Program-made: the position numbers and the translations under genes
Part shown: in pieces, positions 1 to 64,000 of the stretch
Layout of the letters: the number at the start of each line of letters is the position of its first letter
How positions within the stretch are numbered: the first letter of the stretch is position 1
The notes under the pieces: generated by a model
What the model was told of the DNA's origin: nothing
The model's input: only the letters and a program-made list of their open reading frames with translations
Database searches by the model: none
NCBI GenBank assembly: GCA_964344655.1
Contig: CAYFOF010000002.1
Span: 56,768 to 120,767 of the forward strand
DNA from: Candidatus Woesearchaeota archaeon
GTDB taxonomy: Archaea > Nanobdellota > Nanobdellia > SCGC-AAA011-G17 > PNOQ01
Length of the DNA: 64,000 bases
Direction: 5' to 3'

Positions 1-110
1 ACCATTATATGGTGGAGCATTAACACAATATAAATATCATGATTTTGAATTAAGAACAGATAGATTACCAAATGAAACAAGAAATTATCTTGATAAAATA
101 ATGGGAGATA

Positions 111-467
111 ATGATGAAACCAATAACTAAAGGAATACTAACTACATTAGGAATTGCATACTTGGCAGGGACAATTGTAAAAAATGTAGAATTATACAAA
201 GAAAAAATAAACCCTTTAGAACAAGAATTCAGACAAATCTGTGAAGAAGTTATTGAACAACATGGAATTCCCATACCAAAAAGAGTTTTAGAATCAGAAA
301 ACGGACCATTAACAGATATAGTAAACCAAAGAAAACAATTTGTTGAACAGTATGGTGCGAAAGATGGATTTTTATTATTCGAAGAATCTTCTTGGAAATT
401 AAGACCATACGGACCAGAAATAATTAATGGAATTTATTTATGGCACCCATTTCATAAAATAGATTAA
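111..467 (+). CDS. hypothetical protein with N-terminal hydrophobic segment
   Basis: 118-aa ORF with an N-terminal TM-like stretch (GILTTLGIAYLAGTIV). No recognisable motif. Confidence 0.3.
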   Translation: MMKPITKGILTTLGIAYLAGTIVKNVELYKEKINPLEQEFRQICEEVIEQHGIPIPKRVLESENGPLTDIVNQRKQFVEQYGAKDGFLLFEESSWKLRPYGPEIINGIYLWHPFHKID

Positions 468-763
468 TCATCAACAGTAAATAATCTACTATCATGAACA
501 TCAAAAACATTACTTCTTGCACCAGCATCTAACCAACCATGTGCATAATTTAGAGCCGCAAATGCATTCACAAAATCTTTTTTCTCATAAAAATGTTTTG
601 CATCACTAATATATCTAGAAATCATATCAATAAAATCATCAAAATATTCAACATTTGTACCTTTATTCTCTTTTGCTAAATTAAAAGCTTCTTCAGTAAC
701 AGAAAAGTATTTCTTTAGTTTTTCTTCGGTTATATTATTCATAATTATAAAACATTTAATCAA
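464..763 (-). CDS. conserved archaeal small protein, DUF357-like
   Basis: 99-aa ORF. The motif FVNAFAALNYAHGWLDAG resembles a small archaeal helical family, recalled from memory only. Confidence 0.3.
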   Translation of the reverse strand: MIKCFIIMNNITEEKLKKYFSVTEEAFNLAKENKGTNVEYFDDFIDMISRYISDAKHFYEKKDFVNAFAALNYAHGWLDAGARSNVFDVHDSRLFTVDD

Positions 764-814
764 TTTATAAACCTAATCATTTCTACTTAAATTAATAAAT
801 TTTATAAATCAATT

Positions 815-1189
815 ATGATTCACAAAAATAATATGGGAAGATCAAAATCACAATTATATCATGATTATCGAAGAGTATTTTTAAAAGATTCAGAATCAAG
901 AACAATAGCAGATGTATTACAAGACTTAATAAGCACAGAAATAAGAACTATGACCCCAGAAGACATTTCTTTTATTCATAAAACGAAAAAAAATATTCAT
1001 GATAATACTCCAGAACAAATATATTCCCAAAAGCCAGTGGCTATTTATAAAGACGGGACATGTTTTGGTTTAACCAGAAATCAACCCCCCATATGGAATG
1101 CAGAAAATGAAATCTATGAGCTATTTCTACACAGAAACGGCGAAACAACTGGCTATCATGTCGATTTAATCAGAAGTTTAAAATTATAA
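815..1189 (+). CDS. hypothetical protein
   Basis: 124-aa ORF with no recognisable domain. Confidence 0.3.
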   Translation: MIHKNNMGRSKSQLYHDYRRVFLKDSESRTIADVLQDLISTEIRTMTPEDISFIHKTKKNIHDNTPEQIYSQKPVAIYKDGTCFGLTRNQPPIWNAENEIYELFLHRNGETTGYHVDLIRSLKL

Positions 1190-1205
1190 AAAAATAAAGA
1201 AGAAA

Positions 1206-1559
1206 TTATTCTTCTTTTTCTTCCTCAGCTGGTTCTTCGGAAGTTTCTTCTTCCTCAGCAGCAGGCTCTTCTTCAGTAGGAGCATCTTCTTCTCCACCAA
1301 ATTCTTCTACTTTAGTTTCAGCAACTTCTTCGTTTGCTTCTTCTAAATCAGTTCTTTCACTGCCTTTTTGAAGTAATTGTACATTCAAAGCCTGTTTTCC
1401 TTTTTCTGTTTCAGTTGGCTCAAATGAAACTTGATCATTTTCTCTCAAAAATACTCTTTTGTCTAGAGCTGTATGATGTAAAAAATAATCTTCTCCGTCT
1501 TCGCCTTTTACGAATCCGTATCCCTTTCTTATGTTATACCATTTTACTGTTCCTTCCAT
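1206..1559 (-). CDS. cold-shock domain protein with long acidic C-terminal tail
   Basis: The N-terminus GTVKWYNIRKGYGFVKGEDGEDYFLHHTAL matches the CspA-type cold-shock domain (RNP1-like KGYGFV). It is followed by a roughly 45-aa E/A/P-rich tail. Confidence 0.75.
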   Translation of the reverse strand: MEGTVKWYNIRKGYGFVKGEDGEDYFLHHTALDKRVFLRENDQVSFEPTETEKGKQALNVQLLQKGSERTDLEEANEEVAETKVEEFGGEEDAPTEEEPAAEEEETSEEPAEEEKEE

Positions 1560-1688
1560 TTTTTCCTCCTAATACAATATCTGAAAGATTTAACTTCGGT
1601 ATTGTTATGATTTTTTAACATTTAATCTATTTATAAATGTTTGGATGGACAACTACTGAAAATGCAAACTATATTTTTTCTTAGATAA

Positions 1689-2573
1689 ATGATTATAAAG
1701 AAATGCATAATAAAAAACCTAAAGATGGAAAAACCTCAAAATCCAAGAGCAGATGCAATAATTGGTACAACTTTTCCTTGTTTAGATCATGGTTTTATTA
1801 GATTGGTAGACTATATGGGAAATGATGAAGCAATAGTACAAGCAGCAAGAGTAAGTTATGGTGCAGGAACAAAAACAACATCTGAAGATAAAGGACTATT
1901 AAGATACATGTTAAGGCATGGACACAGCTCTCCATTTGAGATGGTAGAATTAAAATTACACGCAAAAGTGCCAATATTTGTGGCAAGACAATGGATAAGA
2001 TATAGAACTGCAAATGTAAATGAGGTAAGTATGAGGTACTCTTTGCCTCCTAAAGAATCATATGTTCCCGAATTAGAAGATGTTAGGGCTCAAAGCTTAA
2101 CAAACAAACAAGGGAGATCAGATGAAGGATTAGATCCAAGAATACAAAATGATGTAAGAAATGCAATAGCAGACCACAATGAAAGATCATCAGAATTGTA
2201 TAAAGTCTTTCAAGGAGAAGATATTGCTAGAGAATTAGCTAGAACAGTAAAACCAGTTGGAACATACACTGAATGGTATTGGAAAAATGATCTTAGAAAT
2301 GTATTCCATTTTTTAAATCAAAGATTAGATACTCATGCTCAAAAAGAAATAAGAGTATACGCCGAAGCAATGTCTGAAATAGTAAAAAATGTTGTTCCAA
2401 CAGCATATGAAGCTTTCGAAGATTATATATTGAATGCGGTTACTTTTTCAGGCCCAGAAATGAATGCGCTAGAAAAGATATTAACAAGAAAAGCAGACCC
2501 AGAAGAAGCAGGGCAAAAACAAGGATTAAAGGGAAGAGAGTTGAGAGAATTTTTAGCCAAATTACCTAAGTAA
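1689..2573 (+). CDS. thyX: flavin-dependent thymidylate synthase ThyX
   Basis: ThyX signature RHGHSSPFE...ARQWIRYRT (RHR...S motif). The true start may be Met13 (MEKPQN). Confidence 0.8.
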   Translation: MIIKKCIIKNLKMEKPQNPRADAIIGTTFPCLDHGFIRLVDYMGNDEAIVQAARVSYGAGTKTTSEDKGLLRYMLRHGHSSPFEMVELKLHAKVPIFVARQWIRYRTANVNEVSMRYSLPPKESYVPELEDVRAQSLTNKQGRSDEGLDPRIQNDVRNAIADHNERSSELYKVFQGEDIARELARTVKPVGTYTEWYWKNDLRNVFHFLNQRLDTHAQKEIRVYAEAMSEIVKNVVPTAYEAFEDYILNAVTFSGPEMNALEKILTRKADPEEAGQKQGLKGRELREFLAKLPK

Positions 2574-3272
2574 AGAACTAACATAACTATAAACCTCATC
2601 AGAAATATCTTCAGGAGTTCTTAAAGATTTAATTGTTCCATCTGGAGCACAATCAATTCTATGCCATCCGATAGGATATAATTCTAACATATCTAAATAA
2701 GCCTCTTCAGCCCTTTTCATATGCCCCGGATTACTCTCATGACCATCTAATACTTCCCCATTTTTTTCAGATCTACGACTTCTAAGTTCCATAGAAACAC
2801 CAAAAGGCATATACAAAAATAATTTTATATTCGGTTCAGGCAATTCTAAAGCATTATATTCTAAATCATCAATCCATTCAAACATTTTCAACCTTTCCCT
2901 ACGATCTTCAATCTTTCCACCTTGATGCCCCATGTTTGACTCCGTCCAACGATCTAAAATAGGAATTGTTCCCTCTTCAACCATGCGTTCAATTCTTGGT
3001 TTAGAAAAATATCTATCTGCAGCATAATACAAACAAGCTAATTTTGGATCAACAGAATCAGACTCCCCAAACATCATAGTTGCATTCTCTCCCAACCCCA
3101 AATCTTTACCCAAATAACACTGGCCAACAATTTTTCCAGTAGGAGTATCATAAGCAGGAATATTTATTCTCTCAGCAGGAATTCCAGCTAAATTTAAACG
3201 ACCTTCTAATAATCTAGATTGAGTTTCTTTTCCAGATCCATCAGTTCCTTCAACAAGAATAATATCTGTCAT
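2562..3272 (-). CDS. tmk: thymidylate kinase
   Basis: P-loop EGTDGSGKETQ and DRW motif (ILDRWTESN) typical of dTMP kinase. The gene is convergent with thyX. Confidence 0.7.
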   Translation of the reverse strand: MTDIILVEGTDGSGKETQSRLLEGRLNLAGIPAERINIPAYDTPTGKIVGQCYLGKDLGLGENATMMFGESDSVDPKLACLYYAADRYFSKPRIERMVEEGTIPILDRWTESNMGHQGGKIEDRRERLKMFEWIDDLEYNALELPEPNIKLFLYMPFGVSMELRSRRSEKNGEVLDGHESNPGHMKRAEEAYLDMLELYPIGWHRIDCAPDGTIKSLRTPEDISDEVYSYVSSLLR

Positions 3273-3512
3273 AAAAACTACAATAATTCAAATATATAAA
3301 AACATTAACAACCTAAAAAATAACTTTTCAAAAATAGGTGTACAAACACAAGGAAGTACCCGAAAGTAAATCCAAGTGAAAGTACGATGCAAATGACAAG
3401 AGAAATTCCGAAGAAAATCCCAAATCAAATGCATAAATTATCTTGAAATTAACATATATAAACCTTTCTTTTTTGCAAAAATTTTAAAAATCTGAGAAAA
3501 AATAAACAAAAT

Positions 3513-4013
3513 ATGAAAAATTTCTTAATCACAATCTTAATAATTCTCTCAATTTTAAATCTAACTTTCTTAATAGAAATTTCAAAAAACGAAGATTTAA
3601 GCAATTTTTACTATAAAGGAGAAGAACTTCCCGAAGAATACACAAACAAAGAAAAAATCCACATGCAAGAAGTTAAAGACTTAGTAAATGCATCATTAAT
3701 ATTTAATTTATTATTATTCTCAACATTTCTAATAAAACAAAAAACAAATACAAAACAAATAGGAAAATATCTAATCTTAACCTCATTATTTTTATTCGTA
3801 GCAGCAATATTCTTCCAAAAATTCTTTCACAATTTCCATTTAATATTTTTCAACGGAGATAATTGGCTTCTTCCAGCATCTTCAAAATTAATACAAACAT
3901 ATCCATTAAGCTACTTTAGAAATATATTCTTAATAATTAACACAATTTATCTAATAATTGGAATTACTCTATACAAAAAACTATACATTTTCTTCCAAAG
4001 AGCTATCAGATAA
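3513..4013 (+). CDS. integral membrane protein
   Basis: 166-aa ORF with several hydrophobic helices. No family recognised. Confidence 0.35.
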   Translation: MKNFLITILIILSILNLTFLIEISKNEDLSNFYYKGEELPEEYTNKEKIHMQEVKDLVNASLIFNLLLFSTFLIKQKTNTKQIGKYLILTSLFLFVAAIFFQKFFHNFHLIFFNGDNWLLPASSKLIQTYPLSYFRNIFLIINTIYLIIGITLYKKLYIFFQRAIR

Positions 4014-4265
4014 ATTTTCTTTTAATCTTTTTTCTAATTCTTTAAAACACATTTCTTGGGATTTCTCAGAAAAATATTTTGATATGAATTCTCCAAATAT
4101 ATAAGTCAAAGAACTGAAAATAATCATAGTATCATCTATCTCACCATTTGTTATTGATTCAACTGCCCCATAGGCTGTTCCAGCGATTCCAGCAATTTTT
4201 AAGGCGCCTGCAGTAAAATATCCAACTGAAACTCCATCATTAAAGTTCATATTATTATATGTCAT
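3981..4265 (-). CDS. hypothetical small protein
   Basis: 94-aa ORF with a Gly/Ala-rich segment (GALKIAGIAGTAYGA). Confidence 0.25.
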   Translation of the reverse strand: MTYNNMNFNDGVSVGYFTAGALKIAGIAGTAYGAVESITNGEIDDTMIIFSSLTYIFGEFISKYFSEKSQEMCFKELEKRLKENLSDSSLEENV

Positions 4266-4295
4266 AAAAAAAGAAACAATAAGTAATTTATAAAT

Positions 4296-5453
4296 TTATC
4301 CTAACTTCTTCAATTTATTCAAAGCTTCGTTCAAAATTTTAATTTCTTCCATTGTATTATACAAATAAAAACTAGCTCTAGCACTTCCCTCAACATTATT
4401 CGCGTTAAACCAAGAATGCATACAATGTTGTCCGCTCCTTATCATTATATTATCAGAAGTATCTAAAATGGTAGCAACTTCATGGAAATTAACTCCAGGA
4501 ACATTAAAATTAACAATTCCACCATTATTTCTTCCAATTAATTTCAAACCAGAAACATCAACAGCCTTTCTTAATTTAATTTCATGTTCTTTTATTTCAT
4601 TCATACCAATCTTAGATAAATATTTAACAGCAGCACCAAGACCAATAATTCCAGAATAATTTTGTAATCCTCCCTCAAATTTATGAGGAATTTTTTCCAT
4701 AACAAAATCATTATATGTACTATTCATTACAGTCTCTCCACCAGTAATAAACTGTTTCATATTATTCAACAATTCTTCTTTCCCATAAAACACTCCAACT
4801 CCAGAAGACCCTAGCATTTTATGTCCAGAAAAAGATAAATAATCTAAATCTAATTTTTTAACATTAATTTCATTATGTGGAACAAATTGAGCACCATCTA
4901 AATGAACTTTAACATTATTTTCATGTGCAATTTTTATTATCTCTTTTATGGGCAAAGTATACCCATCTAAATTAGAAGTTGCAACAAAACTAATCAACTC
5001 ATAATTTTTTACACTCTCAGAAAATCTTTCTAAATTAAAAGTAAAATCCAAATTCGATCTCATAATTCCCTGTTTAAATCTTTGCCATGGAATTAAATTA
5101 GAATTATGTTCTCTATCTGTTAGTAAAACTCTTTCACCATCAAAAGAATTAGCTAATAAATTAATACTCTCAGTAGTATTTTTAGTAAATACGATTTCAC
5201 TCTCTTTCTTTGCACCAATAAAATCTTTAACTAATTTTCTAGCATTATTTACTTCATCATTAACTTTATTTCCAAATTTATGAATACTTCTTCCAGCACA
5301 AGCAGGATATTCATTATAATACTCAACAACTTTATCTACAACTTGTTTAGGTCTCAAAGTCATACAAGCAGAATCAAAATATATTGCTTTTTTCTTCAAT
5401 ACCGGAAAATCCTCTCGAATCTTTTCAACATTCATCACAAGAACAAATAACAA
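4296..5453 (-). CDS. cysteine desulfurase, class V aminotransferase, SufS/NifS-like
   Basis: PLP-lysine motif SFSGHKMLG and active-site region RSGQHCMHS (compare RSGHHCA of SufS). The 385-aa length is typical. The start may be Met7 (MNVEKI). Confidence 0.75.
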   Translation of the reverse strand: MLFVLVMNVEKIREDFPVLKKKAIYFDSACMTLRPKQVVDKVVEYYNEYPACAGRSIHKFGNKVNDEVNNARKLVKDFIGAKKESEIVFTKNTTESINLLANSFDGERVLLTDREHNSNLIPWQRFKQGIMRSNLDFTFNLERFSESVKNYELISFVATSNLDGYTLPIKEIIKIAHENNVKVHLDGAQFVPHNEINVKKLDLDYLSFSGHKMLGSSGVGVFYGKEELLNNMKQFITGGETVMNSTYNDFVMEKIPHKFEGGLQNYSGIIGLGAAVKYLSKIGMNEIKEHEIKLRKAVDVSGLKLIGRNNGGIVNFNVPGVNFHEVATILDTSDNIMIRSGQHCMHSWFNANNVEGSARASFYLYNTMEEIKILNEALNKLKKLG

Positions 5454-5477
5454 TTCATTAATAAAAGTTTTGCATTA

Positions 5478-5837
5478 CTAATCAAACATTAATTGAACTA
5501 ACCCAGAAACTTTTCCACCACTAGCACCATTCTCAAAATCCATATCTTGGATTAAAGCATAATTAACTCCACACTTTTCAGCACGTGAAACAACATAATC
5601 AAAAAATTCTGTTAACCCATCATAAATGGTTGTATCTCCATAGAATTTTATCTCATGTCCAAAAGTTCCACCAAAAAAAGTTAACTCTCTAGCATCAATT
5701 TGAGAATTTCTCCTTAACAAAGAAGAATATCTTTCTGAAAAATAAACTAATTCTTTAGAATTCTCAACAAAACTATCTTCATCAACCTCAACAACATAAT
5801 AATTTCTTTTTTCCCCAGGAACTAAAATATTAACCAT
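5478..5837 (-). CDS. hypothetical protein
   Basis: 119-aa ORF. First gene of a five-gene minus-strand block of unknowns. Confidence 0.3.
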   Translation of the reverse strand: MVNILVPGEKRNYYVVEVDEDSFVENSKELVYFSERYSSLLRRNSQIDARELTFFGGTFGHEIKFYGDTTIYDGLTEFFDYVVSRAEKCGVNYALIQDMDFENGASGGKVSGLVQLMFD

Positions 5838-5869
5838 CGAAAAAAGAGAATTACAAACTAATTATAAAA

Positions 5870-6349
5870 CTATCCTTCACAAGATCCACATTCACATTCT
5901 GTACCACACGTTTCACACATGCCATTCACACATTGAGGGTCTCCACAGTCAACAACTTCATCAGTAACTTCTCCACCTTCACCAGTTAAAATACAGAAAG
6001 GATTATCTCCTTCTTCTCCAGGAGGACCATTACAATTATCATAAACTATAACATTATACAAAGCCTGTCCACTGAAAAATAACGAAACAAAAAACAAGAT
6101 AACAAAAGCCCAAGAAACTACTTCAAAATATTTATGCACTCCTCTCGCTAACTTAGTAGATTTTCCCATTAATTTTCCAACGATTTTACTTTTTACCTTT
6201 ACATCTAAACCAGATTGACATTTTCTTAAAGTAACTCTTCTAAAAACACAATCAAAAGCTTCTTTAGCTAATGGTCGATAACTTGCCGAAAATATTGCAA
6301 GTACACCAAAAACTATCAAGCTTAATAGGCATATCATAAAACAAAACAA
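5870..6349 (-). CDS. membrane protein with Cys-rich C-terminal domain
   Basis: Two hydrophobic helices followed by CGDPQCVNGMCETCGTECECGSCEG. Confidence 0.35.
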   Translation of the reverse strand: MFCFMICLLSLIVFGVLAIFSASYRPLAKEAFDCVFRRVTLRKCQSGLDVKVKSKIVGKLMGKSTKLARGVHKYFEVVSWAFVILFFVSLFFSGQALYNVIVYDNCNGPPGEEGDNPFCILTGEGGEVTDEVVDCGDPQCVNGMCETCGTECECGSCEG

Positions 6350-6380
6350 AAAACTTTACTTTAAAAAGATTTCTGTAGGT

Positions 6381-6782
6381 TCAATCTTTTTTATATACTC
6401 TTTTACGTGTATCTTCAATAGATAATTTTCTAGACTCATCTAAAACTAAATCAGTAAGCCCACCATCTCCATCAATTTCATACACTGGTAAACCCTTCTT
6501 AACTAAAAACTCCGCTTCTTCATAAACACCCGAACTAAACATTCCATCATCAAAAGCTAAAAAAACTCCAGCATTCATTTCAGGTAAAACTTCTTCAAAA
6601 AAATAAGTCATTCCAAATTCTTTATATCCCTCATCATGACACTCTTGATTTGGATTTTCAACATACCATTCTGGAAACCCTCTTTTAATAGAATTAATCA
6701 ATAACGTTTCAAAAGTTGTGTCATAAGTATTAATGGGATGCCCAAAATATACTTTTTTCATAAATACAATAAATAAAAACAA
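6381..6782 (-). CDS. hypothetical protein, possibly nucleoside 2-deoxyribosyltransferase-like fold
   Basis: 133-aa ORF. The pattern YFGHP...GVFLAFDDGMFSSGVYEEAEFLVKKGLPVYEI weakly resembles the NDT/DUF4406 family. Not verifiable here. Confidence 0.25.
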   Translation of the reverse strand: MFLFIVFMKKVYFGHPINTYDTTFETLLINSIKRGFPEWYVENPNQECHDEGYKEFGMTYFFEEVLPEMNAGVFLAFDDGMFSSGVYEEAEFLVKKGLPVYEIDGDGGLTDLVLDESRKLSIEDTRKRVYKKD

Positions 6783-6791
6783 TATATAACG

Positions 6792-7313
6792 TTATCTCGC
6801 TTTAAACCCATACTTAATTTTCCTTATTTCTGGATGTCCTTCTAAATATAAATCACAAAAATGCTCAATAATCTCTCCAAAAGGAACAGGACTAGTAACT
6901 TCAAAAGTGCCAACTCTATCAAAAGTCAATAAACTCTCAATCCCTCCAGTTGTAATAATATTTCCACCTTCTATTTTACAAGGTTTCACCCTATACCCAT
7001 AAGGCAAATGCTGATTAATTATCCTTCTTGTATATTCGTCAAATTCTTTCTTCCTATGCATCATTTTTTCTACTTCCAAAAATTTCGGCAATAAAACTGT
7101 TTCAAACCAAAACTTTCGAGAATCAGCTGAAACATTTGGTATATAAATTAATCGGTTTCCATCAAAAAACAATCTTTCAGTAGAATTCAAGTTTAATTCA
7201 AAATTATGATCAAGAATGTCTGCTAAATCATGAGAATCCCCAGCAAATATATCAATAACATCTCTAAAACTATCATAAATCTCAACACAGTCTTCTTTTA
7301 TTTCATACTTCAT
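6792..7313 (-). CDS. hypothetical protein
   Basis: 173-aa ORF with no motif recognised. Confidence 0.3.
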   Translation of the reverse strand: MKYEIKEDCVEIYDSFRDVIDIFAGDSHDLADILDHNFELNLNSTERLFFDGNRLIYIPNVSADSRKFWFETVLLPKFLEVEKMMHRKKEFDEYTRRIINQHLPYGYRVKPCKIEGGNIITTGGIESLLTFDRVGTFEVTSPVPFGEIIEHFCDLYLEGHPEIRKIKYGFKAR

Positions 7314-7322
7314 AACAATTAA

Positions 7323-7784
7323 CTATTTTAATCCCTTCAAAAAACCCATATAATGTTCATGCAATCTTCCCAAAAACAGTTTTATATGTTCATCACTCAT
7401 CTCAGCGCATTCCCTTTCAAGCAAACTCGTTCTAACTCCATCAACAAAATTAGTTAAATCAGTTTTTCCCAAGGGAGATATTGATAAAGATCCAATAGTA
7501 ATATTATCTAACATAAAAATTAAGTCTTTATGTCTTTCTTCTTCAAATCTAAAAGGTCTATGTGGTGTTGGTCGCCATACTCTATGCATTTCACCAAACA
7601 ATCTATGTAAAGATACAGATCCATATATATTTCTAGCACCAGAGATACGACAATTATATCCTTTCACTGCATAATCAGTTCCCTCATGTCTTACTTCATA
7701 TTCAAAAGTTCTATCAAAATCAACTGGTTTTATTATTTCTGACATAAAAAAGATGAATAATGAATTCTTTAAATATCTTTCCAT
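7323..7784 (-). CDS. hypothetical protein
   Basis: 153-aa ORF with no motif recognised. Confidence 0.3.
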   Translation of the reverse strand: MERYLKNSLFIFFMSEIIKPVDFDRTFEYEVRHEGTDYAVKGYNCRISGARNIYGSVSLHRLFGEMHRVWRPTPHRPFRFEEERHKDLIFMLDNITIGSLSISPLGKTDLTNFVDGVRTSLLERECAEMSDEHIKLFLGRLHEHYMGFLKGLK

Positions 7785-7819
7785 AATAATTATATACTAA
7801 TAACAAACTCAAAAAACAC

Positions 7820-8569
7820 ATGATAGATCCTGTAGCTATAAATCTGGGAACAATCCAAATACGTTGGTATGGAATAATAATGGCTTTTGGATTTCTATTA
7901 GCATATTTCATTTCTCAAAAACTAGCCAAGTATAGAAATATTTCAAAACAAGATATGTCTGATTATTTCATTTACTTCATAATCTCTTCAATAGTTGGAG
8001 CAAGACTTTGGGCAGTAATATTAAACTATCAAAATTACACAAACATATTAGAAATATTTGCCGTTTGGAATGGCGGAATGGCAATCCACGGGGGAATTGC
8101 TGGAGCAGCTCTTGCAACATATTATTTCTCAAAAAAAAGAAATATTCATTTTTATGACATTGCAGATATAATGGTTATCCCAACAGCATTAGGTTTAGCT
8201 TTAGGGAGAATTGGAAATTTCATAAATCAAGAATTTTACGGCAAACCAACTTCATTACCGTGGGGAGTATACTTCGATAACATTGAAGGAAAAAGACATC
8301 CCTCACAAATTTATGAATCTCTAAAAAATTTATTAATTTTTGGAATAACCTTAAAACTATTCTTATTTAAGAAATTAAAAAGAGGAACAATATTTTGGAC
8401 ATTTATTTTATTATATTCATTACTAAGATTTTCTGTAGAATTTTTCAAAGACATGCCAACATTCCTAAACTTAACTTATGGACAAATAATCTCAATACCG
8501 TTAATTATAATTTCAATAATAATGTTAAAAAGAATAGCAAATCCTACGCAACATTTAAATAACAATTAA
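7820..8569 (+). CDS. lgt: prolipoprotein diacylglyceryl transferase (Lgt)
   Basis: Lgt signature GLALGRIGNFINQEFYGKPTSLPWGVYFD and RHPSQIYE, matching E. coli Lgt GRIGNFINGELWGR and HPSQLYE. The protein has multiple TM helices and is 249 aa. Confidence 0.8.
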   Translation: MIDPVAINLGTIQIRWYGIIMAFGFLLAYFISQKLAKYRNISKQDMSDYFIYFIISSIVGARLWAVILNYQNYTNILEIFAVWNGGMAIHGGIAGAALATYYFSKKRNIHFYDIADIMVIPTALGLALGRIGNFINQEFYGKPTSLPWGVYFDNIEGKRHPSQIYESLKNLLIFGITLKLFLFKKLKRGTIFWTFILLYSLLRFSVEFFKDMPTFLNLTYGQIISIPLIIISIIMLKRIANPTQHLNNN

Positions 8570-8608
8570 CAATAACTAAAATATTCTAATTATACGGAGG
8601 GATAAAAT

Positions 8609-9640
8609 TTGGAAGAAAACATGAACATAGAAAATAAACAAGAAGAAAATGTTCCAGTTACTAAAACTACTAAAAAAAACAATTGGAAAATAGCTAGTTT
8701 CATACTAGGAATTCTACTTGTAGTTAGCATCATTTCAAATACAGGATTATTATCGATTTCTGGAAATGCTGCAGCAGTTGATGCTGTTGAGTTCATAAAC
8801 AATCAAATGTTACAAGGACAAACAACAGCAACATTAGAAGACGTAACCAAAGAAAGTGGGTTAATAAAAGCAACAATTAATGTCGAAGGACAACAAACAC
8901 CAATTTATCTATCAAACGATGGAAAATTAATGTTCTTACAGGCCGTTCCAATTACGGGAGCAACAACAGCGACACCAACACAAAATTCTCCACAACCAGT
9001 AGATGTTCCAAAATCAGATAAACCGGTTGTAGACTTATTCGTAATGTCTCACTGTCCATACGGAACTCAAATGGAAAAAGGAATTTTACCTGTTGTTAAA
9101 GTTTTACAAGACGATATTGATTTCAATTTGAAATTTGTTTACTATGCAATGCATCCAACTCAAGGTGAAGTTGAAGAACAATTAAACCAATACTGTATTC
9201 AAAAAGAACAAGAAGATAAATTACTAGATTATCTATACTGTTTCCTTGAAGACGGTGACGGAGAAAGATGTTTAACAGAAACAAATATCGACACCGCAAA
9301 ATTAAAAACTTGCTATGAAAGCGCAGATGCAGAATTTGAAATAACTAAAAACCTAGAAGATAAATCTTTATGGTTAAATGGAAGATTCCCATTATTTAAC
9401 ACTGATAAATCAGACAATGAAAAATACAGTGTGGGTGGATCCCCAACATTAGTTATTAATGGAAAAACTGCAAGTTCTGGAAGAGACTCTGTCTCTCTAC
9501 TAAGCACAATTTGTGGAGCATTCAACGATGCACCAGAAGCTTGTACAATAACTGAATTCGAAGCTGGTTCTCCAGCACCAGGATTTGGATGGAGTACAAC
9601 TGCACAAGCAAATAGCGCAGCCGCTGGCTGTGGCTATTAA
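8609..9640 (+). CDS. secreted/membrane-anchored thioredoxin-fold (DsbA-like) protein
   Basis: N-terminal TM anchor. It carries SHCPYG (a monothiol variant of CPYC) and a later GGSPTLVINGK motif typical of the DsbA/thioredoxin fold. The C-terminal half is Cys-rich. Confidence 0.45.
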   Translation: MEENMNIENKQEENVPVTKTTKKNNWKIASFILGILLVVSIISNTGLLSISGNAAAVDAVEFINNQMLQGQTTATLEDVTKESGLIKATINVEGQQTPIYLSNDGKLMFLQAVPITGATTATPTQNSPQPVDVPKSDKPVVDLFVMSHCPYGTQMEKGILPVVKVLQDDIDFNLKFVYYAMHPTQGEVEEQLNQYCIQKEQEDKLLDYLYCFLEDGDGERCLTETNIDTAKLKTCYESADAEFEITKNLEDKSLWLNGRFPLFNTDKSDNEKYSVGGSPTLVINGKTASSGRDSVSLLSTICGAFNDAPEACTITEFEAGSPAPGFGWSTTAQANSAAAGCGY

Positions 9641-9658
9641 TTTTTTTCTTTTTTTAGT
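9641..9658 (+). terminator. oligo-T archaeal terminator
   Basis: The run tttttttctttttttag lies immediately after the stop codon. Confidence 0.4.
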
Positions 9659-9661
9659 TAA

Positions 9662-9670
9662 TTTTATAAA
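9662..9670 (+). promoter_or_regulatory. TATA box (TTTTATAAA) about 27 nt upstream of tRNA-Tyr
   Basis: Archaeal box-A consensus at the expected distance. Confidence 0.5.
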
Positions 9671-9695
9671 TAATATATAGTCTATTCTAATCAAT

Positions 9696-9815
9696 CCCGT
9701 CATAGCTCAACGGTAGAGCGTTCGGCTGTAGATATTGTTTGACTAGGTATTAACCTTGGATGATAAACAATTAGCCGTACCCGGAAGGTTCCCGGTTCAA
9801 ATCCGGGTGACGGGA
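9696..9815 (+). tRNA. tRNA-Tyr: tRNA-Tyr (GTA) with a roughly 48-nt intron at the canonical 37/38 position
   Basis: Acceptor CCCGTCA/TGACGGG gives the archaeal Tyr C1:G72 pair with A73. D-arm GCTC-AACGGTA-GAGC. Anticodon stem TTCGG/CCGGA with loop CTGTAG. An insert (9732-9779) forms its own helix (ATTGTTT/AAACAAT). T-arm CCCGG-TTCAAAT-CCGGG. Confidence 0.6.
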
Positions 9816-9968
9816 TATATTCCTTTTTAAACCCCTCCTCGAAAAAACAAAACATTTATAAATGAGTGGATTGCCCTAAAATTCAACTAGATAAATGCCC
9901 CTCTCTAAAATGGTTCAATTATAAACATTCAAAAGTTAATGAACTAGAGAGTGCTATGCCCATAAAAT

Positions 9969-10042
9969 GCCCGGATGGTGTAGTTCGGTTAGCATAAAGC
10001 CCTGTCGCGGCTTTGACCCGGGTTCAAATCCCGGTTCGGGCG
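9969..10042 (+). tRNA. tRNA-Asp: tRNA-Asp (GTC)
   Basis: Acceptor GCCCGGA/TTCGGGC. Anticodon stem-loop AAGCC-CTGTCGC-GGCTT. T-arm CCGGG-TTCAAAT-CCCGG. Length 74 nt. Confidence 0.8.
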
Positions 10043-10045
10043 TGG

Positions 10046-10142
10046 GGACCGGTAGCTCAGCTTGGTAGAGCACTTGGCTTTTAACCAAGGGGTCGCGGGT
10101 TCAAATCAAAGCAAAAACTTTGTGAAAGTCCCGTCCGGTCCA
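10046..10142 (+). tRNA. tRNA-Lys: tRNA-Lys (TTT) with a 23-nt non-canonical intron in the T-arm
   Basis: Acceptor GGACCGG/CCGGTCC with A73. D-arm GCTC-AGCTTGGTA-GAGC. Anticodon stem-loop CTTGG-CTTTTAA-CCAAG. T-stem GCGGG + TTCAAAT, then a 23-nt insert (10107-10129, caaagcaaaaactttgtgaaagt, internal hairpin CAAAG/CTTTG), then CCCGT. Confidence 0.55.
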
Positions 10143-10162
10143 CTTCATAATACAGACAAAAA

Positions 10163-10405
10163 ATGACAAAAGAATTTGACATCAAGAAACACTCTTTAGT
10201 ACCTGAGCACACTAAACTTACAGAAGAAGAGGCTAAAAAAATTCTAGACGAATTTAATATAACAAAAGACGAAATTCCTAAAATTTTGATTTCTGATGCT
10301 GCAATTCAAGATTTGTCCCCAGAATACGGAGACGTAATAAAAATTACAAGGGGCAGTCAAACAAACACACAAACAATATTCTATAGGGTGGTCGTTAATG
10401 GTTAA
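10163..10405 (+). CDS. rpoH: DNA-directed RNA polymerase subunit H (Rpb5 homolog)
   Basis: 80-aa ORF. Motifs HSLVPEHTKLTEEE...GDVIKITRGSQT are typical of RpoH. It overlaps the rpoB'' start by 8 nt. Confidence 0.85.
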   Translation: MTKEFDIKKHSLVPEHTKLTEEEAKKILDEFNITKDEIPKILISDAAIQDLSPEYGDVIKITRGSQTNTQTIFYRVVVNG

Positions 10406-11885
10406 AGGATATAAAGACATAATCTCAAATTATTTCGACGATCATTCATTCGTTGAATCAAATATAAAATCTTTCAACAGATTTGTTGAAAAAGATTTAC
10501 CTACAATAGTTAACAACGTTGGGGAAATAGTTCCAACAATTATTCCTCAAGAAGTTGAAAATTTCAAAATTAAATTATCCGACATTAAAGTTGGAATGCC
10601 ACAAATAACAGAAGCAGATGGTTCAAAAAGAGATTTATACCCAATAGAATCAAGATTAAGAAAATTAACTTACTCTGCACCAATTTCATTAACAGTAAGT
10701 GCACACATTAACGATATTCAAAGAGAATCATTCACAACAGAAGTTGGTAGACTTCCAATAATGTTAAAATCTAAATTCTGTCACCTTGCAAATTTGAAAA
10801 GAAAAGAATTAGTAAAAAAAGGTGAAGACCCAGTTGATTGGGGAGGATATTTCATATTAAATGGTAATGAAAGAGTATTAATCACAGTTGAAGATTTAGC
10901 TTCAAACAAATTATTTGTTAAGAAAGCAACAGTTGGTGTAAGTAAGTGGATTGGAAAACTTTACTCTGAACACTTAAATTACAGAATTCCACACACTTTC
11001 GAACAAATGAAAGATGGTTCATTACAACTTAGTTTTGCAAGATTCCAAAGAGTTCCAATTATTGCTGTAATTAAAGCACTTGGATTAACAAAAGATCAAG
11101 AAATTATGGAATTCATCTCACCAAACAAAGTTTACGACGATGTAATATTGAACTTATACGAAAACATCGATCTAAAAACTCAAAATGAAGCTCTAGAATT
11201 CTTAGCTAAAAAAATAGGAATGCCACAAAAAGAACTTAGAGAAGAAAGAACACTAGAACAATTAGACAGATATTTACTTCCACACATTGGTATGACTTCA
11301 AAAGATAGAATTTACAAAGCATACAACTTATGTAAACTAGTAAAGAGATTCTTAAAAATCACAGCAGATGGTGCAAAACCAATTAATCAAGATCACTACG
11401 TAAATAAAAGATTAAAACAAAGCGGAGACTTACTTAATGATTTATTCAAAGTAAACATGAGGTCATTGGTACAAGATATGCTTTACAATTTCCAAAGACT
11501 AGTTAAGAGAGGAAAATTCTCTTCAATTAGAATAATCATCCGAGAACAATTATTATCTTCTAGAATTAAAAGCGCTATGGCAACTGGATCATGGCCAGGT
11601 GGAAGAGCAGGTATTTCTCAAAACATTTCAAGAGTAAATGCAGTAGATACAACTTCACACACTCAAAGAGTTGCATCTTTACTAACTGCATCTCAAGAAA
11701 ATTTTGAAGCAAGAGCTTTACACAGCACTCATTGGGGAAGACTTTGCCCTGTTGAAACACCAGAAGGTACTCCAATTGGATTAAGAAAAAATTTAGCATT
11801 ATTATCAAACGTAACAGACACAGAACCAACTGAAGAAAAAGTTGTGAAATTATTAGAATCAAATGGGATGAAAAAGGTAGAATAA
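10398..11885 (+). CDS. rpoB2: DNA-directed RNA polymerase subunit B'' (N-terminal part of RpoB)
   Basis: 495-aa ORF. Typical split archaeal RpoB. Ends 1 nt before B'. Confidence 0.85.
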   Translation: MVKGYKDIISNYFDDHSFVESNIKSFNRFVEKDLPTIVNNVGEIVPTIIPQEVENFKIKLSDIKVGMPQITEADGSKRDLYPIESRLRKLTYSAPISLTVSAHINDIQRESFTTEVGRLPIMLKSKFCHLANLKRKELVKKGEDPVDWGGYFILNGNERVLITVEDLASNKLFVKKATVGVSKWIGKLYSEHLNYRIPHTFEQMKDGSLQLSFARFQRVPIIAVIKALGLTKDQEIMEFISPNKVYDDVILNLYENIDLKTQNEALEFLAKKIGMPQKELREERTLEQLDRYLLPHIGMTSKDRIYKAYNLCKLVKRFLKITADGAKPINQDHYVNKRLKQSGDLLNDLFKVNMRSLVQDMLYNFQRLVKRGKFSSIRIIIREQLLSSRIKSAMATGSWPGGRAGISQNISRVNAVDTTSHTQRVASLLTASQENFEARALHSTHWGRLCPVETPEGTPIGLRKNLALLSNVTDTEPTEEKVVKLLESNGMKKVE

Positions 11886-11886
11886 A

Positions 11887-13689
11887 ATGGTTGATGTATT
11901 TTTAAACGAAAAATTTGTAGGAACTGTAGCAGATCAAAATGAATTCCTAAACTCAATCAAATCTCAAAGAAGAGAAGGAGTAATCCCAGAAAAATTAAAC
12001 GTTGGTTACGACGATGCATTAAATGAAATCCACATAGAAACAACAAAAGGTAGATCTAGAAGACCTTTAATCGTTGTAAAAAATGGAGAACCAACACTAA
12101 CAGAAGAACATCTTGAAAAATTAAAAAATAAAACAATCACTTGGGATGATTTATTGAAAGATGGAATAATTGAATATCTAGATGCAAGAGAAGAAGAAAA
12201 TGCTTTAGTAGCTTTAGATGAATCACAACTATCAAAAGAACACACTCACATAGAAATTTCACCAATCACAATTTTAGGTGTTTGTACATCTTTAGTTCCA
12301 TTCTCAAATTTTGGTTCATCTTCAAGATTAATTAGAGGTTCTAAACTTCAAAAACAAGGTTTAGGAGTATACACCCAAAATTACTTATTAAGACTAGACA
12401 CTGACGCTAGCATTTTACATTATCCACAAAGACCAATTACAAAAACATTCATGCATGATGTATTCGAATACGATGCGCACGCAATGGGTCAAAACCTAAC
12501 TATTGCAGTTATGAGCTACCAAGGATATAACATGCAGGACGCAGTCATATTAAACAGAGGTAGTGTTGAACGTGGTCTAGGAAGAACAACATACTTTAAG
12601 CCATTCTCTGCTACAGAATTAAGATATTCTGGTGGATTAATGGATGAAATAGGAATTCCAGACAAAGAAATGAAAGGTTATAGATCAGAAAGAGACTATA
12701 GAAACCTTGAAGATGATGGAATTGTTTTCACAGAAGCAAAATTAGATGAAGATGATGTATTAATAGGAAAAACTTCCCCGCCAAGATTCTTGGGAAGCTT
12801 AGAAGAATTCAACATTGATGCTAATACAAGAAGAGAATCCTCAATCGCTTTAGGTGAAGGAATGCACGGAATAGTTGATATGACATTCTTAACTGAAAAC
12901 GAAGAAGGAAATAGGATTGTTCAAACAAGATTAAGACAACAAAGAATTCCAGAGATTGGAGATAAATTCGCTTCAAGACATGGTCAAAAAGGTGTTATTG
13001 GATTATTAGTTCCACATGTTGATATGCCATTCTCTTCAAGAGGAACAACTCCAGATATAATTTTCTCACCACACAGTATACCTTCAAGAATGACGGTATC
13101 ACATTTATTAGAAGTAATTTCAGGTAAAGTTGGAGCTTTAGCTGGAGAATACATAGACGCTACAACTTTCGATACACCAACAGAAGATAGTTTAAGAAAA
13201 CAACTTGTAAACTTAGGATTTTCAGAAGATGGAAAAGAAACATTCTACAACCCATTAACTGGAGAAAAATTAGAAGCAAAAATATATACTGGAAACATAT
13301 TCTACTTAAAACTAAAACATATGGTAGCTAACAAATTACACGCAAGAGCTGCTGGAAGAATCCAACTATTAACACGTCAACCCGTAGAAGGTAGAGCAAT
13401 GGGCGGAGGATTAAGAGTGGGAGAGATGGAGAAAGATTGTTTAGTAGCTCACGGTGCATCTCTATTACTTAAGGAAAGATTCGATTCAGATAAAACAATA
13501 TTACATGTTTGTGAAACATGTGGTATGTTTGCAACATATGACAATTACAAAAATCAAGCAATATGTACAAGGTGCGGAGGAGACGCAAAAGTTTCACCTG
13601 TTGAAATGAGTTACGCATTCAAACTATTGTTAGATGAAATAAGATCTCTAGGAATAGATTCTAGAGTAGAACTAAAAGAAAAATTTTAG
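11887..13689 (+). CDS. rpoB1: DNA-directed RNA polymerase subunit B' (C-terminal part of RpoB)
   Basis: 600-aa ORF. Conserved GDKFASRHGQKG and C-terminal Zn motif CETCG...CTRCG. Confidence 0.9.
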   Translation: MVDVFLNEKFVGTVADQNEFLNSIKSQRREGVIPEKLNVGYDDALNEIHIETTKGRSRRPLIVVKNGEPTLTEEHLEKLKNKTITWDDLLKDGIIEYLDAREEENALVALDESQLSKEHTHIEISPITILGVCTSLVPFSNFGSSSRLIRGSKLQKQGLGVYTQNYLLRLDTDASILHYPQRPITKTFMHDVFEYDAHAMGQNLTIAVMSYQGYNMQDAVILNRGSVERGLGRTTYFKPFSATELRYSGGLMDEIGIPDKEMKGYRSERDYRNLEDDGIVFTEAKLDEDDVLIGKTSPPRFLGSLEEFNIDANTRRESSIALGEGMHGIVDMTFLTENEEGNRIVQTRLRQQRIPEIGDKFASRHGQKGVIGLLVPHVDMPFSSRGTTPDIIFSPHSIPSRMTVSHLLEVISGKVGALAGEYIDATTFDTPTEDSLRKQLVNLGFSEDGKETFYNPLTGEKLEAKIYTGNIFYLKLKHMVANKLHARAAGRIQLLTRQPVEGRAMGGGLRVGEMEKDCLVAHGASLLLKERFDSDKTILHVCETCGMFATYDNYKNQAICTRCGGDAKVSPVEMSYAFKLLLDEIRSLGIDSRVELKEKF

Positions 13690-13693
13690 AAAA

Positions 13694-16264
13694 ATGACAG
13701 AAAACATAACAAAAAAGGTAAAATCGATACAATTTAGCATGCTTTCTCCTAACGCAGTTAAGAGAATGTCTGTAGCTAAAGTTGTTACTCCAGAACTTTA
13801 TGATAGAGAAGGATACCCAGTAGATGGTGGTCTAATGGATATCAGAATGGGAGTTATCGATCCTGGTTTGAGATGTAAAACTTGCGGACAAAGATTAAAA
13901 GAATGCCCAGGTCATTTTGGATACATGGATCTTGCTAGACCTGTATTACATATAAAATACTTAGATATAATTTTAAGATACTTAAGATCAACTTGTTTAG
14001 ATTGTGGAAGAATTTTAGTTGAAGCAGAAAAAGTTAAGAAACACCTTGAAAATGTACAAAAAGCAGAACAAGAAAAACGTTATAAGGTTAAGAAGAATTT
14101 AATCAATGCCTTCGCTAATTCTATAAAATTAATTAAAAAATGTCCACACTGTCAAGCAAAACAGAAAAAAATCACAATCGAAAAACCATCAACAATTTTA
14201 GAAGATGGAAAAAGATTAACTCCAATCCAAGTTAAAGCTAGATTGGAAAAAATCAACGATGAAGATATAATCGCACTAGGAAACGATCCAAAAAATTCAA
14301 GACCTGAATGGACTGTTTTAGATATTTTAGCAGTTCCTCCAGTAACAATCAGACCTAGTATCACATTACAAAGCGGAGAAAGATCAGAAGATGATCTAAC
14401 ACACAAACTTTCTGATATTGTTAGAATTAATCAAAGACTATTCGAAAACATAAATGCTGGTGCTCCAGAAATAATCATAGAAGACTTATGGGATTTACTT
14501 CAATATCACGTAACAACATTCTTCGATAATAGTGTAGCACAAGTTCCTGTTGCTAGACATAGATCTGGTCAACCATTAAAAACTTTACATGAAAGAATAA
14601 AGAGTAAAGAAGGTAGATTCAGACATAATCTAGCAGGTAAAAGAGTAAACTTCTCTGCAAGAACAGTTATTAGTGCTGATCCAAAAATCAAATTCAACGA
14701 AGTTGGTGTTCCAAAAATTATTGCAATGGAATTAACAATCCCAGAAAAAGCAACTGAATGGAACATTGAATGGTTAAAAGAACTAATCAAACAAGGACCA
14801 AAAAATTACCCTGGCGCAAATTACGTTATAAGACCAGATGGTAAAAAGAAAAGTATAACAGAAGAAACTCAAGAAATATTACTAGAAGAACTACAACCTG
14901 GATACATAGTTGAAAGACACATCGTAGACGGAGACATTTCAATCTTTAACAGACAACCTAGTCTTCACAGAATGAGCATAATGTGTCACAAAATCAAGAT
15001 TTTACCAGGAAGAAGTTTCAGATTAAACCCTGCTGTATGTACTCCATATGGGGCAGACTTCGACGGTGATGAGATGAATTTGCACATTCCTCAAACTGAA
15101 GAAGCAAGAGCAGAAGCTGAAATCTTAATGAGTGTAGAAAACCACATAATTTCTCCAAAGAACGGGTTGAATATAATTGGTTCTATTGAAGATGCAATTT
15201 CAGGTTTATATTTATTAACAAAAGATATGAAACTTTCAAAAGAAGGCGCTAATAAATTATTATTCAGTGCTGGAATAGTTGATGAAAAAATGAAAAGTTT
15301 CAAAAAAGAAGTTACAGGAAAAGAAGTTTTCAGTATTTTACTTCCATCAGATTTCACATTCGTTGGAACTTCAAAGAGTGGAGAAGATGTAAAAATCAAA
15401 AAAGGTCAACTAGTTGAGGGTGTTATCGATAAAGCGTTAGTCGGAGAAGACAACGGTCAATTAATCAGGGAAATATACGCAAAATACGACGAAAAAACAG
15501 GAATTGAATTCCTATCAAAAATATTCAAACTAGGAATTGAAACATTATTAAGATCTGGTTTCACAATTGGAATTTCAGATTCAGATGTTCCAGAAAAAAT
15601 CGAAAAAAGAAATGATGATTTAATCAACAAAGCAAAGGAAGATGCTCAAGCGTTAATTAAACAATACGAACAAGGAAAGCTTGAACCATTACCTGGTAAT
15701 TCTGCTGAAGAAACACTAGAACTAAAAATCACAGAAATCTTAAACAAAGTTAGAAATGATATTTCAAAACAAGTTAGTGATTCTGTGGATGAAAACAATC
15801 CAACAATAATTATGGCAAGTTCTGGTGCAAAAGGTAACTTACTAAATGTAGCAATGATGTCTTCTTGTGTAGGGCAACAAGCCATAAGAGGAAAAAGAGT
15901 AGAAGGAAATTACTCTGGAAGAGCATTATCATTATTCAAGAAAAACGATCCAAGTCCAGAAGCACACGGATTCATAGAAAAAGGTTACAAACAAGGATTA
16001 AAACCATATGAATATTTCTTCGGTGCAATGACTGGAAGAGATGCATTAATGGACGTAGCATTAAGAACTCCAAAATCTGGTTATCTATATAGAAGATTAG
16101 CAAATGCATTACAAGATATAAGATTAGAATATGATTCAACAGTAAGAGATGCAGAAAAAAGCATCATACAATTCAAATATGGTGAAGACGGAATAGACAT
16201 CGCTAAAAGTGATGGTGGAAAAATTAATGTTAAAAAGATTATAAAACAAATTAAAGGAAAATGA
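13694..16264 (+). CDS. rpoA1: DNA-directed RNA polymerase subunit A'
   Basis: 856-aa ORF. Zn-binding CKTCGQRLKECPGHFG and catalytic NADFDGDEMN motif. Confidence 0.9.
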   Translation: MTENITKKVKSIQFSMLSPNAVKRMSVAKVVTPELYDREGYPVDGGLMDIRMGVIDPGLRCKTCGQRLKECPGHFGYMDLARPVLHIKYLDIILRYLRSTCLDCGRILVEAEKVKKHLENVQKAEQEKRYKVKKNLINAFANSIKLIKKCPHCQAKQKKITIEKPSTILEDGKRLTPIQVKARLEKINDEDIIALGNDPKNSRPEWTVLDILAVPPVTIRPSITLQSGERSEDDLTHKLSDIVRINQRLFENINAGAPEIIIEDLWDLLQYHVTTFFDNSVAQVPVARHRSGQPLKTLHERIKSKEGRFRHNLAGKRVNFSARTVISADPKIKFNEVGVPKIIAMELTIPEKATEWNIEWLKELIKQGPKNYPGANYVIRPDGKKKSITEETQEILLEELQPGYIVERHIVDGDISIFNRQPSLHRMSIMCHKIKILPGRSFRLNPAVCTPYGADFDGDEMNLHIPQTEEARAEAEILMSVENHIISPKNGLNIIGSIEDAISGLYLLTKDMKLSKEGANKLLFSAGIVDEKMKSFKKEVTGKEVFSILLPSDFTFVGTSKSGEDVKIKKGQLVEGVIDKALVGEDNGQLIREIYAKYDEKTGIEFLSKIFKLGIETLLRSGFTIGISDSDVPEKIEKRNDDLINKAKEDAQALIKQYEQGKLEPLPGNSAEETLELKITEILNKVRNDISKQVSDSVDENNPTIIMASSGAKGNLLNVAMMSSCVGQQAIRGKRVEGNYSGRALSLFKKNDPSPEAHGFIEKGYKQGLKPYEYFFGAMTGRDALMDVALRTPKSGYLYRRLANALQDIRLEYDSTVRDAEKSIIQFKYGEDGIDIAKSDGGKINVKKIIKQIKGK

Positions 16265-17424
16265 GTGACGTATACAAAAAATTCGAAGGAAAATTACCTG
16301 GAAGAGTAATAGAAGAATTAAAAGCAGAGGCTAAAGAAAATAAATTAACCGACGCTGAAACAACAAAAGCATTAAATGATGCTGTAACAGAATATGAAGC
16401 TTCATTAATCGCACCAGGAGAATCAATTGGTATAGTTACTGCTGAATCTTTCGGAGAAGCTGGAACTCAAATGACTTTAGATGTATTCCATCTTGCAGGA
16501 GTTGCAGAGATTCAAGTTACAAGAGGTCTTCCAAGACTAATTGAATTATTCGATGCAAGAAAAGTTCCTTCCACTCCAAGTATGGAAGTATACTTAAAAC
16601 CTGAACACACAAAAACTGAAAAATCAATTAGAAAAGTTGCATCATTCTTAAAAGAAATGACACTAGAAGAAATTAGTGAAGAATTCACACTAAATATAAT
16701 GAATGAATCTGTAGAAGTAGATTTAGATGATAAAAAGGTAAGAGATTTCGGATTCAAAAAAGAAGATATTCTTGAAACAATAAAAAAAGAATTGAAAAAT
16801 GCTTCTGTAAAAGACACAAAAAAAGGTTTTACATTAAAACCAGAATCAGAAGAAATTAACTTATCAATATTATACAAATTAAAAGAAAGCGCTAAAGCAA
16901 TATTACTTAGAGGAATTCCAAAAATAACACAAGTTCTTCCAACTAAAAAAGATGGAAAATATGTTATATTATGTGCAGGATCAAATCTAAAAAAAGTTTT
17001 AGAGATGGACCAAATTGAAGCAAAATTCACAGTATCAAATAATATTTTTGAAATCGCTTCAACACTTGGAATAGAAGCTGCAAGACAAGCAATAATCAAC
17101 GAAGCTGTATCTGTTATAGAAAATCAAGGTTTAGACATTGACATAAGACACGTTATGTTTTTAGCAGATATTATGACTCAAACAGGAATTGTTAGAGGAA
17201 TAACAAGGGGCGGAATCAGCGGAGAAAAAGAATCCGTACTTGCTAGAGCTTCATTCGAAACACCCATAAATCACTTAATCAGTGCATCATTAACTGGTGA
17301 AAAAGATAATTTAAAAAGTGTTATTGAAAACGTTATGGTTAATCAACCAATTCCGCTTGGAACTGGTCTTCCAGGACTTGTTTCAAAAATTGGTGAGAAA
17401 AAGAAAAAGGAAACTAAAAAATGA
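16261..17424 (+). CDS. rpoA2: DNA-directed RNA polymerase subunit A''
   Basis: 387-aa ORF that overlaps the end of A'. Conserved trigger-loop region GEAGTQMTLDVFHLAG. Confidence 0.85.
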   Translation: MSDVYKKFEGKLPGRVIEELKAEAKENKLTDAETTKALNDAVTEYEASLIAPGESIGIVTAESFGEAGTQMTLDVFHLAGVAEIQVTRGLPRLIELFDARKVPSTPSMEVYLKPEHTKTEKSIRKVASFLKEMTLEEISEEFTLNIMNESVEVDLDDKKVRDFGFKKEDILETIKKELKNASVKDTKKGFTLKPESEEINLSILYKLKESAKAILLRGIPKITQVLPTKKDGKYVILCAGSNLKKVLEMDQIEAKFTVSNNIFEIASTLGIEAARQAIINEAVSVIENQGLDIDIRHVMFLADIMTQTGIVRGITRGGISGEKESVLARASFETPINHLISASLTGEKDNLKSVIENVMVNQPIPLGTGLPGLVSKIGEKKKKETKK

Positions 17425-17675
17425 GTTTAGACAATCTAAAAAAAGCAATAAAAGAAAAAAAATTAACAATTGGAACTGAGAAAACAATCAAAGCTCTAAA
17501 AAAAGGAGAAGCTAAAGAGGTTTTTATTTCAAAAAATTGTCCCGAATTACTTAGAAAACAAGTAAAAAACTATGCAGAAATTTCAAACATTCCTGTAACT
17601 GAACTTAAAGAAAGTAATGAAGAAATTGGAGCAATTTGTAAAAAACCCTTTTCTATAAATTTATGTTGTTATTAA
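17421..17675 (+). CDS. rpl30e: 50S ribosomal protein L30e
   Basis: 84-aa ORF. L30e-like KLTIGTEKTIKALKKGEAKEVFISKNCP. Canonical position after rpoA''. Confidence 0.8.
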   Translation: MSLDNLKKAIKEKKLTIGTEKTIKALKKGEAKEVFISKNCPELLRKQVKNYAEISNIPVTELKESNEEIGAICKKPFSINLCCY

Positions 17676-17676
17676 A

Positions 17677-18087
17677 ATGAAAATTAACCTAGAACTTATA
17701 CAATACATAAATTACTTTGAGAAAACTACAAAATCTAAAGTTAAAGATTGTTTTTTTGAAGATGATAAACTAATATTCATAGTACAACCCGGCCAAGCAA
17801 GATTAGCAATTGGAAAACAAGGAATAAACGTAAAAAAATTCACCGAAAAAACAGGTAAAAAAATAAAAATAATTGAGTTCAACGAAAACCCATTAATCTT
17901 CGTTAAAAGCTTAATTTCCCCTGTAAAAGCAGATAATATTGAACAAGAAGAGGAAACAATCATAATTACAGTAGAATCAACAAAAGACAAAGGTTTATTA
18001 ATAGGTAGAAATGCCAAAAATTTAGAAAACCTTAAAAAGCATGTGCAAAAGTATTTTGTACACATAAAAGACGTGAAAATACAATAA
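17677..18087 (+). CDS. nusA: transcription termination/antitermination factor NusA (archaeal KH-domain type)
   Basis: 136-aa ORF with two KH-like GxxG motifs (IGKQGINVK and IGRNAKNLE). Canonical position. Confidence 0.8.
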
Positions 18088-18088
18088 A

Positions 18089-18526
18089 ATGGCAAAAAAA
18101 GGCAGAGGACTTGGAGCAGGGAAGAAAATTAAGAAAACTCGAGCTTTAGCTAGATGGAAGAATACAACTTTCAAAAGAAGAGTACTTTCTTTAAAAAAGA
18201 AATCTGACCCATTAAAAGCAAGCCCTCAAGGAAAAGCAATTGTATTATCAAAAACAGAGATTGAAGCTAAACAGCCAAACTCTGCATTAAGAAAATGTGT
18301 AAAATGCCAACTTTCAAAGAATGGTAAAAAAATAACAGCTTTCGTTCCTGGATACAACGCAATTAAATTCATTGATGAACACGATGAAGTTATGGTAGAA
18401 TGTATCGGTGGAGCAAAAGGACGTTCTAAAGGAGATTTATCCGGAATTAGATGGCAAGTAATTAAAGTAAACGATCAAGCATTAAAATCACTAGTAACAG
18501 GAAAAGTTGAGAAGGGTAGAAGATAA
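18089..18526 (+). CDS. rps12: 30S ribosomal protein S12 (uS12)
   Basis: [13 protein letters not shown]...[22 protein letters not shown]. Confidence 0.9.
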
Positions 18527-19119
18527 TGAAATTATTCAATAGATGGGAAACTGACAAATTAGTAATCAAAGAAAAAGCGTTAGCTCCTTACATTCACTTA
18601 CAATCAATATTAGTTCCTAGAACTGGCGGAAAAGCTGCAGAAGGTCAACGTGTTTGGACACAAAAAACTCATATTGTTGAAAGATTAATGAACAAAATTA
18701 TGGTTCCTGGACACAGAGGAAAAAAACATAAAATTACTTCTTATCATTGTACCGGAAAAAGCACAAAAGCTTACAAAACAGTTATTGATGCTTTCCAATT
18801 AATAGAAAAAGAAACAAAACAAAACCCCATTCAAGTTTTTATAACAGCAATTGAAAACGCTGCACCAAGAGAAGAAGTTACTTCCATAGAATATGGGGGT
18901 GCAAGATATTCAAAAGCTGTAGAAGTTTCTCCATTACGTAGAATAGATTACACTCTAAGACTAATGGTTCAAGGAGCCTACGCAAAATCATTTAACAACA
19001 AAGTGAGTATTGCAAGAGCTTTAGCAAATGAAATTCTTAACGCATTTAAAATCTCTCAAGATAGTGCAGCAATACAAAAGAAATTAGAACTTGAAAGACA
19101 AGCTGATTCTTCAAGATAA
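18526..19119 (+). CDS. rps7: 30S ribosomal protein S7 (uS7)
   Basis: 197-aa ORF in the canonical position after S12. It has the uS7 fold pattern. Confidence 0.85.
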   Translation: MKLFNRWETDKLVIKEKALAPYIHLQSILVPRTGGKAAEGQRVWTQKTHIVERLMNKIMVPGHRGKKHKITSYHCTGKSTKAYKTVIDAFQLIEKETKQNPIQVFITAIENAAPREEVTSIEYGGARYSKAVEVSPLRRIDYTLRLMVQGAYAKSFNNKVSIARALANEILNAFKISQDSAAIQKKLELERQADSSR

Positions 19120-19320
19120 TTATCTTTTAAAATAATTAATAATTCTTTGGATATATCCGACATTTTCAGAAGGATCTCTCAAACATTCTGGGATATGATA
19201 TCGAATCCTATCTCTTTTTTCTTCAACTTCTCCAGCATTAGGAAACATTTCTTTAAAACGAAAATTTTCACTTCTACAATCAGTTTCAATACAATCCTTA
19301 CATAAATCGTCAACTGTCAT
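19120..19320 (-). CDS. hypothetical small Cys-containing protein
   Basis: 66-aa ORF (CKDCIETDC...). It sits inside the S7/EF-2 gap on the opposite strand. Confidence 0.25.
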   Translation of the reverse strand: MTVDDLCKDCIETDCRSENFRFKEMFPNAGEVEEKRDRIRYHIPECLRDPSENVGYIQRIINYFKR

Positions 19321-19356
19321 AACAACAAAAATAGAAAAACCATTATTTAAATATTT

Positions 19357-19929
19357 CTAAATAAAACCACTAGCTAATAATAAAGCGATAGCTCCAAATA
19401 ACACAGAGAAATAAACTCTTTTATCCCATCTTAAAATTTTCTTTCCATCCAAATTCCAGAATGGAATCATGTTAAACGCAGCCAACCAAGCATTAATCAA
19501 CAACCCATATTGAGTAAATATATTAACAAATCCAATCAAAGTTAAACCTAAAAATGCCGCAGCTAAAACTAAATTGACTAATGGTCCAGCCACACTAATT
19601 TTTCCATTTTTCTCTCTATTAACATACCCATTTATCATTACAGCCCCAGGAGCTGCAAAAATAAAACCTAAAAAACTCATAGCTACAGCTAAAATTAACA
19701 TTCCATTAAAAGCTCTAAATTCAGCATAACAATGATATTTTTGAGCAACATATTTATGTCCTAATTCATGCAATAAAAATCCCAATCCGACTGTAAATCC
19801 AGAAACTAACAACATAATTCCAAATTCATTTGAAAACACATTTCCATTACTTAACAAAATAGCAAAAGCTAAAGATATAGCAACCCATGCTTTCATTAAA
19901 TGTTCAATCTCTACATCACTAAATTTCAT
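19357..19929 (-). CDS. site-2 protease family (M50) intramembrane metalloprotease
   Basis: HExxH motif LLHELGHKYV inside a TM helix. Several further TM helices follow. Confidence 0.65.
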   Translation of the reverse strand: MKFSDVEIEHLMKAWVAISLAFAILLSNGNVFSNEFGIMLLVSGFTVGLGFLLHELGHKYVAQKYHCYAEFRAFNGMLILAVAMSFLGFIFAAPGAVMINGYVNREKNGKISVAGPLVNLVLAAAFLGLTLIGFVNIFTQYGLLINAWLAAFNMIPFWNLDGKKILRWDKRVYFSVLFGAIALLLASGFI

Positions 19930-19960
19930 ATTCTAATCAAAAATAATTGTTTTATAAAAG

Positions 19961-20188
19961 TTATGAATTGGTTAATCCCCTATTTTTATACCTTGGTACA
20001 TTAGAGGATCCATCTCGGTTTTTATATTCTCCAAGTCTAACTGCCCTTTCCACTTCTAACAGAGTTGGATAACTAAAACTAAGATTCTTAGCATATTCTT
20101 CAAGTTCATCTCTAGAAAGTCTGTCTTCTAATCTCTTTCTTTCAATACCAACTTCACGCCCATATAATTGATCTAAATAATTAACCAT
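19961..20188 (-). CDS. hypothetical protein
   Basis: 75-aa ORF. Confidence 0.25.
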   Translation of the reverse strand: MVNYLDQLYGREVGIERKRLEDRLSRDELEEYAKNLSFSYPTLLEVERAVRLGEYKNRDGSSNVPRYKNRGLTNS

Positions 20189-20218
20189 ACTAGAAAAAGA
20201 AAATAAAACTATAAAAAA

Positions 20219-29715: not shown

Positions 29716-30390
29716 ATGACTCAAGAATTGAAATATAAAACAGAGGAAGCACGAGAAATAGAGGGTGCAACAATCCTAAATATTGAAGATCATGAAGATT
29801 TTCCAGAGGTTGAACCAGAACTTCCAGGATTTTCTTACAAACTTTCAGTTGCAAAAAGAATAGCTCTAGATTTAGTAGATCTAGCAAGAAATGGTCCATT
29901 TTACGAAAAAAAAGTAACTCAAGTACCACAACCATTTGGATACAAAAAATTAAGAACAATGTATGTTGGTGCAGAAAATGATTTACATGCCGTTATTGAA
30001 CAAAATGGTTTAGAAGGAACAGGCCATGTAAAAGATGATCCAAGAGTTACAGAGCTAGGAAAAATCTTAAGAAGAACTTCTTTAGATGAAATCCCTGGAA
30101 TTTTAAGTGTAACAAAAGGAGATATTGAATTAGTTGGCCCAAGACCAATAACTCCAATTGATGAAGAACATTTACCTCAAGAATATTGTGAAGCAATTAG
30201 AGGAAGATATGGATGGTTGCCTCCCTCAGGAATAAGACCAGGTAAAAAAACTCAAGAAATGAGAGTAAAAGAAGATTTAGCATTCCTAAAATTATTAGAT
30301 AAACATCCAGATAAAAAAGCAGAAATAATGGCATATTATGCTCCAGTAATTATTTTTAATTATTTAACAAAAAGAGTTAGAAACGAATAA
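29716..30390 (+). CDS. phosphoglycosyl (sugar) transferase, PglC/WbaP C-terminal domain family, lacking hydrophobic membrane hairpin
   Basis: KRIALDLVDLA aligns with KRIFDFILALV of PglC. GKILRRTSLDEIPGILSVTKGDIELVGPRP aligns with the conserved catalytic block (DE dyad present). The segment that forms the re-entrant helix is charged here (ARNGPFYEKK). Confidence 0.6.
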   Translation: MTQELKYKTEEAREIEGATILNIEDHEDFPEVEPELPGFSYKLSVAKRIALDLVDLARNGPFYEKKVTQVPQPFGYKKLRTMYVGAENDLHAVIEQNGLEGTGHVKDDPRVTELGKILRRTSLDEIPGILSVTKGDIELVGPRPITPIDEEHLPQEYCEAIRGRYGWLPPSGIRPGKKTQEMRVKEDLAFLKLLDKHPDKKAEIMAYYAPVIIFNYLTKRVRNE

Positions 30391-30690
30391 TTATTTCAAC
30401 AAATCAACTAACTCTTGTTCCATTTCTTTATGCTCTCTAAACTTAATTCTTATTTCAGAAGTTTTTCCATAACCTACTTTTTCACGTAATTCCCTTTCAA
30501 CACCCCATGGAATAATTCCATCCATAAAACAAGAATAACCCCTATCCCATGCCTCTTTATTCCACAGCAATGTATGTGGATTATCCTCAACAGATTTACC
30601 ACTATAAGCTGCTTTAAATCCCTCTTTAGCAGAACGAAGTTCAGAATTTACAATAAATCTCCTTTCTCCATCATAAGCTTGACACATCAT
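30391..30690 (-). CDS. small protein with Rmf-like motif
   Basis: AKEGFKAAYSGKSVEDNPH...WNKEAWDRGY parallels E. coli Rmf RGYQAGIAGRSKEMCPY...WLGGW. Confidence 0.3.
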   Translation of the reverse strand: MMCQAYDGERRFIVNSELRSAKEGFKAAYSGKSVEDNPHTLLWNKEAWDRGYSCFMDGIIPWGVERELREKVGYGKTSEIRIKFREHKEMEQELVDLLK

Positions 30691-30772
30691 GCAAATTTTA
30701 AATTAAAACTATTTAAATTAAATCAAATTAAAAAACAATCTTTTTATATTACTATATTTTATTACATTAAAA

Positions 30773-31462
30773 ATGATAAGAAAAATACTAAAAGAAATTA
30801 AAGAATCTTCAGACCCAGAAAGAGCAAAAAATTCTCTATGGTTTTTTAAAACCGGCCCAGGACAATATGGAGAAGGAGATAAATTTCTTGGATTAACAAT
30901 GCCCCAACAAAGAACAATTGCAAAAAAATACGTTAACCTTCCTTTTAGCGACATTCAAAAATTAATAGATAGTAAATACCATGAACACAGAATGGTAGGG
31001 TTAATAATTCTAACATACAAATACCCAAAATCAGAACAAAAAAAAGAAATATATGAATTCTACATAAAAAACTACGATAGAATAAACAATTGGGATTTAG
31101 TAGATGTAACAGCTCCAAGAATAGTTGGCGCATATTTACTGGAAAAAAACAGAAAAATACTATACGACTTTGCAAAATCCAATCATCTATGGAAAAAAAG
31201 AATTTCAATAGTATCAACATTTGCGTTTATTGATAAAAAAGATTTCAAAGATTCAATAAAAATTATAGAAATTCTACTAAATGATAAACATGATTTAATA
31301 CACAAAGCTTGCGGTTGGGCCTTAAGAGAAATAGGAAAAAAAGAAGAAAAAGTTTTAACAAATTTCCTAGACAAATATCATAAAATAATGCCAAGAACGA
31401 TGTTACGTTATTCTTTAGAACGTTTATCAGAAAAACAAAAGAAACATTATATGTCTAAATAA
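30773..31462 (+). CDS. DNA alkylation repair protein (AlkD/AlkC-like HEAT-repeat glycosylase family)
   Basis: NNWDLVDVTAPRIVG and WKKRISIVSTFAFI...HDLIHKACGWALREIGKK match the AlkD family pattern. Confidence 0.65.
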   Translation: MIRKILKEIKESSDPERAKNSLWFFKTGPGQYGEGDKFLGLTMPQQRTIAKKYVNLPFSDIQKLIDSKYHEHRMVGLIILTYKYPKSEQKKEIYEFYIKNYDRINNWDLVDVTAPRIVGAYLLEKNRKILYDFAKSNHLWKKRISIVSTFAFIDKKDFKDSIKIIEILLNDKHDLIHKACGWALREIGKKEEKVLTNFLDKYHKIMPRTMLRYSLERLSEKQKKHYMSK

Positions 31463-32136
31463 CTAATTTCACCAAAATTTCTAACACTTCCATCATCTCC
31501 AACAACAAAACAACTAAAATTAGAAATATCATCCAAAAACGGAGAAATAAATTTACCTCTACTAATATCACTTCCAACAGTTATCGAAGTAAAAGAAGGC
31601 ATAACAATTAAATTACTTTTCTTAAATTTACCAACCAAAAAACATTTAAATTTTTCAGAAGGTTTTTCTTTAAAAGAGACTGCAGGATGTTCGTGTGCAA
31701 TAATTACATTTTCTCTTAAATTATCAACTAATTTATCTCCATGTACAATTGTAATATCATCAACATCATACCTATCATATAATTTCATATCTCTCCTAAC
31801 TAAAATAGAATCCAAAATAACATCATGATTTCCCTTTATCACAATAACTTCTTTTTCATGTAAAAAATCAAACAACCCCAAAACCTCATCCCACTCTTGA
31901 GGATTAATTTTTCCAAATTCATGTTTTATATCTCCATTCAAAACAATTTTATTAATTTCATTTTCTGAAAATATTTTTCTTAATCTATCTACAATATCTT
32001 TATATTGAAATTTAGGAACTAACACTCCCTTAGAGCGCAATTGATCCTCATACCCCAATTGCAAATCCCCAATAATAAAAATATCTTTATATAAAATTCC
32101 TAAATCAACAATTTCAAACTTATTCAAAATTTTCAT
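31447..32136 (-). CDS. metallophosphoesterase (calcineurin-like); candidate Lhr-associated MPE nuclease
   Basis: Phosphoesterase motifs IIGDLQLGYE, LNGDIKHEFG, GNHD and HEHP. Last gene of the Lhr operon. Confidence 0.65.
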   Translation of the reverse strand: MKILNKFEIVDLGILYKDIFIIGDLQLGYEDQLRSKGVLVPKFQYKDIVDRLRKIFSENEINKIVLNGDIKHEFGKINPQEWDEVLGLFDFLHEKEVIVIKGNHDVILDSILVRRDMKLYDRYDVDDITIVHGDKLVDNLRENVIIAHEHPAVSFKEKPSEKFKCFLVGKFKKSNLIVMPSFTSITVGSDISRGKFISPFLDDISNFSCFVVGDDGSVRNFGEISYLDI

Positions 32137-32138
32137 AA

Positions 32139-32408
32139 TTATTCCGATACAAAATCTCTTGCTCTTTCAACCCCGGCTTCAAATCCATATTTATCAACAA
32201 ATGCTCCGACAATATTTCCTTCTGAGTGACCAATTTCTAACATATATTTAACAGCCTCTCTATGTGTTAATTCAAAATCTTTAGCTTCAAATGGAGATTC
32301 TGGTAACAATGATTTAGGATCTTTAAACGCTAAATTTAAATAATGATCTTCAAAAGCATCATCTTCTCCCAAATTCACATCTCCAACTTTTGCCGATAAA
32401 TCACTCAT
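32139..32408 (-). CDS. hypothetical protein
   Basis: 89-aa ORF in the Lhr operon. Confidence 0.3.
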   Translation of the reverse strand: MSDLSAKVGDVNLGEDDAFEDHYLNLAFKDPKSLLPESPFEAKDFELTHREAVKYMLEIGHSEGNIVGAFVDKYGFEAGVERARDFVSE

Positions 32409-32878
32409 TATCCTTTTCTACCAGACCTATAAAGCTCATAACCTAAACTAAGAGTATTAGTGGCCAACAAAATCGGATCAGCATCAGTAACCATGTTATA
32501 AGCTGCTAATCCCATAATTCCCAGTCTTGTTGTTAACCTAGACATATGTTTTGCTCCCATAAAAACTCTAGTACTTATAACTTTACTAGGATCAATAACT
32601 TCCGTAAAATTTTGCGGTAACCTATCTTTTATTTTTCTTAATGAAAGAGGGATTGCAAAAGCACTAACAACGCCCTCTAAAGCACCAATTGTTACTCCAG
32701 AAAGTGTACCCTTAAAAGCACTCTCACATAAACCAGTAGGACTGTAGTGTCCTCCAGGATTTTGACTTTTTATATAATTAATCGTTTCGTCTCTAGCTGT
32801 TCTAGATTCATTTTCTTTTCCAAATAAATCGTATCTCCAATTTCTATTTTTACAATCTAATGTCATTTTTCTCTCCAA
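32408..32878 (-). CDS. hypothetical protein
   Basis: 156-aa ORF in the Lhr operon. Confidence 0.3.
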   Translation of the reverse strand: MERKMTLDCKNRNWRYDLFGKENESRTARDETINYIKSQNPGGHYSPTGLCESAFKGTLSGVTIGALEGVVSAFAIPLSLRKIKDRLPQNFTEVIDPSKVISTRVFMGAKHMSRLTTRLGIMGLAAYNMVTDADPILLATNTLSLGYELYRSGRKG

Positions 32879-32916
32879 ATCACCTAAAAAAAGAAACTAA
32901 ACTCAATTTAAAAACG

Positions 32917-35529
32917 TTACGCACTAGAAACCAAGTCACTAATATCATTGTTCTGACCAATTTTAGCTAAAACCTGTTTATGCATTCTGTTAATGAACTC
33001 CATCCTATCTTCCATTTTCATAATATCCATTTTTCCCTGAGTTATCAAATTAAATGCAAACGGAGAAGGAATTCTATTTTCAACTTCATCAACAATTATT
33101 TTTCCATCATCGATCCAACCCAAAACATTCTTAGCATTATTTATATCCATTAAATCATAAAGTACTTCCCTTCTAGCTTCTTTCAAAATAGAAAAATCAT
33201 TACTAATTCTCTTCAAAGCACTATACAATATCATACTACTTACTTGCTGTCTACCGACATTTTTTTTCTTACCTTTATACTGTCTCAAAATCATTAATGC
33301 ACGTCCAGCACAATGTCTAAATCTTCGTTTTAAAATTTCACTTTTCTCAATAGCATCTTCCATAATTTCTAACAAATTATCTTTTTCTAATAAATAAAAA
33401 GCTTTCAAAGCATTCATGCTCTTTTTACTTGCAATATAAAAACCATTATCAGAAATTCCAATCTCAATATCTCTTTTATGTTGTTTACCTAAGACATATC
33501 CGACCGCTCTACTCAAAACATCATTAACTCTTCTTCCATATAATGTATGAAATATAATGTATTTTTTCCCTTCTTCATCATTATAATATTCTACTGTAAT
33601 CTTATTTTGATGCGGGAAAGAAGAATACAAATGTTGTTCTTTAAAGTATTTGTAAATAGCATTAGCCGCATTATCATCAACATACAAATAATTATTCACA
33701 AATTCAATTATTTCTTTCTTAGATACTTTCAAAATAAACCTTTCATCCATCAATTTTCTAAATCTTTGAATTTCCATTGCCAAATCAAACGACAATGGCA
33801 ACATTTCTGAAAACCATGCAGGAATTGTTGGAGACTTACCAGCGGCACTCCGAACTTGAGCTGTCATTCCTCTACTAAATAAAAATTGATAAGTATTTCC
33901 ACCAATAACAAAAATATCTCCTCTTTTTAACTTCTCTAAAAACCCTTCATCTATAACTCCAATAACATGATCTTTAATCTTAACTTTAACTCCAGTTTGA
34001 TCAGGAATAGTCCCAACATTAGTCATATTAATAACTCTACTCATCTTTCCTTTCTTGCCAACTTCTTTAGATTCCTCATCATACCAAATTTTTGCATAAA
34101 TATGTCTATCTTCTAGTTCAAAATACTCTCCAGATAAATATTTTATAATTTCCATAAAATCAGAATAATCTAAATCTCTATAACAATAACTTGATGTAAT
34201 AACTTTATACAATTCATCAATATCCCAAACTTTACTTATTGCCATGCTATGCATAACTTGTGCTAAAACATCTAATGCATTTTCGGGAATATGAATTCTA
34301 TCAATTCTCTTCTCAATTGCACTTTTTAATAAAACAGAAGATTCAATTAAATCATCTCTATCCGTAACAATTAATCTCCCTTTTACAGTTTCGCCCATTG
34401 AGTGTCCAGCACGACCAGCCCGTTGCAAAAACCTAGCAACTCCTTTTGGGCTTCCCAAAGATAAAACCAAATCAATCGAACCAATATCAATCCCCAATTC
34501 TAAAGAAGTAGAACAAACAACACATTTCATTTCACCATTTTTCAATTTATTTTCCAATTCATGTCTATTTTCTTTACTTAAACTTCCGTGGTGTGCTCCA
34601 ATATTCTCAGAATATTTTTTAGGGAATCTATTTTTCAAATTATGAACAACTCTCTCAGTTCCTGCCCTAGTATTTGTAAAAATTAATGTTGTTTTATGTT
34701 CTTGAATTAACTTATCTAACATTTTATACAATTTATTAGAATATTTTTCATAAGAAACATTAATCAAATCATCAACAGGAGATAAAACCTTCAAATCGAA
34801 TTTTTTCTTAAAATTAACTTTAGCAATTTTACATTTTTTATCTTTTCCAACCAAATACTTAGCAACTTCTTCTATTGGCTCAACAGTTGCACTTAAACCA
34901 ATTCTACACATATCTGGACTTATATGTTGCAAATGTTCCATTAATAAATTTAAATGCACTCCACGTTTGTTTTCAGCCAAAGCATGAATCTCATCAACAA
35001 CTAACCATTCTACAACTTGTAATTTATCATAAAATTTATAGCTCATCAACATTATTGCTAAACTTTCTGGAGTTGTAATCAAAATATGCGGAGGATTTTT
35101 CAACATTTTCTGTTTTTCACTCACAGAAGTATCTCCAGTTCTCACTCCAATTCTAATATCTTGTAAATCGACACCTTTCAAAGCAGCCAATTTTTGCATT
35201 TCTTTTAAAGGTTCATTCAGATTAACTTCAATATCTCTAGACAACGCTTTTAACGGTGAAACATATATTGCATACACTTTATCTTCCAAATTTCCATGTT
35301 CTGCAAATGTCAATAAATTACTCAAAATAGAAGTAAAAGCAGATAATGTCTTCCCAGATCCAGTTGGAGCAGACAAAAGAATATTCTCTCTGTTATTAAC
35401 TCTCATTACAGTATTTAATTGAGTTTCAGAAAGTCCTCCAAACTTTTTTTTAAACCATTCCCCAACTAAAGGGTTCAATTTTTTGAATATTTGACTTTCA
35501 CTATCCGGTTTTTCTACGTAAGTTATCAT
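32917..35529 (-). CDS. lhr: Lhr-like ATP-dependent DNA helicase (Lhr-core)
   Basis: Walker A SAPTGSGKT, DEIH box VVDEIHAL, a RecA-like second domain and a long C-terminal winged-helix/Lhr domain. Length 870 aa. Confidence 0.8.
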   Translation of the reverse strand: MITYVEKPDSESQIFKKLNPLVGEWFKKKFGGLSETQLNTVMRVNNRENILLSAPTGSGKTLSAFTSILSNLLTFAEHGNLEDKVYAIYVSPLKALSRDIEVNLNEPLKEMQKLAALKGVDLQDIRIGVRTGDTSVSEKQKMLKNPPHILITTPESLAIMLMSYKFYDKLQVVEWLVVDEIHALAENKRGVHLNLLMEHLQHISPDMCRIGLSATVEPIEEVAKYLVGKDKKCKIAKVNFKKKFDLKVLSPVDDLINVSYEKYSNKLYKMLDKLIQEHKTTLIFTNTRAGTERVVHNLKNRFPKKYSENIGAHHGSLSKENRHELENKLKNGEMKCVVCSTSLELGIDIGSIDLVLSLGSPKGVARFLQRAGRAGHSMGETVKGRLIVTDRDDLIESSVLLKSAIEKRIDRIHIPENALDVLAQVMHSMAISKVWDIDELYKVITSSYCYRDLDYSDFMEIIKYLSGEYFELEDRHIYAKIWYDEESKEVGKKGKMSRVINMTNVGTIPDQTGVKVKIKDHVIGVIDEGFLEKLKRGDIFVIGGNTYQFLFSRGMTAQVRSAAGKSPTIPAWFSEMLPLSFDLAMEIQRFRKLMDERFILKVSKKEIIEFVNNYLYVDDNAANAIYKYFKEQHLYSSFPHQNKITVEYYNDEEGKKYIIFHTLYGRRVNDVLSRAVGYVLGKQHKRDIEIGISDNGFYIASKKSMNALKAFYLLEKDNLLEIMEDAIEKSEILKRRFRHCAGRALMILRQYKGKKKNVGRQQVSSMILYSALKRISNDFSILKEARREVLYDLMDINNAKNVLGWIDDGKIIVDEVENRIPSPFAFNLITQGKMDIMKMEDRMEFINRMHKQVLAKIGQNNDISDLVSSA

Positions 35530-35662
35530 TATTCTAGCAAAATCTCCAAAATTGACCCTTTATAAAATCTATGAAAAAAGGGAAAAAAGAGGTGTAAGCT
35601 AATATTTGATTAAAATCTTTATATATCCTTCTCGCGTGTTTGGCAAGCTGTCAAGCTATCAA

Positions 35663-36331
35663 TTAACTTGGGGCCCAAACAGGCAATCTAGCTTTTTTCT
35701 CTTTTTTAATTTTATCTCCACCATCACCACCTAAAAATACCAAAGTATTTCCTTTAGGTGTAATCCTATACACTTCATCATCTAATACATTTAAAACACC
35801 TAATGCAGATTCATATCGACCATATAACCCTGCTGAATCGTAGGCTTCACCATATGTGACACGCTCTACTAGCCCTTCTTTTTCGGCAATTTCTATTCCT
35901 GGAGCATCTAACGATAAAAGGTGGTTAATATCAAAAAATTCAAGAATGTCTGAAGAGGTAAACATATCAGAAGGATGATTTTCCACTTCATCAATTGAAA
36001 ATGTATATAATTTTCCTTTAACAGAGTGAGGAAATTTTTCCCCGTATTTTCTAACTCTTTCAAAATCATATCCAACCCATTGGCCCGCCAAAGTTTTTTC
36101 CATTTTCAAAGAACATCCATCTTGAGATGGAACATAGAGGGGATTTTGTAAGATTGAACCTTCTAAAAATCCTAGCCTATATCTTCTGTCTGATAAGAAT
36201 TTCCAATATCGAGGATTAACCCCGAGTACAACATGCATGGACAATCTAGCAAAAAGATCTAATATTTTTTTAGGAGTTCTATGTTTCTTAAGATAATCCT
36301 TAACATCCCTAATACTTTTATCATTTGACAT
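35663..36331 (-). CDS. hypothetical protein
   Basis: 222-aa ORF upstream of lhr. Confidence 0.3.
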   Translation of the reverse strand: MSNDKSIRDVKDYLKKHRTPKKILDLFARLSMHVVLGVNPRYWKFLSDRRYRLGFLEGSILQNPLYVPSQDGCSLKMEKTLAGQWVGYDFERVRKYGEKFPHSVKGKLYTFSIDEVENHPSDMFTSSDILEFFDINHLLSLDAPGIEIAEKEGLVERVTYGEAYDSAGLYGRYESALGVLNVLDDEVYRITPKGNTLVFLGGDGGDKIKKEKKARLPVWAPS

Positions 36332-36333
36332 TT

Positions 36334-36726
36334 TTAATTAACATACAAACCTTCATTAGATTCTGAAAGTCCTTTATTTATCATTTCAGCAAATTCTTTC
36401 AAAACTTCAGTTTCTAATCTTCGAATACCTTCTGTAGCAAGAGTATCTGGATTAAATCTAAAACCATTTACTAATCTAAGATCCATAAATTTTCTCTCTT
36501 TCAATATTTTATGAACAAAATCTTTACTCACATGATCATAATAAGTTGATCTTCTACCCCCAATAAAAGCAGATAAATCTGAATATGTAGTTAAATCTTC
36601 ACCAATAGCTAATTGATAACTTTCTTCCATTCCATTAGGAGTTTCAAATCTTCCAACCATAATAGCAACGTTTTCCATAATAAAAAACACAAAAATTACT
36701 TTATAAACCTTTCCATTTGTTACCAC
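36334..36726 (-). CDS. hypothetical protein
   Basis: 130-aa ORF. Confidence 0.3.
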   Translation of the reverse strand: MVTNGKVYKVIFVFFIMENVAIMVGRFETPNGMEESYQLAIGEDLTTYSDLSAFIGGRRSTYYDHVSKDFVHKILKERKFMDLRLVNGFRFNPDTLATEGIRRLETEVLKEFAEMINKGLSESNEGLYVN

Positions 36727-36933
36727 TTAATAAAGATTATAAAAACATAAATAAATAATCAACAAAAACAAACCCATGAAACCAAAAATTCCTCTTCCAA
36801 AAGATTATGATTACAAAGCAACCCTAGAAGATTTAGACGAATCCGAAACAAAAGCTAGGGTAATGTTAGATATTTTTAAAGAACTTAAAAAAAGAAAACA
36901 AAAAAACCCAGAAAAATGCCCTTGGTGCAATCA

Positions 36934-37395
36934 TTAACTTAATTTTTTCCTATGATCTTCACCAACTATATAGCCCACACAGTTTTTTGAGCCACAATAA
37001 CACGGATGATCTCTATAATTTTCAAAATCATATCCATAATCATAAGTAATTTCATCACCTTTCTTAATATCTTTTATAGCAACAATCCAAATATGATTTC
37101 CATCATTCACAGTTTCAGCATTTGGATCACATGAGTGATTAATATATTTGGCATCATTCCAAGAAACATCTCCATCAATATCATATTTCTTATTTAATTC
37201 AAATAAATAAACTCCAGCAACTTCTTTTTCATTGCCTTTATATTTAGAATATCTTTCTTCAAAAACTCTATCACTTTCCTTTTTACTAATTTTTCTCCCA
37301 ACATATTCAATAATTTTAGATCCAGCAGGAATATCTACTTTAGCAAAAACTCCAGTTCCATGTACTTTTGATTTTCTCACAACAATATATGACAT
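36934..37395 (-). CDS. SET-domain protein (putative protein-lysine methyltransferase)
   Basis: Motifs GVFAKVDIPAGSKIIEYVG, NHSCDPN and ELTYDYG are present. A post-SET Cys cluster CYCGSKNC follows. Confidence 0.75.
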   Translation of the reverse strand: MSYIVVRKSKVHGTGVFAKVDIPAGSKIIEYVGRKISKKESDRVFEERYSKYKGNEKEVAGVYLFELNKKYDIDGDVSWNDAKYINHSCDPNAETVNDGNHIWIVAIKDIKKGDEITYDYGYDFENYRDHPCYCGSKNCVGYIVGEDHRKKLS

Positions 37396-37634
37396 CTCAA
37401 ATCATGGATTATCTCAATTTAAAAACTTTACCACAACAATCTATATAAATATGACAATGAAGAATTCCACCATGGCAAACCTTCAACAAAAATATCCAAC
37501 TGTAACAGAATTATTATACGACTTAAGAAATCAAGGACAAATCTCTTTTATGGTTCCTGATCAAATATTAAGAGTTCTAGATCCCTATTTACTAGAGGAT
37601 AAACTATATAAATCAAAAAATCCAAATCCAAATA

Positions 37635-38180
37635 ATGATTCTAGAAAGCTTGAGCAACGGACTTGAAAGAGCAATTTACATTCTAAGCCAACCATTAAGC
37701 AATGAAAATTTAATGTGGATTTTAGTTCCATTATTTTTAACATTAATTTTAATGGAACTTTACTTTGGAAGATACAAAAAAGAAGAACTTGGTTGGAATA
37801 CCGCATTCGGAAATTCATTAATTTTAATTTTCGTATCTGCAAATTTAATTAATCATTTAATAAACAATAATTTATGGGCAGATCCAGTAAAAGCAGGAGT
37901 AGTTTTCACACTGTTAATTCTGGGATTTACATTAACATTATTGGATTACTTCCATGCTCTGCCAGAAAAACTTGCATTTACAGTATCTTCAAAATTCCCA
38001 ATAAGTTTCATAGCATTTTTAGCAATATTATTTGTATACATTGACATTCCATTAGACACAACAACATTAGTTGCATTAACATTAATATTTTTAGCAGCAT
38101 ATTTGGTAATTTCAATAGTTCACTTCTTAACTCCAACATTCCATGGATTAATGTCTCAAGAAGTTCCTGATCCAGAATAA
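37635..38180 (+). CDS. integral membrane protein
   Basis: 181-aa ORF with about five hydrophobic helices. Confidence 0.35.
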   Translation: MILESLSNGLERAIYILSQPLSNENLMWILVPLFLTLILMELYFGRYKKEELGWNTAFGNSLILIFVSANLINHLINNNLWADPVKAGVVFTLLILGFTLTLLDYFHALPEKLAFTVSSKFPISFIAFLAILFVYIDIPLDTTTLVALTLIFLAAYLVISIVHFLTPTFHGLMSQEVPDPE

Positions 38181-38214
38181 AAAGTTTTAATAACAATTCA
38201 AAATTCTCAAAAAT

Positions 38215-38703
38215 ATGGATAGCGATTACTATGAAAATTTAATAGAAAAAACACCATACAAAGATTTGCCTTTTATAGGAAAAATTGCAAAGGGAATGAA
38301 ATTTGTAGAAAAAACAGTAAAAAGATTGGCACTAGCCATTCCAATATCATATTTTTTGTTTTATGCATGCACAGATGAGATTATATTTTCTAGGGTAAAT
38401 AAAAAAGAAAAATTCAATAAATCACAATTAGAAGAATTACTAAATGTTGAAAAAAAACAATTAGGTTGTAGCGAGGATATTGAAATAGTCATCAATGACA
38501 GAAACGGAGCAGCAGCAATAAAAGAAAACGGAAAATATAGAATAGAAATTGGAGAAAATTATAGAACCAGAGATATATTGAGACACGAACTATACCACAT
38601 CCACGATGGGCATGTGAAAGAGGGAGGAGTCTCTCCATTAGATTATATATTTTGGCTAGAGCCCCAAGCTAGAATCTTTCAGCTCACAGGAATAAAATTA
38701 TAA
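38215..38703 (+). CDS. hypothetical protein with HExxH-like motif (possible Zn peptidase)
   Basis: RHELYHIHDGH. Confidence 0.3.
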   Translation: MDSDYYENLIEKTPYKDLPFIGKIAKGMKFVEKTVKRLALAIPISYFLFYACTDEIIFSRVNKKEKFNKSQLEELLNVEKKQLGCSEDIEIVINDRNGAAAIKENGKYRIEIGENYRTRDILRHELYHIHDGHVKEGGVSPLDYIFWLEPQARIFQLTGIKL

Positions 38704-38708
38704 AAAAT

Positions 38709-38945
38709 TTAAGCTACCCTTTCATCAAGGGCATTTTCAGCTTGTTTTTGTGCAGCTTCTTGAGCTTTTTTTGCTTCAGCCTCTAAATCCACACCCAAAT
38801 CTTTCAAAGCTTTCATATGTGCTTGAATTAACTGATCAACAACTCCAACCATTTTAGCTAATTCATTTCTTTCGTTTCCTAAAGTGTTTAATGCACCCTT
38901 ATGAAAACCAATTAATTCATCTTTACTCATCTTTTCTTCTACCAT
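38709..38945 (-). CDS. small coiled-coil protein
   Basis: 78-aa ORF rich in K, E and A. Confidence 0.3.
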   Translation of the reverse strand: MVEEKMSKDELIGFHKGALNTLGNERNELAKMVGVVDQLIQAHMKALKDLGVDLEAEAKKAQEAAQKQAENALDERVA

Positions 38946-39133
38946 TTTTACCTCACTTATACTTTGATATTTGTTTTATTATCGCTTGTGAAATAAAATC
39001 TTCTTCATCAGCGAATAATTTAGTCTTGTCAACAACAGCTTTTACGCTGTCCATCAATTGTTTTGGTATTTTTACATCAATCACATCCATTTAATCACCT
39101 TTAAAATACAGAATTTTAACTACTATATAAATA

Positions 39134-39367
39134 TTATCTATGTTTATACGAATATCTACCCCCAAAAAATCCCCCCACCAACATAAATAATATCATTAAA
39201 ATTGGAATTACTATGTCTAAAATTGGTTCAAATGTAGAAGAATTTTTAAAAATTAAAACAATAATTAACGGAAGTAACAAAAATAAAACAAATAAAGATG
39301 CGAAATAACCTGCAACTCCACCAATAATAACAAAAAATGACACCTTAAAAAATTTCTTTAAATCCAT
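39134..39367 (-). CDS. small two-TM membrane protein
   Basis: 77-aa hydrophobic ORF. Confidence 0.3.
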   Translation of the reverse strand: MDLKKFFKVSFFVIIGGVAGYFASLFVLFLLLPLIIVLIFKNSSTFEPILDIVIPILMILFMLVGGFFGGRYSYKHR

Positions 39368-39398
39368 AAGAAATCACAATAATACAAATATATAAACC

Positions 39399-39983
39399 TT
39401 ATCTCTTTTTCGATCCATAATTATTTACAATATACAAAACAATAATAGCCAATAACAAAATCCAAGTAATTGAACAATAATTAAATCCTTTTACACCAAT
39501 TTCCCCAGGTTCATCTATTAATAAACACCCTTCATCATCTTGACACACATAACCTTCATCACAACCCAAATCTTCTGACCAATCTAAACAATTATCACTA
39601 TCATAATAGCCACATCTTTTATACACAACATCATCAGAACAAACTAAATCCCCCGGATTACACTCATCTTCGCAACTAATAACTCCCGGAATTACTGGAT
39701 CTACCTCACTATTATCATTTTCATCAGAACATCCAGGATCTAATGGAAAATCAATTAATCCATCTTCATCATTATCAATCCCATCATCACAATCATAAAT
39801 AATACTTCCGCCAGAAGAACCTCCAGAAGGAGTTTCGCCAGAAGATGACTCTCCAATCACAAGTGTACTTCCCACAGAAGCTTCAGAACTAGGAGAAAAA
39901 ACTAAATTCCCAGATAAACATAAAACAAAAAAAATAACAAAAAGAACAATAAAAATCCAAATTGAATTATTTTTTATATTCAT
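39399..39983 (-). CDS. secreted Cys/Asp-rich protein with C-terminal TM anchor
   Basis: Signal peptide. Calcium-binding-like CDDGIDNDEDGLIDFPLDPGC. C-terminal hydrophobic helix followed by a basic tail (GSKKR). Confidence 0.4.
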   Translation of the reverse strand: MNIKNNSIWIFIVLFVIFFVLCLSGNLVFSPSSEASVGSTLVIGESSSGETPSGGSSGGSIIYDCDDGIDNDEDGLIDFPLDPGCSDENDNSEVDPVIPGVISCEDECNPGDLVCSDDVVYKRCGYYDSDNCLDWSEDLGCDEGYVCQDDEGCLLIDEPGEIGVKGFNYCSITWILLLAIIVLYIVNNYGSKKR

Positions 39984-40609
39984 TGTTTAATATTTTGCTC
40001 AGGGTCTTGGGCAACCATCATTTCTTTTTTTCTTTTATTTTTTCTATATAATATAAACCCAACCAAAGCTAATGCAACAACAATAACTGCAATATAAACA
40101 AACGTAAAATCCCTTCCACTTGGACTACATTGAACAGAAATTCCCATTGGTGCACCAACTGCAATAGCTGCTGCAGAACCTGTAGCTGCCTGTGATTCTT
40201 CTGTATTTACTTCAGAAGCTAAAATTTTACCCTCATATTTAACAATAGAATCTCCACAAACCTGTTTACACATAGTTCCAAATAATAAACAATCATCTTC
40301 ATACACATTTCCAACTTCAAAACAAACTTCAACAGGAATTGCATCAGTATGAGATGTATCCCCTTGAACAAAAGTAGAATCCCCAGTAGATTTTGTAACT
40401 TCCTCTAACTCATCAGAAGGATTCAACATAACATTAACAGGATCTTCCCATGGATTATAAACTTTATATTCTACACACTCTTCAGTGTTTTCATGCACAG
40501 ATAAAGTATCAGCTTCCCAATAAAGCCCCACACCAGATCTCGCAGAAACTCCTTGAGTAAAAACTAATAAACATACAAACAACAACGCCATTATAGTTTT
40601 ATTTTTCAT
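39980..40609 (-). CDS. secreted protein with C-terminal TM anchor
   Basis: Likely start MKNKTIMALLFVCLLVF (signal peptide). C-terminal TM followed by YRKNKRKK. Confidence 0.4.
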   Translation of the reverse strand: MKNKTIMALLFVCLLVFTQGVSARSGVGLYWEADTLSVHENTEECVEYKVYNPWEDPVNVMLNPSDELEEVTKSTGDSTFVQGDTSHTDAIPVEVCFEVGNVYEDDCLLFGTMCKQVCGDSIVKYEGKILASEVNTEESQAATGSAAAIAVGAPMGISVQCSPSGRDFTFVYIAVIVVALALVGFILYRKNKRKKEMMVAQDPEQNIKQ

Positions 40610-40613
40610 TTTA

Positions 40614-41243
40614 TTATACGCAACCAGTAGTTGTTTCAACCCCCTCAAACCATATAACATTACTATATGTTCCTTTTGGTTGTCCAGCATCAACATCTAA
40701 CCAAAATCTATAATTATTCTGACTTCCTGGAGCAACATCTGTACTTCCTAAAACATAATTAGTTGTTAAAGCAGTTCCAGGCAAAGTAGGATTACTAATA
40801 TCGTTTAAAACAGAATCATCCCAAACATAATTTGTTAAAGGAATTGTATCTAAAGCAAGATTTGTTAAAGGTCCATCAGATCTTAAACAAAAATCAACAT
40901 TTACATTAGAATCAGTACTTATTGCTATATCATATCCAGTTTGATCACTTACATCAAAATTTGCAGTAGCACTTTGAGCAACAACAGGTAAATTTTCAAT
41001 AGTACCAAAATCAATACCACCACTTAAATCAGTTGATAATGACAACGCAAGATAAGCAGAAATAGTAACTGAAGATGGGGCAGAAGCCTCAACAGCTTTC
41101 CCAGTTATTGGCACAGTATTATTCTCATCAAAAGTTAAATTTGTAAATAAACCAAAAACCGCAAAGGCAAAAACAAAAATAAGAGCAGATAAAGTAATAT
41201 TTTCAACCCTATTCGATTTTTTCACCACTTTCTTTTTAGGCAT
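40614..41243 (-). CDS. secreted/surface protein, paralogous C-terminal domain with 41275..42309
   Basis: Basic N-terminus followed by a hydrophobic helix. C-terminal TNYVLGSTDVAPGSQNNYRFWLDVDAGQPKGTYSNVIWFEGV is similar to the C-terminus of the next protein. Confidence 0.4.
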   Translation of the reverse strand: MPKKKVVKKSNRVENITLSALIFVFAFAVFGLFTNLTFDENNTVPITGKAVEASAPSSVTISAYLALSLSTDLSGGIDFGTIENLPVVAQSATANFDVSDQTGYDIAISTDSNVNVDFCLRSDGPLTNLALDTIPLTNYVWDDSVLNDISNPTLPGTALTTNYVLGSTDVAPGSQNNYRFWLDVDAGQPKGTYSNVIWFEGVETTTGCV

Positions 41244-41274
41244 ATCTAAAATGATTAATTAATATATATAAACC

Positions 41275-42309
41275 TTACGGTAACTCTCCATGAGGAACTG
41301 CCTTTATATCAACAAGATTAGAATACAATCCAGGAGATTGACCACCCAAAACAGTCAAAAAGAATTTAAAATAAACTGTAGTTCCACTAGGTAAATTCTC
41401 TCCTATTAAATTATCCAAATAATTTGTAGTTAAAGTATGTTTTACTCCAGAAGGAACAGTACTATCCACAAAACTATAGCTAAATTTCTCATTACTCAAT
41501 AAAATACTATTTCCTCCAGAAATTAAATCTCCATTCGCTTTAGCATAAATATCTACATTCGTTCCAGTAGCATCTATTTGAGCATTATAATCTGTTACTC
41601 CACCACCATTATTCCCTTCAGCACCTTTATCAGTAGCAGGCAATTGAGTAACATCCCAAGCAATCCCATTAGCCATAATATTAGATAATGAAACTGAAAC
41701 TGAAACAGCATCTAATGTTGTAAAACTCCAAATCTCACCAGAAAATTCTCCAAAACCATCTTTTGCAACAATTTGCCAAAAATAAGTAGTTCCTGGACTT
41801 AATGAACCCAAATCAAATGTTTTTTCAGTTTGATCACTAGAAACTAAAGCTAAACTCTCTCCAAAATAAACATCATAAGTAAGTGTATCTTCATCCAAAT
41901 CACTAGCATCCCAACTTAAAGTTACTCCACTAATTGGTAAATCAATTTCTCCATTTAAAGGATTTAAATTAGTAACAACAGGAAGAATATTACATACTGG
42001 ATTCGGAATACAATTAACCATACATTGTGATGGAGCAGGACTAAGTTTTGGACTAAGCTGAGGAGAATCATCTACTCCATCTCCTTCAGTTGTAGGAATA
42101 TCTCTAACATCCGGAATCTCGCAAGTTCTTCCATATGTCATTTCATGCACTCCACAAATTCCTTCACCACACCCAATTTCTTCCCATTCTGTACACTCTC
42201 CACAGAAAACATCTTCTGGTGCTAGCTGAGGACCTTTTTGAGCTCCAAAGAAATATATTATTAAAAACAAAACTAAAAAAATAATAACACTATAATACGC
42301 TCTTTTCAT
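41275..42309 (-). CDS. secreted protein with fibronectin type III-like domain and shared C-terminal domain
   Basis: Signal peptide. FN3-like LSWDASDLDEDTLTYDVYFG...TTYFWQIVAKDGFGEFSGEIWSFTT. C-terminal TNYLDNLIGENLPSGTTVYFKFFLTVLGGQSPGLYSNLVDIKAV. Confidence 0.45.
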   Translation of the reverse strand: MKRAYYSVIIFLVLFLIIYFFGAQKGPQLAPEDVFCGECTEWEEIGCGEGICGVHEMTYGRTCEIPDVRDIPTTEGDGVDDSPQLSPKLSPAPSQCMVNCIPNPVCNILPVVTNLNPLNGEIDLPISGVTLSWDASDLDEDTLTYDVYFGESLALVSSDQTEKTFDLGSLSPGTTYFWQIVAKDGFGEFSGEIWSFTTLDAVSVSVSLSNIMANGIAWDVTQLPATDKGAEGNNGGGVTDYNAQIDATGTNVDIYAKANGDLISGGNSILLSNEKFSYSFVDSTVPSGVKHTLTTNYLDNLIGENLPSGTTVYFKFFLTVLGGQSPGLYSNLVDIKAVPHGELP

Positions 42310-42381
42310 AAATAAAAAAAAGAAAGTATACTATATAATCTTATCGATAATTTTATATAATACTAATTTCAAAATTCATTT

Positions 42382-43092
42382 ATGTTAAAAGGAAAAGTTG
42401 CAATTGTTACCGGAGGAACAAGTGGAATCGGTGAAGGGATTGCAAATAAATTCAAAAAAGAAGGTGCAAAAGTGGTTGTTTCTGCAAGAAAAAAAGTTAA
42501 AACAAAACACCATTTCATAAAATGCGATGTTACAAACCCTGAAGATGTAAAAAACTTAGTAAAAGAAACAATAAAAAAATACAAAAAAATTGACATTCTA
42601 GTAAACAATGCAGGAATTTATCCTTTCGTTGAATTCAAAAACATGACTGAGCAACAATGGGATCAAGTTATTGATGTAAATCTAAAAAGTTTATATCGTG
42701 TAACTCATGAAGTTCTTCCACATATGATAAAAAGAAAATCTGGAAAAATAATTAGTACTGCTTCAATTGCTGGAACAACAGTAGGATACCCAAATTTAGT
42801 ACATTATTGTGCATCCAAGGCTGGAGTAATGGGTTTCACAAGAGGCTTAGCATTAGAACTAGCAAAATTAAATATTCAAGTTAATGCAATAGCTCCTGGA
42901 ATTATATACACCCCCGGAGTAAAAAAAGGTTTAGACGCAAAAACAATTAAAGCTCTAAAAAACACAGTTCCAGCAGGAAGAACCGGAAAACCCGAAGATA
43001 TTGCAGCAACTGCAGCTTTCTTAGCATCAGATGAATCACAATACACAACCGGACAAACACTAGTAGTAGACGGTGGATTCACAAATCAATAA
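42382..43092 (+). CDS. short-chain dehydrogenase/reductase (FabG-like)
   Basis: TGGTSGIGEGIA Rossmann motif, NNAG, and catalytic YCASKAG. Confidence 0.8.
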   Translation: MLKGKVAIVTGGTSGIGEGIANKFKKEGAKVVVSARKKVKTKHHFIKCDVTNPEDVKNLVKETIKKYKKIDILVNNAGIYPFVEFKNMTEQQWDQVIDVNLKSLYRVTHEVLPHMIKRKSGKIISTASIAGTTVGYPNLVHYCASKAGVMGFTRGLALELAKLNIQVNAIAPGIIYTPGVKKGLDAKTIKALKNTVPAGRTGKPEDIAATAAFLASDESQYTTGQTLVVDGGFTNQ

Positions 43093-43343
43093 AAAGGCCA
43101 AGCACTATGCCCAAATTGAACTAATAAATCAAATTTTAATTCTTTCAATCCTAGCGGAGTATCACAAGCACCCCAACACGAGCCACACCAAATAACAAAA
43201 TCACAATCAACCTTAGATTTTAATTCTCTAACTATTTCAGTTGCTTTAGGTTTTAATCCATCAGGTAATTGTAAACAAACTAATTTAGCTTTTTCTTTCT
43301 TTATTTCTTTCACTAAATTATCAATTTCTAAATCATATTCCAT
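43086..43343 (-). pseudogene. dph2: truncated dph2 (2-(3-amino-3-carboxypropyl)histidine synthase) N-terminal remnant
   Basis: The 85-aa ORF aligns with the N-terminus of archaeal Dph2 (LVCLQLPDGLKP...WCGSCWGACD...LVQFGHS). It then stops. The remaining roughly 250 aa are absent, and the space is occupied by the convergent SDR gene. Confidence 0.55.
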
Positions 43344-43396
43344 AATATATTTTCAAAAACTAATAGCTTTTTAAAGCTTACCAAACACAAAAATTT

Positions 43397-43729
43397 ATGG
43401 CATACAACCACCCCTGTGGAAAATTAGAAGACCAAACCACTTTAGAATATTCTACTTTAGAAAGTCCGATTCCATGCATTTACAATGATTTATGTAGTGT
43501 AGATGGAATTCCAAACAACTATGAATGTAAACAGGAAGGAGGATGTCCTTCTGATTGCGAAGAATTCTATCACATGATAAAAACCCAAATAAAAGGGATA
43601 GATAAAGGTGCAGATATTTTAGAAAGAATAGTTGAAAAAATGAGAAAAGACCGTGAAAAAGAGGGAGAAATAAAATTAGAAGATGAAGTTCAACCAGAAA
43701 GTGTACAAGATATGTCAACAGATTCCTAG
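43397..43729 (+). CDS. hypothetical Cys-containing protein
   Basis: 110-aa ORF that overlaps the ogt start by 47 nt in another frame. Confidence 0.25.
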   Translation: MAYNHPCGKLEDQTTLEYSTLESPIPCIYNDLCSVDGIPNNYECKQEGGCPSDCEEFYHMIKTQIKGIDKGADILERIVEKMRKDREKEGEIKLEDEVQPESVQDMSTDS

Positions 43730-43979
43730 AGGAAAAGTTTCAACCTACAAAGAAATTGCCAAAAAATTAAATTCTAAAGCTTATAGAGCAGTCGGAAATG
43801 CAATGAATAAAAATCCTTACGCTCCAAAAGTTCCATGCCATAGAGTAATTAATTCAAATGGAAACGTCGGTGGATTTGCTTCAGGCACAAAAAACAAAAT
43901 AAAAATGTTAGAAAAAGAGGGTGTAATAATAAAAAATAATAAAGTAGATTTAAAAAAATACCTACATCAATTCAAATAA
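43683..43979 (+). CDS. ogt: methylated-DNA--protein-cysteine methyltransferase, stand-alone C-terminal domain
   Basis: IPRGKVSTYKEIA...PCHRVINSNG matches the MGMT active-site PCHRV. Confidence 0.75.
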   Translation: MKFNQKVYKICQQIPRGKVSTYKEIAKKLNSKAYRAVGNAMNKNPYAPKVPCHRVINSNGNVGGFASGTKNKIKMLEKEGVIIKNNKVDLKKYLHQFK

Positions 43980-45560
43980 ATCACTTAAATTCAACTCAAA
44001 TCCAACAACAGGATTCTCTAAACTAAAATTCTTAAGGACAGAAGGATGTATTTCACCAATATATCCAATGTCTTTTCCTTTCACGGAAACTCTACCAACT
44101 CTTCCCGAAATAAAAGAATCATGACTTACAGATCTAACTTTTCCAACAATTCCTAAAGAACTAAATAAAGCATCCATAATTTGTCTAGCTTCTGTATATG
44201 AAGCACTAGTATTAGTCAACAATAAACCAACTCTAACTTTCTCCTGAGGCAAAAAAACATTTCCAGCTTCAAATATTTTTTGAGGAACCTCATACTGTCT
44301 ATTTGAACGTAAAACATCTAATAAAGAAGGAATCATCCAAGAACGCATAACATTATATTCTTCATTCAAAGCATTTTCAATCTCAACCAACTTCAAAGAA
44401 ACACCCATATTTTTTGTTTGATCATCTTTCTTAGCTAAATTATAAGTATTAGTCTCTAAATATCCAAAACCGGTCAAAATATTACAAACTTTACTTCTAA
44501 ACTTTTCAAATTCATTCTCTTCAGCAACCCCACCAAAATCACTAATTGTTGCATCAAAGTTTTCATAACCATAAGCAATAGCAATGTCTTCAATTAAATC
44601 AATCTGTGAAATTACATCAGTCCTATAACAAGGTATTTTAACAACATCTTTTTCAACACCATAACCCATTTTTTCTAAATAAGGTTTCACACTCTTCAAA
44701 GATAATCCCAAAACTTTATTCACATAATTAATATCAATTTTAACTTTTCTAGGTTCTAAATCTGGATAAGATTTACCTGAAACATCAACCGAATAAATGT
44801 CTGCACCTCTTTCAGAAAACCCAGTAGCCAAAATATTCAACGCTTGCTCACAAGCTTTCAAATCCAAACCAGTAACATCAATAAACAAATTCTTACTTTT
44901 CACATTAACTTTTGTATCCTCAGAATTTATTATCGGAGGCATACTCAAAACTTTTCCATTTCTATCTTTCCACATTGGAACTTGTTTACAGTCTTCAAGT
45001 AAATGTGCATAATCAACACCCTTTGGATGTTTCTCTAAAATTTCATTCACACTCATCTCTTTCCTCATTTCTAAAGGAATAAATTTAAAATTTCTAGATT
45101 CAACTCCATAAGTTAAAGGAAATTCAATTTTATCCAAATCGTAAACTCCAATAGATAACTTTCTTCTATCTCTTCCAAATGTTTTATGTAATTTTTCTTG
45201 AACTTGCATTAAATATTGTATTATTAATTCATTAAGTTTAACATTTTTAACAACAGCACAAACAACGTGTGGACGAACTTTGTTAACTTTTTTATCAACT
45301 TTAACCTTAAATGAACCTTTATGAACATTATATTTCTCTAATCCTGTTTTTACTCCCATAAAAGAAGATAAAGCTTTAGCAAAACCGGCAGCAGTTAACA
45401 TATCTGGTCTATCCGGGAAAACCTCTACAACAATTTCTTTATCATCCATACTCTCTAAATCAGTTCCCAACATTGAAATTCTATCTTTCAACTCAGCATC
45501 AGAAACTTTCTTTCCAAGCATGTTCAATATATCCTTTTTATCTAATGTAATTGTTGGCAT
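43962..45560 (-). CDS. pheT: phenylalanine--tRNA ligase beta subunit (archaeal type)
   Basis: 532-aa ORF with B3/B4 and B5 domain architecture. Adjacent to pheS. Confidence 0.8.
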   Translation of the reverse strand: MPTITLDKKDILNMLGKKVSDAELKDRISMLGTDLESMDDKEIVVEVFPDRPDMLTAAGFAKALSSFMGVKTGLEKYNVHKGSFKVKVDKKVNKVRPHVVCAVVKNVKLNELIIQYLMQVQEKLHKTFGRDRRKLSIGVYDLDKIEFPLTYGVESRNFKFIPLEMRKEMSVNEILEKHPKGVDYAHLLEDCKQVPMWKDRNGKVLSMPPIINSEDTKVNVKSKNLFIDVTGLDLKACEQALNILATGFSERGADIYSVDVSGKSYPDLEPRKVKIDINYVNKVLGLSLKSVKPYLEKMGYGVEKDVVKIPCYRTDVISQIDLIEDIAIAYGYENFDATISDFGGVAEENEFEKFRSKVCNILTGFGYLETNTYNLAKKDDQTKNMGVSLKLVEIENALNEEYNVMRSWMIPSLLDVLRSNRQYEVPQKIFEAGNVFLPQEKVRVGLLLTNTSASYTEARQIMDALFSSLGIVGKVRSVSHDSFISGRVGRVSVKGKDIGYIGEIHPSVLKNFSLENPVVGFELNLSDLFELM

Positions 45561-45561
45561 T

Positions 45562-47097
45562 TTACACCCAAGATTTCATCTCCCTTAATTGTTTTAGATC
45601 ATTTTTATAAAAATCTCTTAAATCTTTAATCCCATAATAGGGCAAAATAACTCTCCCCAAACCAAATCCCCACGCCAAAACAGGAATATCTTTTCCTAAC
45701 AAAGGTTTAACAACTTCTGGTCTAAATATTCCAGCACCACCAAGTTCAACCCATGTATTTTTTTCCTTAACATGAACATCAATCTCAACAGATGGTTCTG
45801 TATATGGAAAATACGCTGGCCTAAATCTAACATCATCATAACCCATTTTTAAGAAAAACTCTTTCAAATACCCCAGTAAATGTTGGAAATTTGCATTTGG
45901 GTCAATAACAATCCCTTCACTTTGATTAAACTCAAATAAATGACTCCAATCTAAAGCTTCATTTCTATAATTCCTTCCAATACTAAAATATTTTACTGGC
46001 AAATCTTTTTCTTTCAAATCCGCAATAGTTCTTGCAGACAAAACAGTAGTGTGTGTTCTTAAAACTGACTTCATTGCCATTTCCGGATTCCATTTATATT
46101 GCCACCCTTCTTCGTGTTGCTTTTTTACGGCATCAACTATTTTTTTACTTGGAAGTTTAGATTTTCCTTTCAAGAAAAAAGTATCTTGCATTTCTCTTGC
46201 AGGATGATCTTGTGGAACAAACAAAGAATCAAAATTCCAAAAACCACTATTAATTATAGGACCATTCATTTCTTTAAATCCCATACTCAACCAAATTTTC
46301 TTTGCATAATCCTTAGCTTCATTAACAAAATGTCTTTTTCCTGGATAAATTTTAGGAACATTAATCTCAACATCATATTTTCTAAATTTCTTTTTTTCCC
46401 AAGACCCATCTCTAATCATTGCCGGCGTAAGACTCTCAATAAAACTCCCAGTAATTTTTGATTTACTTAACTTCTTTCCTAAAGCAGTAATTTCAATTAA
46501 TTTATCTTTTTGAATAGAAATTTCAACTAAATCTTTTCTCTTCAACAAATCTTTCAATAAATCTTTCTCAATTTTGTTTAAATTTTCTTTATCCTTAGGT
46601 AAACTTTCCAAAAATTTCTCTTCAGGAGATTTAGATTTCAAAATTTTCTTTCCTTCTGAAGTAATTTCTATCTCTTTTCCAAAAATTATGGCTTTTTTTC
46701 TTTTTAATAATCCTAATGAAATATTTACTTCTTGTCTAGACAATCCAGTTTTTTCAGAAATCTCATTCAAAGTCAATCCTTTTTCATTAATTGCTTTCAA
46801 AAATTGTTTTTCAGGCAATCCTTTTTTCAAATAATTCTTTCCATTTTCACCAACATTAACTAATTCAGAATTATCTCTTTTTACTTTAACAACCCCTTTA
46901 TTCTCAAACCATTGTAATGCTCTAGAAATTTCTACCTCTTGCAATTTAGATTTCTCTTGAATTTCCTTTAAACTTTTACATTTAGAAATATAAGGTAAAA
47001 CTTTCCTTTCTAAAGGATGTAATCCCTCAACTAGATCTTTAACACTCATATCAATTTTAGAAACAATATTATTTAAAAAACTAATGGTTTCACACAT
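45562..47097 (-). CDS. pheS: phenylalanine--tRNA ligase alpha subunit
   Basis: Class II aaRS core (FRPAYFPYTEPSVEIDV, GAGIFRPEV, LAWGFGLGR). N-terminal winged-helix repeats. Confidence 0.85.
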   Translation of the reverse strand: MCETISFLNNIVSKIDMSVKDLVEGLHPLERKVLPYISKCKSLKEIQEKSKLQEVEISRALQWFENKGVVKVKRDNSELVNVGENGKNYLKKGLPEKQFLKAINEKGLTLNEISEKTGLSRQEVNISLGLLKRKKAIIFGKEIEITSEGKKILKSKSPEEKFLESLPKDKENLNKIEKDLLKDLLKRKDLVEISIQKDKLIEITALGKKLSKSKITGSFIESLTPAMIRDGSWEKKKFRKYDVEINVPKIYPGKRHFVNEAKDYAKKIWLSMGFKEMNGPIINSGFWNFDSLFVPQDHPAREMQDTFFLKGKSKLPSKKIVDAVKKQHEEGWQYKWNPEMAMKSVLRTHTTVLSARTIADLKEKDLPVKYFSIGRNYRNEALDWSHLFEFNQSEGIVIDPNANFQHLLGYLKEFFLKMGYDDVRFRPAYFPYTEPSVEIDVHVKEKNTWVELGGAGIFRPEVVKPLLGKDIPVLAWGFGLGRVILPYYGIKDLRDFYKNDLKQLREMKSWV

Positions 47098-47262
47098 ACT
47101 TAAAAATTTCAGAAAAGTACTCTAATGTTTCTCTATCTTCTTCTGAAGAAGAATATTCCTTTGCGGCCAAAGGAGCATTTAGCCATGTTTTTGAAGCCTC
47201 ACCAACATTATCTTCTTCATCTGTCCATTCACTAGTATCTGCACAAATTAATTCAGACAAAT

Positions 47263-47772
47263 TCATTTTTCCCTCATAACCCTGTGGGCCTTTCTATCAC
47301 AATATCTTCTAAAATTTTCTATATCTTTATCCATCATATTGAAAATAATTCCTGCAACATCATCTTGTGCTATATTATCCATACTTTCATAATTAGCTTT
47401 GAAATTATACAACATACCAATTGTTTCATCAGAAAAAAGTCCATAATTAATCTTTGGAAAATCATTTCTTGCTAATGCATCTTTAGACTTAACCATTTTT
47501 CCGTATGTAGTAGCATTCTCTAACAAAAATTCAATATATGGAGTAGTTTTAACATCTTCTTTTAGTTCAACAGAAACGGAATCTACAGATTCAACTAAAC
47601 TTTCAATTTCAGAATTATAATAACCATGATAATCAGAAGGAATTTCTCTATCTTCTTGAGAAAATAATCTTTTTAACCTACACAATTCTTCAATAGTAAG
47701 TTCCTCACTAGACTCTTCTGAAACAGCATCAAAATCTGGCCCGCCATCCCATCTTTTAGGTTCGCTTGCCAT
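47263..47772 (-). CDS. hypothetical acidic protein
   Basis: 169-aa ORF. Last gene of the putative TrmB operon. Confidence 0.3.
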   Translation of the reverse strand: MASEPKRWDGGPDFDAVSEESSEELTIEELCRLKRLFSQEDREIPSDYHGYYNSEIESLVESVDSVSVELKEDVKTTPYIEFLLENATTYGKMVKSKDALARNDFPKINYGLFSDETIGMLYNFKANYESMDNIAQDDVAGIIFNMMDKDIENFRRYCDRKAHRVMREK

Positions 47773-47778
47773 TTATAA

Positions 47779-48645
47779 TTACTCTCCTTTAACTTCAGTT
47801 ATTTTTCGAAGGTATTTTACTCCCTCATCAGATCCCGTCAATTCATTTATTCTAGTTAAATATTCTGTAGATAAACCTGCTAATTCTGAATCTACTGGTA
47901 ATTCTTCCAAAATTTTTGCGTCAAGACACTTCGTGTCTTGCCAAATGGGCACCCGCCCATTCGAGCCAGCAATAGACAAATAATCGCTCCCAGCATTCAA
48001 TCCGCCATTCCCATTACGATAAACCCTACGCAATCCATCTTGACCATTTGGTGTCCAAAGTTTAACTCCTTTCTTAGTACTTACTAAGCTTCCTGAAGTT
48101 TCATCATATTCAACTTTTCCATTTTTTTGTAAGAATGTAGCTTCTGTTGCTTGTACGTATTCTGAATCTTCAAATTGGAATATGTCTCCATTTCTAGAAA
48201 CATTTAATCCAGTTACTATTAATGGTATTTCTGTTGATATTTTTCCTAGAATTCCTAAAACTCTTTGTCTATGATCTTCATTAACTCCATCATTCGGATA
48301 TAATGCTACTCCACAAGAATCAAAGTAGTGTGAGCTTCCTTGAGGCAGTGCATCCCAATCTCTAATTAGCTCTGCTGGGGTGTGAACATTTATTCCTCTT
48401 TCTTTTAAGAAATTATAAGCGAAGCATACTAAAGGTACATTTGAATTTGTATTTTTTAATCCTGTTACTTCTTGATATTTAGCTAAAAGTTCTCTATTTA
48501 ATTCTTGATTTAAGTCTCCATTTAAGTGACCAACAACCATATTTCCTTGTTTATTTCCTTCAATTGTATTTTCCGGAGTTTTTCCCAAATACATATTAGG
48601 ACCTAATCCTTGAATCATTTTATTATTTCCCCCATGCTTGTTCAA
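47779..48645 (-). CDS. hypothetical protein
   Basis: 288-aa ORF whose start overlaps the TrmB-family gene by 23 nt. Confidence 0.35.
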   Translation of the reverse strand: MNKHGGNNKMIQGLGPNMYLGKTPENTIEGNKQGNMVVGHLNGDLNQELNRELLAKYQEVTGLKNTNSNVPLVCFAYNFLKERGINVHTPAELIRDWDALPQGSSHYFDSCGVALYPNDGVNEDHRQRVLGILGKISTEIPLIVTGLNVSRNGDIFQFEDSEYVQATEATFLQKNGKVEYDETSGSLVSTKKGVKLWTPNGQDGLRRVYRNGNGGLNAGSDYLSIAGSNGRVPIWQDTKCLDAKILEELPVDSELAGLSTEYLTRINELTGSDEGVKYLRKITEVKGE

Positions 48646-49414
48646 ATAATGAATTCAATGTACCAGCAAAAAATGGACTATTAATCCATACACCAATATC
48701 ATTTTTATCAGTAATTTTTTCATCATCTGTTAACATGAACATCAAATTACTACCATCAACCAAAATAAATCTTGAATCAATTCCTTCAATGTTTTTAATT
48801 GTAGCAATTCCTTTTAATTCATTAACAATAGTTTTTGAATCATCACTTAAAGGTGCAGCAATTTTAATTTTTACACCATTCTTAGATAAATTCTTAAACA
48901 TAAATTTCAAACTATCAACTTTTCTAATCAATCCTTTTTCTGTAGTTGAAATAATCACAGATTCTTTAGCATCTTTCAGAACAGTTTCCATATGATCATA
49001 TAAATTTCTTCTACCTTTTATTGAACCAGAAACAGTTGTTGGATCAACATGTTCTACTCCATTTTTGAACAATAAATCCAATTCACCAAAGAATTCTGTA
49101 TCTTTTAATTGTGAAATAGTCTTTACTTTTGTTTCTGCGTTAGTTAATACAGACTTCTTAACTCTTGAAATAACTTCTTTAGGTTCAACCGCTAAATATT
49201 TTATAGGTTTACCTAATTTCATTAATATAAATCCTCTCTTCTCAAGAGATTCTAAAACGTCATAACTTCTTGATCTTGGAACTCCGCTAATATCTGCCAA
49301 TTCACCAGCAGTAGCTATGCCTTTTGATAACAAAGCCATCCAGATCTTTGCTTCATACTCATTAAGATCGAAAGACGATCTCAACCTTTTTAAAAATGTT
49401 TCATTCATAATCAT
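48623..49414 (-). CDS. TrmB-family transcriptional regulator
   Basis: N-terminal winged HTH ATAGELADISGVPRSRSYDVLESLEKRGF plus a C-terminal TrmB-like domain. Confidence 0.7.
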   Translation of the reverse strand: MIMNETFLKRLRSSFDLNEYEAKIWMALLSKGIATAGELADISGVPRSRSYDVLESLEKRGFILMKLGKPIKYLAVEPKEVISRVKKSVLTNAETKVKTISQLKDTEFFGELDLLFKNGVEHVDPTTVSGSIKGRRNLYDHMETVLKDAKESVIISTTEKGLIRKVDSLKFMFKNLSKNGVKIKIAAPLSDDSKTIVNELKGIATIKNIEGIDSRFILVDGSNLMFMLTDDEKITDKNDIGVWINSPFFAGTLNSLFEQAWGK

Positions 49415-49534
49415 ATTTAATCACATATTTAGAACAAATCATCCATTTATAAACCTTTCTATATATTGCCATTCAAAGGTAGTAAAAAAATCACAATCAA
49501 AAACACTTAAAAAATACGTTACACTCACCCAGTT

Positions 49535-50839
49535 ATGAAGTATTATCTAACAATAGTAATAATTCTACTGATAATATCTACTGTTGCAGCAGATTCAGAA
49601 AGTACACAATTTGGATTAGATAGAAGAACTTCTGAAATAATTAAACCAATTAACATAACAAACACCACAATAAACATTACAGAACCAATAAATATAACAG
49701 ATAATATAACAGACTTAATAAACATAACCGATAATACTACAATAATCATAATTCCAATAAATTTAACAAATTTCACGGAGTTAAATATAACAAGAAACGA
49801 AACAATAAATATAACAATTAACGAAACAATAAATATAACAATTAACGAAACAATAAATCAAACAAACACTACAATAAAACCAGAAGAAATAATATTATCT
49901 CCACCAATCCAAGAAGATTTTACAACTTATTTTTACGCAGGAAATAGATTAATTGCAACAAAAAATAATGAGAATATAAAATACCACTATCAAGACCATT
50001 TAGGTTCAGATATAAATTCTAAATCTCTCCCATTTGGACAACCACTAGATATACAAAACAGATTTTCATTTTCTGGAAAAGAATTCGATTTAGGAGAATA
50101 TTATTTCGGAGCAAGATATTACGATCCAAACTTAGGAAGATTTACTTCCGTAGATCCAATTAAAACAGAACCACCCTATCAATATGTAAGAAATAACCCA
50201 TTAAGATTCATAGATCCAGATGGAAGAGAAACAAAAGAAAAATATCAAAACTTAATATTATTCTCAGAAGCAATGAAAGTCACTCAAACACCATTAATAT
50301 TAAATTTCCCCACACAACAAGACGTAGATAATTATAGAACAACAGTTGTTGATTCATTAATATCAACAAATCAAAAAAATATATTAATAGATTTAGAAAA
50401 CGGAATTCCAATTTCAATCCCTGGTTACGGAGAATCTACAAAACTTCCATTATTCGGAACAAACTCAATAAACACATTATTTCAAATGGAAGTAAGTAAA
50501 AATGGTCCAATAGAAAACGTTATATTTTTCATGCATAGTGCAACAAACACTCCAGGTAATATAGTTCTAGAAATGCCTGGAACCCTCCCAAGCACAAGCG
50601 AACCAAAAATAGAATTAACAAACAGTCTACTTTCTTTACCAGATGAATATCTTGCTCCAAATGGACAAATAATCTTTGCAATTTGTCACACAGACACTTG
50701 CATAAATGGACAAGCAATTGCAGATAGTTTAGGAGTTACAGTTTACGTCTCACCAAACGAAGTAGAATTTGTTGAAGGAATATCGCCACCACTAATTTAC
50801 GGTCAATTCAACGAATATAAACCAAAAAAAGAAGATTAA
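49535..50839 (+). CDS. secreted, heavily N-glycosylatable RHS/YD-core protein with unknown C-terminal domain; polymorphic-toxin-like
   Basis: Signal peptide. More than 15 N-x-T sequons in about 90 aa. YD-like NRLIATKNNENIKYHYQDHLGSDI. RHS core terminus ARYYDPNLGRFTSVDP...YVRNNPLRFIDPDGRE. About 210 aa of C-terminal domain of unknown function. Confidence 0.6.
   Translation: MKYYLTIVIILLIISTVAADSESTQFGLDRRTSEIIKPINITNTTINITEPINITDNITDLINITDNTTIIIIPINLTNFTELNITRNETINITINETINITINETINQTNTTIKPEEIILSPPIQEDFTTYFYAGNRLIATKNNENIKYHYQDHLGSDINSKSLPFGQPLDIQNRFSFSGKEFDLGEYYFGARYYDPNLGRFTSVDPIKTEPPYQYVRNNPLRFIDPDGRETKEKYQNLILFSEAMKVTQTPLILNFPTQQDVDNYRTTVVDSLISTNQKNILIDLENGIPISIPGYGESTKLPLFGTNSINTLFQMEVSKNGPIENVIFFMHSATNTPGNIVLEMPGTLPSTSEPKIELTNSLLSLPDEYLAPNGQIIFAICHTDTCINGQAIADSLGVTVYVSPNEVEFVEGISPPLIYGQFNEYKPKKED
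49797..49860 (+). repeat. 24-nt tandem repeat (about 2.7 copies) inside the coding sequence
   Basis: acgaaacaataaatataacaatta, about 2.7 copies, encodes repeats of NETINITI. The third copy diverges at its end, changing the last repeat to NETINQT. Confidence 0.7.
49925..50150. repeat. copy of the RHS-core coding segment (paired, inverted, with 26130-26355)
   Basis: See paired entry 26130-26355. Confidence 0.6.
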
Positions 50840-51270
50840 TTTCTAATATGCCTAGAAAACATATTTGGATCGCCATCTTGATCAAAATAGAAAAATAATC
50901 CATCGCCAAGAGTATATATTTCTCCATAATCTTCAACTAACTTTTCTGTAGTTGGATCATAAATTCCTAATCTCTCTAAATCACTTACGGAATTTGCTCT
51001 ATATATATCTCCATTAGCAAAATAATGATTAATAACTCCACTAGATTGGCCCTCAAAATGAGTATACAAACTATCTTTTTCAGCTTGTGAGATTGGAACT
51101 AATTGCGCATTAATAGAATCTTCTAAACAATTTCTAGTCGGAGAACATCCCATGTGACTAGAATATGCACTTAAAGCCATTATACTTCCTAGAAAAGCGC
51201 CAAGTACTCTATTCAAAGGTTGTCTTGCAAATTCTTTCCAACTTCCACTGTGAAATTGTTTATCTTCCAT
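50836..51270 (-). CDS. hypothetical protein
   Basis: 144-aa ORF convergent with the RHS-core gene. Confidence 0.3.
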   Translation of the reverse strand: MEDKQFHSGSWKEFARQPLNRVLGAFLGSIMALSAYSSHMGCSPTRNCLEDSINAQLVPISQAEKDSLYTHFEGQSSGVINHYFANGDIYRANSVSDLERLGIYDPTTEKLVEDYGEIYTLGDGLFFYFDQDGDPNMFSRHIRN

Positions 51271-51318
51271 AACTATACATAAAACTAATTACTTTTAAAA
51301 CTTTCCATTTATAAGTAG

Positions 51319-52437
51319 TTACAACTTAGATAAGAATTTCTGAACTTCTTTTTTAGCTTTAACTCTTTTTTTCTGATGTTCAACCAAAAACTTTTGAAGC
51401 TTCTCAATAGTATATTTCTTCAATTCCCCAGTTAATAACTCTCCTTTCTTATAAGAATCATGAATTTCTTGTAATTTTTTATCATCTTCTTCTAATCCAT
51501 ATTTCAATAACTGAAAAGAAACATCAATATCCGGATTTCCACCTTTTTTTCTATGTTCTTCTAATGTTTTTTGACCACCAGAGAAAGCAAATTTCTTAAT
51601 TTTTTTAGCAGCAACTTCTGGAGAATCTGTTAAAGCAATATAAGAATTTTCATCAGAACTGCTCATCTTCCCACCCTTCAATCCAGGTAAAAACATATGA
51701 CATGTAGAACTCAAAGGCATAAATTTATGCCCTGGAAACTTATACGCAACATCTCTAGCTAATCTTAAATGTGGATCTTGATCAATTCCAACTGGAACAA
51801 TAACTGGCAAAGCTTTTCCTTCAAACTCTTTTAATTGAGGATGTAACATATCTGCTGCTTGCAATAAAGCAGAAGATAATTTAGCAGGAGAAATATCTCC
51901 ATAAATTGCTTTTACTTGGTTGAATGTTGTATGTCTTCCCAACATATTTGCTAAAGAATAATAAGCACTAGATTTTACACCATCTTTATCTCTTGAAGAT
52001 TGAAAATAAAAATCACATTTCTTTAAATCTAATCCCAAAGCAACATAATTAGTTAAATATTCTTCAATAGCAACTTTCTTTAATTCTTCCATATCTGGCA
52101 TTCTAGAATTATAAGCTTCAACATCAGCCACAGCAACATAAACTTTTGCTCCTAATTTTTGATACATAATAATTTGATCAGCAACAATTTTATGCCCAAA
52201 ATGAAATTTCCCACTAGGCATCAATCCAGTCATCATCACAAAGGGTTTTTTCTTTTCAATAGATTCATTTATCTTATCAAAATCCCTATGACAATAAATT
52301 ATTCCTCTCCTAAACAACAAAAAATCATTCAACTTCTTAGGAACTGTCTTAAAAGGTTTTAATCCAAATTCTTTTATTATTTTACTATAATTTATATCCC
52401 CTTTAATTTCCCAAGGAGTTACACTAGATTTAACCAT
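51319..52437 (-). CDS. trpS: tryptophan--tRNA ligase (archaeal/eukaryotic type)
   Basis: HIGH-like PSGKFHFGH and KMSKS-like GGKMSSS. The block VPVGIDQDPHLRLARDVA matches eukaryotic/archaeal TrpRS AIDQDPYFR. Confidence 0.75.
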   Translation of the reverse strand: MVKSSVTPWEIKGDINYSKIIKEFGLKPFKTVPKKLNDFLLFRRGIIYCHRDFDKINESIEKKKPFVMMTGLMPSGKFHFGHKIVADQIIMYQKLGAKVYVAVADVEAYNSRMPDMEELKKVAIEEYLTNYVALGLDLKKCDFYFQSSRDKDGVKSSAYYSLANMLGRHTTFNQVKAIYGDISPAKLSSALLQAADMLHPQLKEFEGKALPVIVPVGIDQDPHLRLARDVAYKFPGHKFMPLSSTCHMFLPGLKGGKMSSSDENSYIALTDSPEVAAKKIKKFAFSGGQKTLEEHRKKGGNPDIDVSFQLLKYGLEEDDKKLQEIHDSYKKGELLTGELKKYTIEKLQKFLVEHQKKRVKAKKEVQKFLSKL

Positions 52438-52484
52438 ACAATTATTTTATTAATACTTTATTTAAAGATTTCTAAAGGACAAAA

Positions 52485-52492
52485 CTTATAAA
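52485..52492 (+). promoter_or_regulatory. TATA box about 30 nt upstream of tRNA-Trp
   Basis: aaCTTATAAAaa. Confidence 0.45.
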
Positions 52493-52519
52493 AACAATAA
52501 ACACCCAAAATAAATGTGA

Positions 52520-52593
52520 GGGGACGTAGTATAAGCTGGTTAGTATGGGAGGCTCCAACCCTCCAGATGGGGGTTCAAATCCCTCCGTCCTCA
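52520..52593 (+). tRNA. tRNA-Trp: tRNA-Trp (CCA), intronless
   Basis: Acceptor GGGGACG/CGTCCTC with A73. Anticodon stem-loop GGAGG-CTCCAAC-CCTCC. T-arm GGGGG-TTCAAAT-CCCTC. The D-arm pairing is imperfect. Confidence 0.6.
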
Positions 52594-52637
52594 CTCATTT
52601 TACAAACACTTAAAAAACACAATAATTTCCCATTTTT

Positions 52638-53006
52638 ATGAAAAAATTAGCAGCAATAGCATTAACACTAGCACTTTCCACAACAACATTTGCTAAAATG
52701 CCCCAATCTGTTTATTTCACAATAGATCAAGTTCTACAAACAAAATCAAATTCCAGAACAAAAAAATTAATTTCTACTCTAGCTGACAAACTAGGAGACA
52801 ATAATGGAAAAACAACAAACGAAGAAATGATTTATGCATTAGATTTAGTAGTTTCAGAAGAATCTCAAAGATATATATCTGAAAAAATTTTCGGAGAACC
52901 AAAAACAATAGATGAATTAAGTATTTTTCAAAAAGGAAAAGTAAAATTACAATACCCTCAAATAGAATACGTAACAAAACTAAGGAAAAGGTATTTAAAC
53001 AGATAA
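52638..53006 (+). CDS. small secreted protein
   Basis: Signal peptide MKKLAAIALTLALSTTTFA. Length 122 aa. Confidence 0.35.
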   Translation: MKKLAAIALTLALSTTTFAKMPQSVYFTIDQVLQTKSNSRTKKLISTLADKLGDNNGKTTNEEMIYALDLVVSEESQRYISEKIFGEPKTIDELSIFQKGKVKLQYPQIEYVTKLRKRYLNR

Positions 53007-53022
53007 AAGAAATTCTATACTA

Positions 53023-53814
53023 ATGAAGCACACAATCAAAATCACAATTATTTTAACATTATTATTTTTAGCAACCCAATTAATTGGTTTAACAATTGTA
53101 GATTCATACGGAGATAAAGAACTTCCATTAGGTATTGAAAGACCAGAAGTACAAGAAGAAGTTGGATATCTTCCATTAATTTTCGCAATTTTAATTGCAA
53201 CAGGATTAGCATTAATTTTAGTTAAATTTGGAGCTATGAAACTCTGGAAAGCATGGTTTTTTGTTGCATCATTATATTTACTAACCCTCTCACTAGGAGG
53301 ATTTTTCGAAGCAAACATAGCATTCATAATTGCAACAGGGTTTATTTTACTAAGAACATTCAGATTATCAATTATTTCCCACAACATTGTAGAATTATTT
53401 GTCTACGCTGGAATTCCAGTAATATTTGCATCAATATTAAACATATTATCTGCAAGTATTTTATTAATTTTCATATCAATTTACGACGCAATTGCAGTTT
53501 GGAAAACAAAACATATGGTAAAACTAGCTAAATTCACAACACAATCAAAAGTATTTGCTGGATTAATGATTCCTTACGATAAAGGAAGAAAAGCCGCAAT
53601 TCTTGGGGGAGGAGACATTGGATTCCCATTGTTATTCTCAAGTGTAATACTATTAAACAAATCATTCCAACACGCAATAATTACAACAATAATAACAGCA
53701 ATTGCTTTACTCATGCTATTATTATTAAGTAAAAAAAACAAATTCTATCCCGCAATGCCGTTTATCTCGGCAGGATGTTTTGTAGGTTATTTCCTATCCT
53801 TATTAATTCTTTAA
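53023..53814 (+). CDS. presenilin/signal-peptide-peptidase homolog (A22 intramembrane aspartyl protease)
   Basis: YD motif in a TM helix (SIYDAIAVW), GxGD motif (LGGGDIGFPLLF), PAL-like YPAMPF near the C-terminus. Multi-TM. Confidence 0.65.
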   Translation: MKHTIKITIILTLLFLATQLIGLTIVDSYGDKELPLGIERPEVQEEVGYLPLIFAILIATGLALILVKFGAMKLWKAWFFVASLYLLTLSLGGFFEANIAFIIATGFILLRTFRLSIISHNIVELFVYAGIPVIFASILNILSASILLIFISIYDAIAVWKTKHMVKLAKFTTQSKVFAGLMIPYDKGRKAAILGGGDIGFPLLFSSVILLNKSFQHAIITTIITAIALLMLLLLSKKNKFYPAMPFISAGCFVGYFLSLLIL

Positions 53815-54156
53815 TTGTTCCCAAGCATAAGAAACATAATCTAAATTTTGTCTATCAAACATCTCAGGAAAATATCCTTCTTTAGTATCAAATTCTGCTT
53901 CCTTAAATTCTGGAAACCATTCTAGTAAATCTAAATATCTAGCCAAAACACTAGCTGTAGTACAATATTCATCTTTAATTTTTCCCCAAGATGAAATTCC
54001 CTCTTCATATAACTCTGTAAATCCAGAAAGAGGGGCCAAACAATTTTTAGTTACATGGTTAAAATGACTAAAAACATCACTATCCAAACCCTCTACAACT
54101 CTAGCAACTCTATCTTCTAAAGCTCTAGTTAATTCATTAACTGTAGCAACATCCAT
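53803..54156 (-). CDS. hypothetical protein
   Basis: 117-aa ORF. Confidence 0.3.
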   Translation of the reverse strand: MDVATVNELTRALEDRVARVVEGLDSDVFSHFNHVTKNCLAPLSGFTELYEEGISSWGKIKDEYCTTASVLARYLDLLEWFPEFKEAEFDTKEGYFPEMFDRQNLDYVSYAWEQLKN

Positions 54157-54251
54157 TTTAGCATTCCTTAAATTTCTTTGAATTACAATAACATTTCATA
54201 TTTATTGGTGTTTTTTTATTTACACAATAAATTGCATCGCATTTCATACAT

Positions 54252-54569
54252 TTAACATCCATTTTCATCTCCTTCCTTCAATCTTTTTTCTTGATCTTCT
54301 AAAATAGTATCAATAGTGCCCATATCAACAGGCAAGACTACTGCCCCTTGAACAGGAAAAACTCCGGGTCTATCCATTAATTTATATTTCATATCTCCAG
54401 TTCTATCTGGTTGATTAACCAAACAAGGATTAAGTTTTATTGCACCATCAGAAACACTTTCTAAAATTCCATAAGCGTTTGCACTGTTAAAATACACAAT
54501 AACTTCTTGTCCAACATTATCTCCGGCATATGGAGATTGTCTATCGTAAGTTTCAGGTCCAAATGTCAT
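54252..54569 (-). CDS. hypothetical protein
   Basis: An internal Met (MTFGPETY) is the likely start. The ORF-track start at 54644 would overlap the upstream gene. Confidence 0.3.
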   Translation of the reverse strand: MTFGPETYDRQSPYAGDNVGQEVIVYFNSANAYGILESVSDGAIKLNPCLVNQPDRTGDMKYKLMDRPGVFPVQGAVVLPVDMGTIDTILEDQEKRLKEGDENGC

Positions 54570-54570
54570 T

Positions 54571-55044
54571 TTAATATAATACCCCCGCAAGTATATACTC
54601 AATATCTTCAAATCTAATTTTTCCAGGATCTGCATATGCAACATTATCTCCTTTTGCTATTGCATACCATCCATCCTTGTCATATCCCAAATCAATTACT
54701 CTATGAGCAATCAAAGCATCACTCCACTCTGCATTATAAGTAATAACATCTCCAATTTGGACATCAAACTCATCTTTAGGTCTTAATTCAATTCCAGTAG
54801 AACCAACATCTAAGAATCCATCCATTGAATTTGTATTTGTATATTTTGCCCAATTAGCGTTATCAACATAAATAACAACCTTATCTTCATAAATCAAAAC
54901 TTGGCTGTCTTTTATCCTATCAGCAGGTGAAATAAGCTCTTTTGAAACAAAAACTGAAGGCATTGCATAGTTTGAACTAAATACATCATTAGCAAACCAT
55001 CCTATTGATAATAGCATAACCCCCAAAATTATTGCTTGTTTCAT
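54571..55044 (-). CDS. signal peptidase I (archaeal Sec11/S26 type)
   Basis: N-terminal TM. Boxes SMDG (Ser nucleophile), GDVITY, AHRVIDL (His) and KGDNVAYAD appear in the S26 order. Confidence 0.55.
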   Translation of the reverse strand: MKQAIILGVMLLSIGWFANDVFSSNYAMPSVFVSKELISPADRIKDSQVLIYEDKVVIYVDNANWAKYTNTNSMDGFLDVGSTGIELRPKDEFDVQIGDVITYNAEWSDALIAHRVIDLGYDKDGWYAIAKGDNVAYADPGKIRFEDIEYILAGVLY

Positions 55045-55155
55045 GTAATATTTCTTTATTTAATCCTTTATAAACCTTTCCATGTGTAACTACTTAGCAT
55101 AAGTAACATAATCAAAACATTTATAAATAAAAGAAAAAAGTAATATTTTAGAAAA

Positions 55156-55524
55156 ATGGATGATCAATTACAAAAAAAATATAATGATGAGTTCAAGGAA
55201 AAATTCATACAAGACGTGAAAGGATTAGCATATAATACAGCAATGTATGTTCCTGCACTAGCAAATTCTATATTCGCGTTTAGCTGCGGATATACTGGAG
55301 AAAATACAGACCTATTACCATATACTTCTGGAGGATTAGTATTAACTACAGGAATTCTTAATGGAATCGGAGAAAGAAACGAAGATCCAAATTATCATCC
55401 ATGGGATACTCCAATAACTAGTATTGTAAAAAGAACTGCAAAAAACATTCCAAAAGTAGGATTAGATGCAATTATATCTTATGCACTGGGAAAAGGTGCA
55501 AAGGCAGTTGTAGATTATTTTTAG
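55156..55524 (+). CDS. hypothetical protein
   Basis: 122-aa ORF. Confidence 0.3.
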   Translation: MDDQLQKKYNDEFKEKFIQDVKGLAYNTAMYVPALANSIFAFSCGYTGENTDLLPYTSGGLVLTTGILNGIGERNEDPNYHPWDTPITSIVKRTAKNIPKVGLDAIISYALGKGAKAVVDYF

Positions 55525-55528
55525 AAAA

Positions 55529-55735
55529 ATGACACCAGATAAAAAACAATGGTTGCCAGTTTACGGCGCTTACAAAGCAATAAAAGACGATCAAGAAGGA
55601 AACCCTTCAATATTAGAAGAACATTATTGGACTAGTCCAGTATATCATGCAATTGTAAGTTTAACTCCTGTTATGGCAACAGGATTAGCAGCTTTAATTG
55701 TAGCAACAAAAGGGTTAATGAATTTAGTTGAATAA
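55529..55735 (+). CDS. hypothetical small protein
   Basis: 68-aa ORF with a C-terminal hydrophobic helix. Confidence 0.25.
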   Translation: MTPDKKQWLPVYGAYKAIKDDQEGNPSILEEHYWTSPVYHAIVSLTPVMATGLAALIVATKGLMNLVE

Positions 55736-56140
55736 ATCTTCTAAATTTCTAGGCAGCTTAAACTTAAAAGTGCCATCTTTTTCTAATTTACCTCTTAAAT
55801 TAATTTTAGTGCTATCATCTCTATCAATATAATAATTAATCAAAGTTTCAGCTTGCAAATATCTTTCCCTATAACTACCACTTTCACTAGAATAAGCAGA
55901 AACAACCCCATCTTCACAGCCCAAAACAACAGCAATTCTAGATCTATTTTCTGATAAATCTAAACTAACACTTCCTGGGACTCCAGATAGTTCATAATGT
56001 CCTTCTTCAAAAGAACTTTCACAAACATCAGCAACATCAACAGGAACATATTCAGTATTTCTTTCTTTAAAATATTCCCAAGCTGAAAAACCTAACGCTA
56101 AAGCAATTACAGCATAAACTGAAACTTTTCCTTTTGACAT
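55724..56140 (-). CDS. small secreted protein
   Basis: Signal peptide. Length 138 aa. Confidence 0.35.
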   Translation of the reverse strand: MSKGKVSVYAVIALALGFSAWEYFKERNTEYVPVDVADVCESSFEEGHYELSGVPGSVSLDLSENRSRIAVVLGCEDGVVSAYSSESGSYRERYLQAETLINYYIDRDDSTKINLRGKLEKDGTFKFKLPRNLEDLFN

Positions 56141-56170
56141 AAAAAAGAGAATAATAAATCATTTAAAAAA

Positions 56171-58072
56171 CTATACTAACCTTATAGTTTCCAAATTCTT
56201 AGGGGCCACAGTCTCCATTCTATAAGCTTTATGAACAGAACTAGCTAAATCCAAAACTTTACTTACTTCACCGTGAACCACGATCATTTTCTTAGGTCTT
56301 GGAGAAGTTCTTCCAACAAAATTCATTAATTGATTTCTATCTGAATGTCCAGTAAATCCATGAATAGAATAAATATCCATTTTAACTTTTACAGGCATTT
56401 GCTTACTTCCTTCCATAAACATAATTTCTTTCTCACCTTGTTGTAACCTTCTACCTAATGAGCCTTCACCTTGATAAGAAGTTAATACTAAACTATGTTT
56501 GTCACTCTCAGCTAAATTCTTAAAATACTCAACAGAAGCTCCACCAGTCATCATACCAGAAGTAGCCATAATAATACAAGGTCCATTCTCATCTAAAACT
56601 TGTTTCATTTCTTTTTGTGAACCCACATGTTTAAAAATATCTGACAAAAACGGATTTTCATTTTTGTGGAATATCGCTTGTTTTACTTTATTATTGAAAA
56701 AATTCGGATAAGCAGTATGAATAGCAGTAACATCCCAAACCATACCTTGAACAAAAACAGGTATTTTTGGTAATTTACCTTCTCTAATTGCTCTCTCAAC
56801 AATAACCATTATTTCTTGTGACCTACCAACCCCTAAAACTGGCAATAATACTTTTCCACCCCGTTCAACAGTCGTTTTGACAATATTCAACAAATAATCT
56901 TCAGATTCTTGTCTAGTTGCAGTAACATCATCTTTTCCACCATAAGTTCCTTCAATCATTAATGTCTCTAATCTAGGAAATTTAGTTACAGCAGGAGCTA
57001 ATAAATTTGAAACTTCATAATTCATATCACCAGTATACATAAAGTTATGCAACCCTTCACCAATATGGAAATGACATAATGAACTTCCTAAAGTATGTCC
57101 AGCATTATAAAACGTTAAACGTATATCTGGAGAAATATCTGAAACCTCTTCATAATCTAAAACAACAGTATGTTTAACCATTTCTTTAACATCAGCAGAA
57201 CCATACAACGCTGCCTTATTCTCTTTTTGTCCAATTGAAATCATATCTAAACATAACAAAGCTGCAGTATCTCTAGTTGGAGCAGTACAATAAACAGGAC
57301 CACGATAACCATATTTAAACAACAATGGAATTAAACCACAATGATCTAAATGCGCATGACTCAAAACAACAGCATCTAATTCTTCAATTTTTAATTCTGA
57401 AATATCCATGTAAGGATATTGATCTTGCCCTCTAGCAGCAACATTAATCCCACAATCCATTAAAATTTTAGATTCATCAGTTTGCAATAAAAATGAAGAT
57501 CTTCCAACCTGTCTTGAGGCACCCAAAAATGAAACTCTAGCATAATTTGTTTTTCCTTCTTTTCTTTTAGAACCATAAATTCTCTCGCCAATTTTATGTA
57601 AGAATTTCTTCCTATAATCATCATTCTCATACAAAACAGTTCTGATATTCTCAATTAATCTTGATCTTATAGAAGGAATTCTCTTAACCAATGGAACCCA
57701 ATAAACTTTAGATTTAATTTCTTTCAAAGTCTCTCCAGATTTCCCAATTGCAATTCCTGGTTTTTCAGCCTCAACAATAACTTGAGATCTTTGCGGATCA
57801 AATATAATATTTAACTGCCCAGCCTCTTCTGGAATGATTTTTCTAATTTCATCTTCAGCCTTTTCAACAGGCATAGGAATAGAAGGATCTGCTCTTAATT
57901 CAACCCTTTTCTTAATAGTAGAAACTATTTCTTTAATAATTCCTTTATTATCTAAAAAGAAATCTTTATTCTTCGTATACATTACAATATTTGCGCCCTC
58001 AAACGAGATATTAGTTACATCTGCATCTTTAGGCAACATATCTTTTACTTGTTCTATTATTTTTACAGCCAT
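56171..58072 (-). CDS. aCPSF1: beta-CASP/metallo-beta-lactamase ribonuclease with N-terminal KH domains
   Basis: HAHLDHCG motif and beta-CASP region. N-terminal KH domain with GIAIGKSG. The 633-aa length is typical of aCPSF1. Confidence 0.85.
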   Translation of the reverse strand: MAVKIIEQVKDMLPKDADVTNISFEGANIVMYTKNKDFFLDNKGIIKEIVSTIKKRVELRADPSIPMPVEKAEDEIRKIIPEEAGQLNIIFDPQRSQVIVEAEKPGIAIGKSGETLKEIKSKVYWVPLVKRIPSIRSRLIENIRTVLYENDDYRKKFLHKIGERIYGSKRKEGKTNYARVSFLGASRQVGRSSFLLQTDESKILMDCGINVAARGQDQYPYMDISELKIEELDAVVLSHAHLDHCGLIPLLFKYGYRGPVYCTAPTRDTAALLCLDMISIGQKENKAALYGSADVKEMVKHTVVLDYEEVSDISPDIRLTFYNAGHTLGSSLCHFHIGEGLHNFMYTGDMNYEVSNLLAPAVTKFPRLETLMIEGTYGGKDDVTATRQESEDYLLNIVKTTVERGGKVLLPVLGVGRSQEIMVIVERAIREGKLPKIPVFVQGMVWDVTAIHTAYPNFFNNKVKQAIFHKNENPFLSDIFKHVGSQKEMKQVLDENGPCIIMATSGMMTGGASVEYFKNLAESDKHSLVLTSYQGEGSLGRRLQQGEKEIMFMEGSKQMPVKVKMDIYSIHGFTGHSDRNQLMNFVGRTSPRPKKMIVVHGEVSKVLDLASSVHKAYRMETVAPKNLETIRLV

Positions 58073-58086
58073 TATTCTCTTAAGAA

Positions 58087-58731
58087 TTACTCAATTTTTT
58101 TAACCAAATGTTGAGTCTCAACTTTGTGAGCTCCTTTTTCAGTTATAGTAAATATATCAATACCATCTCCAGTAGGCATATCTCTTTGAATTGCTGAATT
58201 AATTGCTTTTTTTGCCAATTCAATACCTTCTTTGACAGTCATATCTTTATTATACAATGTTTCTAAAACCCCATACGCAATAGGAGAACCAGAACCAGTT
58301 GAAACAAATTCACCCATTCTACTTAATGATCCATCCACGCCAATATCATACAAATGGAATCCATGAGAATCTCTTCCACCCAATAAAAATGAAACTATTC
58401 CAGGAACCATACTAGGTTTCCTTATATTTTGGTAAAAAATATTCGCCAACATATTGGCAGTTTCTTTCATTGACGGTTTTTTTGCACTTCTAATTGTCTT
58501 TAAACTAATTTCAGCTCTTGATAATTTTAATATTAATTGTGCATCAGAAACTAATCCAGCCATAGTAATCGCTGCATCATCATTTATCTTATGTACTTTA
58601 TCTGTTTTATTATTTGCAACCAAATAACCAGCACTTGCTCTCTTATCTGCTGCTAAAACAACACCATCTTTACATACAACACCTACAGTAGTAGTTCCCT
58701 TCTTAACCGATTTTTCAATATTCTCGTTCAT
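58087..58731 (-). CDS. psmB: proteasome subunit beta
   Basis: Propeptide followed by GTTTVGVV (catalytic Thr). Ntn-hydrolase pattern. Length 214 aa. Confidence 0.85.
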   Translation of the reverse strand: MNENIEKSVKKGTTTVGVVCKDGVVLAADKRASAGYLVANNKTDKVHKINDDAAITMAGLVSDAQLILKLSRAEISLKTIRSAKKPSMKETANMLANIFYQNIRKPSMVPGIVSFLLGGRDSHGFHLYDIGVDGSLSRMGEFVSTGSGSPIAYGVLETLYNKDMTVKEGIELAKKAINSAIQRDMPTGDGIDIFTITEKGAHKVETQHLVKKIE

Positions 58732-58775
58732 TTAAATTAACCTCTCAGAATGAGTTATAGTTATATAAAAATAAC

Positions 58776-59846
58776 TTATTTATAAGCTTTTCTAAAAAAA
58801 GGAAATATACTAATTAGAGGAGCCATAGCAGGCAATCTTATATTTCTTTTTCCCGGTTTAACTCTCTTTTCAGAAGAAGGCATTTCCTCATCTGGCGTCG
58901 GAACATACACTAATCCAGGACCAATAACAAACTCATCAAAAACAGTTCCATCTGGATATCTTCCTTGTATTGTTAAAGAAGTTTCATCCCCAGTTATTGT
59001 AACATAATTATAAGTTGCTTCAGAATACTGTCTTGTCGCAAACGGATAATGATGATGTAAATCTAATCTATGTGGCACTCCACCAGATCCCCCAGTATTC
59101 AAATAATGAATCCCATTAATATAAAATCTCTCATAAGCATGTATATGTCCGCCAAAAACAATATCTACTTCATGATCTATAAAGTATTGATCAAAATCTC
59201 TAACCCATATAGCGGCTCCACGACTTCCAGAAGTATATCCTGGTCTGTGCAACATAACAAATTTATATGTTTTACCTGAAAATTGATTTAATGTAGCATT
59301 CAGCCAATCTTTTTGTTCTTGTAATCCTGCAACATTAGCATCAGCGGAATCAGAATCCGCATCTAACACAATAAAAATATAATCATCTTCTTCAATATAA
59401 TAATATTCCATATTTCCTAGTTTATCTGGTAAATGTGGGAAATATTGCATATAATGTTCAACACCAATAGCAGCATCATGATTTCCAATCGTAGGATAAT
59501 AAGGATAATTCTTTACTAAAACACCCGCAATTTCATGGAAAATGTTCCAATTATCTGGTCCACCCCATTGACCATGAACAACATCTCCAGTATTAATAAT
59601 CATATCTGGTTGATATTCTAAAATTCTTTCAACAATTTCGGTATGAATTGGTTTTGCAGGCTCATATCCTGCATGTGTATCACCATGCACAACAAAATGT
59701 ATTCTACCATCAACAACATAAGGAGTAGGAGTAATTCTTATTGGATCTCTAATATTTAGTTCTCCAATATCAATTCCTTCATAAGATTGAACTAAACTAA
59801 TTCCAAAAATCAATACAATTACCCCATATAATAAATGTCTATTCAT
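58776..59846 (-). CDS. secreted metallophosphoesterase (purple-acid-phosphatase-like)
   Basis: Signal peptide. Motifs GDTHAG, GDVVHG, GNHD and GHIHAYER. Confidence 0.7.
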   Translation of the reverse strand: MNRHLLYGVIVLIFGISLVQSYEGIDIGELNIRDPIRITPTPYVVDGRIHFVVHGDTHAGYEPAKPIHTEIVERILEYQPDMIINTGDVVHGQWGGPDNWNIFHEIAGVLVKNYPYYPTIGNHDAAIGVEHYMQYFPHLPDKLGNMEYYYIEEDDYIFIVLDADSDSADANVAGLQEQKDWLNATLNQFSGKTYKFVMLHRPGYTSGSRGAAIWVRDFDQYFIDHEVDIVFGGHIHAYERFYINGIHYLNTGGSGGVPHRLDLHHHYPFATRQYSEATYNYVTITGDETSLTIQGRYPDGTVFDEFVIGPGLVYVPTPDEEMPSSEKRVKPGKRNIRLPAMAPLISIFPFFRKAYK

Positions 59847-59860
59847 AATATTATTGAATT

Positions 59861-59987
59861 TAATCTATTTATAAAACTTACTTCTTTCTGTAAATTCTTC
59901 CATGAACATAAAAAGAAATCCCAACAACAAGTATTGTCAATCCAAAAACAACCCAAACTCCACCCATTGCATAACTAGGAGATAACA
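59861..59987. repeat. 127-bp exact direct repeat, copy 1 (3' end of a Cys-rich gene, the intergenic region and a TATA box)
   Basis: Identical by eye to 62199-62325. It encodes ...ILLSPSYAMGGVWVVFGLTILVVGISFYVHGRIYRKK* and contains TTTATAAA. Confidence 0.8.
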
Positions 59988-60876
59988 ATATTTTTTCAAC
60001 CCCTTGGTATTCATTTATTTGGGCAGCAGATTTTTGCACTCCATTCTCTTCGCTTTCATCAATTACAAACTGTTCAACCCCAATTATAGATGTACTTTCC
60101 TGAACAATATCATTTACATCATTGTCAGAAGAATCTCCAGAAGTTCCACTATAATCTGGAACACAACAAATTAACCCATGTCCATAACTAGTTTCACACT
60201 TTCTGTCATATCCAATATCACCATAATGAGAATATCCACTCAAACAACTATCAGTACAAACCCCGTTTACACTTGCACAATTATCTTGTACAGTAGCTCC
60301 ACTGGGACTATCATCTGCATAATTTTCACACCCACTAGTGTCATAAGCACAATTACTATTACAACTTATACTTCCAGTATCATGACCAAAATCACTACAA
60401 CTTTTACTAATTGCAGAACCATCACATTCTTCTCCAGAATCTACTACACCATTCCCACATAATTCTTCAACACATTCGTTACTCTCACAAGTACTTCCCG
60501 CATCACAACCACAATCATCACAACAATTGCTTGAATCTTCATCTCCTTCACACAAACCATCTCCACAAGTTGCACTCTCACAAGCACCCAAACCCGTAGC
60601 TCCACCCTCTTCATTACAATGTGGAGTATCACCAGGACAGCCACAAATAGTACACGCAGAAACTAAAGTACAAACACCAGCATCTTCTTCGCAATAAATT
60701 GGTTCATTCCCATCAACACAAGAGTTTGCTGGAGTACCATCTCCACACTCAGTACACCCATCGCCACCATCTATTGCACCACCAGCCTTACCAGTAAATA
60801 CATTTCCAAAATTAGTAAACATCAATACACTAACTAAAAACAAAGATACTAAAATAAACACATCTCTTTCTTTCAT
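59878..60876 (-). CDS. Cys-rich secreted protein with C-terminal TM anchor (paralog 1)
   Basis: Signal peptide. Many Cys in CGDG...EECD-type repeats. CASVNGVCTDSC...YDRKCETSYGHGLICCVP. C-terminal PSYAMGG-TM-RKK. Confidence 0.55.
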   Translation of the reverse strand: MKERDVFILVSLFLVSVLMFTNFGNVFTGKAGGAIDGGDGCTECGDGTPANSCVDGNEPIYCEEDAGVCTLVSACTICGCPGDTPHCNEEGGATGLGACESATCGDGLCEGDEDSSNCCDDCGCDAGSTCESNECVEELCGNGVVDSGEECDGSAISKSCSDFGHDTGSISCNSNCAYDTSGCENYADDSPSGATVQDNCASVNGVCTDSCLSGYSHYGDIGYDRKCETSYGHGLICCVPDYSGTSGDSSDNDVNDIVQESTSIIGVEQFVIDESEENGVQKSAAQINEYQGVEKILLSPSYAMGGVWVVFGLTILVVGISFYVHGRIYRKK

Positions 60877-60889
60877 AAAGATAAAATGA

Positions 60890-60902
60890 GCTTTTTATTT
60901 AT
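60890..60902 (-). promoter_or_regulatory. TATA box (minus strand) upstream of paralog 1
   Basis: The reverse complement of gctttttatttataaagtt gives ctTTATAAAt about 20 nt upstream of the start at 60876. Confidence 0.4.
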
Positions 60903-60907
60903 AAAGT

Positions 60908-62194
60908 TTACTTTCTATTTTTAAAGTCTCTAACAACATAAGTAAACATAAACACTAAACATCCAAAAATAACACCCACAAAAACTAAAAATTCTTCTAA
61001 ACTATATTCTTCAACTTCTGTTCTAGGTGAAAATGATGGGATTTCAAAATAAACTTCTTTTGAACCTTCTATTTCATTTTTCATTAATCCATTAATTGAG
61101 GGATCAACATACTCTTCAACATTAATATTAAATGTACTTAATCTTATGTCAGATGCAGTAACAATAATATCGATAACTCCATCCCCGTCTAAATCAATCT
61201 CCCTAGGAATTCCATCATACAATCTAACATTTATCGGATCAGAATAAATAATTACATCCACATACCCTCTTGAACCAGAAACACTATCTATTTCTATTCT
61301 ATGTTCTTCCATTTGATTACTATCTGAATTTTGAGTTATATCAAAAGTTATTTCATCATTCCTTCTCAAACCATCCCAATTAAAAGAACTATAACTAGTT
61401 TGTATTTGATCATTAATCTCCACTTCATTCTCTACGATAACAGCATCATCTGCGCTATAAGACTCGCCAGACGGCCCAGAACTAATTTTAGAACACTGTC
61501 CATCACTTTGACAAGAAAATTCAGAACCACAAGGACAACTTGCACAATCATTAACCAAATTTCCATCAGCATCACAATATTGAGGAGCATTTCCTGCCAC
61601 ACAATTACTTACTCCAGTTCCATCTGAACAAGTACTTGGAGCCGGAGCAACACAACCACCAGAACCTAAAACAACTTCACAAATTAAACCTGCAGAACAT
61701 GCTGGAGCCCCAGTTATATTTTCACAATCTGCTGGACAACCATTACAAGTTTCTTCTCCAGCATCACAAGTTCCATCACCACAATATCCAGTACAAGAAG
61801 AATTATCAAATTCACAAGAAGAACAAGCTAAAGTTCCACCATAAAAACCAACATCAGTACAATCATTTCCCCCCAATAAAGCACCATCACACGATTCACC
61901 CGGATCTAACAAAGAATCTCCACAATAATTTAAAGTCCTACAACAAACTCCTGGAGCTACACAAGTTCCACCAGCAGCATACAATTCAGTCTGACCAACA
62001 CAATTATTATCTATACAAGTTTCCCAAGCAGCATCTTCACACGTGGCTCCTCCGCCACCCGCCATTCCTGTATATCCATCATATTTTTCTGAAATTGATA
62101 AAAATACAAAACTACTAACAACAATAAAACCAATCAAATAAAATACAAAATATCTACTCATAAAGAAATTATCCCTCTTCATGTGATAAATCAT
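60908..62194 (-). CDS. Cys-rich secreted protein with C-terminal TM anchor (paralog 2, longer)
   Basis: N-terminal TM/signal. The block YCGDGTCDAGEETCNGCPADCENITGAPACSAGLICEVVLGSGGCVAP is nearly identical in pattern to paralog 3. C-terminal TM followed by RDFKNRK. Confidence 0.55.
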   Translation of the reverse strand: MIYHMKRDNFFMSRYFVFYLIGFIVVSSFVFLSISEKYDGYTGMAGGGGATCEDAAWETCIDNNCVGQTELYAAGGTCVAPGVCCRTLNYCGDSLLDPGESCDGALLGGNDCTDVGFYGGTLACSSCEFDNSSCTGYCGDGTCDAGEETCNGCPADCENITGAPACSAGLICEVVLGSGGCVAPAPSTCSDGTGVSNCVAGNAPQYCDADGNLVNDCASCPCGSEFSCQSDGQCSKISSGPSGESYSADDAVIVENEVEINDQIQTSYSSFNWDGLRRNDEITFDITQNSDSNQMEEHRIEIDSVSGSRGYVDVIIYSDPINVRLYDGIPREIDLDGDGVIDIIVTASDIRLSTFNINVEEYVDPSINGLMKNEIEGSKEVYFEIPSFSPRTEVEEYSLEEFLVFVGVIFGCLVFMFTYVVRDFKNRK

Positions 62195-62198
62195 AGCA

Positions 62199-62325
62199 TA
62201 ATCTATTTATAAAACTTACTTCTTTCTGTAAATTCTTCCATGAACATAAAAAGAAATCCCAACAACAAGTATTGTCAATCCAAAAACAACCCAAACTCCA
62301 CCCATTGCATAACTAGGAGATAATA
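62199..62325. repeat. 127-bp exact direct repeat, copy 2
   Basis: See 59861-59987. Confidence 0.8.
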
Positions 62326-63373
62326 AAATTCCTTGAAAACCTTTTTGCACATCTGGATTTATTGGAGAAGTTTGTATATTTTCTTCATCAATAACATAAT
62401 CTTCAACACTTCTTACACTTCCACTAATTCCTTCACTCTCTTCATTAGTTGATGAGCTTTCTTCACCAGGAACACTATAGCTTGGAACACAACAAATTAA
62501 TCCAGTTCCATAACTCATTTCACACTTCCTATCAAAATTTATATCCCCATAATGAACAAAACCATTAGCACATTCATCAGAACATACTCCATTAACATCT
62601 ACACAAGTTACCGGATTAGATACAATGATAGAATCTTCATCATCGTTTGTTGTTTCTTCCTCAACTGCATTACTACATCCACTAGTATCAAAAGATAAAC
62701 AATCTGAATTACAACTTAAACTTCCTGATAAAAAACCTTGAGTTACGCATGTTTTTGAATTTAAATCACTCCCATCACAGACTTCTGTTCCATCAATTAC
62801 ATTATTTCCACAAGCAGAGGGAGCTTCAACAACTGAACAAGTTCCAGAGCCCAAAATCACTTCACATATTTGATTAGAAGCACAAGCCGGAGCACCAGTC
62901 ACACCCTCACAATCACTAGGACATGAAGAACAAGTTTCATCAGCATCACAAGTTCCATCACCACAAGAAGAACCTTCTACCGAAGCTAATTGGCAATTAC
63001 TATCACAATAGCTACAAGACAATCCGGGACTAGGAGTACAAACTTCTCCATTATTTTCTCCACTATCGCATTCTTCGCCCGCATCTACATTTCCATCCCC
63101 ACAATAAGAAATCTCTTCACAACAAATATCTGGAGCTATACAAGTTCCCGAAGCAGGCTGTTGATTTGCTTGACTACAAGTAGGATCACAAAAAGCAGGA
63201 GCATCACAACTAGTTCCTGCCATCCCAGTAATTAATCTAAAATCATACACTAAATATCCAACAACATTACTTAAATCATAATTAATTTCATCTAAAGAAA
63301 ATGAAGAAACATATGGACTAATAAACAAAATAGAGGCAAAAACAACCAAAACCAAAAATATCTGTCCTTTCAC
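62216..63373 (-). CDS. Cys-rich secreted protein with C-terminal TM anchor (paralog 3)
   Basis: Signal peptide. YCGDGNVDAGEECD, CGDGTCDADETCSSCPSDCEGVTGAPACASNQICEVILGSG and CVDVNGVCSDECANGFVHYGDINFDRKCEMSYGTGLICCVP. The C-terminus is identical to paralog 1. Confidence 0.55.
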   Translation of the reverse strand: MKGQIFLVLVVFASILFISPYVSSFSLDEINYDLSNVVGYLVYDFRLITGMAGTSCDAPAFCDPTCSQANQQPASGTCIAPDICCEEISYCGDGNVDAGEECDSGENNGEVCTPSPGLSCSYCDSNCQLASVEGSSCGDGTCDADETCSSCPSDCEGVTGAPACASNQICEVILGSGTCSVVEAPSACGNNVIDGTEVCDGSDLNSKTCVTQGFLSGSLSCNSDCLSFDTSGCSNAVEEETTNDDEDSIIVSNPVTCVDVNGVCSDECANGFVHYGDINFDRKCEMSYGTGLICCVPSYSVPGEESSSTNEESEGISGSVRSVEDYVIDEENIQTSPINPDVQKGFQGILLSPSYAMGGVWVVFGLTILVVGISFYVHGRIYRKK

Positions 63374-63422
63374 TTAATATCACCTACTAACTAAAATATG
63401 TATTTTATTTTTATAAATGTTT

Positions 63423-64000
63423 TCATCTACCAGATGAAGGAATCATAAACACATTCGGATAAGAAATTCCTCTTTTATCATTACATGCCCCATTACTACA
63501 ACCATAAGGGCAAGAATAATCAGCATAAACAATATCATTCTCGCTACAAGAATATTGTCTTAAGGAAGTCCTTCCAATACATTCATCTTCTTCACTTCCA
63601 AAAATCCCATTATAATTAGAAACAAATCCTTTTATTTTTAAGTTATCAAATTCATCACTATCTACACACCCCATAGATTGATAATTAACCTCAACATAAT
63701 TGGCAGAATCTGTAACTCCATCAAATCTATCAACCGCTCTAACCTTAAATAAATAATCTCCCCAATCTAAAACTTCACTATTTGTAACATCATACGCTTC
63801 AATAAATTCATCAAAAAATCCATCTACCGCAGAACCATTATCCCAATCTCCATCATTAATATTAAATTCTACATTGAAAATTTTATTTATTGAAACATCA
63901 GAATAGTATGGATTAGGAGAAACATAAACATCAGACATTGCATCTCCTAAAATTGAAAAAGACTTTCCACTTTTACCAGCATAAGTATTAGTTACAACAG
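63423..64000 (-). CDS. hypothetical Cys-containing secreted-type protein (partial, extends beyond window)
   Basis: The ORF track starts it at Met 63938, but the frame stays open upstream to the window edge (…FSILGDAMSDV…). C-terminal CPYGCSNGAC. Confidence 0.3.
   Translation of the reverse strand, partial: VVTNTYAGKSGKSFSILGDAMSDVYVSPNPYYSDVSINKIFNVEFNINDGDWDNGSAVDGFFDEFIEAYDVTNSEVLDWGDYLFKVRAVDRFDGVTDSANYVEVNYQSMGCVDSDEFDNLKIKGFVSNYNGIFGSEEDECIGRTSLRQYSCSENDIVYADYSCPYGCSNGACNDKRGISYPNVFMIPSSGR

Follow-up and report, generated by a model that had tools for sequence, protein, structure and literature searches.

A predicted bacterial-type prolipoprotein diacylglyceryl transferase, accompanied by a Lit homolog, in a clade of DPANN archaea

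Introduction

Can an archaeon mature its lipoproteins with bacterial enzymes? The question is raised by an open reading frame (ORF) at positions 7820-8569 of the forward strand in a 64,000-nucleotide stretch of DNA (the window) from a Woesearchaeota archaeon, a tiny organism of symbiotic type. The initial annotation had assigned the ORF to a bacterial-type prolipoprotein diacylglyceryl transferase (Lgt), on the premise that lgt is generally considered absent from archaea. The literature does say so. Specialist papers published from 2018 to 2026 state that homologs of Lgt, Lsp and Lnt do not exist in archaea, and argue from that absence that a distinct machinery, AliA/AliB, was needed for archaeal lipids. 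A literature search found no paper that links Woesearchaeota with diacylglyceryl transferase or with signal peptidase II. The archaeal proteins described here are already named Lgt in NCBI and JGI annotation, which makes the gene call routine and not new.

The distinct machinery performs the same task, ie lipidation of the lipobox cysteine in an archaeon. AliA/AliB (arCOG02177) are lipoprotein lipidation factors of Haloferax volcanii, and PMC12462473 reports AliA from Euryarchaeota and, 'with some gaps', from DPANN. PF01790 is only marginally similar to AliA of the HVO_2859 type (PMC12462473), whereas the Lgt studied here clearly belongs to PF01790. From the evidence set out below we think it likely that the ORF encodes a competent Lgt of bacterial type, ultimately bacterial in origin, passed on vertically within a DPANN clade and forming a pathway with a homolog of the lipoprotein transacylase Lit.

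Results and discussion

Identity of the lgt gene

The ORF, with the limits given by the initial annotation, starts with ATG and encodes 249 amino acids. The Pfam profile PF01790 (LGT) matched residues 4-236 of the product over profile positions 1-238 of 240, with an E-value of 2e-74 and 250 bits against a gathering score of 24.9. The NCBIfam equivalog TIGR00544 'lgt' gave 195 bits (cut-off 118.9), and E. coli Lgt (5azb) was matched by sequence comparison at E=3.8e-30. These matches are far above chance. The Lgt signature, which had been described as almost verbatim, is present both as GRIGNFINQEFYGK and as RHPSQIYE in a product that fits the profile end to end, and the pattern GRxGNFINxExxG (E. 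coli G142-G154) is also found.

The residues of the E. coli enzyme were mapped onto the archaeal protein. Identical in the two are Y26 (Y17 in the archaeal protein), H103 (H90), R143 (R130), N146 (N133), E151 (E138), G154 (G141), H196 (H160), Y235 (Y199), R239 (R203) and E243 (E207); D129 and E202 correspond to D116 and E166, and R246 to K210. The mapped positions are near-invariant across 52 archaeal-clade sequences, and the essential residues form invariant columns in the alignment (A2). At the position of R246, lysine is found in 37 of the 52 and arginine in the other 15. The archaeal-clade homologs make up more than 120 protein clusters, and strong retention of the essential residues over that number of clusters, at 46-89% identity, implies purifying selection on a canonical Lgt active site.

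The product has seven transmembrane (TM) helices and a minimal head region of 17 residues. Its AF2 model had a pLDDT of 91.9, and when the model was compared with the PDB by Foldseek, 5azb was the sole match at E<=0.001 (E=2.8e-13, TM 0.87, rmsd 2.6), the next being at E=0.37. The fold, the signature and the essential residues are those of E. coli Lgt (5azb/5azc; PF01790; TIGR00544). The differences are an identity of only 27-30%, a head of 17 residues against the 40 of the periplasmic head in E. coli, the replacement of R246 by lysine, and an archaeal host. Both checks of the assignment, by profile and by catalytic residues, thus came out in its favour apart from that one lysine; profile, equivalog cut-off, catalytic residues and fold all agree on a bacterial-type Lgt in an archaeon.

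The divergent intergenic region at lgt is only 35 bp. A TATA-box-like element, TTATATA, was read from the sequence at 7790-7796 (+), 30 nt 5' of the ATG, and suggests an archaeal promoter giving a leaderless or near-leaderless transcript.

A Lit homolog upstream of lgt

A second bacterial lipoprotein-maturation gene, overlooked in the initial annotation, lies 3.8 kb upstream of lgt at 3513-4013 (+). Among the enzymes that modify the N terminus in this pathway (Lnt, Lit or LnsAB), the one represented is Lit (lipoprotein intramolecular transacylase), as a short-form homolog of 166 amino acids with four TM helices and a reduced cap. Its gene is syntenic with lgt in seven GTDB loci and two further contigs. 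PF07314 matched with E=1.1e-13 and 52 bits (cut-off 24), over profile positions 74-176 of 176 only. TIGR01906 gave 60 bits, under its cut-off of 74.8, a shortfall which goes with the shortened cap and N-terminal part.

Sequence comparison with B. cereus Lit (7b0o; PF07314) gave E=0.038 and an identity of about 17%, and the archaeal protein is shorter (166 against about 218 amino acids, with a cap smaller by some 50 residues). Residues H85, V89, K90, F149, H153, F157 and W162 of B. cereus Lit are all identical in the homolog, as H50, V54, K55, F105, H109, F113 and W118, respectively. Across 32 archaeal homologs there is no variation at six of the seven, including the histidine dyad, F113 and W118; F105 is conserved in the same homologs, outside the invariant or near-invariant columns. 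The AF2 model (pLDDT 91.9 for Lgt, 93.6 here) had B. cereus Lit structures as its top six PDB matches, with TM scores of 0.58-0.73, and the next match was at E=3.3. The two proteins share a 4-TM fold that is otherwise unique to Lit, reported to be without structural relatives. Lit is known from Firmicutes, whereas this homolog sits in an archaeon, and in its short form it could act on another substrate.

A proposed pathway and its lipid donor

Both proteins belong to their respective families, with intact active sites and matching folds. From this we infer their enzymatic activities, the kind of lipid that serves as donor, the sequence of steps and a signal peptidase II activity, as follows. 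Precursors of secreted proteins, each with a lipobox ([LVI][ASTVI][GAS]C) at the end of its signal peptide, would enter the membrane. Lgt would bind a phosphatidylglycerol-type lipid via the arginine pair R130/R203 (R143/R239 in E. coli) and would move the diacylglyceryl group to the thiol of the lipobox cysteine, as a thioether. A putative peptidase would cut off the signal peptide before the cysteine, and the Lit homolog would then place the sn-2 acyl chain on the free alpha-amino group, so that lipoproteins of the lyso form result.

The sole known Lit reaction requires an ester-linked sn-2 acyl chain (PMC8275575). That requirement points to bacterial-type diacylglyceryl lipoproteins, and makes a bacterial-type ester phospholipid the most likely donor for Lgt. 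The donor could be provided by the bacterial-type lipid genes of the lineage or taken from a bacterial partner. Bacterial fatty-acid-synthesis genes, a bacterial G3P dehydrogenase and possible bacterial hosts have been described for Woesearchaeota (Castelle et al. 2021, PMC8204110), and in the related loci L056/L057 a PlsC-type acyltransferase (PF01553, HX4D motif) is encoded two genes from lgt. That a large DPANN clade runs the sequence from Lgt through signal peptidase II activity to Lit on ester-linked G3P-type phospholipids is a proposal which we put forward tentatively. If true, these archaea would have bacterial-type membrane lipids, whether carried, self-made or stolen, and would display lyso-form lipoproteins. 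The 'lipid divide' would then be crossed in nature, possibly as an adaptation to bacterial hosts, and the role of LspA could belong to a non-homologous peptidase still to be discovered. Together Lgt and Lit provide a genetic handle on Woesearchaeota membranes, as Lit makes sense only with ester-linked acyl chains; the membrane question matters in turn for the lipid divide and for the bacterial hosts that these archaea are suspected to have.

The glycerol of archaeal lipids has the opposite stereochemistry to that of the Lgt substrate, and this speaks against a different reading, namely that the enzyme works but is adapted to archaeal lipids, transferring diphytanylglyceryl (archaeol) from archaetidylglycerol, with another role for the Lit-like protein. 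Such an adaptation would suit an archaeal host, and archaeol has been reported on the lipobox cysteine of haloarchaeal lipoproteins (PMC12462473). The conserved arginines that bind the head group would recognise phosphoglycerol whatever the tails, and the short Lit falls under its NCBIfam cut-off. We nevertheless consider it unlikely, because the Lit homolog keeps its catalytic dyad and aromatic cage (of the seven residues, all but one are invariant among its archaeal members), lies in synteny with lgt and belongs to a family whose one known reaction needs an ester-linked chain, and because the lineage has genes of the PlsC and FabG types (also PMC8204110).

A gene of a bacterial-type fatty-acid-synthesis family is found in the same window as lgt. 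It encodes a FabG-like SDR at 42382-43092 (+), given here as context only, which matched adh_short_C2 at E=1.3e-67 and the NCBIfam subfamily NF009466 '3-oxoacyl-ACP reductase FabG' with 244 bits (cut-off 222), SDR assignments being promiscuous.

Signal peptidase II and lipobox substrates

About 65 ORFs of the window were scanned with Pfam and neither Peptidase_A8 (LspA) nor Lnt (CN_hydrolase) was found among them. A six-frame scan for LspA motifs (FNxAD / GNxxDR / NxGxxF pairs) was empty in the window and in the first 51 loci, and no LspA or Lnt was seen in approximately 313 kb of related archaeal DNA, Pfam-annotated neighbourhoods included. Within the window, therefore, the earlier remark that lspA is missing was borne out by both scans, and the suggested check for Lsp and Lnt homologs found neither. 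Two unannotated membrane proteins, at 37635-38180 and 20219-20947, were considered as LspA and rejected, having no PDB match to it. A testable gap is thereby defined at the cleavage step on which Lit depends, namely what removes the signal peptides of lipoproteins if LspA is not there to be found.

No convincing lipobox signal peptide was found among the ORFs of the window, in agreement with the initial annotation, which had seen no obvious one in the secreted proteins. The only strict match, in an ORF of 67 amino acids, was rejected because its N-region is not signal-peptide-like. The near-misses FYAC (38215-38703), FVLC (39399-39983) and HMGC (50836-51270) were not counted, their lipoboxes being non-canonical.

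Canonical lipobox signal peptides are encoded in related lgt-positive archaeal DNA, for example MINFRKSLLTLLVSLVVGC, ...AGIAAMLASC and MKKLIILVILVFISGC. In L056/L057 a Trx-like protein with a lipobox (MNKRVV...FFVGGC) is encoded directly downstream of lgt. A small census of the related archaeal DNA gave four lipobox matches against 0.64 expected from shuffles. A DPANN protein of the PLD superfamily carries a strict lipobox in 67 of 120 homologs. Its description as a phospholipase was rejected, since NCBIfam points at least equally to NucT-like nucleases, and for that reason the protein serves as evidence of lipobox conservation only.

These results bear on the suggestion that lgt is a retained homolog with another function or none in lipoprotein maturation, such as lipid remodelling, transfer to acceptors other than proteins, or persistence as a relic that lacks substrates. 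A window with neither a lipobox protein nor LspA would fit it, as would the existence of the archaeal AliA/AliB system in part of DPANN (PMC12462473). It is most improbable given the strong conservation of the essential residues over the many clusters noted above and the frequency of canonical lipoboxes in DPANN secreted proteins, one of them directly downstream of lgt.

Archaeal context and inheritance

The window is archaeal, as had been stated, encoding a split rpoB, rpoA'/A'', rpoH, EF-2, EF-1alpha, FttA, the proteasome and TrmB. On the same contig lgt is located 1.6 kb upstream of rpoH-rpoB-rpoA-S12-S7-EF2-EF1a. Its GC3 of 0.21 compares with 0.16-0.21 for host genes, and its GC is likewise equal to that of the host. 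The neighbourhood is kept in at least 12 independent metagenome-assembled genomes (MAGs) of Woesearchaeota/Nanoarchaeota. The block Lit / Aminotran_5 / 2-TM Cys protein / lgt / DsbA-like / rpoH-rpoB was found in further contigs besides 7-11 GTDB Woesearchaeota loci, at Lgt identities of 49-89%, and the gene order is the same in independent assemblies from NCBI, ENA and JGI. The bacterial loci that were compared had no neighbour in common with the lgt locus.

The archaeal contig, the host-like GC3 and the conserved neighbourhood show that lgt is neither contamination nor a recent transfer. All genomes in the comparison are MAGs and DPANN bins are generally prone to contamination, but a mis-assembled or mis-binned bacterial fragment, or a very recent transfer into one genome, is effectively refuted by archaeal genes on both sides of lgt with the RNA polymerase operon close downstream, by host-like composition and by a gene order that recurs across independent assemblies and is shared with no bacterial locus. 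The initial annotation had offered horizontal acquisition from bacteria or a minority lineage of archaea that relies on the bacterial pathway. Recent acquisition by this genome is contradicted by composition and by synteny in the MAGs, and the minority lineage is favoured.

Identity to the window's Lgt was 43-89% for sequences labelled archaeal and at most 42% for those labelled bacterial. Among 19 proteins representing 50% clusters, cluster members gave a name to three, one of which is from Woesearchaeota. Of the 214 sequences in a neighbour-joining tree (241 columns, 100 bootstraps), 40 formed a core archaeal clade with a bootstrap of 69, while a second archaeal group and the locus L027 were placed outside it with backbone support of about zero. 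At the same backbone values no bacterial group was resolved as sister to the archaeal sequences. The highest bacterial identities (38-42%) were to small-head Lgt of Nitrospirota, Methylomirabilota and Clostridia. These are of similar length to the archaeal protein, have heads of 15-18 residues and likewise carry histidine at the H103 position, but do not share its gene neighbourhood.

We conclude that lgt is old in a Woesearchaeota/Nanoarchaeota (DPANN) clade and has been passed down vertically there. A widespread, vertically inherited archaeal family, which had been named as an outcome that would count against the annotation, is thus found inside this DPANN clade and not across Archaea. The reported absence of lgt from archaea reflects the sampling of RefSeq and arCOG and not biology. 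An orthodox Lgt, its active site intact, is conserved and vertically inherited in a whole DPANN clade, in the company of Lit, and this corrects the phyletic statement.

Other neighbours of lgt

Downstream of lgt, after a gap of 39 bp, lies a gene at 8609-9640 (+) for an N-terminally anchored protein of the DsbA/thioredoxin fold. It had been described as a membrane-anchored thioredoxin-fold protein without a lipobox, a description that fits its weak matches to GILT and Thioredoxin_3; orthologs in more distant genomes match DSBA and Thioredoxin_4. An alignment of orthologs revealed a CP[YF]G site with a single cysteine and, at the C-terminal end, another cysteine that is conserved. Orthologs stand directly after lgt in 10 loci. 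The two genes are probably co-transcribed, and their adjacency hints at a functional link to Lgt. The protein was also considered as an Lgt substrate and rejected, as none of its orthologs has an N-terminal lipobox.

The divergent upstream neighbour, at 5870-6349 (-), encodes a cysteine-rich membrane protein with two TM helices and is next to lgt in 11 loci. Its product had no Pfam or NCBIfam match. Over its first 121 residues the protein shares 55% identity (E=2e-40) with a membrane module which is fused to a DsbA domain in L056, and on the strength of that resemblance the protein is a candidate membrane partner of the DsbA-like protein.

Identity of the lgt gene and its host

The initial annotation had reported a bacterial-type prolipoprotein diacylglyceryl transferase (Lgt) in an archaeon; the observation is confirmed and its interpretation supported. 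The open reading frame lies as described at 7820-8569 on the + strand, with an ATG start and 249 amino acids. The protein matches essentially the whole PF01790 profile (E = 2e-74, 250 bits), scores 195 bits with NCBIfam equivalog TIGR00544 'lgt', above its curated cut-off of 118.9, and is matched by the crystallised E. coli Lgt with E = 3.8e-30. To transfer the E. coli numbering, 214 Lgt sequences were aligned, using an E. coli sequence checked against fragments from the E. coli Lgt match. All the residues reported as essential or catalytic were found. E. coli Y26, H103, D129, R143, N146, E151, G154, H196, E202, Y235, R239 and E243 correspond to Y17, H90, D116, R130, N133, E138, G141, H160, E166, Y199, R203 and E207, respectively, and R246 to K210 (Arg to Lys). 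These positions are near-invariant across 52 archaeal-clade sequences.

The AlphaFold2 model (43 homologues, pLDDT 91.9, pTM 0.87) has seven long helices. Among PDB entries, only E. coli Lgt 5azb matches it significantly (E = 2.8e-13, TM 0.87, rmsd 2.6); the second-best gives E = 0.37. The two structures differ only in the minimal head of the archaeal protein, 17 residues compared to 40 in E. coli Lgt when counted between the G154 and R195 equivalents; short heads also occur in Nitrospirota (18 residues) and Clostridia (15). Sequence and structure criteria all place the protein in the Lgt family.

The host is an archaeon, to which lgt is native. Downstream of lgt are a thioredoxin-fold gene and tRNA-Asp, then rpoH, split rpoB, rpoA'/A'', a NusA-like KH protein, S12, S7, EF-2, EF-1alpha and S10, with FttA, a proteasome subunit, TrmB and archaeal PheRS alpha/beta farther along. 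The composition of lgt (GC 0.29, GC3 0.21) is that of its neighbours (GC3 0.16-0.21 for rpoB, rpoA and EF-2). Within the 35 bp that separate lgt from its divergent neighbour, a TTATATA element lies 30 nt 5' of the ATG and would fit an archaeal promoter and a leaderless transcript. This is almost certainly a genuine Lgt gene of an archaeon.

Distribution, synteny and origin

The best 120 matches in a collection of 5.8 billion proteins are 46-100% identical to the query, and all those with an organism name are 'Candidatus Woesearchaeota archaeon', 'Nanoarchaeota archaeon' or 'archaeon'. GTDB species genomes gave 13 archaeal lgt loci (Woesearchaeota, 'Nanoarchaeum sp.', Nanobdellota; 43-89% identity), whereas the top labelled bacterial proteins (Nitrospirota, Methylomirabilota, Clostridia) reach just 38-42%. 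Searched exhaustively with HMMER, 1.84 billion representatives yielded 19,500 relatives, with identity declining smoothly from 53%.

The recurring block around lgt is DUF357 / Thy1 / Lit-like / Aminotran_5 / two-TM Cys-rich protein / lgt / DsbA-like protein / (tRNA) / rpoH-rpoB. It is present, whole or in part, in 11 homologous loci (L001-L011, Lgt identity 55-89%) and on a 346-kb JGI contig. In two Nanoarchaeota-labelled MAGs (L056/L057, Lgt 49%) the order is Lit ... Aminotran_5 ... Thy1 / lgt / Trx-like lipoprotein / DsbA-like / PlsC-like acyltransferase, and at a further locus (L058, 53%) a DsbA/Thioredoxin_4 protein again follows lgt. In L054, from a second Woesearchaeota group, lgt instead lies behind a DAP/lysine operon. 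The locus comparison found no lgt neighbours in common with any bacterial locus. This conserved synteny shows that lgt is vertically inherited; it is an old, clade-wide trait and not a one-off transfer. Three small genes without a family match (6381-7784, - strand), between the Cys-rich gene and lgt, are a recent insertion in the otherwise conserved locus, because they are common only to the closest relative, L001, with one also in L003.

A neighbour-joining tree of bacterial and archaeal homologues, the check proposed with the initial annotation, recovered a core archaeal clade (n = 40, bootstrap 69), with the sister group and backbone unsupported. A second Woesearchaeota group and the locus L027 were placed elsewhere on that backbone, and the tree therefore supports neither monophyly nor a particular donor. 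According to PMC13251419, nearly all bacteria have Lgt and RefSeq archaea have none; transfer from bacteria to DPANN is the parsimonious origin. NCBI and JGI annotation already name these archaeal proteins prolipoprotein diacylglyceryl transferase. The novelty is phyletic and contextual; against it stands the fact that public pipelines already give these proteins correct labels. Our literature search found no paper connecting Lgt or SPase II to Woesearchaeota or DPANN.

A Lit homologue near lgt

A homologue of the lipoprotein intramolecular transacylase Lit (3513-4013, + strand, 166 aa, about four TM helices), overlooked in the initial annotation, is syntenic with lgt in many Woesearchaeota. 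It matches Pfam PF07314 'Lit' (E = 1.1e-13, 52 bits, cut-off 24), falls short of the TIGR01906 cut-off (60 bits, 74.8 needed) and gives a weak pairwise match to B. cereus Lit 7b0o (E = 0.038). The key residues of Olatunji et al. (PMC8275575), catalytic His85 and His153, Val89, Lys90, Phe149, the essentially invariant Phe157 and Trp162, all seven align to identical residues. Six (H50, V54, K55, H109, F113, W118) are invariant in 32 archaeal homologues; F105, the Phe149 equivalent, is kept in most and lies outside the invariant or near-invariant columns. The top six PDB matches of the AF2 model (pLDDT 93.6) are all Lit (TM up to 0.73, probability 1.0), the first non-Lit match giving E = 3.3; the fold is reported to be without structural relatives. 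The archaeal proteins, named 'DUF1461 domain-containing protein [Candidatus Woesearchaeota archaeon]' by NCBI, have a cap about 50 residues shorter than that of B. cereus Lit. We class the product as a short form within the Lit family that misses one curated cut-off.

In the Lit reaction, the free alpha-amino group receives the ester-linked sn-2 acyl chain from a diacylglyceryl-Cys (PMC8275575). The conservation of Lit beside lgt therefore argues for an ester-type diacylglyceryl modification and for signal-peptide cleavage directly before the Cys. The main rival, in which Lgt uses ether lipids, has to be set against that reaction and we consider it rather improbable. Our preferred model, which we hold to be likely, is that canonical Lgt chemistry would feed the Lit step on ester-type lipids. 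Bacterial-type acyl-lipid genes are present in the lineage: a FabG-subfamily SDR in the window (42382-43092, + strand; 244 bits, cut-off 222) and, two genes from lgt in L056/L057 (12117-12722, - strand), a PlsC-type acyltransferase (PF01553, HX4D motif) which scores 56 bits against TIGR00530, under its cut-off. For Woesearchaeota, Castelle et al. 2021 (PMC8204110) describe bacterial genes of fatty-acid synthesis, a G3P dehydrogenase of bacterial type and enzymes directed against murein, and they regard bacterial hosts as possible.

Lipobox substrates and processing enzymes

As the initial annotation stated, the window holds no convincing lipobox protein. LspA and Lnt were found neither in the window nor in the related archaeal DNA searched, about 313 kb and so only a small part of the genomes. 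Lipobox substrates do exist in the lineage. In related lgt-positive archaeal DNA they include an L007 protein (11267-11779, MINFRKSLLTLLVSLVVGC), a GDPD-like glycerophosphodiesterase (L008 1434-2360, - strand, ...AGIAAMLASC), a PLD-superfamily protein, NucT-like or a phospholipase (L056/L057 4161-5096, - strand in L056, MKKLIILVILVFISGC), and a 118-aa CxxC thioredoxin-like protein directly 3' of lgt in L056/L057 (MNKRVVSYIIIAVVIIIALIFFVGGC). The GDPD-like and PLD-superfamily proteins are candidate scavenging enzymes anchored as lipoproteins. A census found lipoboxes in 4 of 426 ORFs, compared to 0.64 expected from shuffled N-termini, although these are small numbers. Among 120 DPANN PLD-superfamily homologues, 67 have a strict [LVI][ASTVI][GAS]C lipobox ending the signal peptide (LVGC, ISGC, LTSC, LSGC and others), the remainder having mostly a Cys-less anchor. 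Selection clearly acts on the lipobox in DPANN, and the survey that Hong et al. 2025 (PMC12462473) made with SignalP agrees with this.

Putative redox neighbours and other secreted proteins

The DsbA/thioredoxin-fold neighbour of lgt (8609-9640, + strand) has orthologues in L001-L011 and L056 (11156-12094). A single-Cys CP[YF]G site replaces CxxC, and all orthologues keep a Cys at the C-terminus or up to 2 residues before it (..AAAGCGY-stop, ..AAGNC-stop); this Cys may serve for resolving or be a site of modification. The conserved two-TM Cys-rich membrane protein (5870-6349, - strand; counterpart L056 1754-2677) could be assigned to no family. Over its first 121 residues it shares 55% identity with a membrane module fused N-terminal to the DsbA domain in L056. 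This Rosetta-stone fusion hints at a DsbB/VKOR-like partner, and so would place lgt inside an extracytoplasmic thiol-redox cluster.

In a secreted protein at 25461-26477 (- strand), an RHS repeat-associated core (TIGR03696) is joined to a YkuD/ElsL-like L,D-transpeptidase/carboxypeptidase domain; this peptidoglycan-directed, toxin-like architecture hints at interaction with bacteria. At 27514-30390, GlmS (glutamine-fructose-6-P amidotransferase) and, beside it, a bacterial-type polyprenyl-phosphate sugar phosphotransferase (Bac_transf) add further bacterial-style envelope genes.

Unrelated secreted proteins (8609-9640, 40614-41243, 59878-60876, 60908-62194, 62216-63373) share an [ST]G[NKM]A motif (SGNA, TGKA, TGMA) just past their hydrophobic N-terminal segment. 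It occurs in 4 of 22 secreted-type ORFs compared to about 0.3 expected, with a fifth case slightly farther out, and might mark these proteins for processing or sorting in a way specific to the lineage. DPANN PLD-like proteins have similar 'TGxxV' strings after their signal peptides. Three adjacent genes at 59878-63373 (- strand) encode Cys-rich secreted proteins without a family match (e.g. GGDGCTECGDG..., GGGGATCEDAAWETC...), whose N-termini resemble one another by eye.

Follow-up and report, generated by a model that had tools for sequence, protein, structure and literature searches.

The tRNA cluster described here lies in a 64,000-nt stretch of DNA (the window) with a GC content of about 31%, and occupies positions 9696–10142, where direct reading and the Rfam tRNA model identify three genes on the + strand: tRNA-Tyr(GUA), tRNA-Asp(GUC) and tRNA-Lys(UUU). 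The features of the cluster and its surroundings are as follows:

9663–9670, + strand: candidate archaeal TATA box TTTATAAA, from direct reading; its putative role is suggested by the usual spacing of archaeal promoters
9696–9731, + strand: tRNA-Tyr(GUA) 5′ exon, positions 1–37, ending CUGUAG (Rfam, 56.4 bits)
9732–9779, + strand: predicted tRNA-Tyr intron, 48 nt, at the canonical position 37/38 (BHB scan, orthologues)
9734–9771, + strand: structured core of the tRNA-Tyr intron (conservation in 62 unique sequences, covariation of the flanking helices)
9772–9777, + strand: 3′ segment UAGCCG of the tRNA-Tyr intron, complementary to tRNA positions 29–34 at 9724–9729 (RNAalifold)
9780–9815, + strand: tRNA-Tyr 3′ exon, positions 38–73, with C38 and discriminator A73 (Rfam, BHB scan, splice product)
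9969–10042, + strand: tRNA-Asp(GUC), intronless (ARAGORN and Rfam, 58.9 bits)
10046–10105, + strand: tRNA-Lys(UUU) 5′ exon, positions 1–59, with the T-loop end UUCAAA (Rfam, splice product, BHB scan)
10106–10128, + strand: predicted tRNA-Lys intron, 23 nt, at position 59/60 (BHB scan, shuffles, orthologues)
10129–10142, + strand: tRNA-Lys 3′ exon with U60, the 3′ T-stem strand, the 3′ acceptor strand and discriminator A (splice product, BHB scan)
10163–10405, + strand: rpoH (Rpb5 C-terminal domain), which opens the archaeal RNA polymerase operon (Pfam PF01191, E = 4e-25)

The candidate TATA box is situated about 30 nt 5′ of the tRNA-Tyr start. The tRNA-Lys gene as a whole (10046–10142) is recognized by its acceptor strands GGACCGG/CCGGTCC and its anticodon loop CTTTTAA, and CCA is absent from the encoded 3′ ends of both tRNA-Tyr and tRNA-Lys. 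As originally predicted, tRNA-Asp sits between the other two genes and is separated from tRNA-Lys by a spacer of 3 nt (TGG, 10043–10045); tRNA-Asp and tRNA-Lys can reasonably be taken to be co-transcribed, because a spacer of this length is too short for a promoter. The rpoH gene, which begins 20 nt past tRNA-Lys and served as our synteny anchor, is followed by a split rpoB, rpoA′/A″, L30e, NusA, S12 and S7, with the polymerase genes in the order rpoH-B″-B′-A′-A″.

Standard gene finders deal poorly with the two interrupted genes. With default settings, tRNA-Asp is the sole gene of the cluster called by ARAGORN, and both interrupted genes are missed. The Rfam tRNA model aligns tRNA-Tyr over 9696–9815 (56.4 bits) with an insertion of about 51 nt placed in the anticodon loop; for tRNA-Lys, a forced local alignment covers 10046–10103 alone, i.e., the first 58 nt, and scores 35.5 bits. 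A search for additional cryptic T-arms, whether or not interrupted by an insert, gave nothing beyond the five known tRNAs, and an E-value scan with Rfam added nothing credible. A group I intron is excluded for both inserts, which at 48 and 23 nt compare with a core of more than 200 nt with P1–P9, and neither matches an Rfam intron family.

The inserts were analyzed with a scan for BHB motifs in which each strand contributes a helix, a 4-bp central helix, a 3-nt bulge and a second helix, with the cut placed after the second base of the bulge. This cleavage rule is well established and is consistent with the need for excision to leave loops of 7 nt. In tRNA-Lys, where TTCAAA(T) precedes the insert and the 3′ T-stem strand CCCGT follows it, the motif is a strict 3-4-3 hBHBh′, gcggg-UUCA-(AA↓U)-caaag...cuuug-UGAA-(AG↓U)-cccgu, with the arrow marking the cut, a central helix H of 4/4 pairs and outer and inner helices h and h′ of 5 bp each. 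The outer helix is the T-stem itself (GCGGG/CCCGU), the central helix joins T-loop bases 54–57 (UUCA, 10100–10103) to the intron sequence UGAA (10123–10126), the inner helix is the intron hairpin CAAAG/CUUUG (10107–10111/10118–10122), and the bulges are AA↓U and AG↓U. Excision of the intron leaves a 74-nt RNA that ARAGORN calls tRNA-Lys(ttt). The 23-nt insert in the T-arm had previously been placed at 10107–10129 and the BHB motif predicts 10106–10128; the two coordinates yield one identical mature sequence, as the same T occurs at each junction. The intron is non-canonical in position, as first proposed, and lies in the T-loop between 59 and 60.

Loose BHB-like motifs with h and h′ of at least 4 bp occur 37 times on the + strand and 259 times on the − strand of the window. 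An AT-rich window is thus full of chance motifs of the loose kind, and it is therefore the register with the tRNA, and not the motif alone, that constitutes the evidence: when the tRNA-Lys insert was shuffled 200,000 times, a strict BHB in exact register came up just 6 times. In the thermodynamic fold of pre-tRNA-Lys the acceptor stem, the T-stem and the intron hairpin are formed, and the central helix is energetically neutral (−34.5 kcal/mol with it, −34.8 kcal/mol without it; minimum free energy −37.7 kcal/mol). This absence of a preference for the central helix is counted against splicing as the main reading.

The orthologues of tRNA-Lys allow the insert to be followed across relatives, which were collected with an RpoB″ search of GTDB contigs representing one genome per species. 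The search returned 38 loci with up to 95% identity, every one of them from a Woesearchaeota or Nanoarchaeota (DPANN) metagenome-assembled genome (MAG), and the closest relatives of the window by RpoB″ are Woesearchaeota MAGs, nearest among them JABHMJ01 (SI037S2_bin65). A tRNA-Lys(UUU) gene lies directly 5′ of rpoH in 28 of the 38 loci, which with the window gives 29 syntenic genes. Nineteen of these (the window and 18 others) have an intron at 59/60, ranging in length from 12 to 31 nt, with a central helix of 4/4 pairs in 14 cases and 3/4 in five, and with the 3′ end of the intron kept as UGAA-AG↓U. The inner stems vary in sequence yet remain complementary (CAAAG/CTTTG, CAAACA/TGTTTG, CAC/GTG, ATGTGTTTC/GAAATGCGT, AGGTATTC/GAGTATCT and ACG/CGT). 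Some motifs among the relatives are relaxed, for example those of the 11-nt intron in locus L019 and of the 12-nt intron in locus L023, the latter being devoid of an inner helix. Two other intron sites are found in the same gene: one near 30/31 with introns of 11–56 nt (loci L012, L019, L020, L022 and L036), and one just 3′ of the anticodon (L018, L025–L027, L030, L034 and L036).

The remaining 10 of the 29 orthologues have no insert at 59/60, and the most informative is L007, which carries the same tRNA-Lys gene in uninterrupted form and scores 72.2 bits, against 35.5 bits for the interrupted genes. Its sequence differs by 1 nt from the predicted spliced tRNA-Lys of the window, and what sets it apart from L008 is precisely the 31-nt intron predicted there; throughout L001–L010 the tRNA-Lys exons are identical or nearly so. 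From these comparisons it follows that the insert is a precisely bounded and evolutionarily maintained element rather than a sign of gene decay. That the tRNA-Lys gene might be a pseudogene, or that its insert might never be removed, so that the gene is inactivated or encodes an expanded T-arm, is a suspicion naturally raised by a gene that standard tools miss or align as a 35.5-bit fragment. We nevertheless consider it very improbable, given exons that are the same, or almost so, in loci with RpoB″ identities of 69–95%, an insert that diverges freely while its BHB is kept, the rarity by chance of a strict in-register motif, and a position directly 5′ of rpoH that is kept in 29 loci. There is likewise a vanishingly small chance that the inserts are artefacts of assembly or binning; all close relatives are MAGs and the window is most likely metagenome-assembled as well, but many assemblies made independently in different studies share this architecture.

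Published examples already exist of introns at 59/60 and of disrupted tRNA genes in DPANN archaea, and the tRNA-Lys and tRNA-Tyr genes described here are a further case. In ARMAN-2 (Ca. Micrarchaeum, DPANN), pre-tRNA-Cys(GCA) has a 13-nt hBH intron at 59/60 that is cleaved in vitro by the organism's own endonuclease, and pre-tRNA-Pro(GGG) has introns at 53/54 and 59/60 that form a strict hBHBh′ (PMC3239211). The present intron shares with these the T-loop site, the superphylum and the class of motif, and the ARMAN-2 tRNA-Pro likewise builds a strict BHB on the T-stem; the differences are that the tRNA is tRNA-Lys, the host a member of the Woesearchaeota and the intron 23 nt long. The endonuclease of ARMAN-2, examined in vitro, is the three-unit ε2 enzyme. 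Thermoproteales and other Crenarchaeota also have tRNA introns that are multiple and non-canonical (Sugahara et al.; reviewed in PMC4033280). There, too, short BHB introns occur at many positions, with up to three per gene and with lineage-specific gain and loss, and their counterpart here is the set of three alternative tRNA-Lys sites among the relatives; those hosts, however, belong to TACK and have (αβ)2 endonucleases, while ours is a low-GC member of the DPANN. Finally, the permuted tRNAs of Thermofilum pendens and Cyanidioschyzon merolae have a BHB junction at 59/60 (PMC3218864), and thus share with tRNA-Lys a T-loop junction formed via BHB, but they are circularly permuted whereas the exons are collinear here.

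In tRNA-Tyr, direct reading shows C1:G72, A73 and the helix ATTGTTT/AAACAAT as originally predicted, together with the loop CTGTAG. Its insertion of about 48 nt after position 37 agrees with the Rfam placement in the anticodon loop, and comparison of orthologues supports an intron at 37/38, 38/39 being the other candidate junction. Splicing at 37/38 would yield a 72-nt RNA that is called tRNA-Tyr(gta). Among nine syntenic orthologues CTGTAG is invariant, and the last two bases of the intron vary (TA, TT, TC and AA). The BHB is imperfect. Its outer helix is the 5-bp anticodon stem, and its central helix has 3/4 pairs (C32–G, U33×C, G34–C and U35·G), with the mismatch of U33 to C or U kept among the orthologues. 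The bulges are AG↓A and UA↓C in the window and NN↓C among orthologues, and the inner helix consists of a single U–A pair, one bulged pyrimidine and then 7–8 bp. A relaxed motif of this kind arises in 3.6% of shuffles and is weak on its own terms, and the case for tRNA-Tyr rests on the comparison of orthologues: when the specified structure is imposed on the nine sequences, 91.6% of the cells are paired and 14 pairs show double changes, a level that none of 500 shuffles attained. Covariation of the intron helices is confirmed in a larger metagenome set. Taken with the BHB scan and the restored cloverleaves, the comparison of orthologues thus upholds the original proposal that both tRNA-Tyr and tRNA-Lys contain introns.

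A different identity for the first gene is returned by ARAGORN when its intron search is switched on (option -i), namely tRNA-Asn(gtt) with a 48-nt intron at 35/36 (9730–9777), and splicing at these sites also produces a valid 72-nt cloverleaf, one with A37. We hold tRNA-Asn(GUU) to be extremely unlikely. The combination of C1:G72 with A73 is the identity set of tRNA-Tyr and speaks against tRNA-Asn, C1 being required by TyrRS (PMC3491384); no in-register BHB forms at 35/36 in the scan; and the bases that the tRNA-Asn model assigns to positions 36–38 read TAC, TTA, TCC, AAC or ATC among the orthologues (TA, TT, TC, AA or AT at 36–37), which would make the anticodon GTT in some and GTA in others, with the CTGTAG of the 5′ exon invariant. 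The ARAGORN call is thus ruled out by identity elements and by its inconsistency among orthologues, and we retain tRNA-Tyr(GUA) with an intron at 37/38. Like the canonical 37/38 introns of archaeal and eukaryotic tRNA-Tyr(GUA), this intron resides in the same tRNA at the same position, and its 3′ part pairs with the anticodon loop; unlike them, it has a mismatch at U33, a K-turn-like loop and a 6-nt strand complementary to positions 29–34.

The last of these features gives rise to an alternative pairing. In RNAalifold, the intron sequence Y-A-G-C-Y-G forms a slipped helix with positions 29–34 in all nine orthologues (9/9), and RNAfold prefers the slipped helix as well; folding of the window sequence puts the slipped conformer about 7 kcal/mol below the canonical BHB one. 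This lower energy and the U33 mismatch count against the main reading of tRNA-Tyr. The predicted slipped helix competes with the anticodon stem of tRNA-Tyr, and the 3′ cut site is common to both conformers. Formation of a BHB on the slipped helix was considered and rejected, as it would give an anticodon loop of 8 nt; the canonical register is therefore the likely substrate for splicing of tRNA-Tyr.

The core of the intron is formed by the helix ATTGTTT/AAACAAT (9734–9740/9765–9771) and an apical hairpin (9743–9758), which are separated by an asymmetric K-turn-like loop with GA (9741–9742) opposite GAUGAU (9759–9764). To describe its variation, more than 120 metagenome loci were retrieved using a search pattern in which nothing but exon bases and AGCYG was fixed, 73 hits were aligned to a covariance model derived from the nine orthologues, and the 62 unique intron-containing sequences among them were counted. 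The consensus of the loop is G-A on the 5′ strand and R-A-U-G-A-A on the 3′ strand; the A, U, G and A of the 3′ strand are present in 60, 61, 62 and 61 of the 62 sequences, respectively, and the G and A of the 5′ strand in 52 and 55. Both helices beside the loop covary heavily, including the closing pair of the C helix. The loop contains a C-box-like RUGA and a D-box-like NGA with the polarity seen in archaeal C′/D′ and H/ACA K-turns, and has one extra base after the GA of the bulged strand when compared with a textbook K-turn (C helix, 3-nt bulge, tandem sheared G·A/A·G pairs, NC helix).

No Rfam snoRNA or sRNA family matches in the cluster region, and two types of guide RNA were tried and rejected. 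A box C/D guide is expected to have C/D and C′/D′ pairs and a guide of 10–12 nt, complementary to its target, upstream of D or D′; here there is one box-like pair only, and the stretch that precedes the D-like GA is base-paired within the intron. In an H/ACA guide the ACA box lies about 14 nt from the target U (rule quoted in PMC2651775); the intron has no ACA box and no lower stem, its 'pocket' is one-sided, and the bases 14–16 nt downstream are AAG or AGG from the 3′ exon. The nearest precedent is provided by the box C/D guide RNAs that reside within tRNA introns, in tRNA-Trp of Euryarchaeota and in tRNA-Met of Nanoarchaeum equitans (PMC3491384), with which the present intron shares a C-box-like RUGA, a D-box-like NGA and a K-turn-type loop inside a tRNA intron; it differs from them in having a single box pair, no N+5 complementarity between guide and target, and a length of only 48 nt.

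It is nonetheless possible, though on balance improbable, that the tRNA-Tyr intron is more than a spacer, and that a putative K-turn bound by L7Ae or a paralogue, together with the 3′ strand on positions 29–34, exposes U35–A36 in a bulge; the intron would then direct or gate a modification, for example pseudouridine-35, or control the timing of BHB formation. Such a function would be an addition to the splicing of the intron as the best explanation, not a replacement for it. It is favored by the maintenance of G-A and R-A-U-G-A-A in 62 unique introns with covarying flanking helices, by the occurrence of the slipped helix in every syntenic orthologue, and by an invariant C/U-A just 5′ of GCYG that the slipped helix accounts for and the canonical BHB does not. 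In addition, the K-turn recalls the upper half of archaeal H/ACA guides in its polarity and 6-bp spacing (PMC2651775), and the box C/D RNAs within tRNA-Trp and tRNA-Met introns provide a precedent for a functional intron (PMC3491384). Against it stand the loop, which exceeds the textbook K-turn by one base, the lack of an ACA box, a lower stem, a second box pair or a guide that matches an exon target, and the composition of the metagenome set, which was chosen with a pattern that fixed AGCYG. A literature search found no description of such a K-turn-like element in tRNA-Tyr introns, and the K-turn-like core and the strand that pairs with 29–34 may be new. In its most extended form, which we put forward as a speculation with low odds, the 48-nt intron would belong to a widespread and apparently undescribed class of structured DPANN tRNA-Tyr introns that recruit L7Ae, clamp positions 29–34 and present U35–A36 in a bulge 6 bp below the K-turn, acting in cis on pseudouridine-35 or another modification of the anticodon loop, or on the timing of splicing via a conformational switch.

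With regard to the cluster as a whole, we conclude with high confidence that it is a tRNA cluster of a Woesearchaeota (DPANN) archaeon in which two of the three genes carry archaeal introns that are spliced by proteins. Our analysis shows the motifs, cloverleaves that are restored exactly on excision, and conservation with covariation among relatives; the chemistry of cleavage and ligation, the enzymes involved and the order of processing are inferred. Both interrupted genes would be transcribed as precursors, with tRNA-Asp and tRNA-Lys almost certainly on one transcript. Pre-tRNA-Lys would fold with the T-stem as outer helix, a 4-bp central helix of U54–A57 with the intron sequence UGAA, and the intron hairpin as inner helix; with U54–A57 paired to the intron, the T-loop could attain neither its mature fold nor its contact with the D-loop until the 23-nt intron is gone. 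Pre-tRNA-Tyr would carry its 48-nt intron at the canonical 37/38 position with an imperfect central helix and a conserved structured core. In each 3-nt bulge EndA would cut between the second and third bases, and the exons would then be joined by an RtcB-type ligase.

Neither an EndA gene nor a gene for an RtcB-type ligase was found within the window in a Pfam search of its 77 ORFs and, for EndA, a phmmer search, the latter giving no match to a Methanocaldococcus jannaschii EndA query and counting as a lead only; this weighs against the main reading. It had been proposed that the intron position in tRNA-Lys requires an endonuclease of relaxed specificity. Taken alone, the tRNA-Lys motif calls for no such enzyme, being a strict 3-4-3 hBHBh′ of the kind accepted even by strict enzymes; α4 and α2 endonucleases process strict 3-4-3 motifs, and relaxed motifs need (αβ)2 or ε2 enzymes (PMC3239211). 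It is instead the mismatched motif of tRNA-Tyr, together with the relaxed motifs among relatives, that suggests a tolerant endonuclease in this lineage. The assignment of the host to an archaeal lineage with non-canonical tRNA introns is in line with its position in the Woesearchaeota, since disrupted tRNA genes have been documented in DPANN lineages that include a Woesearchaeote, along with an α4-type EndA with an L3 loop (PMC5829648).

The cluster has immediate consequences for annotation. With default settings ARAGORN finds neither interrupted gene, and with the intron search on it mislabels tRNA-Tyr as tRNA-Asn; DPANN genomes will therefore appear to be without tRNA-Lys(UUU) and tRNA-Tyr unless a BHB-aware search is used. 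The syntenic tRNA-Lys genes 5′ of rpoH either have or lack an intron, with three alternative sites across the Woesearchaeota, and form a natural series that is useful for studying the gain and loss of archaeal tRNA introns and the breadth of specificity needed from DPANN endonucleases. The K-turn-like core of the tRNA-Tyr intron and its strand clamping the anticodon stem are the one element that, if functional, might lead to something new.

The tRNA-Tyr intron contains an asymmetric K-turn-like loop at 9741-9764 of the window, in which GA lies opposite R-A-U-G-A-A; the loop is conserved, and its flanking helices covary. Nine syntenic orthologues carry it, as do 62 unique sequences from metagenomes, the comparison covering A1, A2 and loci L039-L158. 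Box C/D or H/ACA identity was considered for this element, which falls outside the definitions of both.

At the 3' end of the same intron, the motif UAGCCG (9772-9777) is complementary to tRNA-Tyr positions 29-34 (9724-9729), and the anticodon stem has a competitor in the form of a slipped helix, 9772-9777/9724-9729. All nine orthologues form this helix (9/9), and in computed folding it is favored over the canonical bulge-helix-bulge (BHB) fold by about 7 kcal/mol. The invariant Y-A preceding GCYG in the intron is accounted for by the slipped helix only. One relative, L012, has a tRNA-Tyr orthologue of 152 nt (1371-1522), a length that indicates an additional 5' insertion, in the D-arm, besides the anticodon-loop intron.

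Further variation is seen in the neighboring tRNA genes. In tRNA-Lys(UUU), the same single gene upstream of rpoH, relatives use two further intron sites, one at about 30/31 in the 5' strand of the anticodon stem (introns of 11-56 nt) and one immediately 3' of the anticodon, where the introns measure 12-20 nt; the loci with introns at these sites are L012, L018-L020, L022, L025-L027, L030, L034 and L036. A single gene has up to two introns, and some of the introns have relaxed motifs, e.g., those of L019 (11 nt) and L023 (12 nt), in which the inner helix is absent. The tRNA located 5' of tRNA-Lys, i.e., at the tRNA-Asp position, is intronless in the window, whereas it is 86-93 nt long in L013 (2547-2635), L019 (2523-2608) and L028 (2547-2639), which suggests from length that these copies also contain introns.

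Elsewhere in the window, a synthetase gene adjoins a tRNA gene:
51319-52437, minus strand, class I Trp/Tyr-type aminoacyl-tRNA synthetase
52520-52594, tRNA-Trp(CCA), intronless
In many Euryarchaeota, tRNA-Trp carries a C/D-box intron. The region 26000-64000 shows a persistent, strongly negative GC skew (-0.2 to -0.46), in agreement with the mostly minus-strand genes there. Bacterial-type cell-envelope genes are also found in this archaeal genome, encoding the prolipoprotein diacylglyceryl transferase Lgt (7820-8569; E = 2e-74), a Lit-like lipoprotein transacylase domain (3513-4013) and a YkuD L,D-transpeptidase domain (25461-26477).

Only 20 nt separate the 3' end of tRNA-Lys from the start of rpoH (10142-10163), and rpoH lies directly downstream of tRNA-Lys in related loci as well. 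Since no obvious TATA box fits this 20-nt gap, the tRNAs and the RNA polymerase operon may share a transcript, or the operon may have a promoter that overlaps the tRNA gene.

Follow-up and report, generated by a model that had tools for sequence, protein, structure and literature searches.

Three consecutive genes, par1, par2 and par3, probably code for type I membrane proteins of a lineage-specific family that is exposed at the cell surface in a small group of Woesearchaeota, is held by a family-specific anchor and evolves in concert. The genes are located on the minus strand of a 64,000-nt stretch from a Candidatus Woesearchaeota archaeon (GCA_964344655.1, contig CAYFOF010000002.1, positions 56,768–120,767 of the forward strand), here referred to as the window. 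The analysis covered these 64 kb of the source genome and the loci of relatives with at most 10 kb on each side of the array. Our overall reading is that these are ordinary, uncharacterised surface proteins with clear concerted evolution.

Organization of the array

The tandem trio of cysteine-rich paralogs proposed in the initial annotation was recovered as three open reading frames of 332, about 424 and 385 codons with 29–32 cysteines each (Table 1). All three products have a hydrophobic N-terminus and carry CG[DN]G..(E/D)xCD repeats, and the suggested layout of signal peptide, cysteine-rich ectodomain and C-terminal anchor is supported.

Table 1. Features of the array, in window positions
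Feature	Position	Strand	Description
par1	59878..60876	-	332 aa, 30 Cys
par2	60908..62182	-	~424 aa, 29 Cys; ORF open to 62194 (428 aa)
par3	62216..63373	-	385 aa, 32 Cys, GTG start; founder-type gene
Upstream neighbour (C-terminal part)	63423..64000	-	HExxH lipoprotein-like gene; runs off window
Conversion tract, copy A	59861..59985	-	par1 end; stop codon 59878-59880; 17 intergenic bases with TATA box
Conversion tract, copy B	62199..62323	-	par3 end; exact match to copy A
TTTATAAA box in tract A	59868..59875	-	29 nt upstream of metallophosphatase gene ATG (gene 58776-59846)
TTTATAAA box in tract B	62206..62213	-	31 nt upstream of putative par2 start 62182
TTTATAAA box	60898..60905	-	directly after par2 stop codon, 29 nt upstream of par1 ATG
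par1 six-Cys module	60157..60279	-	res 200-240; same module as in par3
par3 membrane-proximal six-Cys module	62483..62605	-	res 257-297; C-x6-C-x3-C-x15-C-x9-CC

The par3 gene is the only member of the array found in every lineage, and its orthologs in other Woesearchaeota and in metagenome contigs are 29–69% identical. The N-terminal part of the protein consists of the signal peptide, a conserved FSxxE..GY..F..ITGMAG segment, a six-Cys module and a CGDGTCDAxETCxxCPxDC module. There are two DUF4215-like repeats (residues 88–135 and 188–235), and the C-terminal part contains the membrane-proximal six-Cys module, an acidic linker and an SPSYAMGG-TM-RKK tail. Par1 has the same tail and is 49% identical to par3 over its C-terminal 260 residues, while its N-terminal cysteine-rich region is distinct; orthologs were found as P0011-13 and P0057, and in L002 and L005. 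The N-terminal half of par2 resembles par3 (40% over about 200 residues), and its C-terminal half comprises a Cys-free domain with a DLDGDGVID loop and a different TM anchor of its own (...FLVFVGVIFGCLVFMFTYVVRDFKNRK). Judging from homology with L002, the start of par2 is probably at 62182 (MKRD...). Genes of the par2 type are also present in L002, L010 (two copies), L014, L015 and L018. The CxDVNGVC...CCVP module initially assigned to all three genes was confirmed, as CxxVNGxC...CCVP, in par1 and par3 only. Antisense ORFs rich in Thr/Ile and His result from the use of TGT (87 of 91 Cys codons) and GAT, and their original interpretation as artefacts is upheld.

The upstream neighbour has orthologs of 570–646 aa that contain an HExxHxxGxxD motif and, at the N-terminus, a lipobox-like LSGC; its only Pfam matches are to reprolysin/M7 and are all sub-threshold. 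The full-length copy of this gene is P0072, on the same 178.9-kb contig, and the family has at least 134 matches, among them bacterial proteins and another copy encoded on that contig. The array is located downstream of the HExxH gene in every lineage in which that side was read and, L005 and L020 excepted, upstream of the proteasome beta gene wherever that side was read. It consists of one to three genes in differing combinations across lineages, in agreement with the capacity for shuffling suggested earlier, and probably grows and shrinks through tandem duplication, loss and module shuffling.

In the mechanism that we propose, a Sec-type signal peptide would carry the predicted disulfide-rich ectodomain, composed of DUF4215-like repeats and one or two six-Cys modules, out of the cell. 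The C-terminal segment would then stop the transfer and stay in the membrane as an anchor, with the basic tail presumably in the cytoplasm.

The exact repeat and gene conversion

The ends of par1 and par3 share a maximal exact repeat of 125 bp, which is interrupted by a mismatch at position 59986 and which BLAST extends to 132 bp with two mismatches. The identity of this segment had been reported before, although its length was given as 127 bp. Only two copies are present within the 64-kb window. Each covers 35 tail codons in full and a further two bases of the 36th, together with the stop codon and 17 bases of intergenic DNA that include TTTATAAA, and the 37-residue peptide ILLSPSYAMGGVWVVFGLTILVVGISFYVHGRIYRKK is identical between the two proteins. 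Chance is excluded as the origin by the sequence comparison, since 125 straight matches have a probability of about 1e-10 to 1e-17 given the 74–84% identity of comparable segments.

In a metagenome-assembled contig, the repeat might be suspected to be an artefact of assembly, either a segment that was collapsed or duplicated or the product of a chimeric join. A second assembly (L001, ENA ERZ930065) differs from the window at a single base, and that base falls inside the repeat, at 62220 in tract B (A versus G, giving RKK versus RKR). However, this assembly reproduces the same three genes in full order and both tracts over 5883 bp. The three-gene order also recurs in five further assemblies of a related species (NCBI, ENA, JGI), and each tract forms the in-frame end of a separate gene that is supported by homologs. 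Thus, the assembly artefact considered in the initial annotation is a highly improbable source of the repeat.

Comparisons within and between genomes revealed a pattern of concerted evolution. Inside the window, the par1 and par3 tails are 98% identical at the DNA level over the 111-nt tail and 100% identical over the tract; within other genomes the corresponding values are 95% (L005), 85% (L002) and about 90–100% (L018, tract). Between genomes, tail identity is 68–84% overall and 68–70% for the window versus L005 or L006. At third codon positions, the identity within a genome is 0.95 for the window and 0.89 for L005, as compared to 0.43–0.51 for the window versus L005 or L006 and only 43–46% for the more distant genome. 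The adjoining Cys module, upstream of the tail, groups by orthology (par1-par1 78–80%, par1-par3 67–74%). The stop codon and the TATA box are part of the tract in the window, L005 and L018 alike.

Such an identity could also be thought to result from strong purifying selection, acting either on the peptide or on a DNA or RNA element that overlaps it, as the peptide sequence of the tail varies little from genome to genome and every intergenic region of the array has a stop codon directly followed by TTTATAAA. However, selection on the peptide is unable to fix synonymous sites, and the third positions are fully identical across the tract. In addition, orthologous tails differ at 16–32% of their bases, and the region has no Rfam family match at E<=1. 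The third-position comparison refutes selection as the cause, and we give this explanation hardly any weight.

Thus, the sequence comparisons provide good support for gene conversion as the process that keeps the anchor segment and the adjacent putative promoter identical in par1 and par3. The conversion in the genome of the window is very recent, with no differences in 125 bp, in line with the initial proposal. The tails in L002 are no more alike (85%) than those of orthologs (84%), and the conversion is therefore episodic rather than continuous. Homologous recombination between the paralogs probably copies the tail from one gene to the other repeatedly, because no other long stretch has remained similar in its DNA sequence. 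Together with the tail, the stop codon and the abutting TATA box are transferred.

The repeat spans the stop codon, the intergenic DNA and a box in front of the next gene, as first described. TTTATAWW was found at -36..-24 in 13 of the 62 ORFs of the window, as compared to 0.6 expected, and this positional enrichment, at -28..-36, suggests that the box in tract A serves as a promoter for a leaderless mRNA of the metallophosphatase gene. The box between par2 and par1 has the same layout of stop codon and TATA box but is located outside the exact repeat.

Concerted evolution by gene conversion, in which segments are more similar within than between genomes also at synonymous sites, is familiar from the contingency and surface gene families of bacteria and eukaryotes. 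The archaeal tracts resemble these, with sharp boundaries at the edges of sequence similarity. However, the converted piece is the conserved anchor with the neighbouring putative promoter rather than the variable exposed part, which argues for homogenisation of the anchor and not for antigenic diversification.

The C-terminal tail

The tail consists of SPSYAMGG, a 20-residue helix and H-x-R-x-x-RKK. The initial annotation had suggested that it may be either an uncharacterised sorting signal of the exosortase/archaeosortase type or a simple membrane anchor. In tripartite sorting signals, proteins with a signal peptide carry a short conserved motif, a TM helix and a basic cluster at their extreme C-terminus (PMC6098224; 10.1101/2023.06.07.544157). 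The same layout is shared with the substrates of the LPXTG/sortase, PEP-CTERM/exosortase, PGF-CTERM/archaeosortase A, GlyGly-CTERM/rhombosortase and MYXO-CTERM/myxosortase systems, and the archaeal motif ends in Gly-Gly like that of GlyGly-CTERM. Archaeosortases have been described for a subset of Euryarchaeota, not for DPANN (PMC6098224).

A profile of the tail, which scores 72–92 bits on family members, matched 17 clusters among 1.84 billion (1.84e9) representative proteins. Fifteen of these share one architecture; of the remaining two, one is probably a chimeric fragment and one a spurious repeat. Carriers were found in 3 of 185,579 species genomes, all three recorded as Candidatus Woesearchaeota, and in 8 metagenome loci. 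A search of the tail proteins against NCBIfam, which we take to hold the curated CTERM models, gave no match at E<=10. No sortase-like gene was found in the 64-kb window or beside the array in syntenic loci with flanks examined, and no multi-pass protease adjoins the array in any of the syntenic loci with flanking genes examined. Known signals are common to unrelated proteins and have a poorly conserved hydrophobic core, whereas this tail is confined to one family, occurs in one or two copies per genome region, and has a strongly conserved helix and a Lys-rich basic cluster.

The tail is more conserved than any other part of the protein, with a mean column identity of 69% versus 32% overall. 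It starts with six nearly invariant residues, and an invariant W, F and L and a near-invariant H are located inside or after the helix. The AF2 model displays residues 353–384 as one continuous helix (pLDDT about 85). Syntenic Cys-rich homologs in the sister lineages L019, L020 and L021 end in a plain TM helix and KKK without the motif, and the par2 tail is also a plain TM anchor. Taken together, the tail looks like a plain TM anchor that has been elaborated in this family and conserved, rather than a new general sorting signal. Of the two initial interpretations, the anchor is the better one, with its unusual conservation as an addition; since it is so conserved, it probably does more than anchor. 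Given its invariant W, F, L, T, S, Y and H positions, the helix may also have a contact in the membrane, either with itself or with a partner.

Alternatively, the tail could be a dedicated processing signal with few clients that is cleaved at or near the motif after export, so that the ectodomain is released or re-anchored. Cleavage would be due to an intramembrane protease or to sheddase activity of the neighbouring HExxH metalloprotease, which would be tethered to the membrane. We consider this reading unlikely, although several observations are consistent with it. The tail displays six of the eight descriptive attributes of sorting signals listed by Haft, including the tripartite layout at the extreme C-terminus of signal-peptide proteins (attributes 1 and 3–6) and the presence elsewhere of homologs without the motif or with MYXO-CTERM-like tails (P0032, P0043 and P0047; attribute 8). 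An invariant Gly-Gly is located at the outer end of the TM helix, as in GlyGly-CTERM/rhombosortase substrates. The HExxH gene lies directly upstream in the same orientation in every lineage with upstream sequence, the window encodes M50 and presenilin/SPP-type intramembrane proteases, and a distant enzyme could be encoded beyond the regions covered. However, attribute 7 fails because the ectodomain architecture is the same in every real tail carrier. The HExxH family extends far beyond the motif and is also paired with Cys-rich proteins that lack it. The low number of carriers, the conserved helix, the missing CTERM match and, in all lineages with flanks examined, the absence of a multi-pass membrane protein next to the array likewise favour a retained anchor.

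Similarity to other cysteine-rich proteins

The array proteins contain a unit of ~46 residues, CG[DN]Gxxxxx(E)xCDGxxLxxxxCxxxGFxxGxLxCxxxCxxFDTSGC, with 34–41% identity to the repeats of proteins annotated with PF13948 (DUF4215), and Myxococcota proteins are among their named matches. The window proteins did not match the repeat models in Pfam (E<=1) or NCBIfam (E<=10). The PF13948 proteins of Myxococcus are likewise secreted and built from Cys-rich repeats, many with MYXO-CTERM-like tails, but the array proteins have only two or three units, mixed with other Cys modules, and a different tail. TraA of Myxococcus xanthus, a polymorphic cell-surface receptor with a paralog, is built from a signal peptide, a variable region for recognition, a 'stalk' of Cys-rich repeats and a C-terminal tail of tripartite layout (PMC3325183). 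We use TraA as a working analogy only: homology to the array proteins was not detected, and TraA differs by its PA14 domain, its TIGR04201 repeats and a MYXO-CTERM tail that is common to 34 proteins of the M. xanthus genome.

The spacing of the six-Cys module is invariant in 22 homologs. The structure prediction recommended at the outset gave a confident AF2 model of the module (pLDDT 92.8). All 13 listed Foldseek matches in the PDB are defensin-type folds, with non-significant E-values of 0.9–9, and the top match is oyster big defensin 1 (TM-score 0.58/0.57, rmsd 2.3 Å over 44 columns). Similarity to PDB chains was not found by sequence. Trans-defensins, the group of beta- and big defensins, have been described only from animals (PMC11561630). 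The archaeal module resembles them in the order C...C...C...C...CC with a terminal CC, but has longer loops (x15 and x9-11 versus x9 and x6) and an inserted 11-residue helix, and is a domain of a membrane protein rather than a free peptide.

Organization of the cysteine-rich array

Three consecutive minus-strand genes, termed par1, par2 and par3, are located in the final 4 kb of the window (see the table of features), which is archaeal. Each encodes a protein with 29–32 cysteines, a hydrophobic N-terminus and, at the C-terminus, a hydrophobic helix with basic residues after it, confirming the tandem family of cysteine-rich, anchored surface proteins read in the initial annotation. The C-terminal half of Par2 is free of cysteines, contains a DLDGDGVIDI loop and is conserved in the par2-type genes of the related loci L002, L010, L014, L015 and L018; its only Pfam match was to EF-hand_5 (E = 0.1). 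Neither Pfam nor NCBIfam gave anything usable for the three proteins or for the upstream neighbour, and literature searches on DUF4215, on cysteine-rich surface proteins of Woesearchaeota and on archaeosortases in DPANN turned up no description of the array family. Par3 has homologs under the name Candidatus Woesearchaeota, and a 178.9-kb NCBI contig lists both par3 and par1. Pattern scans located the family in 3 out of 185,579 species genomes, all titled Candidatus Woesearchaeota, and in another 8 metagenome loci. The array is a conventional kind of object, a family of predicted disulfide-rich type I surface proteins that is arranged in tandem, undergoes shuffling and belongs to a narrow group of Woesearchaeota. 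Cysteine is encoded by TGT in 87 of 91 codons in the array genes and aspartate nearly always by GAT, a usage that makes the codon-aligned antisense frame rich in Thr and Ile and the +1 frame rich in His; the antisense ORFs had thus been dismissed correctly as artefacts of codon bias.

Coordinates of the array, its neighbours and related features (window positions unless a locus is named)
Feature	Position	Strand	Remarks
HExxH gene	63423–64000	-	upstream of par3; runs off the window
HExxH gene in relatives	L002 8142–9944; L010 7614–9554; L019 5001–6809
par3	62216–63373	-	385 aa; GTG start; GGTGAT ahead of start
par2	60908–62194 (ORF)	-	likely start 62182 (MKRD...), from comparison with the L002 ortholog
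par2, Cys-free half	60908–61480	-	residues about 235–428
par1	59878–60876	-	332 aa
Exact repeat	59861–59985 = 62199–62323
[IFY]TG[MKNLD]A(G)	par3 residues 46–52 (about 63218–63238); par1 residues 26–32; par2 residues 41–47
Proteasome beta	58087–58731		just downstream of array
FttA/aCPSF1	56171–58072		just downstream of array
Presenilin/SPP-type intramembrane protease	53023–53814	+
Cys-rich protein, 194 aa	39399–39983	-
M50 (site-2) intramembrane protease	19357–19929	-
Lgt	7820–8569	+
Cys-rich protein, 159 aa	5870–6349	-
Lit-like lipoprotein transacylase	3513–4013	+
Tail-less relatives	L005 250–2178; L006 1054–2931		P0055-type
Adjacent par2-type paralogs	L010 10901–12190; L010 12195–13421
Distant syntenic homolog	L019 6853–8268

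In related loci the array always starts directly downstream of a gene for a lipoprotein-like protein with an HExxH motif. Its downstream neighbour, wherever read, is the proteasome beta gene, either directly or after a metallophosphatase gene, except in L005 and L020. The content between these borders varies. The window, L002–L004 and L011 contain par3, par2 and par1; L005 contains par3 and par1; L014 and L015 contain par3 and par2; L010 contains par3 and two par2-type genes; L018 contains two par3-type genes and par2; and L006, L007, L012, L013 and L017 contain par3 only. The members of the family differ mainly in their distal, N-terminal modules, and within the window the N-terminal half of Par3 resembles Par2 (40% identity) while its C-terminal half resembles Par1 (49% identity). 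The varying content and these shared halves support the copy-number variation and module shuffling anticipated from the sequence. The two adjacent par2-type paralogs of L010 share long, near-identical internal stretches, for example CGDG(T/V)CDNATETCS... and EGEPQR(V/I)DLDGDGVEDIV..., which suggests that L010 also underwent duplication or conversion recently.

Woesearchaeota and other DPANN are thought to live attached to other cells or to depend on them, yet almost none of their surface proteins has been annotated. The array is a defined, syntenic and rapidly changing set of such proteins, constant in the membrane-proximal half and shuffled in the distal half. This is the pattern expected of proteins that face a changing outside world, and the array is therefore a reasonable first candidate for studies of partner contact.

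The exact repeat and concerted evolution of the tail

Par1 and Par3 both end in a tail composed of the motif SPSYAMGG, a transmembrane (TM) helix and the residues RKK, and share an identical C-terminal peptide, correctly described before, of 37 residues. The underlying DNA repeat, reported as 127 bp, is real but was given as two bases too long, since the maximal exact match spans 125 bp. In the orientation of the genes, this tract covers the last 35 complete codons and two bases of the 36th, the stop codon and 17 intergenic bases with TTTATAAA. On either side the identity drops to 25–50%, and the 64-kb window contains no further copies. The locus L001 comes from another assembly of this organism (ENA ERZ930065); over 5883 bp it differed from the window by a single mismatch, and both tracts are present in it. 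The three-gene order was found again in a related species in NCBI, ENA and JGI assemblies. Thus, the repeat is real and not a duplication artefact of the assembly. The sole mismatch, at position 62220, lies inside the par3 tract (A in the window and G in L001, giving RKK and RKR, respectively). The chance of such a location for one random SNP is about 4%, and the difference is compatible with either conversion or mutation after the two populations split.

At the 74–84% identity of comparable segments, 125 consecutive matches have a probability of about 1e-10 to 1e-17. We compared the 111-nt tail and the adjoining upstream module of six cysteines in four genomes. The tails of par1 and par3 were 98% identical within the window, 95% within L005 and 85% within L002, as compared to 84% between the window and L002 and 68–70% between the window and L005 or L006. 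At third codon positions, the tail identity reached 0.95 in the window and 0.89 in L005, as opposed to 0.43–0.51 when the window was compared with L005 or L006. The cysteine modules grouped by orthology, with 78–80% identity between par1 genes and 67–74% between par1 and par3 of the same genome. Tail tracts thus resemble each other more within a genome than orthologs do between genomes, synonymous sites included, whereas the flanks follow orthology. The duplication into par1 and par3 therefore predates these species, yet within genomes the tails were homogenized. In L005 the homogenized tract continues through the stop codon and the TATA box up to the next start codon, and in L018 a tract of roughly 210 nt with 90–100% identity joins two par3-type paralogs, the intergenic region included. 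The signal in L002 is weak or old, and conversion is therefore episodic.

Selection on the peptide cannot explain identical synonymous sites and was rejected as the cause of the identity. No Rfam family matched positions 59500–64000 at E ≤ 1. Gene conversion, as proposed in the initial annotation, is supported by the identity matrices and by L005 and L018 as independent cases; judging from these comparisons, homogenization of the tail is independent in at least two lineages. The extent of the tract would be set on the 5' side by a hypervariable acidic linker that lacks similarity at the DNA level and on the 3' side by the beginnings of the following genes, which are unrelated. The tail with the string of stop codon and TATA box would be the only stretch alike enough to seed recombination. 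The locus offers a clean and well-bounded case of concerted evolution in an uncultivated archaeon, in which the converted piece is the anchor and a putative promoter, not the exposed part of the protein.

The promoter part of this description concerns a box that had been assigned to the next downstream gene. In all three intergenic regions of the array the stop codon is followed by two bases and then by TTTATAAAT. The sequence TTTATAWW begins between -36 and -24 from the start codon in 13 of the 62 ORFs of the window, as compared to 0.6 expected, with a positional peak at -29/-30. This is the layout expected of archaeal TATA boxes ahead of leaderless mRNAs. The boxes within the two tracts are located at -29 to the metallophosphatase gene and at -31 to par2, and both this position and the enrichment support their assignment as putative promoters of the next genes.

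Sorting signal or membrane anchor

The initial annotation had raised the possibility that the tail is a new archaeosortase/exosortase sorting signal. Haft has listed eight attributes of tripartite C-terminal sorting signals (10.1101/2023.06.07.544157). The tail displays the C-terminal position, the motif, the TM helix, the basic cluster, a signal peptide and homologs with other tails. In both Par1 and Par3, the motif begins at 34 residues from the C-terminus. Its residues P, Y, A, M, G and G do not vary among 12 tails, although distant members have degraded versions (SYGMGG, KAIGG or GHVMGG). The best 17-residue Kyte-Doolittle window in the tail averages 2.33, the AF2 model contains a confident helix at residues 353–384, and the basic residues, RKK at the end, are mostly Lys rather than Arg. 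All members have a charged N-terminus followed by a hydrophobic stretch of 15–20 residues, from which the signal peptide is predicted. Among the homologs with other tails, P0032, P0043 and P0047 end in GC...TM...RRR, and Par2 and the homologs of L019–L021 in a plain TM helix and KKK.

Such a layout would suit a dedicated processing signal. The seventh attribute, carriers without similarity outside the tail, was however not found in an exhaustive search of 1.84e9 representatives, which replaced a word-index search with the tail alignment (29 candidates, unscored). The search used a profile of 41 positions, to which members score 72–92 bits, and returned 17 clusters only; the window has two copies of the tail, both in this family, and several related genome regions have one. 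Fifteen of the 17 clusters (three already known members and 12 of the 14 newly fetched clusters) share one cysteine-rich architecture, consisting of a signal peptide, an ITGxA segment, cysteine-rich repeats, the six-cysteine module, an acidic linker and the tail. The two exceptions are P0069, a spurious repeat, and P0056, an 86-aa fragment in which an N-terminus that we take to be of LpxA type is joined to the linker and tail of the family, and which is probably a chimeric short contig and not a new carrier of the tail.

Other observations also argue against a dedicated signal. NCBIfam is expected to include models for PGF-, PEP-, GlyGly-, MYXO-CTERM and other CTERM signals; in release 20, no family matched any of the four proteins at E ≤ 10 and no CTERM model was matched, nor did any Pfam model match the tail-bearing Par1 and Par3 at E ≤ 1. 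The hydrophobic cores of known sorting signals are loosely conserved, whereas the helix of the array tail is the best-conserved part of the protein (W, F and L invariant; T, S, Y and H near-invariant), with a mean column identity of 69% in the tail as compared to 32% in the whole protein. The cysteine-rich proteins at the same syntenic position in L019, L020 and L021 have a plain TM helix and KKK without the SPSYAMGG motif. Par2, too, ends in a plain anchor of this kind. No exosortase or archaeosortase match was obtained among the multi-TM proteins of the window, which are Lgt, the Lit-like, M50 and SPP/presenilin-type proteins and one protein without a Pfam match, and no multi-pass membrane protein adjoins the array in the lineages for which flanks were examined. 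Archaeosortases have been described for a subset of the Euryarchaeota (PMC6098224). Taken together, a dedicated processing signal appears quite improbable, and the proposed new sorting signal was not borne out. A signal is told from a feature of one family by unrelated carriers, but here the carriers share one architecture. We conclude that the tail is best read as an ordinary stop-transfer anchor that this family has elaborated and conserved. The result is a useful negative, in that a sorting signal cannot be assigned from the tripartite C-terminal layout by itself.

The membrane-associated enzymes of the neighbourhood were also considered. The HExxH protein has 570–646 residues, a HExxHxxGxxD motif and a lipobox-like LSGC N-terminus, and its matches to the reprolysin and M7 families of Pfam were below threshold. 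It is encoded immediately upstream of the par3-type genes in every lineage with upstream sequence, and its pairing with a cysteine-rich type I membrane protein is kept across Woesearchaeota lineages, including those that lack the motif. The family includes at least 134 matches, some of them to bacterial proteins that carry T9SS or dockerin domains, and the same contig encodes a second copy. Thus, a role as the dedicated tail-processing enzyme is unlikely; the family is broad and the pairing persists without the motif, so that gene and motif are not coupled. The combination of a predicted surface metalloprotease-like lipoprotein with a cysteine-rich membrane protein is in itself conserved. The SPP gene is located a few kb downstream of the array also in L002–L004, L006 and L007, which is probably general synteny, and nothing beyond such synteny ties the SPP, M50 or Lit-like proteins to the array as tail enzymes. 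Apart from SPP and M50, no intramembrane protease was encountered near the array.

The Lgt of this archaeal window is a prolipoprotein diacylglyceryl transferase of the bacterial type and of full length (Pfam LGT, E = 2e-74, 250 bits), and the Lit-like lipoprotein transacylase was identified at E = 1e-13. According to a 2025 paper, homologs of Lgt had not been identified in archaea (PMC12462473).

Ectodomain repeats and the six-cysteine module

The ectodomains contain a unit of roughly 46 residues, CG[DN]G...CD...FDTSGC, which aligns repeatedly with proteins of PF13948 (DUF4215, Myxococcus cysteine-rich repeat). Matches by phmmer to proteins annotated with PF13948 ranged from E = 3e-38 to 1.5e-4, with Myxococcota among the named ones, and BLASTP aligned 164 aa with the homolog P0018 at 36% identity (E = 3e-17), repeatedly in register. 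Although the pairwise similarity is significant, the array proteins fall below the Pfam model, which did not match Par1 or Par3 at E ≤ 1 and did not match Par2. The full-length AF2 model resembles beads on a string (mean pLDDT 64, pTM 0.22) and gave only weak matches to EGF arrays and defensins in the PDB.

Throughout the superfamily, the N-terminal hydrophobic stretch is followed 8–25 residues on by the motif [IFY]TG[MKNLD]A(G), in which T is near-invariant and G invariant. It is also present in tail-less relatives of 625–642 aa and was not seen in other proteins of the loci scanned. The motif may represent a processing or recognition site. Elsewhere in the window, the 194-aa protein has 12 cysteines, a signal-peptide-like N-terminus and a C-terminal TM helix followed by KKR, and the 159-aa protein has 13 cysteines; neither has a Pfam match.

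The membrane-proximal six-cysteine module has the spacing C-x6-C-x3-C-x15/16-C-x9-11-CC, which is invariant in 22 homologs, as are the cysteine order and the terminal CC. Since the full-length model was poor, the module was modelled alone in AF2, giving a pLDDT of 92.8, a pTM of 0.71 and the secondary structure H5-8, E11-13, E20-22, H26-36 and E41-45. All 13 PDB matches listed by Foldseek were to defensin-type folds (E = 0.9–9, probability ≤ 0.72; best TM-score 0.58/0.57), including big defensins from oyster and horseshoe crab, beta-defensins from crocodile, mouse, human and birds, and helianthamide, the fold of which we take to be beta-defensin-like. A search of PDB sequences with the module profile gave no match. 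The module shares the C..C..C..C..CC order with beta-defensins and trans-defensins, but its loops are longer. Small disulfide-rich folds converge easily. We therefore consider a genuine fold of the beta-defensin/big-defensin (trans-defensin) type to be possible but doubtful for the modelled module. The similar six-cysteine pattern in the N-terminal module of Par3 and Par2 might be another copy of the same fold. Trans-defensins have been described only from animals (PMC11561630). If true, this model-based prediction, the one element that could raise the interest of the array, would be of wider interest; it would place a defensin fold beside the membrane in DPANN surface proteins, where it could act on or bind the envelope of a partner cell. 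The distant syntenic homolog in L019, with 48 cysteines in 471 aa, contains two tandem modules, CDYVGGICQEEC...CCYP and CTYYGGSCLASC...CCIP, so that the six-cysteine module behaves as an independent, duplicable unit.
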